DNA of 62,180 nt, filler included, from Catajapyx aquilonaris (taxonomy: Eukaryota): the NCBI GenBank assembly GCA_000934665.2. It is 2 parts of 2 records of this genome, joined end to end, with 100 filler letters (N's around TTAATTAATTAA, not from the genome) between each part and the next. Parts side by side here need not be neighbours in the genome. Positions count along the whole stretch, not along the records: positions 31,140 to 62,180 come from JYFJ02004593.1; 1 more part is not named here. One strand, 5' to 3'. Below the pieces are notes generated by a model. The model worked only from the letters and a program-made list of their open reading frames with translations, searched no databases and was not told where the DNA came from. Numbering within the stretch: position 1 is the stretch's first letter; each line of letters starts with the position of its first letter. Shown one piece after another: positions 1-62,180 of this stretch. The position numbers were made by a program, and so were the translations under genes.

Positions 1-302
1 GGGGGTAGATCGGCAAAGGGGAGGTTCGGCTGCATTAATTTCGCGAAACTATCATCTTCCGAATGCACTCGAAGCACAGGGACACCTTAGAGACCTAAGG
101 TGATTTATATTCAGGGTGTCGCAACCTTGCTGTTTTTTAGGGCTCCAGGTCTTGTTCATCAGCTAGTGATGTTCTGGATCAGTTTGACGGCTAAATCAGG
201 CAGTTGGGGCATCTTATTTGAAGATAAGCATCGGGCTTGTCCATTTTTGAGAGGAGGGAAGCGCATAAAGGTCAGTCTGAATGCACTGTACTTACTGCTA
301 TG

Positions 303-600
303 TAGGGCTGTGCGATATTTCGATATATCGACTGTCGATACGATATTTTCCTAATATCGAAGTTGCGATATCCGACGCTTGGCATGTTCGATGTATCGAA
401 TATCGCGATTTTTCGATGTCGGTTCCATGTCGATTTTCGATACTTTTCGATGTCGGTTCGATGTCGATTTTCGATATTTTTCGATGTCGGTTCGATGTCG
501 GTTTTCGATGTCGATTTTTCGATTTTCGATATATCGACTTCGATTCGATATTTTTAAGTATCGAAAGTCGATATGTAATTTCGGATATCGCACAGCCCTA
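303..600. mobile_element. Non-autonomous hAT DNA transposon (MITE), 298 bp
   Basis: Perfect 16-bp terminal inverted repeats TAGGGCTGTGCGATAT (303-318) / ATATCGCACAGCCCTA (585-600); perfect 8-bp target-site duplication CTGCTATG (295-302, 601-608), diagnostic of hAT; interior made of TCGA/CGAT-rich short repeats. Confidence 0.93.
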
Positions 601-3600
601 CTGCTATGGCATATCAGCGATGTATGAAACCCGAGATAATAAGTGTAGGTTTAAAGATGCGACACATAAATGCATTATTTTCAATGGCAAGTACTGTACA
701 TATGATATGACCCTAATGAAGGTAATTATGTAAAGGTCAGCTTCAGATATCAACCTAATAATTGGAGGAAAATGACGATTTTATGTGTCAGTGCATTTTC
801 TCTTGGATTCGTACCCACTGATGAGAACATATTGCAATGATTAAATGTGCTGAACATATGCTGAGATGAACATGTGCGATTCAAATGGGGACCAAAGCGG
901 GATATACTTTGAAGTCCAGTTTTTTGACGGATTTGGTTTCAAAACCCGACATTTTTTGAGGCCATACGCCAAGTTATTCATCCGAGAGTCACGGTCCTCA
1001 CTAACGGCTGCATTTTCCACCCGAGACCTCACGTTGTTTGTCAACTGATCCACGCTCAAAAAATATATTTGGAAAAAAAAACTCCGGTCCCTCCAGCCTG
1101 CAGATCATGTCAATAAAAAAAAGGTGCCCATCTCACATCAACGCGATATTTGCAAAAGCGGGGGGGATTAAATTGCAATGCGAACTCATTTGGCCGCACG
1201 TGGAAAGTAGGTGCACGGTGAAGTGCTTAATGCAGACGAATCACGCAGCGACGTGAATATTACGGCATAGATCAACGGTACCCTGGCAAAAATCCAGATT
1301 TCTTATGGCATGAACAAACCGCTAGTTTGCAAATTTTTTACACACTATTGTAGGAACTGCATGCAAATATTGACCGCATTTTTTTTGTAGCGACGCGAGA
1401 CTTGAACCCATTAAAAAATTGTCGTTTCTTTTGATGACACACACTTTTTCTTATGGGCGTTTACACGACGAGGCAGCAACACGCACAGGGGATCAAATTC
1501 GACTCGCTCCGTTCCGCTCGGCGATTTTCTAATCGATTTCTCATCGATCACTCCTCGAGAGAAATGTGACTGGAAGCCCAGCAGGCATGGGAGGGAAATG
1601 CTACTCTACTTTTGCTAATTGTAGGGAGGGCTTGAAAACCCTACAAATGAAACTAAAGAGTGATACAGCAAGCGAGCTGCAGTGGGGGAAAATCCAATAG
1701 CATTTTGAACGCATTAAATATTTGCTAGCAATATTGATCCTGAAACTGGATATCTACAGTGTCGAAATTTTCCTTCTGTGTATGGCCACACTCTTTTGGT
1801 GTAAGAGCTTCGTATGGATGGATTCACCTGAGTTTCCATTCAAACGCGCTTCTCTTCATACATTTTACATGGAATTCTGAGAGGGGGAGAGTTCTGTAAT
1901 GGGAATTCAGGAAAAGGGTGGGAGGGGGCCGCTTCTTGTTTCCAAACCCTCCCCGCATTGTTGAGAAGCAAGCGGGTACTAACCAACGGTTTTCAATGGA
2001 AGGAGGGTTTCCTCTGACTTTTCTTTGGCACCGGGGGAAATTATTTGCTTCCATCCCTTCCTCTCTGCACAATGGAGCATTCAGCCGAATTTGTAAGACA
2101 TGTATATACGTACACCCGTCTTTTTTGGACAGAGGTGAATAAGCAACAAAGGACGGAAACAACATATTTTGTTAATAAAGCGTGCCAACCAGGACGGCTT
2201 TTCATGTCTGCGTACTATTAATATGTCATAAACAGTGTGGCACATTCATTGTGTATGCATGGTGCGGCGGTGTTAGTAATGCACTTATTGCTCTTTTCAG
2301 GTGAGTACAACCCTCGTTTAGTAACTGCGAGCTGCTCATTGAAGGTAGAGTGCACGTTAAATATTGTGCTGCCGTTTGTTCCGCACAGGTACAGAGTTCG
2401 TGTACCGCCAATAATAGTCATGTTTGATCGCAAACATGCAACACAAACATTTCTGCCGGAATTAACATTAAAACTGACAGCCTTGTTTACAAAAGGTGAG
2501 TCAGAACTGAACTCATTTCAGTGTAGTACATGCCCAACTGGTATCGCCTGCATTGCCTCTTATCCTGGAACATTTGCACAGTTTTCACCTTCAGGATCAG
2601 GACCATTCTGCAATATGACTCACCCAGTACTGACTTCTCCAATCCGATAAGTTAGTTTCGACCAAAGTACCATCGGAATCCTGGACTCGCGAAATCCGGA
2701 ATGAACAGGTCACGAGAGCGTTCAATGGATGACCGGCATGTGGAAACTGACAAAAAGTCCTCTCTTTTTTTTTCAGAGAGAGAGAGGGGGTGGTTGGGAG
2801 GAAAGGGGGACATGCCTCCCACATTCCATTGGGCATGCTAACGCTACAGTGGGCAGTCAGGTGTAGGACTGCGATTGGCCATCACACCGCACAACCCCGT
2901 GGTCACAGTCAAGCCATGTATGACCGCTAGCTCATCTTAATCAACTAGTTGAAGTTCAATCTGTACAAAGATTATCAGAAAATTAATTTGAATAGTCGAA
3001 GGTGTTATATGCATGTATCAGTATTTCAACAGTTTGCATAATAATCATTTTTAAAGACTATGTAAGCGCGTTATTGCCAAACACTGCAGATACATAATCA
3101 AGTAACCTCATAACGAGGGTGAGCCAATAAAGGGGGTGGTCCGGGAGAAAATAAGAGTGCATGATGATTGGAGGGGATGGGTTTTGTGGGAAAGGGAGAG
3201 AGGGGGTTGTTTGGAATGGGTGACGTAGCGGAAGGAAACGGGGGAAATTAATTACGGGAATTCCGGAGCCATGCGTCTCGTTTCGGGACTGGTTTTGAAG
3301 TGTGTGGACTGCGGAGCAACCGGCTAAGAGTTGGAAATGAAAATAATGGCGCTTTGTTTGCAGGCCCTCGAGGGAATGAAACATAGTGCTGGGTATACCA
3401 GAAATGCTACGAATCTGATAATCCCAATTATAATTATTTTTTTGTAATAACCACCAGATGGTAGAGCACAATGTCTTGAGACAGGCAAGTCGATCTCGTT
3501 GCGAAACGTATTATCCGCGCACAGGTCCCCATCAATAATGTTATTCCTGGTACGCTGATAACCTCATTTGCAGTGAGGAATTGGCACGTTCAACCGTCGG

Positions 3601-6422
3601 CGCAAATCTAATTTAGTGTCAAAGCATGCGACACTCTGCCAGTGGGAGATGTCCGAAAAAGAAGCCTCCCAGCCTAACCGTCAGGTCCGCACGATTTAAT
3701 TCGACAGGATTGGCATTGGCAGCGGTGAACCACGTCGCATGGAACCCCCCCGATAGAAGGGCGGAGGGGGAGGTGAACACCAGGGGGAAAAAAGCGATTT
3801 CGTTGTTCTCCTATTCACATTTATCCCTCGCTACAACCCTAGGGATGATGAATCTCCAGTTAACCAACCGAATCCGCAGCGACTGCACGCTAGAGGCCCA
3901 CTTAACTGTCGACATATCGAACTTGGAATCGACATTTGCTTATTAGCCAAAATTTGGCAACATTGGACGTAGTATGAGACGCCACAACCGGATGGCGCGC
4001 ACACGCTCTCTGCACTCCTACCCAAGCCTTATGCATACCCCTGTGAGCTTAGTTCGTCCCACTCCCTACGGGTGGGAACTGATAAGGCCACGCGATTAAT
4101 ATGCCCAATGTGGTTATACTACATGCACCTAGGTTAGATAGTTATGAAATATAGTTCCTCTGAAATGTCCAGCTAATCAACCCGGACTCATCAGAGTGTA
4201 ATTCCAGGTGTCGCTGATTAGCACATACACATGCATACACCTGATTCGGGCTACGTGCGTGGCTGCCTGCCCTGCCCTGCTTCCCTCTCAACGAAAGAGG
4301 AACGACAAGAGCTGGCAAATGAAGCTCGTAATGACGTTCCTGTGTAACGCGCCCAGATTTTCCTAGCCGCACCAAGGCCCAGCTCGTATGTTGGGACCGG
4401 CGGGACTTGGGGAATTTCCCGGCGTATTTAATTCCCGTCACCTCGGTCCTAACGAATGGGGCTTGCGGCCGCCAGAGACGCGCCGGAACATGGGATTTCT
4501 CCAAAAGGGAAGGTTGGTGTAGAGAGAGAGAAAGAGAGGGGTACCGTGTACATGCGTGTGGGCGCGGAACGAAACCGTGCTCTTCGAATGGGAACTTACT
4601 CTCGGAGTGTGATGCGGTTCAAATGAGGGAAATCCTGGCTTGTTTACCCCCTTGTTATCTCGGCAGCTTGGAGGTTCTTATTTGCATTTTGGGTGGAGCG
4701 ATCGAGTCAGGAGCTTGCCATAAGTACAAACAGGAGTCGGGATTCAAGCCTGGTTTAAACCCCCCCCCCCCCTTTTTTGCGGTTTAGACACAGTGTACTG
4801 TACATTGTGGAAAAGTACTGCACGGTGATATTACTTTTCATGAAGCAAAATGTACTGTGGGGGCATATGTAACTATAGGCTGAAATGGAGTAAAAAATTA
4901 TTTGGGCTCCCAAAAGACACCTCTCAGCTACTGTACCCACCGCACAGTGTTGGGACATCCTAAAAGCACCGAGTGTGTACACATGCAAATTATTTATATC
5001 CTGACATTATTTTATTGTACTTGCACATAAAATGTTCATAATGATACCACATTTTTGTACATTAAGGTGCACATGTAATATTGAAACACACTTGCAACTA
5101 ACTTGTAGGTGAATCATTTAAAATGCATCAAATAATTCATCTTTACAATGAGTTTACAGGGGCAAAAACCGGCAAATTTTCCACCATTGCTGCGAACTGC
5201 ATTTTGCGGCATCGGAAGCGTGAAGCTGCATAAAAGTCAATCGCGTCAATATCATGAATAATTGTCTATTCTGCTGAACTAATATTGTTTCAAACAATGC
5301 CTTCACGCTACCTTCAGGGTGTGGTACGGCACTGTAAACATGCCCGCTAGAAAAGCATATCAATATTGCAAGAACACAGGCATAATTTATTACCATGTGT
5401 CGTGATTGTTAGCGACTTATCAGGTGCGTACAGTACCGTACACGTAAAAAATAATTCGCAAAATGTTAATGCATAGTAGAGGACCAGCCTTTTCCCAACA
5501 GCACATCCCCGGTGCGAGCAAAATCTAACTCTATTTCGCCAGCTAGAATGAGCCTGACAGCATGATGAATGGAGTTGAAAATGCATTCCTCCCCGAGGAA
5601 AACATTTCAGCAACTACGTAAATGCGATTCTGTAAATATTTCACTGCTTGCATATCAACTTTTACATTTATTGACCCTGCACGGTTGTCAGTGCAGGCGA
5701 AAGGGTTAGGTACTCCCTTCGCGGTCAGGGAAATAAAACAACCCGTGTGTGTGTGAACCAAGGGGTGTTTCCACATTCGAGGGTAATCTGATTTTGTCCC
5801 AACACCAACCAAAACTTGTCCAAAACCGTAACTTGCTCCTATTCATCAGTCGACAACTTGAATCGTTGGGTTGGTGGGAGGGGAAATTCCGCTTTACAAA
5901 ATCAGGAAGTGTACTTATTTACCAACGCCCAACAACTCCCAGTTTCCATTTGGAAACTTCCAGGGGGCGATGGCTTCCACTTGAGCACGGTGAAATTCGT
6001 TCGGAATGCGAACAGTTCCTACCCCTAGAGTCTGTCAATGTGTTTTGGTCAATGGCCATCCGGAGAGAGGCCCGGAGAGACTCGGCGGGCCGAAAGCGTC
6101 TGCAATCCGTCCGATAACATGACGAAAGGAGTCTCTAGGGAGCTGTGTGTGAGCGCCATGCTAACTGTGCAACTCCACCCAAAATAGTACAGTAGGTCCA
6201 TGCAGATGGCTGGGGGAACAGCCACAGCCCCCCTCATCCCACCACCCACCTGCAATATGGTGACAAACCGTGTTTCACCAGCCGCGGACGTAATTACGAA
6301 AAGCTCCTGTGGGTAGGTGTGGAAACAAACATTAACGGATTCACCCGGCTACAGATGCTTGTTATGATAACCACGTTCAAGAACTGATATTGGTGACCCT
6401 CAAAGAAATCTACAACGTATTG

Positions 6423-6457
6423 CCTAACCTAACCTAACCTAACCTAACCTAACCTAA
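6423..6457 (-). repeat. Interstitial (TTAGG)7 arthropod-type telomeric repeat
   Basis: Seven perfect CCTAA units on + strand followed by degenerate units to ~6475. Confidence 0.85.
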
Positions 6458-9407
6458 CATATCCTAACCGAACCTCGACTTACGTAAGTGGATCATTCCA
6501 AGTGTGAATAAATGGCTATGGCTGCTATCAATATTAATGGTACAATCTATCCTAAAAAGCAGTCAATCAATCATATTTCTTTCCCACAGAATTATGCCTC
6601 CCCAGAGACAACACTGGACAATAAATCGCCAGGCCCATTACATTCGTGTAGATAAGATGTATCAGAAATATTTCAGTTAGAGGAAGACAAACAGCGCCAC
6701 AAATTTTAATCACGCGTGCCCCCACCCCCACCCCACCAGTCCGGGTCTGTAATGCACGTATTCATATTAGTCTACCTAGCTGGGGCAATTATAGTTCCCA
6801 GAGCCAACTGCCGCGAGTTTGAAGCGACCAGACCTAACATATGAGCGACCATATAACATCCCGACCTGCAGCCTCCCTCCCATTCGTGAAATTAAAAATT
6901 GGAGTGATTATTAATATTTTTCATGCTTTGAGCTGTTTGTGCCATTCCCCTGGTTCCATTTGCATGAAGCTTTTTCCACCCCCCACCCCCGAAAATTCAG
7001 CCTTACCCGCAATTCAGAAGAGGAGTGATGGGTAATTAAACTCCACGCCGGTGCAAAACGAATGCCGCTTATTAATCTGAAGTTGGACTCTGCCTTTGAT
7101 GACATCACTGGGATATTAATCGTGCGGCTGCAAAAATAAAATAAAAAATCTCTTGCTGGGAAAATTGCATAGTATGGGTCCAAGTGCACTCTTTCTCTTT
7201 CTGGATGAGACAAGAAGCATCCAATTCTGGACCCCCGTCTCCAATAGCAGTTTGGTTGTTTGGGGTGGGGCCCAAAGCGAAATGCGGCGACAGTATTTCA
7301 CCGTTCATTGAATAAAAAAAAAGCGGTTTTAGGCTAGCTCGTGTGTCTCTCCCCCTGCCATTACGCGACCTTCTTTTGTGCACAGAGCGCCAAATCCTTT
7401 GTCTAACGCTGGATTCAGTCCCAATCAGTGATTGGGAACTCCTCCGTTGCGCTCTCCAAACCAGACGCGGCTTTGTTACCCTCAGGAATTCCCCCTGCCG
7501 AGGACATTGTTGAGGAGGCCAATTGTTGACCTCCTCGCGAGTCGGCTTCCGCCGGGTTTTCCTTTCTTTGTAAAAATGTCTTTCGGTGTTAGAGGCAGAA
7601 AGCCTTTGGGGTTTTGGAAAGGGGGGGGGGGGGTTTGTAGACAGGGATGAAAAGCGAGCTCCGCTGAATTGCGGTTCCGACATTGGCCGCGAACAAGTTA
7701 TACTCCGGGTTTGACATGGCTGGAAAGGAGGTTGGCAAGTTGTAATCAAAGATATGTTTTGTTTCGCGATTGTGGTCGGGGAATTAGCAAGAGGCCTTAG
7801 AGGGGCGTATGTGCGAGCTCATTGGGGGGTTTACTTTCAGAGTTGAAAAGTTTCGACGCACTTTGTCGCGTGCGGTGTATATGAGTTTCGGCTCAGAGAG
7901 GGGCCGGCTAATTATGGGAAATTATATGGAGTTGCATGTCGTGCTATTTTGACAGTTATTTCCAACGGAATTGTTCGTTTTAGTTAGCAATTTTTTGGGG
8001 AAATTATTTGCTTATCAGTAAGTAGGTACTTTTAGTGGGTCATCCCGAATGAAAGCCACATTTCTCTTACAGCAAATGTTGGAAAGTAATCGTTCTCCTA
8101 ATAGGCTTATTCTCTCTGTCTTATGTTTGATTTGATAGTATCGCACGGCCTGAGGGTGGCAGGAGAGTGCAGAGGGAGGGTGCGCCATCTATGTCTGAAG
8201 AATAGTACTATGGTAAATCGGAGGACAATCTCATTAAATTGTTTAATTGTCACGGTCACACTGATGATAGGTTTTGCCAAATTTTAGCAACGGTTTCACT
8301 AGTACCTTAATAATAGTGCCAAAATAGCCAACGAAAACTTCGCCCAGTTTACTCTTAACCGTTAATATTGCAGAGAACTCACAGAATGGATGCGGTGACT
8401 AAAATCAGGGTAGAGCGTAAGCTAATTGTAGCGTGAACAGTAGCCTTATGAGAACAGAAGCACGGCACAAAGTCACGCCGGGGATGTGATTATTTTGTCT
8501 GATGAATTTTGTTTGTGGGCTGCTTAATATTCTCATAAGGAAGTTCATAACTTACTCAGGGCCATTTCCATATTTTCCCAGCTTCATGCATTTTCCTTTT
8601 CATATACCAGCCGTGGTTTTACTCTTGTAACAGAACACTATACTTGATCCTGTAACTGCATTAAATTTGATTACTTTTTTTTCTTCAATCCAGCATATAT
8701 GGGAAGTTACTATACATGGCAGTGCTGGGAGGGAATGCGAACGTGCGTATGGGTCGTGCATGCAGTGTCAGAGGACGCGGACGTCACGCTGGTAATGGGA
8801 TGGTTTGTTTTGACGTCCCGGAGCGAATCATAGGGGGGAATGGTCTACCAGGCCGTGACGACAACTTCAACCACCAGAGCCCGCTCCAGTGCTTTTTCCG
8901 CGAATTTTTATGCCCTCTAGTGAGAAGTACATGGTCATGATCGATTTGAAATATTACTCTAGCAATTCTATCTTTCGGAAATTTGAACATGCTTTTGTAT
9001 AGTGTTTGTAGAGGTATGTGGTCAACCTGTCCACACGATCGCATCCAATAGACACGCTTCTCATCGACCGAAAATAAAACCTCGGTGTACAATTATAATC
9101 AGGAGTGTGCGCTGTTTGGCATGTACTCTGCCTGCAAGCTGTTTCACATGAGCACAATTACCTGTTGGTCCTTACTGTGGCAATACAATAACAATAACAC
9201 ATTTGCGCCTGCGGCAGGAGTGCTTCCATATAGGTACTGTACAGTAGTAATTTCTCTCCTATTTGCACTAGAGCAATGTGCTGCTTACGTAGGCGGGGAA
9301 TGTATTTTCTGGTGCAGTTTATATTAGACCGTACGGTGTATGGTACGTAAGTATACATCCCAATGTGGGACACTGTGGGAAAATGTGCAAAGTCCATGCT
9401 ACTTGTA

Positions 9408-9488
9408 CAGTGGTGGAAATTAATGGAGAAGCATAAGTGTCGCCTCCTGGCGGAGCTACTTGTGCTTCTCCATTAATTTCCACCACTG
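9408..9488. mobile_element. Minimal Tc1/mariner-type MITE (81 bp hairpin)
   Basis: TIR CAGTGGTGGAAATTAATGGAGAAGCA (26 bp perfect, extending to ~31 bp with one mismatch); flanked by TA on both sides (9406-9407, 9489-9490); CAGT..ACTG termini typical of Tc1/pogo. Confidence 0.88.
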
Positions 9489-12400
9489 TACTATAGGAAG
9501 TTGCCCATAACTTGCATAGAGAATTACGCTAAACATGCCAGACACTGACTTCCTGTAGTTCCGTTAACCCTCAATTCATGACCTCAGTAATGTGAATTTC
9601 GATTAAAACAGTTACTGTATATAATTACACTTTCCAACCACAACAAACGACTAATCTAATTTATGCAATTAATTCATCGATAATGCTAACCAGTTGAACA
9701 TATACGTGCATTTTAATTCATTAGCTGAGACCACTAGTTTTTATAAAAGTGAACGTTATTCATCATTTTTTGTGAAGTTTGTTGTTTATGTGGTATGGAC
9801 CTATAGAGAGCACTGGAAAATAAAACCACGTCAGCACAACCGCTGAAAACCAGTGCTAAATATTTCCGCCTGGGAAAATTCCGTCTGTGCTTTATGCTTT
9901 AGGCTCCGTATCAGCCGGGTTTCATACGCACTGCAAGACCTTTATGCACGTAGCTGCACTACAGCATTAGAGGAACTTGTGCGACCTAGTAAATTGGTAA
10001 TTTCACCAAATGTTAGAAACACTAAACTTTTTAAGCCAGCAGGGTTCAAGCCTATGAAATTGGATATCTTTAGAGCCTGGTGTCTCTTGAAAGCCGAGCC
10101 GAGTTTGAAACCGTACATTGTTGAATTTAACACCTGCTCGTGAAGCTCGAAACTGCAGGTACATGAGATTTTTCCCACCCGAATTACGTTCATTGTACAG
10201 CATATAGTTACTTTCTCCTGATATGCTTACGCGTTGTGCAGGATAACACTGCATGATATTACTCCCATCATCCCTTTTCTCTTTAGTCCGGGGAAAAAAA
10301 TTACTACAATATGTCCACCTCAGTTGTTTGTATCCAGAATATTTATGCACCTGATATTGGGCGACACTCCCTCATTGTGATGCATGCAGGTCACTATTTC
10401 CAGGCCACTGCTGCCCCCTTCCCTTATCATAAAAAGCGCTCGCAGCTTTATACAAGCTAAAAAAAAATCCTGATTGAAACTTGACCAAAAAGTGCACTAA
10501 GCTCCCTGGAGATTTCTCCATTTTTACACGATCCCGCGCCCACCGATAGAGAGAATCTGGGGGGGTTTTCATTGTTTTCCCCCTGCATTCGAAACATGAG
10601 AGCCAGAGAGAGAGAGAGAAAAAAAATTGGTGGTTGGGAGGCCATCCGCAGCAGGGTGGTATGGTATATATAGCCATGGGATCGAATCGGAACATCGGAA
10701 GCTGCAAAGTCCGGACTCGGCTCCCTGATAGCCGACACATGGGAATTCCCCCCCTCCCCCCCTCCATTCCATTCAGAGGCCCTCTTCTCCATTCAGATGC
10801 AGCCAGAGCCGGCTGTCCGGAAGGCTTCTCTTCCGTTCCACTGACCGCCAGCATTCTCCTCCGGATTATCCTCCGTCTCCTGCTCCGATGCTTTGGAGGA
10901 GTAGAGAGCAAAAAAAAAAAAAACCGATGATCCACAGCTACCCCAAGGAGTGTAATTAGGATGCTGTGAGGATACGGCGATGGTGGCTTGGAAGGAGATG
11001 GGGTTTCATGGCTGCCACACATTTTATGCCTGGAGAATGCGCGGGGGGCTATGCTGCCCCTGATGCGTGCGTATTGATCATTTGGATAACTCTGTTGGAG
11101 GTTGGGGGGGTCTTAGGTCGGTTTTGCAACACTCTTGTAATATTAGCAGAGGTGACACAAATTTGGTGGCTTAATAAGTGATGCTCTTAATGGTGTACGT
11201 CATAAGCAGACACCTCGCGATTACACTATAGGTATTGATATTTGGGGGGCATCAGTAAAGTTGAGCACTCTCTATTTCCTGGCACAGAATAAAGTGGGTT
11301 GAACTATGCCAGAAGTGCGCCAACCAAATACCGGCATTGTAGGACATGCACTGCACTACTCCATTAAAACCTTGCAGGCACGCCCCTGACACTGTAATTA
11401 CAAAATACCGATACTATAACGCGCTTCATACTGCAATATCTGCAGCCATGTTCTGTGATCAAAAGAGGAGTAAAAATTAGCCATTTTCTTTTACTTCCTC
11501 TTTTCTTCTACTGCTGGAAATTACCCAATCGGAATTACATACAAAAAAGAAAAGGTCTCTCGTGATTCGGAACAGAATTGCGCGGCCTCTTCTTGTGATC
11601 AGTTCAGGCTGGTTGCTTTATAGAAGCCTCTGGCACGAAGTCCGTGTTTCATGCTTTAGCTGGTCTCTTTGCCTTCGTGCTTGGAAAGCAGAAACACTTA
11701 AAGGCTTTACGTACAGTGGTATTCTACGTGGTCATTCCTCTTTCTGTGAAAGCAAACTTGACTTAATGAGCTTCCGCCTATTCGCATGAAGGGTGCGACA
11801 TTATTGCTTCTGCGTCGCCACTGAGTACACTCCAGAAATGAAATGAAATGTAACAAACATAAAGCGCAAAATGTTGCTATACTCTGCGGGTGTTGTTTCC
11901 CAGGCGCGGTATATCTCGACTAATCTAGTAATGCATGAAAGGAAACGTAAATTAACGCCATAATTGGTGGCAAAGCTGGTGTTGCCATCACCGTTTACTG
12001 TTGACTTTATATTACCGGGGGGGCCATGTGCTTACTAAAAATATTTTCTAGCCGCCCATTTAGAGGGTAATATCTCCATATGTAACACGGTATGACAACA
12101 TATTATTGGTAGATCAACAAATAATGTGTAATTCTTATGGAATTTGAAGGCCCCCTTTTTCTGGTCCTAAAGTATAGCAGCAGCCGTTACGGATGCCGAA
12201 AGCGAGTAAGGAAGTGAAAAGTTCGAGAGCGTCCCCCGTTCGTTCGAATCATGGCGATGTTGACGAAGAATGGGAAACTTCCAGAATTGGATGGCGTAAA
12301 TCACTTGGTAACAGTAGGAACTGTCCGGCCAACTCCCTTTGCCTACCTGATGACGCCTCGAGCATTACTTCACTTCCGAATGACTTTAATGTCTCTCCAC

Positions 12401-15400
12401 AAAATGTAGCATATTCATTCCTGACGACATTCTTATTAGTGGATCTTGTGGGGCTTGCACTATTCAACTATAGGGGAGTTTAAAGTTAGTGTGCTAAATA
12501 TTGGTGGGAACCGCAGTTGATTCAACCCTTGGCATAATTTTTTGTACGAGGAATTTTCGAGTTTTTAACCTGCAACTGGCATGGCCTTGTTGCTGAAAAC
12601 GCAGGAAATGAAATTAGCTGCGCAGCAACGTGTGGAGGTGATTTAGTTAGTTGGCAACAGGCCTTCAGTGACTTTTCAACAGTATTTAATGCCACTGGGT
12701 TTAATCGTGTTAAAATCGTAAATTCGCTTTTATGATAAAAAATAGAGCAACACCCCTGAAACTCTTTTTAGTTAGATTTGCACGTCTGAAATGAGGTTAG
12801 CGGACGGAATGTACTCAATACTTGTGTAATAGCGGGCCCTGATGTTATATACGTTTGTCATAAATAAATGCCACATGAAAAGAGTGATTGACAGCCAATA
12901 TGCGACGCTATCTTAAACATGTCATTTTTTAAATACTATATGGGCATGCTGCCTTGTTTTGAGTGGAAATAAAAAGCTTTGATGTTCAAAAGCAGCTTTT
13001 TATGGGGAATATTTATGCACCGTGCATGGGCCCCGAAGTCATTATCAATAGCCGGTTGTAATTTTTTTTTTAATTGTCGTGTTGAGATAGGAAAATTGTA
13101 TGCATGACAAACAAATTGAAACTATGTTGCCTTCATGTTTCGATGCTGATGTGTGCCGCTGTGACGCAACTGTTAGATTAAAAATTACAGCATTGCCAAT
13201 ATTTACACGTTGCCCAGCACATGTGTGTTATAACAATGTTTTAGCGCTGATTGCATGATTAATAGTAAACTAGAACAAGTTATGCTGGCATCCTGTTACT
13301 GTCAATGTTGTTACCGACAATTAACAGCAAGGATCAACATGTTCTGTGTTGCTGGCGGTTAAAAAAAGGTCGAAAAATTAATCTATGGTTTTCCGGATGT
13401 TATTGTTGTCAGCGATAAGTAAACAAACAAGTCAGTAAACAATAAATATCATGCAGCCCAAAAATCTGAACGCAAAATTATTTTCGACTACAATGTTTCT
13501 ACAGAAATTGCGCATAAAACCGTGCACGTAATTCATGCATAATTTTGAAGGACCCAACTCTTGATTGTGCAAGGAAGAATATCATAGGCGGAAACTGTAC
13601 AGCAGCAGGGAAAAGCATTGCACTATAAGACGCGATGCTTGCGTGTGCAAAAGGAGGACGATTCCTTTGTCTATGGCACCATTTTCGTAATGAGCATCTC
13701 ATTCTTGAGATGAAGCGAGACGTTTATGTTAATCCGACTATTAACAACGGCAAGATTCGGACTTGGGGGGGTCTATACGACACCGGTCTTGAACTGCTTC
13801 GTCGGGAAATGTTCGCCAAAGTGCACTCAACTTTCCTTAATTTCCATGCCCACTGTATATACATTCCGGACGAACTTTGCTGCAAGGTATGCCAGGAGCG
13901 GAATATTTTCCCTTGGGACGTAACTACGATAGTGCGTAATTTATTAGTGCATCGGGCCACGCCAGTTATGCTCGCATGCTAAGCCTTTCTTATCTTTTTT
14001 TTCCCCCCATTGTGAAATAGTGATAGGGCGTTAAAGTTGGATGATGGTATGAAGGAATTAAATTTCCGGAAGGCTTTCTCATCCAGTCAGCTGCGCTTTC
14101 CCTGGGCCTTCTGGGCTCAATCCCGGAAGGATTCGCGATAAGAAACGGCCATTACGAGTACAGAAAAGCTGCACAAATCTGAACCCGAGGAGACGACTGG
14201 AGCCAGTTCACATGATTTTCAAGCCAGACTTTTTTTTTTTGAAGGGTCCCACCCAGCTTAAAGGTCGGCTGTTGAGTTTGAAGGAGCCCCCCTCTTTTCA
14301 GTTAGGATTGTCACCAAGTCCATTTGTAACCCAGCCGTTTCTCCCAAAAAAGATCTCAGGGACTACCTGAAATTGAAAGTCATTGGAAAGGATCCCAACG
14401 ATACGGGGGCTCCCGTGTCCGAATTTTCGCTTTCCTAAAAAAAGGAGTTTGTAACCATTTCCCTTGAATAGGACTACCCTCGCCTCCTTTGAAAAAAAAA
14501 AGAGGGGGATGATACCCATTGCGCTGGCCCCCATGGGAGCTGAGCTTTTCTCCGAAACTGTTCCTAAGAATGGCCCGGATCGTCGACTGTCATCCGGAGG
14601 AACAATCGCCGTGATTTTCTTTCCATCCTTTCCTCTTATTGTATTGGCTCCCTTGGGTATCTAGGAGGCAATTGGTAGCCATCAACTTCTGGCGGATTTT
14701 CTAGGAGTTTTTGTTTTTTTGAACCATATGTCGGGTACAGTGTGCGTATTGATAATCAGTGGGGCCCCGGCAGCTAATTCGATGGGGGAAAATCGTTTCA
14801 TTAATTATGTTCCAACTACTTGTAGCTGACGGGTGAAAAAGGGTTCATTTTTGATTCGCGCGGCATTTAATTATGCAGCAAGAGGAAGTAGCTCCTCCAA
14901 TTGATTTTGTTAAAATTTAATTACCCCATGGTTTTGGGCTGCTGCAGTAAATTTTGATGCAACCGGTCCCAGTTCTACCATGGATCTAGTTTTTGCAAAC
15001 ATTTTTATTTCATTCCGATTGCCATTTTTTTCCGAATTAAAGGCTAATATCGTCATGTACTGATTTGACGTGAAGGGTTAATCATGGTGAGAGCCCACTT
15101 TGATCAAGTGCTAAACAGTGCAGTGTACGGCATTTTGAGTACGTACCGATGAAAATTAATCAATATGCAAACCCGATTTTCAAATACAACATCGAGTTAA
15201 ACGGTTTGCATACCCTTTTTTGGGGGGCGAATTATTCACTGCCAGTGCATACGTTAGTTTCACACTGTCATCTTGACCTCCTCAGACTGCGGTTCCGTTT
15301 GACAAACTTTCTCCGCAGCCGGGGTCCCCTTTGTTGCTTTTGCCGCATATCAAACTTGGCCGCACATGCATCTGTGGGAATCCGGATGAGCCCTCGGAGG

Positions 15401-18400
15401 AAGAGAAGCCAGCTGGTGAGATGGGCATGAAGGGGGGGGGGGGNGGGTGGGTGGGAGGATATATCGATTCGTCATCAGGGCTTCTGTCACTTGTCGCCCA
15501 GCCCAAATTTCCCGCCAAGGATTTCATTTCGAGCGTCAGCCGATGCTACACATCAACAGAAAATGAGATTTCAGGAGAAAATCTTGCGTTTTATTATTTA
15601 AAAAATAATATGGGAGTCGGCATGATGTTTTTTTTAAACAAGTAAATGCAGGGTTAATGGGACTCGTTTTCAGGGAGGAATCGGTTTGTAATCACTGTAA
15701 TGCAGTTAGAGACATGTAGTGGAATAAATGTTGACTGCATGAATGTCACACGGGCCAAGCGAAATAATTGTTCCCCTCCCCCTCTCTAAATGTAATGAAT
15801 AATGTATGACGTGCTAACCAGGGCCATTTAGGACAAAAGGGGTTTTCGCTATATTTGGCTTTTATTCTGTACACTGCTGGCATAGATTCCGTTTCATTAG
15901 TCCTGGCCCATTAATATTTATTCTATGGAAATTATCTATAATGTGGCTCTATAAAGTTCCAGATAAATTGACATTATTTGTGGCCAGTGAATGGCGTTAT
16001 TGTTAACATATTATCTCTCACTACGACAGCAACGGAACATTAGGTTCACATTGTTCAACGGGATGAAACAACATATTTCGCATGTCTAGTCATTGCGGTT
16101 AACAGCTTTATTTTTTGGCCATAATAACTATAAACAGGCTATTACATTAGAACACTATGTCGCTCTCCATGCAATCGAACAGTATCAGATCTGGCGTATG
16201 ATTTAATTTGTTAAATTTTATTAACGTGTTTCAAGCAATTTGATGAAACACGGCAACGTAGAATTTGACAGGCAGGTTGTGAATGAATTCATCCAATGTC
16301 ATTATCACTCTACTATAGTCCACTATGCAGTACAGTCACTCCCTCGCAGCGCTTGAAATTTTGATCATGAAGCCATCAGGAAAGTTCAATGCGTAATACT
16401 GTTCAGATAGTATTAAATCCTTAATTTTCTCTCATTGATAGTAAAGGATATGAAGGAATAAGCTAATTTTCACAAATTAATTGTGAATTAGTAAGTGAAT
16501 ATTTTATACAGCATATCTCATTTTAACTAGTGACTGGATATACTGCAAAAAATTAGTTTCGTGCGATACGACCATAATCACTCAACTAGGATGATTGATT
16601 TACAATAACTCTTTCTTCATACAGTGGTTTTCCGGGTGACATTTTGGCAATTTATTAGCTAATTTCCCTCCAAAGGTGTATCCTAGACACGTGCCAGATT
16701 CAATAATAAGCTATATAAAAAAAATGAATCCAGATCCGTTCGGTGCGTGGCATCAACCAACTGGGTGTTTAAAGGTCCACACGGCCCAAAGCGGATTAAA
16801 TCTTAACGATCCATACGCTGCTTCCAAATCTGGCCAGTCTTTTTGTCTTTAGGCATGTAACTGCCTAGCAAGGCCCAAAACCCGCAGGTAATATTCCGTG
16901 AATCTGATCGCTGCGGCAGTAAGTCGGGAGAGAGGAGGACATAAAGTATTAAAGTAATGAAGGATCCGACTGCTTTTCCCGGTGGCCCCGAAAACTCCTC
17001 AGTTAAGTCCCGTTGTAAACTGAGAGGGGATCAAAGGCGGCGGGGGAAGATTAAAGAGATCCCACTCATCCTTTGGAAGGCAGGTGTGTGGGATGTTACC
17101 GAGTCATCTCAGTTCCCCACCTCAATGCCGACGGTTCTGACAACCTTTGTTTTTAAATGGTACTGTTGGATAATTGCCTTCCGACGTGACAATGTAGATA
17201 CTGGAAAGGCAGTGATTATTTTAAAAATAGGCCAGCACAACGTAATATTGGCCGCTAATATAGGCTACATCAACGTCTATAAAAATAACTGCTGATTTAC
17301 AGGACGACAAATTTGTTAACTTAAAGCAACAGATCAAATTGGAACATGATAGCATTTTATTCCACAACAATATTGGTAATAAATTAGGTATGGTACATAC
17401 TGTGGCCATATAATCGATGGTAAATATTGCAAAATTGGGAAAGATTGTTGCTGGGGTCATATTTTGCAAAGCAGCAACTGAACCGCGAAGTCGAATTGCA
17501 CATTTTGGTGATATATTGCTGCTCGGCAATTTGGTTACAACAAAGCGCATATTTGCCCCCTCTCTGTGTGGTTTTTTTCCAGCGAACTATGAGCCGGCTA
17601 ATAGATCATATTCAACTTCCGGACGCATTTTCCGGCTATCCATTGTGTCCAAGTCCCTCCCACCATGTATTCACGTCGGGGCAAACAAAAAAAGTATTAA
17701 TTAATATATTGTTTTTTGGTCCAGATGGCCCAATAAACCACCTCATCAGTTTGTGATGGTAGCCATCCCCATCACTCAATATTACTCTGCATTAAGGTAA
17801 TCCTTCACACAAAATGTTTATCCGTGTAATTTTGATCCACTAGGCCTAGATTGCAATTTTCTGCGCATTCTCATTATGTCCGTTCGGGTAAGTTTTAATT
17901 TGCAACAATCCCTAAGCTCATTACCAAAGCCCATTAAATCAATTGACACCGTGAAACTGCTCAGCTATTGGTGCTCTAATCCGTATATTTTCTGCCATAT
18001 ATTATTATTTATTAGCTGTTATAATATTATTTACAAGATAGAGAGGATGGTACTTGACGTAATGTTCGTGGAAACTTCAATAATGTCGTTAGATGCATTA
18101 TGAAGGGGTAGGTTATGGAAGCGAGGGGTTGTGTTTGAAACTTGGCAAAGTCTGGTAAGTTCTACTTTGTCCGACGGAGACGAAGTTGAGCCATGAAACA
18201 TGTAAGATGAAGCAAAGGTGAATCCTGGCATCGATTTCCAAATCCGAAAGGAGCCCGATCCTCACCCTTAGTCCTGAAGTTTTGTGAGGCCAGACTTTTA
18301 TTAGCCTGCCTCTCTTTCTCCCTCCTGAATCCATCTCCTCTCTTTCTCTCTCTCTCTCTCTAAGATCCTTGGTTGAAATCCATGCAATCAATCGACTCAT

Positions 18401-20709
18401 ACATGTTTGATGAAGGCGAACACTGAACGCTACTTTGATCGGGAAACCTCCAGTGTAGTAAGGCTCGCCTTAATTCCAAGGAGACAAGTGGACCAAAACT
18501 CGATTCCTTTCTTCCTCCTCTTTTTTTTTTTTTTACTAGAGACACACAGGGATGCTGCATTTTCAACGCCAAGAGCCTCTCTTTTTTTTCCTTCTTAGAC
18601 AGCGGTGAAGGATTTAGAGTGAAAGATGGGAGGAATTTACCTAAGAGATTTCTGAAGAGCCTTTAAAAGAATTGTACCAAATCCAGCTTGAAACTGTAGG
18701 TTATGTGGAGTTATTTTTAAACATTTTTTTGCATTGTAGTGTTACTTTGATATTAAATGTGGGCGGTAAGTGATCGATCTTTTCAGCCTGCATGAAAGGG
18801 TTCTTTTTGTTTCGTGGCTTCACCCAATTTATCCTCATCGAAAAAGACGCATTAAGAGCATTCCAGACCCTGTTTTCCTATCTCCCCAGCATATCCATTC
18901 CGTATCCCCATTACTTTCTCTATTTTTTTTTCTCTCTTCCACCCCCAAAAACCATCCGCCCTCACCACCTCCGCTCTTCTTATTTCTGAGTAAGGTTGTG
19001 CTCCTCATGTTCCTCCGGATGTAAAGTGGACTGGGTAATGGAGGAGGGAGGGCTTTACGAGCGGGGCCGGGCGTTTTTCCGGGAGAATTTGTTTCTCCGG
19101 GTAACGTTCGGCAAGGAGACGAGGAGGAGATATACGACCCGGTTGAGGTGACCTGAGAGTAGAGGAGGAAAAACGGGCTGGAAAATATCAGGTTGAATGG
19201 AGGGGGATTCCATATATTCTATAGGTGGAGAAAATGTGACCGGTCGTTTACAGCAGCATTTGGTGGCTGAGCGTGTCTTATTGCCGGTATGGAAAGTCGT
19301 TTGAGGACAGGGAGTTAGCTGAACTGCTTTGAATGTGGTTTACATCATACGTGCTTTAATTGCAGGTCCATTTTGGGATAGTTAAGAGTCAAATTGTACT
19401 GCAGGGAATGCTTGTAGTCTCCAGAGTGTGCAAGGACAAGAGGACAGCATAATGTGGCTCTGTAATGTGTACCAGTGTACTCTTCGAGTATTATGCTGAA
19501 TGTTAATCTAAATTGGACTTTAGCATGTATACACCTGACAAAAGGCCCTTTAACACCTTGCGTTTCGAAAAGTGCTTTCCTGCCACAGTGTAGCCGTCTG
19601 ACTAATGCAATTACAGTGTTGTCCTCAAAGTACAGTGTAATATTGAAGAAAGCCATTGCAACAACTGGGGCTTGTATCGCTTTATTTAGTTTCTAAGTCT
19701 TTCCTTTCACGGAGAGACGTCCTGTTCCGAAACCAGAAGGCACAAAAAAATGTCATTTTCTCCTTCTTTTTCTGGAGACGTTTCATCATCAAAAGGGCAG
19801 CATGTTTCCTCCTACTTCTTTCTGTGCTCTCCTTTTTTTGTTGTTCGGAGAGAGACGGGTGAAGACGGTGGGGTTGCAGTTGGCAAGTTTTTGGGGATTA
19901 AAGTTGCTGCTTGGTAGTGACTTTCAGCAGTGGTTTTCAAAGCCAAAGCATGGTTTTTCTCTTACGGAAGCCAAGGAAAGAGTCAATACTGGGGGGGGGG
20001 GGGTTGCTGCTGGTGTGGGTCGGGTGGGAAGGAGAGGTGGGTGGGTTGGGCAGACAAGAGCAGCAGCTGGTCCCAGAGAGCACAACCTCATCCAGACTGC
20101 AAAGAACATGCTTGCACTCTCCGGCCAAAGAGTTGGAAGTCGCCAGACCCTCTGGTTCTACAGTACTTCATGAATAGGCTACACGTAATCATTGTTTAAG
20201 TACAAGATAGAAGCCCATTAATGAGAAACGTTGCGATTGTCACGCGTTTTCTGCAACCACCAGCTATTACACTCTCAGTAATGTCCATGGAACCTTTAAT
20301 ATTCTTCTAATGAAGTAATTCCCGCTTTAAAGACATCCTGAAAGTCAGGCAATCCGTTGAACAATTGAGCACGATGGGTAGTCCTGAATATTCAGGATAG
20401 GGCAACATGTTTTGTCTTTTGGATTTTTTTTGCATAAAATATCTGACCGAGTTATTCACAAATTCTTAAGCTACCTCGACTGCGAGAATGTATCCATAAT
20501 AGCTTCGAAACCCTTGCGGATCCAGGATTAGGTCCGGATCCGTCTAGTCTGCCAACTGAAAAACTCCTCCTTTGCTTCTCAGAAAGTCAACTCCCACTTA
20601 GCCTCTTGCTTCACCTGAACTTCCTATTGACAGGAAGTCCTTGGCTGAGGTATCCAGTAACACCGCCAATGAGTTGGCAAAGTGAAGACGAATTCCACTC
20701 CCCCCCCCC

Positions 20710-20726
20710 NNNNNNNNNNNNNNNNN
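20710..20726. other. Small assembly gap inside a poly-C tract
   Basis: 17 N between C homopolymers. Confidence 0.95.
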
Positions 20727-23700
20727 CCCCCCCCCCAAAAAAAAAAAAAACTCGTAGCAAAAAGGCTTTTAAGGTGCCTTAAGACGCCTCTGAAAGCTCA
20801 CCCCTCCCGCTCCCAAACCTATACTCCACGGTAAGGTTTTGCCCACGAAGTGCACTTTGACATAGTCCCTTCTAATGGCTCGTGTAGATGTACACTCTGG
20901 TGGCGGATGTTGTCAGCTTGGTCTCACCGACTCCGATTGATTGACACGTTGCTATACACGGGCCAGATGAGAAGGGCCACTTTTTTTAAAAAAAGGGGGG
21001 AAGAAACGCGAGAAGGAAGAGTCAAGATGTACCGCCCATTTTCAAAAAAAGGATCAGTATTGTACAAACCGCAGTCAAAAGACAATCATATCCGCTTTGT
21101 TTCATCCTGGCATGATGCAACCCAACACTAATGATGCTTCTATTGGTAATAGAGAGATCAGTTACACACTGTATATAATTTGAGGGGTTTCTCTCGTATC
21201 TGTACCACTCTTTGTAAAAATAGCCGAACCTGGTAATTATTACGGACGAGTCATACAAAGGGTGTAATCGTACGTAACGCGCAAAATATAGCCGGCTCAG
21301 TTCGAGTCAGTGAGCTACCGACTTGCTTCTTAATTAACGCGTGAGCACACCTTTGTCTGCGTTAAACACGTGGATGACAAGCAATTATCTCCAGGACAGT
21401 GCGTGCTATCAAAGGGAAATGCATAGGGACTCAGACTATCTTCCAGAAAAATATTTTTGTTTCCGGGAAGTGCTCTGGTGTTGACGTGAAACGTTGATCT
21501 TTGGCAAAGGGGTACATGGCACTTCCAGCTCTACAAATGCAGACACACAATGCTATACAAACTACCGTGAAATTACCAGACGTAATCATATTGATTAACA
21601 TGCGTACAATTTTGGGGCACGCAAAAAAAAAATGATTCCATTTCCGTGTAATCACATCAAAAACTCGGTACCCGCAACAGTGACGAGCTTTTATGAAAAT
21701 AGGAATTTTTCCTCCCCCTGATGGGTTGTGTGGTCCTTGTAGCGAGAGATGAGATGGGTTGTTGTGGGTGGAATGGGCGGTGGATGTTTAGGCGCATGTT
21801 GTTGAGAGAGGTGGGTGGTAGCAGCAAAAGGGGGGGAAAGCGGATGAGTGGCGAGGGGGTGGGTTTGGGGGGTAGTAGAAGAGGTTCAATGCTTGTCGTT
21901 CCGCAGCTGCAACGAGGAGTTAAAGTGACTCGAAGGCCATTGCAGCCCGCGTTTGCGGATTTGGTGTTGATAAAATTGCTCCTGTGTATATAGTAAACAT
22001 CCCTTCTAAAGACGTTTTGGAATAGTGATTTTTAGGTGGGGTTTCTCGACTGTCCTGATACACATGACAGATAGTTCAACCTGAGTACTTTCATGATGTA
22101 AATTTTATTTCGGATTTTGCGACCTTTTCTACATTGAACGTCAGTATCTAAACCAGGGTCTCTTCTTTGGTACGAATATTTCAGAAAACGAAATTCAGAT
22201 TTAGTGAGTCGTTTCACGGCCCAGGTCACCTTGAGCAATGGCAGATGGACCAATTGTGATAATGTTTCATATTATATTATATTATATTATATTTATTTTA
22301 TTTACCCCATGGTAGAGCAGTGCTGTTTTGGGGGGAATGTTCCATATTATATTGGATATATTAATGTAGCCTGTGCCAAAAAAATTAACATACTTTTGAC
22401 TACATGATATGGTTTTGGATAGCGCGACCCAAAGATTAGCAAAATGTCTCAATTCCTATAGCTTCTACTTAAATAGTAAGTGCGAAATCCTCCTTCCGCA
22501 GCTTTAGAAAATATTCTAGGAAGCTGACCTGAGCCAACATTTCTCATTCCTTGTAACACAATCTTCCTGATGGTGGAGTTTGCTCCCTTTTGCGGGAATG
22601 AATCTTGTTGAAAAGATATACTTAAACTCGAGGAGAGGTCTAATTTCAATTTGGGGAAAGCGGAAGAGGATTTCGCCTCCAGCTGGGTGGGTAGAAAAGC
22701 TTGCTCAATAAGTAGTCTTTTTGGCGAATACCTTGAAATCCGGCCATCCATTTCGGAAGCAGGACCCAACAGTACTCGGCGGAAATGCTCATTCCAAATT
22801 ACGTTTACTGCAAACTGGGAATTTTCCGCCATTTATCTTAGACGCAAGGGAAGAAAAGAGGGGGGAGAGGGGGGAAAAGTACGTGCACTTCCTTACAACT
22901 TTCTCACAAAAATATGTGTAGTCCTATGGAATTGGAGAGCATACCTTTTCTTGTGGAAGGGGCTTGAAAGAGGGTGGGGGGAAAGAAAAGGGTGGGGGTA
23001 GGGGTGCTGGAAGGGGGCTAAGGGGGAGGTGGAATGGAATTTTTCTTCTCCAGTATTGCTTCCAGCACTCCATAATTCCTTCGTGAAGTTGAAACTGGAG
23101 TTTTCTTCTATTCTCTCTGACTTGCTGCAGTTCCTGCAATATATTGCTCCAGTCAGCAGCTCCCACTCTACTATTTTTTTCCCCTTATGCGTGGAAAAAA
23201 AAGAGGAAAGGGGGAGAAGGAGTTTTGGGGAAACTTACAGCCTTTACCTATTTCCCCACGAAAGCCTTGAAATGTTTTTATTCAAATGTTGGTCTGCGGT
23301 TGGAAAAAGCTGGAAGTGTCAAGAATGACATCCCAACTGGTATCCTACAATATAAAATAGCTGCATACTTTACCGAATCAGGTTTTGCAGGTACGTCTTT
23401 CCACATTTTACACTATATGGCAATAGGATTAGAAAACGAGAATAATGATAGGTTATGGTTTTGAAAATTATTTAAGAAAAAGAGTCAGCTTTGAGTGGTT
23501 GTCAAAAAATATATATAAGAAGCGAGTGTATACCAATATATACGCAGGAATTGCTGAGACGGCGGAATTTTACGGATAGTATTAGTCTCCAAGGTGCATT
23601 GCACAAAGTGGAATGTCTTCGGAATTTGATAAAAGACAGAGACACGAGAAAAATATTCTCAGAACGTCACTATTTCTGGTCCATGTCGACCTGCTGAGCA

Positions 23701-26700
23701 GTGAGATAAGCACAATGAACTGCTGGGCAAAATGTGAATAACTTCATGAGTAACATACGAAATCACTGGCAGATGGTGCATTAAACAGTGTCTTTTTATC
23801 ACTGTGGTTGTTTATGCGGCCTGTTTCCAATAGAGTAGTATTGTGATTTTATTGATGTTTTGTTCGTTTTTGGTAATCAACTGTCGTTATTTTGTTTTTA
23901 TTTGTGTTTTATGCGTGGCTGTGCGGATTTGTTTTTGTGTTTGAACATGTGACACGACATATTAAACCATGAACATTTTGTAACAGTTTCATGCTTCATC
24001 AGCACGTGACAATGTAATCGCATTATTGGGATTTTTGCCTGCCGTATTGTTATCATTTTTATTGACTTTTCCGGATTAAGTTAACCAAACCAAATTATTT
24101 AATCATGAGGCCGAGTAAGCATTATTCTGACTCCTAATTAATCCTCAGCAAGTATGCTTTTTAATAATTTTTGTGAATAGGAATTTGATGTATTATTCAA
24201 TATTGCATTGTTTACCAACATTGGCAAAAATGTTTCAGTCATTTTTATTACTCAGTGATAAGTTTTGTAACATGTTATCCGTGCATTATTATGTATTGAT
24301 GTGAAAACTCAGCTTGTCGCCCAACTCGGAGAATGACTAGCTTTTTTTAAGGATTCATTTTCCTAAGTAGAACGGCAAACGTGCAGCGCAATATTAAATG
24401 CGTGGCTTTCCATGACCTGTAATTTGGTAGAGTGCTCACTGAATTAACAAAATTTGCGAGAATTTTTACCTGCAAATGTTGGGTTTTAATATGTTTGACT
24501 GCTGGTTTTTTTATTAAAACCAATCAGAAAGAGCGGTTTTGTATCGCTTTGAAGTGAAGTAAACGCTTCATGAACAATATTAACCTCCGCAACTCTTTTT
24601 TTTGTGCCGTCCTACATGTGCGTCAATATTTTTCCTCCGACAAGGTCAATCAATGTGTTACCCCAACTAGTCATCTCGCCTAGGTGCCCATCACATCCCA
24701 AATTACTGCCGCCATATTACGGATACAAGTAACCGGATTTATTACGATGCTTTTAAACAACCCCAGAATTTTTTTCTACGATTTCATAACAGGAGACCTC
24801 ACACTTTTACCTATAGGCATGTATCCGCTGAATGATAGGCGTGAATCTGCTGGGAATTTTTTCTAAAAAAAATGTGTTTCTAATCATCCGGTCCTTTATT
24901 ATCACATGCTCCCATGCGACATTGAACGTCAAAGGCATATGTCCTTTGATGTCTCCTCATGCTTCATCATATACACGTCCCATCAGTAAATTTTGACTTA
25001 TCGCTTACCTTAGCTGGCAGCGGGGGGAGATGACACAAAGGAGGAAAGGAACAAATGCGTCGTAGCTCCCAGCTACAACTACTGTAATTCAGTAGACTAA
25101 ATGAGCCCGTAAATTGAACACCCTGAGGGGGGGAAGCCGCGCGCAGTATATGACTCCTTCACATTGATTCACATTAGATCTAATCTGCATGAAATTTCCA
25201 TGGTTAAGTTGGAACCCACATATTATGAATCATCTCCAGCGGCCGAGGCTTATATTAGCTAAAAAGCCCCAGCATTAATTGAGAGTCCCATAAGATTCGG
25301 GGCATGAATCATCTGTCCTATTAAGCTGATATATATATTTTAAGCCATCCTAGATGTTTTTCTGGCCTAACGATTTAGCAGAGATAAAATGGTTTTGGTC
25401 CGGTAAAGTTAGCGGTTCCTTTTCGACATGTTGAAATTAGCTAGTCATGTTTGACTGAATTGGACGCGTCAAAGTTCACATTCTTGTGTTTTGACTCTGT
25501 CAAAAAAATTATGCCTGGAAGGGGAGAAAAAAAAATCTATTTCCCTTTTTTTTTAACGTCTGGATTTTGACTGGAAACGTTAATTGATTTCGCTCCCAGA
25601 TCCTTTGTTGAAAAGCAATTTGAAAACTAATTCTTTTCCTCCCCTCCATCCCCTCTCTTTCACTTTTCCTCCTTGGCTGGTAATTGGACTCCGGGTGGAA
25701 GGAAGAAACCTAGAAGAAACAGACAAAAGGATCCCAGTGATCCCGAGCTCCTTCCCTGCCAGCACTCTAAAGGAAACAGATCCTGTACACTTCCACTTCA
25801 GCTCGTTATTCCGGATTAAATGATTTTTTTTTGCGCTCACACTTTTCTATGGCTGGAGTCGGGTAACAATGCTGGGGTTTCATGTGTCGTAGTTGTACGT
25901 GTGTGGGGGAGAGGAAGCATGAAAAGGGATATTTTTAGTGTGTGCTTGAATGCGAGAAGGTATGCTGGTATTTTCTCATATTAGGAGATAGCTTCGTGTT
26001 TTGTTCGGAAAACATAGAAGCCTACCCGGAAGGGAATTACAAGCAATGAGCCTAAATTAACGTTGGAAACATTTGTGGGGCTTAGGTTAAAATATGCCTG
26101 CACAGAGGCGTTGTTGTAATTGTGTGGGTAATAGGAAACCATGCCGCACATTTGTAAAGAAAAATATTCTTGCCCGTCCTTTCCTATTTTATTTGTATTC
26201 TAACCGTACCTTGCACAGTGCATCGAACAAAGAGGTTACAATGTGATGAAATGTTGATTTAGCAGGGAACTGGCTGGCAGGTTTATTGAACAGTTTGTAA
26301 CCTAATACTGTTACTTAGTTCAGGTAGTAACTGCTGTATTTTGCAATGTCGACCTGAAATGCCGAGGTGCATTAGGAAAGTTTTGCAAGTACTGTACACT
26401 CTACAGCACTGTACAACCACCGAAGGCGACACCATGTTGAAGAAAATAAAACACTGTAATATGAATTCCTACATTGGATTCCCACTCACTTGTAGGTGCT
26501 TGTAGGTTATATTATTCATTTCGATTCATTTTGCAATTCTGCCACGCTATACTGCATTATGAAATAATTAAACCGAAATATTCGGTATGTTTGCATTACC
26601 AGGTCTGTCTCAAAGGATAATAAAATATTGCATGTAGAATTGCATTGAAAACATCCCGGTGTACTTGCCTTATACCTATCAAACAGACGCACGCTTGTAA

Positions 26701-27166
26701 CGGAATAATTTTAATTGAATTTTTTAAACTCACCTATCATAGCATGATGTAAAAGCGCAGAACATCCTCAAAGGGGAATTTAAGTGTCGAAATGGCTGGG
26801 AAATAAAAACAAACGGCTTCTCAAACTGCTATTCGATCCAATACTGAAGTTCTCCGGGGAACCCTGCTACGAAACTACGGGCTACTAAAAGGAGAAATGG
26901 AGTGTAGCGCCATCTCCATGGTCAACAAAGGAATCCAGGTCATGTTTTAATATCGCTTGAAAGTCATGGGGAAAACTACGATTCAATAGCATCATGCTAT
27001 CAGCTCACAGTATATTGCAATAATTAAATGAGCATTGTTGTGTTAATCATGGTCGATTCAGTACAGTTCACTTGTGGCACATGCTGTTGCCTACTAACTA
27101 TTAATTAGTAATTGTATTAAATAGCTAGAGTTAACAATATGTTTCAGCATCACAAAGAAGGTAGTT

Positions 27167-27291
27167 TTAGGCAGCCATTATGTTCAATATTGCTGAAAAA
27201 TATTAGGCAGCCATTTATAATATTTCTGAAAAATATTAGGCAGCCATTATGTTCAGTATTGCTGAAAAATATTAAGCAGCCATTATTTTCA
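27167..27291. repeat. Minisatellite, ~33-36 bp unit, ~3.5 copies
   Basis: Repeated TTAGGCAGCCATTATGTTCA(A/G)TATTGCTGAAAAATA. Confidence 0.85.
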
Positions 27292-30200
27292 AAACAGCTT
27301 AGTGCATCAAGTATGGTGTGCAGAGGACAGGACAGATCCACATCGCCACCTCCTCTTCCAATATTCTTGGCATCTTGAGGCAGTGATCATCGAACATCTG
27401 GAGAGATAAAAACGTATGGAAAGGAAAAACGAGAAGGGTAGAAAAATAACAAATGGGCTCATGAAAGGCAACTCCCCGTTTCCGTGATTTTGGGAGCCTC
27501 TTTCCACAGGAAAGAATTGGGCTTTGGATTGTGGTCGAGTCCCTTTTACTAGAAGAGGAGTCCCATGAGGTTCCTCTCGTCTTCGCTTTGATGGAAGGAA
27601 CCCAATCACACTTGGGGGTCCGGAGAGGCTCCGCATGAAAATTACCTGATAAATCTCGACGCCAACCAGTGAGAAAAAAAAAGAAGGTATAGAGATGGCG
27701 TTTGTTCCTTCCTCTGGGAGATTTGAAGCTTTTTTCCGTGAGAAAAGAAGAAGTTGCTGAGGATAACGGTTAGGGAGGGCTAAGGAGGGTGGTGGAGGAA
27801 TCGAATGACCACTTGGAGGATGAAGACCATCCCGTACAGAGCCAGGGGTATCTATCGCCATTTCATGAAGCTGGAGTGAGACCCTGATTGAGGATGAAGG
27901 GAATGGTAGAAACCACTTTGCAATTGGAAGGAGATGGGAGGCCTGGCTCTAGTTATTTGCAAGAAAAGGCTGTTTAGAAAACCCTTGATACTGTTTGATG
28001 TGGGCGTTTAACTGGCTAATCTTTCTTGCCTAATGAGATGGATGGAATGCCACGAAACGACTGTCCAACGTTTGAAAACATTGCTGTCGTATGGATACCA
28101 TCAGCAGGACAATTTGACCTTAGAGGTGGCTATTATGATTATGATTATTATGATGATGATGATTATTATTGGCACGATTGAATGGTGTGGGGTTGGTGTT
28201 GGATGGGCCAATACTCGGTGGGCTATGAGGGGGGGGACCAAATTGAATTCCTGTAGATTGATAATTATCGAGCAGCAATTCTCGGCACGTTCTCACTAAG
28301 CCCCAGACAATCTCACACCAATCCAGGCCTGGACGCTCGTGTATCTTACATCTCAGACCCTTTTTCTAGTCGAAAGGAAGGAAATGTTGGGCTATCTCTA
28401 GCTCCCGTTTTTTTCTTCTTCTTTCCTTCACCCTCCCCGCGGTAGGAAATGTGGACAAAACGTTCTTCTGGTCATTCAAATGCATTGGACGATTCTGGTC
28501 TCTCCCCCCCCCCCTCCCTTCAGTCTCCGAGACAAGACGATGGGGGGTTTCGGAGTCGACGGATGGAAGGGGGGGACAAGCAGCCATCGGAGGAGAATCT
28601 CGTCATCGTTATCTTTTGACCTTTTTTTTCTTCCTTCCTTCTTCTTCCTTTTCCATGTTGCCTCCAGCAACACACTTCATACCAATGGGAATTGGGATTT
28701 CCGAGCAGGAAGAGGCAGCCTCTTGGCCCAGGCGAGAAAGCTGCCATGCTGATATTATAGTGCGTTGGATATGGTCTGAGAGCATTTTATGCCATTAGAG
28801 AGCAATAAATTTATAATACACCCCCCCCCCCTCTTCACGTGGTATGCTTCTAACGTCAGTTGGTATCTGGAGTGAGTGGTGTTTTTTTCAAGTCCGTTAG
28901 AGACTTGTCCAAAGTGGCGCCTCCTGGGTACCTGCATGTACAGTACATGCTTGGTAAAGGCAAGGAAGGTTTCATAGCACCGATTGCTGTTCAGTGACAC
29001 TATTGTAATAATAAGCAGAATTTGCTGATTGAGATATTTCGTTCACTGTTGGCAGCTTTTGCATTTTCCCTAAAATAATTTAAAACGTAGCACACAATAT
29101 TTCCATTGTGTGCCGCCTTATACTGTGCAAGTGATATGTAGTCGACCCAGGCATTTCATGTAGTTTTATTATCCGGTTTGCATTCATGATGTATTACACT
29201 TGTTGTGCGAGCTGATTTCATTATGCGAAATTGTACACAACCGGCGTAAAAATTAGAGTGGCAAAATATTTTACACCCATCTCCACCATCGTTTTGGAGG
29301 TTTCATTTAGTGAGCAGTTTTTGATGAAACTTTTTTATTATCCGGGCATGAAAGGGATTCAGTGGAAATCTGCCCATGCTGGAAACACCGCCGCTTTAAA
29401 TGCGTAGAGGTAAAAAAAAAAAGGTCGACCTAAATGAGGCGCGAGATTACGGCAGACCCTGTATGCAAATCGCCCACACGGCATCATTCCTGCACTCCAT
29501 GCCTCCCTCTTCCACCTATCCCCCCTTTGTCATGACATGATGAAATGATAATACATTACATCCTTAATTCATTGCTGTCTGATGTGCATACCAAAGGACT
29601 TCATTATGAGTTTGGAAGGATGGCTATTTTTTTTTGTTATCCCTCGAGTCTCACCCTCTGGCTTGGAAATGCTCTTCATGGTAAAGGACTATAAGAAGGT
29701 AGCTTGCCTGCTTGCTGTGGAATGTGTAACTTGGAATAATATTAGCTTATAAGTTATGCTAATTAGTAATATGAAAGAGAAAACAAGGCCAGGTAACAGA
29801 ATTCATCAGTCTCGGTTATTACCTGCTTGTTTCCAGGCAATTTGAAGCTGAGCAACTAGCAGATTTCAGTTGCGTTATTACACTAGAGGAATGGCTGTTA
29901 TATTAGCACCTTACTGTCCAGCTTTTAATGAGATGCAAGCAGTGGTGTCTTCAGGTGCTCTTTTATATATTCGTGCGAATAGTGTTGGCGCAGTGTCAGT
30001 TTGTATAGTGTATGTCTGGGTCGTATTGAATGTTAGTGAATCAGTTTCCAACAGCCCGTAATTTCCCTCAGAATGTCCGTAATATCCGCTCCATCAAGAG
30101 CGTCAATGACGAGCTTCTTGAAGGCAAGGCAAGGTGGTTGGGTCCTTCTTACCCTGGATGCCTTCTCGTGCTTCCTAATTGGCCCTTTGTGGTCGTCTCG

Positions 30201-30511
30201 CCTTAATGACGCTTTTGCAACGCTACAGTGCGCGGATTTTTTCCACCCAGCCGCTTCTAATGAGCTATCAATGTCAGAGAAAAAGGGGGGGGGGGGGTGA
30301 GGCTAGAAAGCTCTTTTAAGTTATTCGGGGGTGTCCCCGGAGAGGAATGAAGGAAGCGGTTGGTGTAGCGGATTGGGTGCTGGTTTCTCTCGAGGAAATT
30401 TTTGCTGTCATGAAGAAGGTCAGGGGGAGTTTTTAGGAAAAGTGAAAAAAAGTTTTTATATCTGGGAATATGGAGATGATCATGGAGCTCTTGGGGAAGA
30501 TACGTGGACGT

Positions 30512-30957
30512 CCGTGAAGTTGGCACCGCCAGTCGTCGGAATTACCTGTCCAATGACGTGGTCTAATTGTTCCAAGAGAGTTCCACATTGTTCCACCGCC
30601 AGTTCAATTTGTTCCGATCACGAAAACTTTTTATTTAAAAAATAAATTGGCGGTGCCAAGTTCACGACCGGCACCGCCAACTACATATTTGGCACAAAAA
30701 ACATTGCGGATCGCTTGTTCCAAGTGAGTTCCACGTTGTTCCACCGCCAGATCGATTTGTTCCAATCTCGCTATTTTTTTATTTAAAAAAATAACTTGGC
30801 GGTGCCAACTTCACGGTGGTACCTCTAATTGCATAGGATGGTCAAAAACATTGCGGATCGCTTGTTCCAAGTGAGTTCCACGTTGTTCCACCGCCAGATC
30901 GATTTGTTCCAATCTCGTTATTTTTTTATTTAAAAAAATAATTTGGCGGTGCCAACT
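30512..30957. repeat. Tandem repeat, ~147-148 bp unit, 3 copies, probably internal repeats of a non-autonomous DNA/rolling-circle element
   Basis: TTGTTCCAAG.GAGTTCCAC.TTGTTCCACCGCCAG...TTGGCGGTGCCAA recurs at ~30567, ~30715 and ~30862; leading CGTGAAGTTGGCACCGCCA is the inverse of the unit end; short hairpin AGGCCTTG-AGC-CAGGGCCT follows. Confidence 0.8.
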
Positions 30958-31039
30958 AGGCCTTGAGCCAGGGCCTCAAATTTAGGTTTTCGGTACCACT
31001 CGGGGGGACCGGTTCTAATGTGATTTTTTAGCAAGGTAT

Positions 31040-31139
31040 NNNNNNNNNNNNNNNNNNNNNNNNNNNNNNNNNNNNNNNNNNNNTTAATTAATTAANNNNN
31101 NNNNNNNNNNNNNNNNNNNNNNNNNNNNNNNNNNNNNNN
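31040..31139. other. Artificial 100-nt contig-joining spacer
   Basis: 44 N + TTAATTAATTAA (stop codons in all six frames) + 44 N, symmetric and exactly 100 nt. Confidence 0.95.
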
Positions 31140-31141
31140 AA

Positions 31142-31243
31142 TGAACTCTGCACGAGATGAAGGGGGTGTCCCCGGGTTGGGATCGAACCCGGGACCTTAA
31201 CATCCGTGGGCGCGTACGTTACCGCAGCACCACTTCACCTCCC
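31142..31243 (-). mobile_element. tRNA-derived SINE family A, 5' fragment (cut by contig end)
   Basis: Reverse complement carries A-box AGTGGTGCTGCGG and B-box GGTTCGATCCC; near-identical to copies at 45330-45651 and 60059-60237. Confidence 0.85.
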
Positions 31244-32016
31244 TTTTGAAGACAATATGGCCCCATATCGTACTCCAAGAGATGAATTGTAAACAAGGAC
31301 TGTCACTGCTCGGTTACGCTGTTGACAATCAAACCACCCTGCCTGAGAGGGCCTCTTGCCATTTGAAGACAATATGGCCCCATATCGTAGCCCAACAGGT
31401 CAAACGTAAACAAGGACTGTCACTGCTCAGTTACTCTGTTGACATTCAAACAACCCTGCCTGACAGGGCCTTTTGACGACAATATTGTCCCATATCGTAC
31501 TCCAAGAGGTCCATCGTAAACAATGAATGTCACTGCTCAGTTACTCTGTTGATAATAATCAAACAACCCTGCCTGACAGGGCTATTGCATTTTGAACACA
31601 ATATGGCCCCATACCGTACTCCAAGACGTCTATTGTAAACAAGGACTGTCACTGTTCGGTTACGCTGAGGACAATCAAATCATCCTGCCTGACAGGCGAT
31701 TTATCAACAGAGTAACAGAGCAGTGACATTCATTGTTTACAATGACCTCTTGGGGTGCGATATGGGACAATATCTTCAAAAGGCATGAGGATCTGTCAGG
31801 CCGTGGCTTCATTGTCAACAGAGTAACTGAGCAGTGACAGTCATTGTTTGCAATTTATTGACCTGTTGGTCCATATGGGGCCATATTGTCTTCAAAAGGC
31901 AAGAGGCCCTCTCAGGCAGAGTTGTTTGAATTGATTGTCAACAGCGCAACTGAGCAGTGACCGTCCTTGTTTACGTTTGAGCTGTTGGGCTACGATATTG
32001 GGCCAATGGGACTTAA

Positions 32017-32549
32017 GGCGGGTTCACACTAGCTGACGGTAGCATACGAAACGAACGAAACGGTACATTGACGAAAGGAACGGAAAGAAGGGAGAGGTGC
32101 TCAGACACATAAAAGCGAGGGGCGTGGCTTAGTCTACGTATCCCGCAGCGCATGCGCTGTGCTGGAACTCTTGGCAGGAAAGCGGCTTTCCTTCGGGCTC
32201 TCACTCTCTTCGGACGGGTTGAAACCCTTATCTTCTCCCGACGACCGCTCTCCGTATCCCGAGTCCATACTGAGCTCCTTCGTCCTGTCTCAGCCAGAGG
32301 CGCTGCCCCGGGTCCCCCACTTTCTACCCCCACGCGCTGATCGCCACACCCTTGCCGCTTTCCTGGCTCCTGTTGGTGGAAACGGACGGACAGGACCGTA
32401 TTCCGTATCCGTCAAAGGCTTGTTCTGTCCGTATTTTCCGTTTCGTAATCCCTTTCACTTTTCGTCATCCTCAAGTCGGCTCTGAGAAGTCCACTATTTC
32501 GTTTCATTCGTTTCGTACGCTACCGTCAGCTAGTGTGACTCCCCCCCCC
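32017..32549. mobile_element. Non-autonomous TIR element, PIF/Harbinger-like, inserted in the satellite
   Basis: ~45-bp imperfect TIRs GGCGGGTTCACACTAGCTGACGGTAGCATACGAAACGAACGAAACG / CGTTTCATTCGTTTCGTACGCTACCGTCAGCTAGTGTGACTCCCCCC; flanks TAA and TTA (TWA-like but not identical); no transposase ORF. Confidence 0.7.
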
Positions 32550-32987
32550 TTATTGTCTTCAAAAGGCAAGAGGCCCTCTCAGGCAGGGTGAGTTGATTGT
32601 CCAAAGAGTAACGGAGTAGGGACAGGCATTGCTTACAATTGACCTGTTGACCATATTGTCTTCAAAAGGCAAGAGGCTCTCTCAGGCTGTGCGGTTTGAT
32701 TGTTAACAGCGCAACTGAGCAGTGACAGACCTTGTTTACAATTGACCTCTTGGAGCACGATATGGGGCCATATTATCTTCAAAAGGCAAGAGACCCTATC
32801 ATTCAGGGTGCGTTGATTGTCAACAGCGAAACTGAGATGTGATAGTCCTTGTTTAATATTGAGCATTTGGGCTGCGATATGAGGCCATATTGTCTTGAAA
32901 AGGCAAGGGGCCCTGTCAAACCGGGTGGTTCGAGGTCCTCTTGCCTTTTCAAGACAATATGGCCTCATATCATAGCCAAAATGCTCA

Positions 32988-32991
<4 letters not shown>

Positions 32992-33039
<48 letters not shown>

Positions 33040-33354
33040 CATAATAATAATAATAATAATCATAATCATAATAATAATAATTCATACCCCGTTATCAGCC
33101 ATCGGCTCTTTAGGGGGGCAGTTTGTTTTGCCTGGAACTCTTTGCTTTTCATTTTACTGTGCTGTTTGGGATAGGATAGGGACGGAATGAAGCGGCTGTG
33201 GCCTATTAATTACGGAAGCAACTCCGAAAATTTCCTGGAAGGACCATGGGAAACCACAGAAAACCATGGTCAGAGTTGCCGGACCCGGGATTCGAACCCA
33301 GGACCTCCCGATTAGCAGTCGGACGCCTTATCCACTATGCCAACCTGCTTCGGT
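32992..33354 (-). mobile_element. tRNA-derived SINE family B, full length with (ATT)n tail
   Basis: A-box-like TGGCATAGTGG and B-box GGTTCGAATCCC on - strand; shared body GGTTTTCTGTGGTTT..GGCCACAGCCGCTTC with 46111-46370; ~90-nt (AAT)n tract as tail; TSD AAATGCTCAATAT at 32979-32991 and 33357-33369. Confidence 0.88.
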
Positions 33355-34179
33355 CCAAATGCTCAATATTAAACAAGGACTGGCACTGCTCAGTTATGCT
33401 GTTGACAATTAACCCACGTGCCTGACATGTCCTCTTGCCCGTATCGCACTCCAAGAGGTCAATTGTAAACAAGGACTGTCACTGCTCGGATAAGCTGTTG
33501 ACAATCAAACCACCCTGCCTGAGACGGCCTCTTGCCTTTTGAAGACAATATGGTCCCATATCATAGCCGAACAGGTCAATTGTAAGAAATGACTATCACT
33601 GCCCAGTTACTCTGTTGACAATAATCAAACAAACCTGCCTGACAGGTCCTCTTGCCTTTACAAGACAATATGGCCTGATATCGTAGCCCAAACGATCAAT
33701 TTTAAGCACAGACTGTCACTGCTCAGTTGCGCTGTTAACAATCAAACCACACTTCCTGAGAGATCCTCTTGCCTTTTGAAGACAATATGGCCCCATATCG
33801 TAACCCAACAGGTCAATTGTAAGCAATGACTGTCACTGCTGAGTTACTCTGTGGACAATCAACCCACCCTGCCTGAGAGGGCCTCTTGCATTTTGAAGAC
33901 AATATGGCCCTATACCGTACTCCAAGAAATATTTCTAGAATCAACGTTTGTTATAGACTTTGATATTAATCCTAATGCATCCAAAGGTCATGATTCTGGC
34001 TCCCAAACTACTGGAAACAATTGTCACACTCCTGGCTCACTTTTCTATAGCACATAACACAGTAAAACTGGACTCGGTCAGACGAGCTCGAGTAAGCCGC
34101 ACGTGCCGGACTGGGCTCCGCAATTGAGATCAGTATCGCACAGGAGTGGCCAAATTGGGCACGCAAGTAGGGCATAACC

Positions 34180-35276
34180 ATGGCCTCGAAGGAAGACATA
34201 CAGAAGATGCTGGACGTCCTCAAGGCAGACCTGACGTTAAGTATTATTTTTTATGTGACATTATGATGTTAAATGCGAAGCTGTACAAGACAGTCGAGGC
34301 ACTAGAAGAGAAATGGGCAGCAGTTATGGAAGATATCCAGGTGACAAACCGTTCGATGGCGCAGCAACTCGAAGATGCAGCGGAGCAACTCAACAACATA
34401 CAAGAAGAATACTCCACCGTTGCGGCCAAGCTAGATGACCTGGAGAACAGATCGAGACACAACAACCTGATATTCCACGGGTTCCAGACCAGCCAGGACA
34501 ATTTGACCTGGGAGCAAACTGAAGCGCGACTCAGAGAGCATCTGGAGAAGTATAAGCTTCACGATGACCCCTCTGGAATAGAGTTTCAACGAGTTCATCT
34601 AATGGATCGCCCAAGGGTAGGAGGTCCGGCGATTGCGGCTTTTCTGCGATACAAAGACAAGGAGACAATCCAGTACCGTGGGAAACACCTCAAGGGAACG
34701 GGAGTTTCGGTGAGTGAAGACTTTTCGGAAAGGGTGCGAAATGCTAGGCGAGAGTTGGTGCCGTACATGTACGAGGCAAGGGAGGCTGGGAAGCGGGCAC
34801 ACCTCAAAATGGACCTTCTGGTCGTGAACGGCGTTCGTTACACCATGGACAAAGATGGGTCCAAACCGATACGGGTGATCCAAGAGGACGTTAGGCGCCC
34901 TGGGGGGACCAACGACGAGTTCAAGAAGAGGCCAAGGTCGTCGCCTGCACAGTATCAAGAAGCAAAGAAGCAGAGGAAACCGGGGGTACAGGGCGCAGAC
35001 CGATCGGAAGAGGACGGGGATTGGATGGAGGGAACAGAAACACCTTCGAGTCAACTATATAGGCCAACCATCGTCCTCCCAACAAGCATCGGCCACCCCA
35101 GGACCTACCTCAGTGGGCGCACCAGCTGGTCCGAAATTCGGCCTGCAAAAATTCCAACTCCAGAAGAAGCAGCCCCCTCAGCAAATGTACGCCCCCTCCC
35201 AGAGGGAGGAAGCTACCGACAAGTGAGACAGCGGGCGGGAGAGAGGGGTCAATACAGTCCCCTATATTGTAAGTGA
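34180..35276 (+). pseudogene. LINE ORF1 (L1-ORF1/Transposase_22-like coiled coil + RRM), disrupted near the N-terminus
   Basis: Coiled coil then DDLENRSRHNNLIFHG, IEFQRVH, VSEDFSERVRNARREL, GKRAHLKMDLLVVNGVRY; likely start MASKEDIQKMLDVLKADL at 34180 is put out of frame by an AT-rich ~40-nt stretch at ~34237-34275. Confidence 0.8.
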
Positions 35277-35319
35277 AAGTGCGCCAATTTGTAGTGTAGT
35301 TGTTCCTGAGAGGAGAGAG

Positions 35320-37612
35320 CAGACTTCATTGCCTGGAACATCGCCGGCCTACCTATTCGAGGAGCCATCAGTGTTTGTGAAAGTGATAGTGTCATGGGAA
35401 TCGGTCTAGTGGAAACATGGGCCGTAAATCCGTTTTGTTTACCCAGGAATAACCCTTACGTGCTTTTCCACTCACCTGCGAAAAAGTCGGCGAAGCAAGG
35501 TCGCCCCTCCGGTGGCCTGACACTCCTGTTGAAATCAAGTATGACCCCCAAAGTGATAAAAGTGTCACAGTATTATATTTTTGTTTCACTAACGTTGAGT
35601 TCTCTGGGAAGTCCGTGTGTACTAGGGTTGGTCTATCTCCCACCGTACAAGAGCTTTGGCGCAGTACTGGAAGAAATAAGCGACATAATAGCGCCGTATA
35701 GTTATCAAAACACACCTATAGTTTTAACGGGCGACTTTAATGCTCGATCGGCAGAAATGAACTCTGTAGCCCCTGAATTAGGGCCACTGAACTTGAATTT
35801 AGCTCTCTCAAGAAACTCGATGGACCGAACTTTAAACGCTTGGGGCTCCAAACTATTACAGTTTGCCAACCAATTTTCTCTATCGATACTGAACGACCTA
35901 TCCACAAGTGACTCTCAAGGCCGATACACATACGCAGCAAGGGGAGGTCAGTCCGTTATCGATTATGCCCTGGTGTCAATGAATATACTTGATCTGATTA
36001 CGGACTTTAAAGTGCTAGACATTATGGGTTCGGATCATTTTCTAATAAAAACCACCTTTGTTAAAAACTGTACCGTACCAGACCATTCAGATGAGCATCC
36101 ACTCCCTACAAAATTTATCTTCCGCTTACCGGAGGACAGGGACGACTGGAGGGAAAAGATTAATAATTTTTATGGCGAAAATCAATGGCGCAACTTGGAT
36201 CTAGATACCCAACTAGAAATTTTTCAATTGGAAACTTTTAAAGTAATGAGTTCGTTGAAATTACTGAGAAAGGCTTCCCCCAAAAGCAAAGTTAGAGTCG
36301 TACACAAACCATGGTTCGACACCCAATTGAAAGTACAAAAATCATCCCTGCAGTCACTGGTCATTAAATGGCGACAATCCGCCACAGATTGTGACAGACA
36401 AAAAATGGTGGAAGCAAAATCGATATACATGAACGCGATAAGTGCAAAGAAAAGAAGATATTACAATTACTCCCTCCAAGTTTTGGGGGACGCTGAAATC
36501 ATTTTGCCGAAAACAGAAGGACCCATTTTTACCAGAGCAGAAGTGGCTGGACCATTTGAGTAGCATTTATATGAGTTCGGCAGGACAGGAATCACTCGAA
36601 CTGGAGTTACCGGGGGAAATTTATGTGCAAAGTTTAGATGAGAATATTACACTGTCTGAGCTGCAACTCACAATGGATGCACTCAAGAACGGGAAAGCCG
36701 CAGGGGTAGACTACATCCCAAATGAATTACTTAAAATAGGATCAGAAACCTTAACGAACGTCATTTTAAGTCTGTACAATAGGATCCTACTAAAAAAATA
36801 GATACAGGAGAGATCTCCCCAGCTGGACTGAAATTAGGAACATTCCAATATTTAAAAAAAGCAATAAGGAAGATCCATCAAATTATAGACCTATTTCTCT
36901 GGTAAATGTCATTCTCAAATTGTTGACTGCAATACTCGCCAAGAGAATCACTGCATGGGCGGAGCTCGACAACTTATTCCCATTCACTCAAGCCGGATTT
37001 CGTACAGGGAAATGATGTTCGGATTTAATTTTCGCATTAACAATTCTACAAAACAAGTATGTCTATGGCAAATCATCCAAGCTGTTCGCACTGTTTGCGG
37101 ATTTTTCTAAAGCTTTTGACTCGGTCCCCTTTGATCTGTTATGGCAAAGATTGGCTAAGTTGGGCATGAGTACGAAATTAATGTGCGTGGTGAGAAAGAT
37201 ATACCAAGGAGCCAAGATAGTATCGTCTAACGGGAAGCAAAAAATTCCTATTACGCAAGGGGTCCTTCAAGGAGACTCCCTCAGTCCAGTTTTATTTAAT
37301 TTATACTTATCAGACCTGCAACAACATCTTGATGCACAAGGAGCCCAAGGCGTAAACATAGGGATCCCATCACGCAATATCTCATTCCTTCAATATGCGG
37401 ACGATATTATTTTATTATCAAATCATAAACTATACTTTCAAAAAATGATTACCTCATTGTCCCAATACGTGGCTCTGAGCGGCATGACCATAAATTTAAA
37501 TAAAACGAAAGTTCTCATTTTCCGCAAAGGCGGACCGCTCCCAAAATCCACCGCATTCTATTGGGACTCGGATAAATTGGAAATAGTTAAAGATTATACT
37601 TACCCACCAGAT
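35320..37612 (+). pseudogene. LINE ORF2 (APE endonuclease + reverse transcriptase), frameshifted with stops
   Basis: Endonuclease motifs AWNIAG, LVETW, GRPSGG, VYLPP, TGDFNA, SVIDY, GSDH; frameshifts near 36450-36560 and ~36840, stops at 36799 and ~37013; YADD in 37151-37684. Confidence 0.9.
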
Positions 37613-37814
37613 GTACCAAAAGAAGAGTTTGACTCGATTGTGACAATTGAATCCTTGAATTTAAGAGTAGCCAAATGTCCATAACTGAAATTTTTTTTAC
37701 AACAAAACAATGAGAAACATTGTAAGTGTGATAGTGACAATTATTTTAAAATTTGGAATACCTTTTTTTGCTTATAAAGGTAGGCTTCCATATAGAGTTC
37801 TGTGCTTAAAAAGT

Positions 37815-37896
37815 CCAAACTTCTCTAACTCGAATCTTCTATAACTCGAAGTTTTTTTCCGGTCCCATGGAGATTCGACTTATAGAAGTTTTACTG
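37815..37896 (-). mobile_element. pogo/Tigger-like DNA transposon end
   Basis: Reverse complement starts TA|CAGTAAAACTTCTATAAGTCGAA with repeated TTCGAGTTA(T/G)AGAAG subterminal motifs; partner TIR not found. Confidence 0.6.
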
Positions 37897-38884
37897 TATC
37901 TCAAATGTTTTGAAATAACTGTTATTCCATGGAATGAACGGACCTCATCACCTGACAGAAATTTCTAGAGTCAACGTTTGTTCTGGACCCTAATGCATCC
38001 GAAGGGCATTCTTCAGGATCCCAAACTCCTGGCAATAATAAACTTAGTAAATAATATTAATATTTTAACAAAATTATCGTTCTTGAACAAGATGCGACTC
38101 AAAAAATTGGCCAGATGTCATCAACTAGTGTCTGAAAAATTAAAATTTCTGCAGCTTTTTAGTGCTTGCTGTGGCCATTTCAAGTGCAAAAAATTTGCAA
38201 ATTCTCGACGTTTGAGTCCAGGTTTTCACTAGTTTTGATCTAATATTATGAGGAACAACGTCCAATAAAAATTATTGCACTTAACTGCTAAATTAATCCT
38301 GGAAATTTTCAACCACTGTAGATTATAATACTGCATGAGGGTCAGGTACTTCTATTTTTCCCTTGTTTTGTGACCTCATATAGAGTAAGTGCCAACTTTT
38401 CCTCATTTTAAACTACAAGTTTTGAAATTCATTAATTCTTGCTTTGAAAATGGTAAGTTTTTGGAGAATCACCCGTACATTTTACAATAGACTGGAAACA
38501 AGTTCTCATATCACTTACCGTGTAATATTCCTATCTGTGCAACTCTGCTTTATTCGAAAATAGCTGAAACAAAATGAAGAAAAAGGATATTTACAGTATA
38601 AACAAGAACTACATTATTATGTTCCATTCATAGATAATGATGTCTACGGAGAATATCCAACAGTTCATTTTTTTTAAATAATCGCAAACACACTGTCAAT
38701 TCGCATATGTAAAACCAGGCAGTTCTGTACTTCTTTGAGAATGCAGATTTGTTCATGACAATGTACAGCATCAGTCAATGGTTCAGTGAAAACAAGATTA
38801 GTATCAGTGAAATATTCAAGAAGCCAATTTAAGTCATGAAGCTTTAAAGCAGCAACTGTTCACAACATATATTTGGGTTAAAAC

Positions 38885-39373
38885 TAAAGCCCGGATTTTT
38901 AGGCACAAAAATACCCTTAAATACGCACGAAAAACGCTCAAATAGGCACAGAAATTTATATGGAGGATAATGTTAGAAAAAATCACAAGCTACAAATTAC
39001 CAAATTATTTTCTAGATTTTCATTAGTGCAACATTAGTGTAAGTACTTCTGAACGATTTTGGTCCCTTTTCAGAGGCACAAAAAATACTCCGAAAAAAAC
39101 ATGCCTCTGAAGGAATAGGACCAGTATAATCCCGAAATTGCTTCAAAAAGTTCAAAAACTATCCAAAAAAGGCCAAATAGGTATGAAAAGTCTCAAAAAG
39201 CCAGAATAGGCCAAATACAGTAGTTTCCAAAACCACGACTTAGGCCTTTTTATGCACTATGAAACCTACATTTTCCACAGGTCCTTATGAAACGGATATC
39301 GTATCTCTTCACAAAACCACCCCAAATGTAAAGGGTTTAAATTAATAGGCATTTGCCTAAAATACGGGCTTTA
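38885..39373. mobile_element. Non-autonomous element with (sub)terminal inverted repeats and 3' hairpin (Helentron/Helitron2-like)
   Basis: TAAAGCCCGGATTTTTAGGCA (38885-) inverted with TGCCTAAAATACGGGCTTTA (-39373); overlapping hairpin TAGGCA-TT-TGCCTA; A-rich interior; no clear TSD. Confidence 0.6.
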
Positions 39374-39694
39374 CTAATAACTTATACCAAGAGCTAATAC
39401 CAATGAGTATATAAAAGCAGCATGGTGTCAATATCATACTTACCCAAAACAACACAAAACTTGTATTAAAATATGAGTTTATTTTATGCAAATTACAGTT
39501 TTACAGTGATGGCCATAACACTAATATTCTGCATTTATTTTAGAATGCTTGTTTCAGTTGTTTGTGAAACCAATATGGAAATAAAGCACAATAAGGATCT
39601 ACTATCATGCTCACATTATAATAACACCTCGCCAGCTTTCTTCACATTAAGGGAGATTTTATTATACTGTTCAGAGTTAGAACTGTGTTTCACA

Positions 39695-42600
39695 CTATAA
39701 TAGACTAAACGATGACCCTCCAGTTTTTTTCTTCTTGCTTCCACCTGTGTCCCCGTTTTTTTTCCCTGAAATGTCGATAACGAATGAACTTGAACCTTTT
39801 GACTTTCCATCTAAAATGATCCCTGCACCTCGACCTCCTCCTTCGCTTGAGGTACCACCTCCTAGACCACTTTTGAGGCCCTTTGATCTGCTACTTTTTC
39901 CCTCTAGATTTAGATCCAGATTACCTCGGCCTCCAGAAGACTCACCTTGACCAGTAATGCTAATTGAACCAGATCCAACCTTATGATTTCCACCCAGACC
40001 TAAACCTCCTTCGTCGCTTGAGCTACCACCTACTAGACCAATTTTGAGGCCCTTTGACCTGCTTCTTTTACCCTCTAGATTTAGATCCAGAGTACCTCCA
40101 CTTCCGAACGACGGGGTATTTTGAGATATGTCTATGTTAATTGAACCCGATCCCATTGATTTTTCACCGTAATTGACTCCCTGTCCTTCGCTTGTACCGC
40201 GACCTTCTAAACCAATTATGAATCCATTGGGCCTTCCCCCTTCAAGATTCGAATCTAGAAATCCTTCAGTTACAGAAGAGTCTCGTTCTGCAGAAATGTC
40301 GGTATTTAGCGAACTTCCACTGCTCATTAATTGTCCATCTAAATTAGGGCCTAGGCCTCCTTCCGATTCAGTCATTGATCCTCCAAATGCAAAGTTGAAT
40401 TGCCCTTTCCCTCCGACAGCATCCTTGTTAGTTAATTCAAGATTTGCACCACCTTCATCACCAGAACTACCAATTTGGCCCCCCTTTGACCTTTCAAAAT
40501 TTCGATCCAAATTGGAACTGTCTCTTTCCCCGGTAATATCGAAAGTAAATGAGCTTGAACCAGTATTTGACATTCCATCCAAATTATGATCCAGACGCCC
40601 TCCTTGACGAGTATTCCCAGTTAATCCTCCTAAATCAATTGTCATTATTCCACCATTTCCTTGTGCTCCTGAATCTTGGTTGAGATCTAACATGGTGTCG
40701 TCGCTTCCAGTTAAACCGTAAGAATATTTACTTGAACTATCGCCACTCAGGTAGGCTTCATAATTCGGATCTAATGAGCCTGCCATATTCCCGTCATTGA
40801 CCATCGTCAGTGTTTTGTCTCCTGTTGACTGTGCCAGATCCATGTTGATATCCATCTTTCTCCCATCACCTCCCCCTTCAATAGTAAATGAATAGCTTTT
40901 GGAGCCACTAACTTGCTCAGGTTGAGAATCCTTCAGGTTAAGGTCAAATGAGCTCTGTCCGTATGAGTCCCTTGGATTTCCTTCTGCGGCAAATGTCAGT
41001 GAACCATCCACTGACTCCTTCGAATCCATGTCAGGATCTAGCTGACTTCCGTCATCGATAGTGAACGAATAGCTTTTTGAACTCGGAATAGTTTCAGGCT
41101 GAGAAACCTCCCAGTGAGTATCAAATGATCCTCCTCCATAGGACTTGCTAATACTTCTATCAATGTCCAGCGAACCACTTCCTCCGGACTCTGTAGGAGC
41201 TATGTTGAAATCTAACCAATCTCCAGCAGCACTTCCATCATCAATGTTGCTGGAATAAGTTCCTGAGCTGCCCATACTTGATGGACGCTGACCCAAGTTG
41301 AAAGCCAGTGAGTCAGAATCAAGTGAGCTGTCCTCATTTCCGTCTGCGGTTATAAACAGGGATCCGTCTTCTGCTGACTTTGCAGACCCCATGTTGAAAC
41401 TCGACGTATCTCCACCCGAAATACTAAGAGAGTATGCTCCTGAACTGCGAGCCATTCCTGACTGGAGATCATCCAAGTTAAGATCTAAAGAGCCAGTGTT
41501 ATATGAATCACCTTCATTCCCGTCTTGGGAAATAGTCATTGATCCATCTCCTGTTGACTGGGCAGAATCCATGTTGATATCCGACATATCTCCACCCGAC
41601 ATGCTGAGAGAGTATGCTCCTGAAGTGCGAGCCATCCCCGATTGGAGATCATCCACGTTAAGCGCTAAAGAGCCAGTGTTATATGAATCACCTCCATTCC
41701 CGTCTGGAGAAATAGTCATTGATCCATCTCCTGCTGACATCACAGAACCCACGTGGTGGCCATATGAATCTCCACCATCACCAGCAATGTTAAAGGAGTA
41801 AGCTCCAGAACTGCTAGCCGCGCCAGACTGGAGATCACTCAAGTTAATATCCCGTGAGCCTCCATCATGTGAGGCGGCTGCATTTCCGTCGAAGATTATT
41901 GACATCGATCCATCTCCTGCTGACATCACAGAACCCATGTTCTGGCCATATGAATCTCCACCATCACCAGCAATGTTAAAGGAGTAAGCTCCAGAACTGC
42001 TAGCCGCGCCAGACTGGAGATCACTCAAGTTAATATCCCGTGAGCCTCCATCATGTGAGGCGGCTGCATTTCCGTCGAAGATTATTGACATCGATCCACC
42101 TCCTGCAGACTTGGCAGAGCCTCCATTGAGGAAGCCCAAGGAATCTCCGTCATTCCCACCAGACATGCTGAAGGAGTATGATCCTGAACTTGTTTGTTGT
42201 TTACCCAAGTTCATATTCGGTGAGCCGCTATCTTGTGAGTTGACACCACTTCGGCTAACGGTAATCGACATTGCACTATTTCCTACTGACTTTGCTGATC
42301 CCATGTTTAGACCTAAGGCACCCCCATCATCTGCATCGGCACCAATGCTGAGGCCGATACTTGATGGTCTTCTCTGTAATTTGTTTCCGAACAATCCACC
42401 TAGGGTAGAAAAGTCACCGAAAGCATAATTAATTAATGGACAAAATGGCTCTTACGAGGGGCGTTAGGAAAGTCGTTACACTTTATTTATTTTTGCCACG
42501 AATGCAGGGCCCATGTAGGTCAGCAGATAGGCACACATTATCGATAGAACCTTCCTGCTGGAGCCGAATGCACCGGTGTTATGGTGCGTCGACCTCTCCA

Positions 42601-44645
42601 GGCCCTCCAGGAACCACCTTTTGGTGGTGAGGCGCACCAACACCCGGACAACTGCTTATAGTAAACAACTGTCAACAAATGGCCTCGAAATTGTGTCGAC
42701 GAACGTTTTTTTTTCATGGGTACAACTTTGGGTGCTTCCACACTCTCCATTCTCCTCCGGCCTGGCCCCCGGTGACTTTCACCTGTTCAAATCCATGGAA
42801 AAAAACCCTTCGCCGACACCATTTCGAGGACATTGTTGATTACAAACAGTTGTCCGGGTGTGAGTGCGCAGCATCACCAAAAAGTGGTTCCTAGATGGCC
42901 TGGAGAGGCTGGCACACCATGACACAAGGCCAGCTACTGGCCAGCCAAGCGGGAGGTCCGGGGTTCAAATTCCGTCCGCATCAGGCAGTCACCTTCGCTT
43001 GGTAGGGTCTTTTTCCGCTTTTCACCTACATGTCCGGGCAGAATTGCACTCCCTTCTCTGCCCATGGCCAATAGAAAAGCTCTGGTATATTTAAGAGGGT
43101 CAGAAATGACTACTTAAGAACGCCCTCCCTTGGGACCCCCCCCCCCCCAGAGGGCCCCTGGCCCTATCACGGGGTACTACAAACAAACAAGCAAACAAAC
43201 AAAGTCACTGGAGGCCAGGCCAGGGCAGTACGACGGGTGTGGAAGCACTCAAAGCAAGATCCATGGAAAAATCCCTTCGCCGACGCCATTTTAAGGACAT
43301 GGTTTATAGTTGCTGACTGAACAGTTGTCTGGTAGTAGGTGCGTCGCACCTCCAAAAAGTGGTTCATGGGGGACCTGGGGAGGTGGCCACACCCATGACT
43401 CCTGTGCATTCAGCTCCGGGAGGTTTCTGTCGATAGTGTGTGCCTATTTGTCGACCTGCATGGGGGTCTTTGTATTTTTGGCAAAATAAATAAATTGTAA
43501 ATCATTTTGGTACGGCCCTCGTATTAAAATCTCAATAACAGTCCTACATTTATGGTGTGTAAACTTTCACCAAACTCTCATAATATTTCTCATTCGCCCA
43601 TTGCTCATGCAATCATACCTGATCATTTCGTATTACAGTAAGAGCCGATGAATAATAACTTGTTATTAATTAGCAAAAGTCACTGGAACATTGACCTTAT
43701 TATCTCCTGAGGCAAATGGAAACAGAGTTGACTCAGGATATAACAGACTTCAAAAAACTCAGAAACTCGGAAAAAGGCTTTCAACTCCGACATCGGAAAA
43801 GTGTCTCAATTTTCCCAAGTTCCTCGAGATATTCTTGAAATTAATCATTACAATCTTCAATCTGCAACCAATCATTCCTCGAAATTAGTCAAATATGACT
43901 CTGATAGTTCAGCGTTTCAGGTCTATGAGTAATTAATTGTTCTTATTCAGGTTATGTCCCTATATATCTATGATGCCTACCATTACTTTTAATCAACTCA
44001 AAAGGAAAATAATTGCCTGTATTTACATAGTAGATGATATAGTTGACAAAGTCATGGGTAATGGTTTAATGTCAAGATACCGGTCGCTTTTATACCCCAC
44101 CACATTAGGGCATTTTCATAGAAGATGTGATACTCACCTAAACCACTGTGCTTGCTTGAAGAACCTTTTCGTCCCTTTCCTGAAAATAATGGCAATTACT
44201 AGCTACTTGAATTTTCATGTTAAATAAAGTAGTCATTTACCTTTGCGAGATGGTCCTTTTGTTTAAAAAAACAGAGAAATAAAATAAAATAAATATTCAA
44301 CCGTTAATAACACTAATTCAATATTTTAAGTTATTTACTTTCCGGCTTACCCAATGCTCTCTGGTTCTGTTCCTCTGCAACAAATAAAACAGGGAGAAGT
44401 CATATTATGTCCTGAGTACAATGACTCGCATGCGTAACTCACCGCTAGACTTGTTATCATTCGAGCTTTTCTCTGCAACCCATAAAAACAAAAACAATAT
44501 TATGGCCATTTGATTTTAAAAGGAGGGAAAATATGGACTTACCCCCTGAAGGATCTGCATAGGCGACACACAGGAAAATTAATAAAATATATAAAATATA
44601 TAATTTGGCAGGCAGGGAGAAATTTCTTTTCTTCCAGCACAACAT
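39695..44645 (-). CDS. Secreted Gly/Ser/Asp-rich repetitive structural protein, ~958 aa, 5 coding exons
   Basis: Exons 44645-44543 (MLCWKKRNFSLPAKLYILYILLIFLCVAYA-DPSG, signal-peptide-like), 44472-44443, 44374-44351, 44255-44241 and 42399-39695. All have GT-AG sites with pyrimidine tracts, all introns are phase 1, and the joined CDS is 2877 nt and open. The terminal exon is a 2.7-kb uninterrupted ORF with ~60-62-aa repeats; AATAAA lies downstream (~39538 and ~39483). Extra micro-exons in the 1.8-kb intron cannot be excluded. Confidence 0.88.
42455..43521. mobile_element. Mariner-derived fold-back element (~325-bp imperfect inverted arms) in intron 4 of the Gly/Ser/Asp gene
   Basis: TA|CGAGGGGCGT ... 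ACGGCCCTCG|TA termini; arms 42455-~42780 and ~43200-43521 are inverse copies; remnant HSPFSSGLAPGDFHLFKSMEK resembles the mariner HPPYSPDLAPSDFHLF motif. Confidence 0.85.
42945..43203 (+). mobile_element. 5'-degenerate tRNA-derived SINE (family C) nested in the mariner fold-back
   Basis: GGGAGGTCCGGGGTTCAAATTCC B-box-like head; ends ACGGGGTACTA followed by (CAAA)n tail. Confidence 0.55.
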
Positions 44646-45329
44646 TTTCGAGTCAGACTGGGACGCTGGAGACTAGGAGTATTGCCATATTACACAAGGG
44701 TGTCTAGACAATAGGCACTTTGTTTTGTGACTTAGTATAGACGCAGGTAATTCAGACACAATAGTTGATGTCATTATTAGCGATTCATTTCAAATGTAAA
44801 AATATCGTTACAATAGTTGTATGCGTGCCTCATGCGCCTTACCCTTTTTCTGAGTTATCTGAGTAGAAACAATATTTCAGGCCTTACACAATGGCGTTAC
44901 CTCTCAAATGACGACATATTATTAGGTTTAGGTGATAAAGGGTTCATATCACTGATGCAGGAGCAAGGACAGGACTCTTGGCCCACTCGTCCAGTATGAC
45001 AGCAACAAATTCCGGTTCATGACTAACCATATACAGTACTGTATATTATCATAATTATATATGGGTTTGCACATTGTCGATTGAACATGCTCCAGTATGG
45101 AAATTATTACAATACAGGGTATATCCTTATACATAACAATGACAAAGTTTGTTGGTATTGTGTATGATTGTATATGTCACGCCTATTTATTTTTTATTAA
45201 TTTTTAAATGTCCATTTCTGAGGAAAAAAAATCAAACCTTTTGACGCTACCTTTAATTCGAAATGTTGATTTTTTTTACAAACATGAGTCCTACTCTCTG
45301 AAAGGGTGTTAAAATAGCTTCCCATTACA

Positions 45330-45651
45330 CTTTTTTTTTAAGTAATCCGGGGTAGTGCTTGACCTCATCTGAGGTATGCAGCACGAACCTTTATTTATTA
45401 TGTCAAGTACATTGGAGCCTTTATACGTAACGCCCGGGCCCACGGGCAGGATGACAGGAGGGGATGTGCAAGGTGCAATGCAATGTCTTATCCGTGGGCA
45501 TTTTTAGTGAACTCCTCCGGGTGGTTTAGTCTGTGGAAATACCACCCGAGACGAAGCCAGAGGTGACCCTGAACTCTGCACGAGATGAAGGGGGTGTCCC
45601 CGGGTTGGGATCGAACCCGGGTTACCGCAGCACCACTCCGCCTCCCCATCA
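45330..45651 (-). mobile_element. tRNA-derived SINE family A, full length
   Basis: A/B boxes on - strand (with a deletion between them), poly-A tail (T run 45331-45339), TSD TCCCATTACA at 45320-45329 and 45652-45661. Confidence 0.85.
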
Positions 45652-46110
45652 TCCCATTACATTAATTACATTTCGGATGTCACAATTTTCCGACGTTATG
45701 GCCTCCCATCTGATGGCGGATGGAGACAAAATCCGCAAAAATCCGCACTTTTCGCACCCTGTAGTTATGCAACCACGCGACGCAGGGACAAAAAAAATGA
45801 GGTTCCTGCTCACACCCATGTGTACTACAACATACCCAGTTTTGGTGGAAATCTGTCGGGGAGGGGCGGTCCAGTTGACGTGGAATGCCTCATACACCGG
45901 TACCGGTATATCATTATAAACTAAATCTTCAAAATTAAATTCGTGTATGTGTAGACGTTAATATATTGTTGACATAGATATCTATTGCCATACATTTTAT
46001 TCTCTTCTGATCCGTCACGCATATTGTGTTTAGTATATCCAAGCCTGGTATTTAAATTATTAATTAACACGAATTTTTGTTAATTATAAGTTTTAATATG
46101 CAAAATATGC

Positions 46111-46370
46111 ACTGAGGCAGGTTGGTGTGGTGGTTAAGGAGTCCAACTGCTGATCGGGAGGTCCTGCTGGGTTCGAATCCCGGGGCCAGCGATCCTGACC
46201 GTGGTTTTCTGTGGTTTTCCACGGTCACCCCCAAGATAATTCCGGGGTAGCTTCCACATAATAGGCCACAGCCGCTTCCATCCTTCCCTACATCCTGACC
46301 CCCATCCAATGGTGGTATTCCACCCCCCTAATGGAGCGCCGATTCTCCCAATGGGGTATAAATAAATAAA
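46111..46370 (+). mobile_element. tRNA-derived SINE family B, full length
   Basis: TGGTGTGGTGG A-box, GGTTCGAATCCC B-box, (TAAA)n tail; 17-bp TSD TAATATGCAAAATATGC at 46094-46110 and 46371-46387. Confidence 0.92.
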
Positions 46371-49300
46371 TAATATGCAAAATATGCTAGATCAATGTCC
46401 AATTATTAATGACTCTTGGAAACGATTGTCTTTTTTTATTGGTGGACAAGTGACTTGGTCGTTTAGTAAATGGATGGTTGTTATGTATAAATCAAAGTTT
46501 ATATTGAGGAGTTCGGAAGGCTTGGATCACGTCCACCAGACTTTCTCCATCAGTAGAAGTGCAATATCATGGATAAGAAGAATATGCCTCGTCCCTATCG
46601 CACAGTCCCCCGCCCCTTTGGCGTCGGGAACCACGACAGACCGAAAGGCTCAGTCTGCTTCGTTAAATCATTGTTTTGGAGACGCTCCGGGGATGTAGTG
46701 CAAGGTATTGGTTCTGTCTCTTCTATAACCCTACCATGAACTTCTGGATTCAAGTGAGGATAAAGACTGTAATGATACCGTACCCTCAATATTGACGCAT
46801 TCTAAAATTACGGACATATTGTTAATTGCATTATATTGTTGGTTGACAATTATTGGCAACCTACAAAACAATACAATAATTACCTACCGGTCCAGACTTT
46901 TGAGTCACTCTGCACAATCATGCCAAAACTTACAGAACTACTGTAGCTCATGTTTGCCAAAATGCAAGTGATGTTGCGTGAAGGGAATGCTGGAGGGGAC
47001 AATGTTGCTATCAGTCCTCACTTTCTCTGAAATTAAAACTCGGCAATTCAAGGCTTTGTTCCTTTTTTCAGAACTCGCAAAAAACAAGAAGAAACTAATT
47101 CACCTTGAAGATGGATATCGTCAATGGCTGCCACAAGCGAAGCATGCTTCTGGAACTTTCTATGTTAGAAGGAAGTACCGTGTTCTGATAGGCCACAGAT
47201 TTTATCTAAGGAAGCAGACATACCCTCTGAAAACGTTGGACAAAGCCCATTCAGACACTGACGCATATGACGCCCAATATATCACATTTCGCAACAGTAA
47301 GTATGTCCTTACAGTGTAATTGCAACTTGCAAGGACTGGAAATATTCGACGTGACTTTTTAATTATCCGTGTCACAAGTTGGGGAGTCAGAAACCCAATA
47401 CCGGTATATCTTCACACACAAATATAATCCTTAAACATGCAGATACAGGATGTGTCAATTCAAATGTCCATAATTATCAATATTTAGACACTAAGCTGCT
47501 TATTTTAGGCAGTGACTTTTGAACAGTTACTTTGAATGGTTAAAAGTATTACTCAATAATATTAGGTTGACCGGGTTCATTCTTACCTGAAATCATATGA
47601 CTAATAATTGTCACGTGGGACTTGGGGTGTGTGAAGGAAGGGGGGGGGGGGTGNGCGGTGGTGTTGGTGGTGGGGGTTGGGAGCGGGCATGGATTTTCTT
47701 AGGAATAATTGGGAAGGTGGAACGGAAAAAGGGTGAGGGATGAGGGGGTGAAGGGGTTGAGGTGGGCATCTGACTGATTCAGGAGGAGGAGGGGGGGGGG
47801 TTGTACTGTTGCTGCTTATTCTTTGGTTGCTGGCGTCGTTAGCCGTCGCTGGCGTTGTCGAGCATCTCTTACTTCGGGCATCGTCGGCGTCGCCGGGCGT
47901 CGCGTCGTAGGGGGTCAACAGGCGTCCTCCTCGTCATCAGGCGTCTTCTTAGACCACGACGCGACGCTTAACGGTGAAGGAGGCTTAATCCTCTGTGCCA
48001 CTAGGATAGCTATCCTCAGTCGCTCCGGTGTCTGTACGTATACCATTACACAGGCGTAGCACATCGCACTTGTCTTGTATCCAGGTTTTTCTCAGGAGCA
48101 AAATTAAGCTGTTTTTCTGGCCTCTCGATAATGACTTGCAAAATTCATGGACCTATGTGTCCCGCACGAGCGTTCCATCTACCGAACTGTACTCACTTTT
48201 TGATGCTTAATCGACCCCTGCATGCCATTGTGCGTTACGATCGCAATTAACATAGATATAAAAACGGGGCCTTATTGGGAGCTGGGCCTAATTTAGTGCA
48301 GGTACTTATTACAACATATCTTATTCTCCGTTGCTATAAGAAATAATAATGTTGTGGAAATTGTGCGTGTAATGTAAGGTTTTAAAAACTCAGGAGCGGT
48401 CTGTGGGATAATAACAGCTCTTTTCCACAACAGGACAGTACTGATAGAATTGATTACTTTTATCCTAGGGGAAGATGCTAGAGATATAATGCGTTTACAC
48501 GACATTATGAAACTGGGAAAGAGGAGGACACTGACGCTAATGTCTCAGAAACTCCCAGTTGCAGAGGACAAGAACGATGAATACGTGAACCGACTGGAGA
48601 AAGGTGAGGAATTCAAATGATCTTAATTTTATCAGTGTGGGGTTTTTCGAGTTTAATTTTTGGTATTCTCGTCATCGAGTCTTGAGTATGTATGAATAAG
48701 CCCTACAAGTTGTGTTTGTGTGCGTTATTTAGTTATATTAATACTAATTTCCGTTTGAGAGGGAGGGGGCAGTTGCATCATCAATCAGATTACATTATTA
48801 CAGTATGTAAGAGTACTGGTTATCTCAAAAATGCGTACAATTTGGCATCCCAGCAATGTAATGTACAGTATAGAAGAGATTAAGTAAATCAGAATGGTTT
48901 ATTACGAACTTTAATAATTTCATGACCATTCATAAGAGAAAGTGAGGTACTGTGCGTTACTGAACTACTGTGAACGAAAAAAGTCACGGAAGAGAAGGTA
49001 AGAACGTCAATCTGTTTCGTTTGTACATGCAATATAATGAGTGACCTCGTTGATGTTTTCAGCAGTAATAGGTTCATAAGTCAATGCATTGCATTAGCAA
49101 TAATAACACAGGCCAAAAAAAAAAAATCTGTTGCATGAGATTTTTCAACTGATTCTAAGATTTTTTTCAACTCTGATTTCAAATCTGAAATCGGCTTTCC
49201 TCTCCAAGCTCCAGTTTTCATGCAATAATTTGAAACTTGTGATTTTCGCAATAAAGGACACCCCTTGCTATTTACATTAGGGTTAGCTTGAGAATTAGGC

Positions 49301-49755
49301 TTAGATCTATCATAACCTTAGCGCTTAGCCCTTTCTTTTCGAATGTGTTAAATGTGCCAAACTAACCTCGCTGTATAGAGCTTCGCACCATCTTACGCCA
49401 AAAAGGGCCACTTTTGCCTTTACCCAGGCATATCGCATATGTGTATCATACAGCATAGGCAAAGCCTTTGCCTATGCTGTAGGCCTACCTATATGCCTGA
49501 GTTACCTATGCCTCTATGAACCCCCTCTTGATGGCGTTTCCGGACGCAGGTTCCTATGTGAAATATGTTTATCTTGGTCCCCTCTATTACCCCTAGAAGT
49601 TTGTAAAGTTAGCTCGGAAACACCCTGTATCTATAGCCTACTGTATTGTTATAACTATTCTGTCTCCCCAAACCTTTCTGAATTAAAATTATGAACATTG
49701 ATTTGTCTATTCCAAACTCACTGGCCTGCTGTCTCAGCATAGGCTACTTATATTT

Positions 49756-50688
49756 GAGGGGTGTGGTGGAAAAACCTGATAACCAAAATTTTTGTCATTT
49801 TTGACCTAAACACCTAGCAACTATGTACGTAAAAGACATGACAAACATTTTTATATACTCAAAGTTCACATATCATCCATGATACGGAAACACGTGATAA
49901 AAGACAACCACTTGCCATGTTTTCTGGCACGTCCTCAAACGGAAAAACACGATAAGTGACTACTAGATTTTTATACCCTTCATATTCTTCCATTTTATAC
50001 AGCGTACAACAAAGGTTTCTGGACCAGTCAATATTAATATATTATACAAGGGAAATTCTAAGTTTTTTGAAGTAACCCTCATCTTTTATGTTGATATTGT
50101 ACTCCCATAATCTCCAGAATATGCTGTATGTCCCATGTATGACTCATTTTCCCGTCCATAATCCTCATTGACTCTGCTTTTGTGCTCACATGAATAAGAA
50201 GTGTGCAATGCAAGTGTTGTCTCTCAATAAGATTCATTGCAAGTGCTTTGTTATCAATGCCTGATAATTGTGGGCCTGGCTGTAAGACAGTGTCTGTAAG
50301 CAAGTCAGGCCAAAAAATCATGACCAGTTAATAAGAGCGTTGACCAGGAATTAGCAACTGTCACACAAGATGTGCTGCACAGTGTAGCCTACACTCAAAC
50401 ATTCAAGACAGTTTGGGAAGAGGTGTAGCTCACTCTTTGGAGAGAAAATAATGGAATGCACACTGAATATTAACACACCTTACATCCTTTCATGTCTGAA
50501 TGCATGTAAAACTCTCGTAATTATACCGGTATATACACCTTATGTTCACGTAATATAATAAAACTCAGTGTTACAAGCTCAGGTAATATGCTGATTTGTG
50601 ACAAGAGTGCAAACCTGGTGCAAACTTAAATTCACTCCCCTGAAAAATTACACCCTTGTGAGTTATCACGTTTTCCACCACACCCCTC
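49756..50688. mobile_element. Non-autonomous TIR DNA transposon, Sola-like (GAG...CTC termini)
   Basis: ~27-bp TIRs GAGGGGTGTGGTGGAAAAACCTGATAAC / GTTATCACGTTTTCCACCACACCCCTC; 4-bp flanks ATTT / CTTT (3 of 4 match); superfamily inferred from termini and TSD length. Confidence 0.75.
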
Positions 50689-51266
50689 CTTTTTATTTAC
50701 GTATCCCATATTAGTTCATGTGTACATAAGAACAAAATGATATGGTTAGAGAATTAATTATTCTAGAAATACACACTTCCGAATAATTGGGCTTCTTGTC
50801 CGGTCATGAATGATGACCTGACGGAATTTTCTAGTTCACTTTCGGGAAACTACTAATGTGCTGAATCTTGCAACTTATTGAAGACTAGATTAAACTAGAC
50901 GGTCAAAATAATTAGTTTTGCAGCTGAAAAATATGCGCTGCAAGTCTGTGCTTTGACAGGCATGGTTGGGCAGATAAGGAGTGGACATTGTTGGTATTTT
51001 TCCACATAGTCAGAGGGACCATGCAGTCAAGACGATATGAGTTATTTTCGACTAATAATAATAACCTAGGATCTTATTCTTACTGGATAGCAACTAAAAG
51101 CAACATTTTTGCAAGCAGTGCTCCTTGTTAGACCACGATATTTTGTGATACAGTCTAACAAAAGGTCTCGTAGGAATAATCAAATGTATTTTACAATGAA
51201 TCAATTACATGAAACAGGTTGTCTTTAGTGACTAATGATAGTATTACTGTATTTTTATTGTTGCAG

Positions 51267-53932
51267 TGACTACAGAAATTCAAGCAAGGAGAAGTCTTTT
51301 TGGAAGGGGGGATTTTCGCACCATTAGCAAGCGTTATAATTGCACCGTCGAAGACTTTTACGAAGTCTGGCGAACACTGGAAGAAAAGATACAGGACCTT
51401 GAAAATGAACTTGGAGACTGCAGAGACAAAGTATATGGCGGAGATACCAGAGTTGTGTGTCAATTTTACTCTATACCGGATATCTACGCGGTACTACCTG
51501 ATAATGACTATGATCCAGACTTTTTAAAGTCTAAGACCGAGGTTGTTTTGACTGAGAAAAGTGATATTATCGTTAATTTTGTAAAACGAACTACACGAAT
51601 TATTCAAACTGTAGCGATGAACTTGAAGTTTCCCGAACCTCCAAAACCAACCTGCTCTGATAGTAAACACAGCATTCTTTACGCCGGGGACAGCAAAACT
51701 ACAGATAAAAAAGTTACTACTGTTCTAATGCCCACAATTTGGATTCCGGAGGACAGCGAAGCGGCAGCTGAATTGGTGAGAAAGGACTATTACGAAGGAG
51801 ACAAGAATGAAATTTTTCCTGGCTGTCCTAAGACTTTCGATAGGGAGGATATAGAACGGATCGCAGATTCAGACGATGAAGACAGAAAGGGAAAACCATA
51901 TACGGAAATGGTGAAGCGTCAGCAGGAAAAAGTAGGCACTCTTCTCATGATAAATCAGACATTAAGGGAGAGGCTGATTATCGACGAGAGAAAGCATCGA
52001 GTTGGGGATGCAGACTTGGAAGGTATTAGTCGTCCAAAGGAAAAGGAAGATTCCCCTCAAGAAAAAGATGAGATAGTCACATGGAATAATCCAATCGAAA
52101 TCTGGATGAACCCTCCTCCAATGGTTACTTCCATAGGATTGTACACACCTTCAACAAAACTGTTCCAAGAAGAGGTAGCGTTGAATATGCCTCATAGAAA
52201 GAACACTCGCCTGAGAGAGAGAATAGCATCATTGGCTAAACGTTTTGGGGCCACTAGAAAAACCAGGACTGCACGTCTCAATGCTATCTACAGAAAATCC
52301 TGGATGGAAGTATATGTTTACCGTAATGTTCCAAGAAAAGGTAAGAAAGCCTTCAAAGCTGTGACCTGGCCATCGCGACCTAGCCGTGACCAAAAGAAAT
52401 CAACCTCGTTTGGTGATAGTAAATGCCCAGATCTGCAATTAGCCACAGCCTCGAAGCATGATAACAATCAGACGCCCCAAGAAACGTCACACCCTACGAA
52501 TGAGAATGAGATAGCGTCTCCCACCGAACTATTACGTGGGGACAGCGAACTAGACGCAACCACCATCACAAATCCCATACTGATCTCTCAGACAGTAGGC
52601 CTAAGTAAAGGATTCCAGGAGCCTTCCGGAATCTTGTCGATTCCCGTAATAGATAATGTAATCCTCTCAGAATCTAATCAAGAAATCCTCGAAAACATAT
52701 TTACTCTTCCTGGAAAAAATAACAAGCCTAAAACTGAGGAAGTATTGATTGGAACTCATGGAATGTTGAAGCTATTTAGGAGGTGTGAGGAATATAACAA
52801 GGCGATATTAAGTGAAGAGGTGGTTGAAAAGCAGCCTTACGATTGGGTCTCCGAAACAATAAAATTATTGACACATGGTCAAGCGGTACCCATGAGAGGT
52901 TGCCGGAAAGCAAAAGAGTCAGTGATAGTACCACATGAGGTGAATTCGACCACTCAGGTCAAAGACATCCTGAAACCGATAATCGTAAAGAGAGCCACAA
53001 CAAGAGCATTAAAACAAGGTTCAAGGAGAAATATGCCTGGCAAGTTCGATCGGGCCACTAAAGTCTTCGAAACCAGGAAATCGACGATCGTAACTAGTGG
53101 AACGATACAGCCACCTACGCAGATTAAGGAAACTGACAAGCTGCCAGCCAAACCCTTAAAAAATTTGGATCAGTGTATAAAACCGCCCAATAAGATACCG
53201 TATAATGTGAAGTCGACCACTAAGAATAAGGATATCAAGAACTCCTTCGTCTTAACTAGCAGTACCACACCTGGGAAGTGTGAGGCATCTTCCAAGTTGC
53301 CAGAAAAACAGGTTGCAAAGGAAAAGTATCCTGCCAAGGCCGAATGGGCCTCCACACTAATAAGTCTGTATCAGGATACAAAAATGTCCCAGAAAGACTT
53401 GTGTAATGTGAAGTGGATCACTGAGATCGAAGAAAAAGAGGGTCAGTTCAAAGTAGCTAGAACCACTCAAGTATATGCGAAGAGTGAGGCATCTGGCAAG
53501 TTGCCAGCAAAACAAGTTGCAAATGAAAAGCCCAAATGGGGCTCCAACTTACAAATAAATTTGGATCGGAGCACAAAGAAGGTACCAGTACCGTCTGATG
53601 TGAAGTCGACCGCTAAGATTGAAGTCGTAGCTAAGAGAACCACACAGGCACCTGAGAAGTATGAGGCATCTGACATTTTGCCAGCTAATGAAGTTGCAAA
53701 GGAAAAGCAGCCTGACAAGCCCAAAAGCTCCGAATCACAAATAGATTTGGATGTGGATAAAACGGAGGTACCGTCTAATGTGAAGTCGACCGCTTATGAT
53801 GTAAGGAAGAACCCGTTCATCGTAACAAAGAGAATCACACAGGAACCTATGGAGATTGAAAGAATTAGCCAGTTGGCAACAAAACAAACCACGCCGTCAG
53901 GTAGCTTGGACAAGAAAGAGAAATCGCCCTAG
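51267..53932 (+). CDS. Large terminal exon of an unknown Lys/Thr/Glu/Pro-rich protein (>=888 aa) with four C-terminal 60-67-aa repeats
   Basis: 2.67-kb open frame that begins exactly at a strong acceptor (TTTTTATTGTTGCAG|, phase 1); repeats anchored on (N/D)VK(S/W)(T/I)... EAS..LP..QVA.EK at 53204, 53405, 53597, 53777; no recognisable domain; upstream exons not resolved. Confidence 0.75.
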
Positions 53933-54620
53933 AAAGAGTCACGTGGCCCACAGTCGGCCCCACGCGAGACAAAGCCATAACCTTTCTTCAAAGAAAGTCA
54001 ATGACTGCGCTCCTTTTTTCGCAGTCTACATAGTATCTCCCAAAATCACTCCAGAGTGCACAATGTAGAGTTTGATGTATGTCTACATATGCCACTTATA
54101 CCAATTTTTGCCTGAAAACATAATACAATATGAGTGTTATCTCACAGAATACTTTTACTTTTGTGTTCATGAAAGAGTAACCTGGAAAATATTTTTGAGA
54201 ACTGTTAGTTAAGGAAATAGTGACACAATAAGGGGATAAAGGTTTTCTTTCAGAATGGCTTATAATATACAGACAAGATATTCACTATACAACCCTGTAT
54301 AGTGTATGTGTATACAGTATGACTTCCTGAATAATCTCGATTATTGCTTTGGGAGGGTTTGGAAATAGGCTATTCAATTCTGCCGCGCGTCTTATAACGA
54401 CGCGACGCGACGCCTCCATGCCAAACTTGATGTAGAGCATTTACTCCCATATTAAGTTAAGGGTGGGTGAATGGTCCTGAGAGGAAGGGGAGAGACATTT
54501 AACACTACACACAGAAGGACTTGTACACAAAATGACCTCCGCATCAAGAAAAATCCACGTGACTTTCCATCGACTACCCTCCCATCGATGCTTGTGATGA
54601 GTTACTGCTAGAAGAATGTA

Positions 54621-55290
54621 CGAGGGCCAGTCAAAACAAAGTGGGACTGATGCTTTTATGTGATAAAATAATAAAATTACTTCATGATTTTTCGTGAGTG
54701 GCATCGTGTCCAGAATGGCTTGAAGTATTAGATCACCAACTTTTGGTTGAATATTCCAAAATCCCAAGTGACAGTGACACCGAAAGTAAGCCTAAGTTTG
54801 CATTCACCTCCGCTATGCCAGGTGGTTGGCGGCGAGGACCAACATTCAGTGTTGAGGTTTTTCTTCCGTTTGAATACAACAGCGATGGAGGCATCCGCCA
54901 TGCTAAGAGAGGTGTATAGTGAAGAAGTGTTCCACAAGATTCCGATGGTACGAGGCATTCAGCGAGGGTGAGTAGTAAGCTTTCAAAGACACAGGTCTGC
55001 AGACTCCCGTCAGAGTTCTGACAGAGAACCTCATTAGCATCACCTGTGCAGTAATAGTTCAGGAAGAACTCCGCATATCCGTCAATGGCCTTGCCAGAAT
55101 ATGTGGTATTTCCCATGGTAGTACCAACGCAATTTTTCATTGACCATTTGCACATAATTATGACTCATTTGCACCCGATGTGATGGGTCCTCAGGTTGTT
55201 GACTGCAAAGGAAAAGCAGATGCGGGTGGAGGTTTGTGAAGAGTTTCAACGTCTTGTGACATCACAATCATGTTCACCAGTAGCCTAGCT
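54621..55290 (+). mobile_element. Decayed mariner transposon, 5' portion
   Basis: TA|CGAGGGCCAGTC TIR; frameshifted translation QHSVLRFFFRLNTTAMEASAMLREVYSEE (N-terminal HTH), RISVNGLARICGISHGSTNAIF (second HTH), WVLRLLTAKEKQMRVEVC (WVPHEL-type linker). Confidence 0.85.
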
Positions 55291-55315
55291 ATCTGCTGTT
55301 CACAATCTTGTGGCC

Positions 55316-55360
<45 letters not shown>
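55316..55360. repeat. (AAT)15 microsatellite
   Basis: Perfect trinucleotide run; may be the tail of a minus-strand retroelement. Confidence 0.9.
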
Positions 55361-55361
<1 letters not shown>

Positions 55362-56731
55362 GGTACATGTAGGTAAGTGCACCGCCTTTCTCAGGCATCT
55401 GGTGCGGACCTTTATTACAAACATATTGTTACATTGGACCTTTTTCATAACGCTCAGGTACCATCGAGCAAGGATAGGGTGACTGGAAGTAGTGCGTAAT
55501 TTATGCAAGTGCTTCGTGTTTGTTTGTTTTTGCGTGAGTTTCATTATGGTGGGTGTACAGAAATTCCACCTCAATAATAGAAGTCAATGACACTCAACCA
55601 CCCTTGCGAATATAAGGAGAAAACCAGATCTAATATAGAACCATTCTATTCGTTATTGAGTTTAAGTGCAGCCTTTGCATCACTTGCATTATCACACTTG
55701 AAATATGCAGTGTAAGATAGGCCTATCATTTACAACAATATTACATGCAGCAGTGAGGAAAAAATATTGCTTTTAGCTTGATCGTTATTTTCATGACTGG
55801 GGTAAATGACCACAGTTAATGATATAATTTGTTCTCCTCGTTCCCACCTATACAGCATTAATTGTTCAAATGCAACAGTTTCTACTTTATTACGACGAAT
55901 TATTAAGTTACTATAGTGCAACCGGAAGTTATAAAGTGTGAGTAAACCTTTATACTGCTCCGATAACTCCCAAAGTAATGTGAAGCAGTATTTTTATTTT
56001 GACAATGACAAACATTTTCCTGCAAATGAATATGGCTATAAAATAACATCATTATAAAAAAACACATGTAGAGCTAAAATACCGTAGACAAAAAGTTACA
56101 AAATCTGGGCAAGCAAATCAGGTTACATGGCTGTACTTTTTTTAGTACCCCTTGTACATATATCCTACTCGATTTAGAAATATCCTGTAAAAGAGAAAGT
56201 GAATTCAATCTATTTTCGTTTATTTTAGTCTACGTTCCCATATGGGAAAGGCCCTGCGTGCCTTTCAATTATTCCAAATCGGATGTAGCAGTCAAAGAGC
56301 TTCTCCTGGTTTTCATAGAAATTCACACGCTCCGGTTCCGCATGTTGGTTTTTCCCATGAAAGCCTCTTCCGTGGCCTCTTTATTTGGTCATTGCCAATG
56401 ACGTGATGTACAAGGTAGCCTTTTAAAGAGTCATAGTTCAGTGAACAGAATGATGTGGCCGGAGCCTCGAGTCATATACTCATATAGAGAGCGACACAAA
56501 AAAAAAAAAACGGTGCAGGGCCGCAAGTGAAACGTTTGGCAGGATTGTTGTATACAGTACTGCACAATGCCGTTATTGTACACATGATTTTTCAGAGAGG
56601 TGAACCGAAACTGCTATTTTGAGTGATTTAAAACGTTCACAAGTAATAATAATTTTATATGAATTCTAGATGACAATTTAAAGTGACACTTCCCAGAAAG
56701 TAATATTGTTCTATTAAAATGTAATCACACT

Positions 56732-57987
56732 CTATAAGGTTAAGTTGTTTGGCTGAATCTCCATGCAATAGCCCTCGTTGAAACGATTGGAGCAGCTCTT
56801 GCAACACTTCTGCTCTCCAGGACAAGAGTAGTCACCCACACACGGGCGCAATGTGGACACGTTCAGTTCAGGGTCCATTTCATTGGCAGTAGGACAACGG
56901 CCCGGTTTTTCCTGATCTGTAATATATTGTAGTTGAGAATTAGAGAGCCTCGCTATCCAATACTGGACCAGGTCCGGTTCCTCTTATATTTAGATGTGAC
57001 TAGAAAGGGTATCCTCACCTTTGCACATGTGGACAAGGTTAGTGCAGTTAAAGCGATCCGGAAAAGGTACACAGTAGGATCCATCTGGATTTTTTGGGTC
57101 CTCCAGAATATTTCCTCGTCGGGGGTTGTAGTATCTGTGGGTCAAACTGATGCGATAGCTAGTGTATCTACGTCCTGCTGGTTGAGATATGGACAAGTGA
57201 CTCGGAGGGGCGGCACCTGGTGAGTACGACACAGGTCCACTATTGCACTCAGGAATCTCTGAAAATGAGGTCATCACTTGTTACAACCTGGGTCCTACAC
57301 TGCCAGCTGCAAATACTGCACAACATACCTCCGGCTCCGCACCAATAGGATGGGCAACATTCCGAGTATCCGAGGGCAGCACCCTTAACTTCCTTGCATT
57401 CTGATCTATTGTAGGGTGCGAGAGGGCAATTCACGCTACTGCAAGGATCTAGTAGGTTTGAAAAAAAAGGGTCATATGAATGCGCAATATGGCAGTTTAC
57501 CAAGAACTTGCTGTGTACCTGGATATGAGATGCTATCGAAACAATTCCATGCAGTTTTGACCACGAAGGTGCCAGTTTCGTATTCCCTAGGATGCTGATG
57601 TTGAGGATTATCGCATTTCCTCATCGTGTATTGCTCCTCTTCTTTTTCTAAAATTGCAGTACGCATTGCTTTAACCATAGAATGGGCAACAATACCTTTC
57701 AACAATGTCAAAAATGAAACTAACCGTTAAACACATGCAATATCAATAGGATTGTTCAGAACACTCATACTAACCGGGACAAATGTACATGAATGAGGAT
57801 TTCCATGGAACTTGAATAGCAATACATCCTTCGGTCAGGTTTCCAGTCTCTTTCAAACACACTCCGCTTGAATCTGTAGAACACACAGTCTGAACTATCT
57901 GAAGAAGATGCAACAGTGTCGTACTATACCTTGAGCGAATCCCAACCCAGCCAAAAGCGACAGAAGCAGAATCGTGATCGTAGCCAT
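56732..57987 (-). CDS. Secreted cysteine-rich protein, ~282 aa, SVWC/VWC-like module plus C-terminal WAP (four-disulfide core) domain, 6 exons
   Basis: Exons 57987-57930 (MATITILLLSLLAGLGFAQ, signal peptide), 57873-57775, 57647-57501, 57448-57329 (CSSVNCP..ECK..GYSECCPSYWC), 57258-57019 and 56916-56732 (KPGRCP..CVGDYSCPGEQKCCKSC..YC). All introns are GT-AG, phase 1, 52-127 nt; the joined 849 nt is open to TAG. Confidence 0.85.
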
Positions 57988-58028
57988 GACGACTATGGAA
58001 ATCCCTCAGATCCACTCGTCTGTTTCAC

Positions 58029-58067
58029 ACTGAAGCATTTTTTCTGGCGCATGAATAGATTTATATA
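58029..58067 (-). promoter_or_regulatory. Core promoter (TATA box + arthropod initiator) of the SVWC-WAP gene
   Basis: TATATAAA at 58067-58060 and TCAGT at 58033-58029 on - strand; +1 about 34 nt from TATAAA and 44 nt upstream of the ATG. Confidence 0.7.
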
Positions 58068-60058
58068 GGGGGTCGAGCTTCCTGTGGAAAAATGTGGCAG
58101 AGGAAAGAGGATGAGGAGGAGGGGGAGAGAGTATAATAGTCGCATGTGAGCATCTAGCTGTTCGGCCACCATATTCGCGTGACTTTTGGTGCAAATTGCG
58201 TTGCCCTTTCCCAATCTCTTGCCTTGCGAATTAGTCCACTGGACCCTCTCTTTTTTTTCCTGCCGCTTTTCCTGTTGTCATCAAAAAATCATGGCCGATT
58301 CTGTTCCATACAAAAATTGGTTTTAGAACAAGGGCTTACCATGTGATGGCATATATTGATTGCAATTGATATTTCAGATTGCGTTGAAATAAACTGGGAT
58401 TCAGAATATGAACCGTTATGTGTGACTATTTTTACCTACAATTACTCTAAACTGTAGTCACCGTGTAGTCTAATGGTGAGAAAGGAGTAGGTCATGATGT
58501 GAAGTATGTAGGTTAGGCATATAAAGAGTAATCTGATAATCTGCTGGTGGTACAATGGGTTTGCTACTCATCGCTGTCATAAAGCACAAAATTCATAATA
58601 ATAAGAGAAAGAGAAATGGGACAACAACATCTATGGTGCAGTGATTTTTCATAGTGAAATGCTGAATTTCACTTCCCCTTCTTGACAAAATATGACTCTT
58701 TCACGTGCATCATTGTCAGTGTTTCAGACCAAAGTTTAGTGTCCTGCCTGATATAACTAATAAAATAAACTGGTATCCAAGTCGACATTAAACATCACTT
58801 AACCTCTGCGGAACTTACATAAAACTTGGCAGCCTATCAAAATAATGAAGTAAAAAATGATCGTGTTTTTTACGCAAGTCAGTTTTTATGTGGAATTAGG
58901 ACCTACTGCCAGGCACGTTGGCTCAAAAAAACAAGGAAATGCGTCATCAGCAGTTCTGCACTGTTAACAGTGCAGAACTGCTAATGACGCAGGTTTACAC
59001 TTACCGATACAAAGTGGTTAAACTAATTTATTACCTGAAGAGGTGACATGCAAAACAGGATATAGGCATATCCATTTTTGGTCAAAATTAGCTGGCAACA
59101 CCGTTTTTCTCTCCTTGGTGGGACCTACATCCTGCATGTGAATATTGCAGAATTACAAAGATTATAATCTTGGTAATTCTGTAGGCTACAATATTCACAA
59201 CATGCAGCACGATCGGGGCAGGAAAAAAAAAAAACATAAATCTTGGTTATTTAAACTCCAAACACACCAAACACTGCTAGTTTCGGACTTGGCATCAGTA
59301 GAGACCAGAGGTGTATAGCTTCTCTACTGGTGCCAAGTCCGAAACTAGCACTTTTTGGAGTTTCGCGGTGGAGATTCAAGAGGTGCATCATAAATGGCGC
59401 AAGGGCGGTCTCCACAGTCAAAAACCGGGACGTTACTCCACAGGCAATGGTGTGTACAGCGAGCAAAGAATTCTGCAGTTTTCCGATTGCCTTGTGCAAT
59501 CATAGCCTTTTCAGGGCCATAATTTTATAAATGTGAAATTATAGATCAGCTGAGGCACGAGGAGCGCTGTTGTACAGTGCAATACCAGAGGTTCACGACC
59601 CTTCCCGCTATACGTTCTAAGAAAATTAACCTTAATCTATGCAGGGGGCTTTAAATATTATGCTTTGTCGCTATATTGCCTCTCCAGTCTCCCAAGTGGT
59701 GCTCTATACGATAGACACTGGTTCATAATTATAACTACAGTGCCGGATGTCTAGCCACATGATACAGCCCCTTTCTACTTTTACCACGTTTTGATGCTCT
59801 CGGCAAGGAGTGATTAGTGATTACATACCAAAAATATCACTACGTTTCAAAATGTAACAAATTGTAATCCAACATCTCCACATGTTGGACAAGAGCTTTA
59901 GATACTACTGAACACAAACACCATGTCGATCGAAGCATTTTTTTTTGAACCTGATATTCGGACAAAAAAGACTAAGATCATTTTGCATTGAAGCGAAATT
60001 CAATATTGTCTGAACCTTTTTGTCGGTTACAGAACCATATTTTGTATACGTCTATAAA

Positions 60059-60237
60059 GGGGAGACGGAGTGGCGCTGCGGAAACGCATGCACCCACGGA
60101 TGTTAAGGTCCCGGGTTCGATCCCAGCCCGGGGACACCCCCTTCATCTCGTGCAGAGTTCGGGGTCATCTCTGGCTTCGTTTCGGGTGGTATTTCCAACA
60201 GACTAAGCCACCCGGGGGAGTTCACAAAATGACCACA
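60059..60237 (+). mobile_element. tRNA-derived SINE family A head and body
   Basis: AGTGGCGCTGCGG A-box, GGTTCGATCCC B-box; colinear with 45505-45648 (-) up to ~60237, then diverges. Confidence 0.85.
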
Positions 60238-60659
60238 GTTACAAAAATATGTCAACAAGATCTGCCCCGGGGCCAGACCCCCAGACGCGAGCAAGCAGAG
60301 GCCATTTAACATGGGCAGGGATAGAAAAGTCCCGCCTCTGCTAGCATTTCGCCGCCATCTTGATGAGCAGGCCAAATTTGGCCGCAAGAGGCGCGCATCT
60401 GGAAATTGGTCAATTATTCCACCATTCAAGTTTCACACCCCTGGGCCGCCCCTGGGCAAGGGCATGAGGCAAGACCGGCACCTTGACTGCTTGTGACTGG
60501 AAGGACAACTAGCTGGTGAATTTGGTGTTGACAGACTGTTCTTGGTAATGTATGCCAAGTAAGCCAAAATTGATTAATTAGTATGTAATGATCCTTCCTC
60601 CTAATACAGCTAATCCATTGAAAAATGTCGAACGTCCAACATATGGTGTCTACCCAGCG

Positions 60660-61706
60660 AAGTCAACCATTTGGCTTCAAGTGGACTATTGAGAATAATA
60701 TAAAGCGGTAGAAGCGGAGAGCAAAAGTATATCCCAACAATTTACTTCTGGTGGAAGCGAAACAAGGAAGTGGATAGGATGACACTTCATCCCAAAGGCA
60801 ATGGTCAGGAATCTAGCGGTTTTCTCTCACTCTTCTTCTGCTACCGTCCTATTCCAACTGGTGATGCGCTAACAGCATCATGCAAGTACTCTATTAAGAG
60901 TGCCACCAACAACGACTACTCAAAAGGTCCAATGTCCATGTGTACAGCAGGGAAAATATGTCTCTTTCTTGGGGTGTAGGCTACCTAAATTTATTTCTGT
61001 CGAAGAGTTGGCAAGGAGGTCAGATGACCTTCTTCCTAATGGTACCCTGACTGTGGTTTGTGAGCTGGAGATCATGTTGGAGAGAAAATCTGAGGAGGTG
61101 AAAGAGAAAGTTGAGGTTCATGGCCCTGAATTATCTGAAGACGTGCAGCAATATTTGAAGTCACAGAAGACCGATGTAACGTTGGTGGTTAATGGGTCAG
61201 GGTTTGAAGTGCACAAGTTTATTATGTGTGCTCGTAGCCCAGTATTTGCAGCCGAGACTGAGGAAAAAATGACAGGAGAGGTGATGATCAAGGACTTCAG
61301 TCCTGAAGTGGTGCGAGGCCTCATACACTTCATGTACTATGATCAAACTCCAGAAAACATGACTGATAAAACAGCTATGGATCTGTTGGAAGCTGCTGAT
61401 AAGTATCAGATTCTTCGGCTGAAGTCTTTGTGCCAGGTTCATCTCATAAGCCGTGTAACTGTAGAAACCGTACTTGATATTCTGACTGTGGCCATGATGC
61501 ATGATTCGCCAGTACTGAAGGAAGCATGTGTGAGGTTTGTCAAAGCCAACGTGAACGCGGTTAAGGGGTCCGAGGCTTGGAAACAGTGTACTAATGTTGA
61601 AGTAGTGAAACTCCTTTTTACACGCTTTATATTAGTTTCACTTTGTCCGTGTGTGTGTGTGTTTGTCCACCCCTCTCTTCGCCATTGCCCCACCATCTAT
61701 CGGTAG
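60660..61706 (+). pseudogene. Intronless MATH-BTB (SPOP/Roadkill/TDPOZ-like) gene with frameshifted MATH domain and open BTB-BACK region
   Basis: MATH motifs split over frames (FKWTIEN then stop at 60709; LHPKGNGQESSGFLSLF; SWG; KFISVEEL..LLPNGTLTVVCE). BTB motifs are in one frame: DVTLVV..FEVHKFIMCARSPVFAA..IKDFSPEVVRGLIHFMY..DLLEAADKYQILRLKSLC..LKEACVRFV..SEAWK. The last ~30 codons come from the adjacent repeat. Confidence 0.85.
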
Positions 61707-62180
61707 TTATTAACGTTAGGGGTGATTTCGCGCCTTCCTGCACCATCTAGCGGTTCGTATTCACATTAGGTAGTCACGTGATTGGCTGTGTTCGCTACCT
61801 CCCTACCGTCTGCGGTAGTAGTCACGTGATGGGTGAATTTGCAACTTCCATACCTACTAGCGGTAGTAGTCACGTGAGTCGGTCCCTTGCCCCACCATCT
61901 CAGCTACTTCCGTCAGCTACTTCCCCCCTCTCCACCACTTCTTGCTTTCCACCCCATTGGTGGGGGGGTTCGCTCCCCACACCATCTAGCGGTTGGTATT
62001 CGCATTAGGGGGTCACTTCGCAACTTCAACGCCAGATGGCGGCAGTAGTCATCGGGAGGTAGTCACGTGATTTGCTGTGTTAGCTACCTCCCTACTCACA
62101 TGATGGGTGAATTAGCAACTTCCATACCTACTAGCGGTAGTAGTCACGTGAGTCGGTCTGTTAGCAATCTCCACGCCAGT
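61615..62180 (+). mobile_element. Helentron/DINE-like non-autonomous element with (TG)n and internal tandem repeats (runs off the window)
   Basis: Starts in a T run TTTTTACACGCTTTATATTAGTTTCAC, followed by a (TG)n microsatellite and repeated CCATCTAGCGG / GGTAGTAGTCACGTGA / GCAACTTCCATACCTACTAGCGG blocks. Confidence 0.6.

Follow-up and report, generated by a model that had tools for sequence, protein, structure and literature searches.

Scallop MSP-1 is a modular protein dominated by Ser, Gly and Asp. Matrix proteins of shells and skeletons whose pI lies near 4 form a recognised class; MSP-1, aspein and prismalin-14 are secreted, modular or tandem, with some basic segments (PMC6003135). The egg-stalk silk of lacewings (MalXB1/2 of Mallada signata and ChryC1-3 of Chrysoperla carnea) has a 16-residue period and documented self-assembly into a beta-rich material; its cores are Ala-rich and positively charged, ending in a Cys/Asp motif (PMC5485732). 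Barnacle GSrCPs (the cp19k-like Aa19 family and Aa43) consist of repeated blocks in which G/S-rich low-complexity stretches alternate with complex or charged ones, form nanofibrils and belong to a lineage-restricted family; the blocks are about 100-170 residues long and rich in Gly, Ala, Ser and Thr, with basic, Arg/Lys-rich spacers (PMC5099703).

Here we describe a gene model on the minus strand of a 62,180-nucleotide window (the whole stretch of DNA analysed, filler included) from Catajapyx aquilonaris, whose predicted product resembles each of these systems in outline. Like lacewing silk, the protein appears secreted, is Ser/Gly-rich and repetitive, and its four segments per 60-62 residues recall the 16-residue period of the silk; however, unlike the silk, it is acidic, poor in Ala, free of Cys and has bulky hydrophobic strand residues, and its period near 15-17 residues is weakly regular. 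No match to MalXB/ChryC was found by phmmer (1.84 billion representatives) or by word-indexed search. With the barnacle proteins it shares an arthropod origin, predicted secretion, repeated blocks, G/S-rich stretches and lineage restriction, but its modules are 60 residues long and Asp-rich, each with four hydrophobic segments, with strands and loops alternating on a scale of about 15 residues; phmmer, the word search and the module profile gave no similarity to cp19k-type domains. The acidic matrix proteins share with it a pI near 4 and a modular make-up dominated by Ser, Gly and Asp, but they come from molluscs, contain far more Asp and lack regular amphipathic strands; phmmer and the word search found no sequence relation to them.

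On the minus strand, 39695-42451 forms an open frame of 918 codons, and translation from the acceptor at 42399 yields 900 residues. This acceptor is strong, and because the 17 open codons between the upstream stop and the acceptor contain no in-frame Met, the large exon requires an upstream start. The original prediction found that start in a signal-peptide exon spliced through three micro-exons to the 2.7-kb exon, which holds as an in-frame DNA model: GT and AG are present at every junction of the five-exon chain, all junctions are phase 1, and the join (Table 1) gives 2,877 nt, or 958 aa, without an internal stop. After an in-frame stop, the first ATG is that at 44645. Moreover, all five splice models tested stay open, and every micro-exon candidate adjoining the signal exon is in frame and open, compared with 81 of 372 arbitrary AG..GT segments (22%). 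The proposed set of micro-exons is in frame, but it has to be amended. Its 15-nt member, micro-exon 4, has a weak acceptor and is the least certain exon, and the earlier reading lacked both a 42-nt in-frame candidate, whose splice sites are stronger than those of the 15-nt exon and which encodes 14 basic, Gly/Ser/Lys-rich residues, and the alternative donor of micro-exon 3. All of these junctions are predicted from frame, phase and consensus sites. Under this model, ORF-based calling would miss the secretion signal and the micro-exons, three or four in number and 15-42 nt in length, all of which lie 1.8-2.2 kb from the large exon on its upstream side.

Table 1. Features of the predicted gene (positions along the window).
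Feature	Position	Strand	Details
Exon 1	44543..44645	minus	Start codon 44645-44643; predicted signal peptide, residues 1-30, then 4 residues; donor GG/gtaagt, phase 1
Micro-exon 2	44443..44472	minus	30 nt, phase 1-1; acceptor ...gggttgcag, donor CG/gtgagt; sequence-based
Micro-exon 3	44351..44374	minus	24 nt, phase 1-1; in-frame alternative donor at 44339 gives 36 nt
Micro-exon 4	44241..44255	minus	15 nt, phase 1-1; donor AAG/gtaaat strong, acceptor A-rich and weak
Candidate micro-exon	44138..44179	minus	42 nt, phase 1-1, open; acceptor ttattttcag, donor TAG/gtgagt
Large intron	42400..44137	minus	Carries multi-copy repeat or transposon remnants
Large coding exon	39695..42399	minus	2,705 bases; 901 codons including split first codon, plus TAG stop at 39695-39697
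Ten acidic modules of about 60 aa	40502..42307	minus	Residues 89-690; four short amphipathic strand segments each
Divergent middle block and C-terminal modules	39698..40501	minus	Residues 691-958; last 2.5 units basic, Lys-rich tail at end
Probable 3' UTR	39511..39694	minus	AATAAA at 39534-39539; exact contig ends at 39511

One public run is of unrecorded kind, but its contigs sum to only 31.8 Mb, as expected of RNA more than of genomic DNA. It contains an exact 1,693-nt contig spanning 39511-41203 (the 3' half of the large exon, at depth 23); a second exact contig, of 230 nt, spans 41327-41556. The long contig terminates 23 nt past the AATAAA, a poly(A)-site-like end, and since the unique intron DNA is uncovered as well, the gene looks transcribed and polyadenylated, with a probable 3' end near 39511. 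Pieces of 90-95% likeness lie at high depth over the intron at 42519-43139. RNA across the junctions had been proposed as a check of the gene model. The large exon is matched by exact contigs, and no joint at a proposed junction is seen in this single run, in which depth drops from 23 to 2.2 towards the 5' side and cover is missing over exons 1-4 and in the 5' 1.2 kb of the large exon (zero over 41691-42311 and 43761-45200), a gap that is uninformative about those exons. Such a pattern would also be expected if the signal exon were foreign to the transcript, or if the locus were a decaying or non-functional repeat ORF from which no secreted protein is made. We consider this very improbable in view of the 918-codon frame, dN/dS below 1 between old repeats, the strong acceptor at 42399 with no in-frame Met upstream, micro-exon candidates that are all in frame and open against 22% of arbitrary segments, and the poly(A)-site-like end of the exact contig.

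The product of exon 1, read by rule (basic n-region, hydrophobic core of 7-15 residues, small residues at -3 and -1), has the features of a classical signal peptide. Its predicted n-region carries K5, K6, R7 and K14, the hydrophobic core of 13-16 residues lies at about residues 15-27 (Kyte-Doolittle 11-residue mean up to 3.35), and cleavage is predicted after A-Y-A, ahead of D31, all in agreement with the signal exon first proposed. This textbook-looking signal peptide and the frame-consistent splicing together suggest that the protein is secreted.

The predicted mature chain has no Cys after residue 30 and consists largely of S (18.9%), G (18.8%), D (9.3%) and N (6.3%), which together account for 53% of residues and bear out the Cys-free, G/S/D/N-dominated composition originally described; Ala makes up 5.2%. 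The calculated mass is about 93 kDa and the pI 4.29, and charge is unevenly distributed, with a net -4 to -9 in each of modules 2-10 and +1, +1 and +6 in the last three units. There are 13 DG[NS] and 10 D-x-[DN]-x-[DG] motifs, possibly Ca2+ sites, together with 19 S-x-D and 7 S-x-E sites. An RTX calcium-binding beta-roll was rejected, since the GGxGxDxUx nonapeptides are absent (no GG.G.D match in the protein) and HemolysinCabind is not among the Pfam matches. Taken with an S+G+D content of 47%, the low pI and the S-x-D, S-x-E and DG[NS] sites, and given the recognised class of matrix proteins with a pI near 4 (PMC6003135), the protein could be a soluble acidic matrix protein that binds Ca2+ or mineral, its Asp/Ser/Gly loops influencing how calcium carbonate nucleates or grows instead of the protein self-assembling through beta sheets. 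This explanation seems to us rather unlikely: Asp is not particularly abundant and does not occur in runs, the conserved module positions are hydrophobic residues of the strands and Ser, Gly and Tyr, not acidic ones, and neither phmmer nor the word search detected homology to matrix proteins.

The repeat architecture agrees with the ten or so modules of about 60-62 aa that had been claimed: ten modules of 55-63 aa are present, and with the C-terminal part the chain comprises about fourteen 60-residue strand-and-loop units. Each module contains four strand segments of 4-6 residues, with alternating hydrophobic and polar positions, within flexible Gly/Ser/Asp/Asn loops. Hydrophobic autocorrelation, compared with 500 shuffles, has dominant periods of 2 and 60-62 (z = 6.1 at lag 2, 4.6 at lag 60 and 3.5 at lag 62); the spacing of about 15 residues attributed to the four segments is weakly periodic (z = 2.7, 2.3 and 2.4 at lags 15, 16 and 17). 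The relationship proposed for the C-terminal modules holds for units that hhalign places on the first half of the module, over 30 columns at 82% probability, but hardly for residues 691-801, which are barely alignable with it (1.2%). Modules 2 and 3 are 92% identical and modules 4 and 5 75%, and recent duplications are visible as 186-nt units with 97% identity and 180-nt units with 87%. Between modules, dN/dS is 0.20-0.74 in 43 of 45 pairs, synonymous sites being saturated in the other two, and dS exceeds 1 in most pairs; the modules are old yet under constraint.

Structure prediction, also suggested at the outset, returned almost all-beta models at low confidence. AlphaFold2 gave beta strands and no helix for the whole protein as a single sequence (pLDDT 37.6), and mostly strands plus two short helices for two modules with a 7-row paralogue alignment (pLDDT 43.5), with no residue reaching a pLDDT of 70 in either model. 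The strands coincide with the hydrophobic segments in both, although plain disorder would account equally well for such low confidence. Many roles other than that of a material are open to orphan secreted proteins of low complexity, and this one might be intrinsically disordered and non-structural, a hydrating, lubricating, salivary, seminal or mucus-like protein whose repeats are spacers or modification sites; a GRAVY of -0.59 and a Gly+Ser content of 38% are in keeping with this, as is the AlphaFold2 confidence, low throughout. We nevertheless judge it unlikely, as the hydrophobic alternation at lag 2 has been kept and the Tyr and Ser positions are invariant or nearly so despite saturated synonymous divergence, features that point to strand formation and that a pure spacer would not need. 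Nor is the protein mucin-like, since it has only 4 N-glycosylation sequons and little Thr or Pro.

Within their reach, searches for relatives uphold the description of the protein as an orphan. No Pfam family matches the whole protein (E <= 1) or any of the ten modules (E <= 10), phmmer gave no match among 1,835,955,588 representative proteins, a word-indexed search of 5.8 billion proteins yielded no relative among 8,000 scored candidates, neither the protein nor the module profile matched PDB sequences, and the ESM Atlas had no usable match. Within the window, tblastn found no paralogue (best non-self match E = 0.09), and Rfam found nothing over 37000-47000. A literature search, which did not use the module motifs as text, found analogues and no described protein of this family. 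The neighbouring BTB exon has a mite protein as its best match (36% identity) in a search of longer proteins that left out normal-length SPOP relatives.

The profile of the ten modules, whose search had also been proposed, produced one match, to a bacterial autotransporter adhesin with 12 He_PIG Ig-like domains (E = 2e-6). The motif that they share falls at one and the same short stretch in every He_PIG repeat and scores 45.5 bits by hmmsearch, against at most 3.5 bits in 20 column-shuffled controls. This match raises the possibility that the modules fold into a tandem series of small beta domains, degenerate Ig/PKD-like or beta-solenoid, serving extracellular binding or adhesion rather than a bulk material. 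However, the match dissolves into 11 copies of one motif of about 22 residues, scoring 3-12 bits each. What the modules have in common with Caulobacter autotransporter P0002 is a hairpin motif of about 21 residues, S-G-x-x-x-x-x-G-x-Y-S-F-x-I-x-x-x-D; hhalign of the module with He_PIG (PF05345) covers 21 columns at 52% probability, and none of the ten modules matches any He_PIG or Ig family in Pfam at E <= 10. He_PIG homology was rejected, since the hairpin motif alone aligns, over 21 of about 96 positions; the He_PIG unit has 87-96 residues against 60 in the Catajapyx module. In addition, a seven-strand Ig fold would not fit into four strands and 60 residues, and AlphaFold2 yielded no confident fold, so an array of this kind appears improbable. 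Judged by its sequence, the protein would represent a new family in a class already known, that of secreted low-complexity repeat proteins of the arthropod type, and the gene is apparently taxonomically restricted.

The best explanation, which we put forward tentatively and as falling somewhat short of probable, is that this is a transcribed, restricted gene for a secreted, acidic, Cys-free repeat protein that would assemble as an extracellular material, a plausible role. The layout would run from a signal peptide through a short charged linker, encoded by the phase-1 micro-exons, to ten acidic modules and a more basic, Lys-tailed C-terminal set. In the secretory cell, charge repulsion and the loops would hold the chain soluble and largely unfolded. 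Once the chain is secreted, Ca2+, pH or basic partners, its own tail among them, could neutralise the acidic loops, which may allow the amphipathic strands to form intra- and interchain beta sheets. We infer both this beta assembly and its trigger; the product would be a component of an extracellular matrix, gel or fibre, such as cuticle, an egg covering, a glue or a mineral-associated matrix. A more specific version, in which the 60-residue four-strand module founds an undescribed family of charge-gated beta-assembling material proteins, switched by Ca2+ or by the protein's Lys-rich C-terminal modules and forming a disulfide-free cross-beta or solenoid-like fibre or film unlike fibroins, lacewing silk or barnacle cement, is speculative and on balance quite unlikely.

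Lineage-restricted secreted low-complexity genes are common in arthropod genomes, and function is usually assigned to them only with tissue or proteome data. On present evidence, the Catajapyx gene is one more of these. Should the protein indeed assemble, the few beta-sheet materials of arthropods would be joined by a new design with no sequence relation to them, marked by a compact four-strand module, the lack of cysteine and a basic tail on an acidic body. It would lend itself to simple recombinant production, and its Ca2+- or pH-switched assembly would be testable.

The large exon of the repeat-protein gene lies in an open frame of 918 codons (39695-42451, minus strand) and has a strong acceptor at 42399, with a polypyrimidine tract and TAG. 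The 17 codons that are open between the preceding stop and this acceptor include no Met, so translation cannot begin at the exon's own 5' end. About 2.1 kb upstream of it, the ATG at 44645 is the first one past an in-frame stop, and the original prediction joined the two through three micro-exons. We found this five-exon chain to be coherent: the join gives 2,877 nt and 958 aa with 0 internal stops, GT..AG borders and micro-exons in phase 1, the acceptor of the 15-nt micro-exon being weak and A-rich. A scan of 42380-44760 for strong donors and acceptors, frame ignored, added a 42-nt candidate between the 15-nt exon and the large exon; both of its splice sites are better than those of the 15-nt exon, and its inclusion would add 14 residues, basic and Gly/Ser/Lys-rich. 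Micro-exon 3 also has a second in-frame donor at 44339, which would extend it to 36 nt. All five splice combinations tested stay open (the original chain; with the 42-nt exon; with the 42-nt exon and the alternative donor; without the 15-nt exon; exon 1 direct to the large exon), so frame cannot choose among them. In the same intron region, 81 of 372 arbitrary AG..GT segments of 12-60 nt (22%) are open and in frame, and 0 of 14 strong-site candidates downstream of 44138 are both, suggesting that the predicted micro-exon cluster adjoining the signal exon is more than chance would give.

Features of the repeat-protein locus and its surroundings
Feature	Coordinates	Strand	Details
Exon 1 (signal exon)	44543-44645	minus	103 nt; starts with ATG 44645; ends GG|gtaagt
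Micro-exon 2	44443-44472	minus	30 nt; GT..AG borders; phase 1
Micro-exon 3	44351-44374	minus	24 nt; GT..AG borders; phase 1
Micro-exon 4	44241-44255	minus	15 nt; GT..AG borders; phase 1
Added micro-exon candidate	44138-44179	minus	42 nt; acceptor ttattttcag; donor TAG|gtgagt; open; phase 1
Large exon	39695-42399	minus	
LINE-type retrotransposon	34128-37684	plus	ORF1-like frame 382 aa; Exo_endo_phos_2 E = 1.9e-12; RVT_1 E = 2.5e-25
BTB + SPOP-type BACK exon	60873-61706	plus	PF00651 E = 6e-23; PF24570 E = 6e-8

Contigs of run X1, a single public sequencing run, were aligned to 39000-45200. Two match exactly, one of 1,693 nt at depth 23.1 over 39511-41203 and one of 230 nt at depth 2.2 over 41327-41556, and 2 of the 44 further pieces reach at least 99% likeness. 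The listed ones fall within the large intron and match imperfectly, which fits their being repeats. With a contig total of 31.8 Mb and a single-copy depth of 23 beside an uncovered unique intron, we infer that the run fits RNA rather than genomic DNA. Moreover, the long contig ends at 39511, 184 nt beyond the stop codon and 23 nt beyond an AATAAA (39534-39539), a position that suits a poly(A) site. Depth is 0 on 41691-42311 and on 43761-45200; the absent 5' cover can be explained by near-identical neighbouring tandem units (186 nt, 97% identical, and 180 nt, 87% identical) together with depth falling 5'-ward. A transcript without the signal exon is a rival explanation, and the contigs speak neither for nor against any proposed junction. 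We are highly confident that the gene is real and probably transcribed.

Residues 1-30 match a classical signal peptide: positions 5, 6, 7 and 14 are basic, the 11-residue hydropathy mean of the hydrophobic core reaches 3.35, and A-Y-A lies ahead of D31; judged from this N-terminus, the protein is likely secreted. As originally proposed, the mature chain (928 residues in the five-exon model) has 0 Cys and is dominated by Ser (18.9%), Gly (18.8%), Asp (9.3%) and Asn (6.3%), with Leu at 7.3%. Its mass is 93 kDa, its pI 4.29 and its GRAVY -0.59. Net charge lies between -4 and -9 in each of modules 2-10 and is +1, +1 and +6 in the last three units, with a Lys-rich tail at the end.

An HMM trained on six readily recognised modules recovered ten units (m1-m10, residues 89-685), in agreement with the predicted count of about ten modules of ~60-62 aa, and matched the C-terminal part more weakly; its iteration gave 15 segments, with scores that are self-trained and not independent. 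Aligned modules share 21-92% pairwise identity, with Ser45 invariant and Ser7, Ser29, Asn33, Tyr48 and Ser49 nearly so. The dN/dS ratio is 0.20-0.74 in 43 of the 45 module pairs, the remaining 2 being saturated, and dS exceeds 1 in most pairs. Thus, the repeats are old and constrained, except for recent duplications that gave m2/m3 and m4/m5. Two finer claims stood in part. Judged against 500 shuffles, hydrophobic residues show alternation at lag 2 (z = 6.1) and a module-length period at lags 60 and 62 (z = 4.6 and 3.5, respectively), but the proposed spacing of segments about 15 residues apart is weakly periodic (z = 2.3-2.7). Likewise, the C-terminal modules match the N-terminal module in its first two strand segments (hhalign probability 82%, 30 columns), whereas residues 691-805 hardly align (probability 1.2%).

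AlphaFold2, run without an alignment on all 900 residues encoded by the large exon, gave a mean pLDDT of 37.6 with 38 strands and 0 helices. For a pair of modules, given seven aligned rows of paralogous modules, pLDDT was 43.5, with strands on the hydrophobic segments and two short helices; 0 residues reached pLDDT 70 in either run. These models point to a strand propensity, and at such low confidence neither a solenoid, nor a cross-beta stack, nor discrete domains can be read from them. Two rival explanations are a plainly disordered component of a secretion and a folded tandem-beta protein with a binding role.

Database searches bore out the claim that the protein belongs to no recognised family. 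Pfam returned 0 families for the whole protein at E up to 1 and two rows for single modules, each in 1 of 10 modules and at chance level. Neither phmmer against 1,835,955,588 representatives (0 matches), nor PDB sequences (0 with the protein, 0 with the module profile), nor the ESM Atlas gave a usable match. In a word-indexed search of 5.8 billion clusters, 0 of 8,000 scored candidates were relatives; the searches did not return the query's own species, so close relatives may be absent from the sequences covered. No paralogue was found elsewhere in the window, and word searches for the protein class, rather than for the sequence, found no published description of the module. Among longer proteins, the module profile had one match, a Caulobacter autotransporter with 12 Ig-like domains of He_PIG (PF05345, putative Ig domain), at E = 2e-6, while 20 column-shuffled profiles all stayed at or below 3.5 bits. 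We rejected He_PIG as a homologue because its 45.5 bits accumulate over eleven matches worth 3-12 bits apiece, all to one short stretch (profile positions 38-59), and hhalign of the module with He_PIG covers 21 columns at 52% probability. The likeness is one of a shared hairpin-like motif and is not evidence of common descent.

The window is eukaryotic; its contents include GT..AG introns, a LINE-type retrotransposon split over several frames, and a BTB/SPOP-like exon whose best match among proteins longer than 416 aa is a mite protein (36% identity). On the opposite strand, 6.6 kb upstream of the repeat-protein gene, an open frame of 896 codons (51242-53932, plus) encodes a Lys/Glu/Thr/Pro-rich product with no Pfam family (Pox_A_type_inc, E = 0.057, is below cut-off) and may be a second orphan gene. 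In the large intron, 42519-43139 consists of multi-copy repeat or transposon remnants, which the run X1 pieces listed match imperfectly at a summed depth of up to 68; its frames on both strands look like decayed transposase fragments, although Pfam gave 0 matches for the single frame searched against it. Three antisense open frames in the large exon (40173-42428, plus; 138, 169 and 146 codons) are most likely by-products of a stop-poor codon make-up and not genes, and a 152-codon frame at 32633-33091 (minus), with a long Tyr/Asp run at its start, is a TA-rich simple repeat and no gene.

Conserved amphipathic strands in acidic Gly/Ser/Asp/Asn loops, the lack of Cys, and a chain acidic over its body but basic at its tail fit a putative extracellular matrix or material protein. 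In such a protein, charge would hold the chain soluble, and neutralisation by Ca2+, pH or basic segments could lead to assembly via beta pairing. Lacewing egg-stalk silks (PMC5485732) resemble it in their repetitive core, rich in Ser and Gly, and in their short strand period, but are basic, Ala-rich and Cys-tailed. Barnacle Gly/Ser-rich cement proteins (PMC5099703) share the logic of alternating blocks but have longer, Gly/Ala/Ser/Thr-rich blocks and basic spacers. Acidic shell matrix proteins (PMC6003135) are alike in pI and composition class; a soluble acidic mineral-binding protein is another rival explanation. Membership in each of these three groups failed by sequence. The gene thus represents a new sequence family inside a known class rather than a new kind of system.
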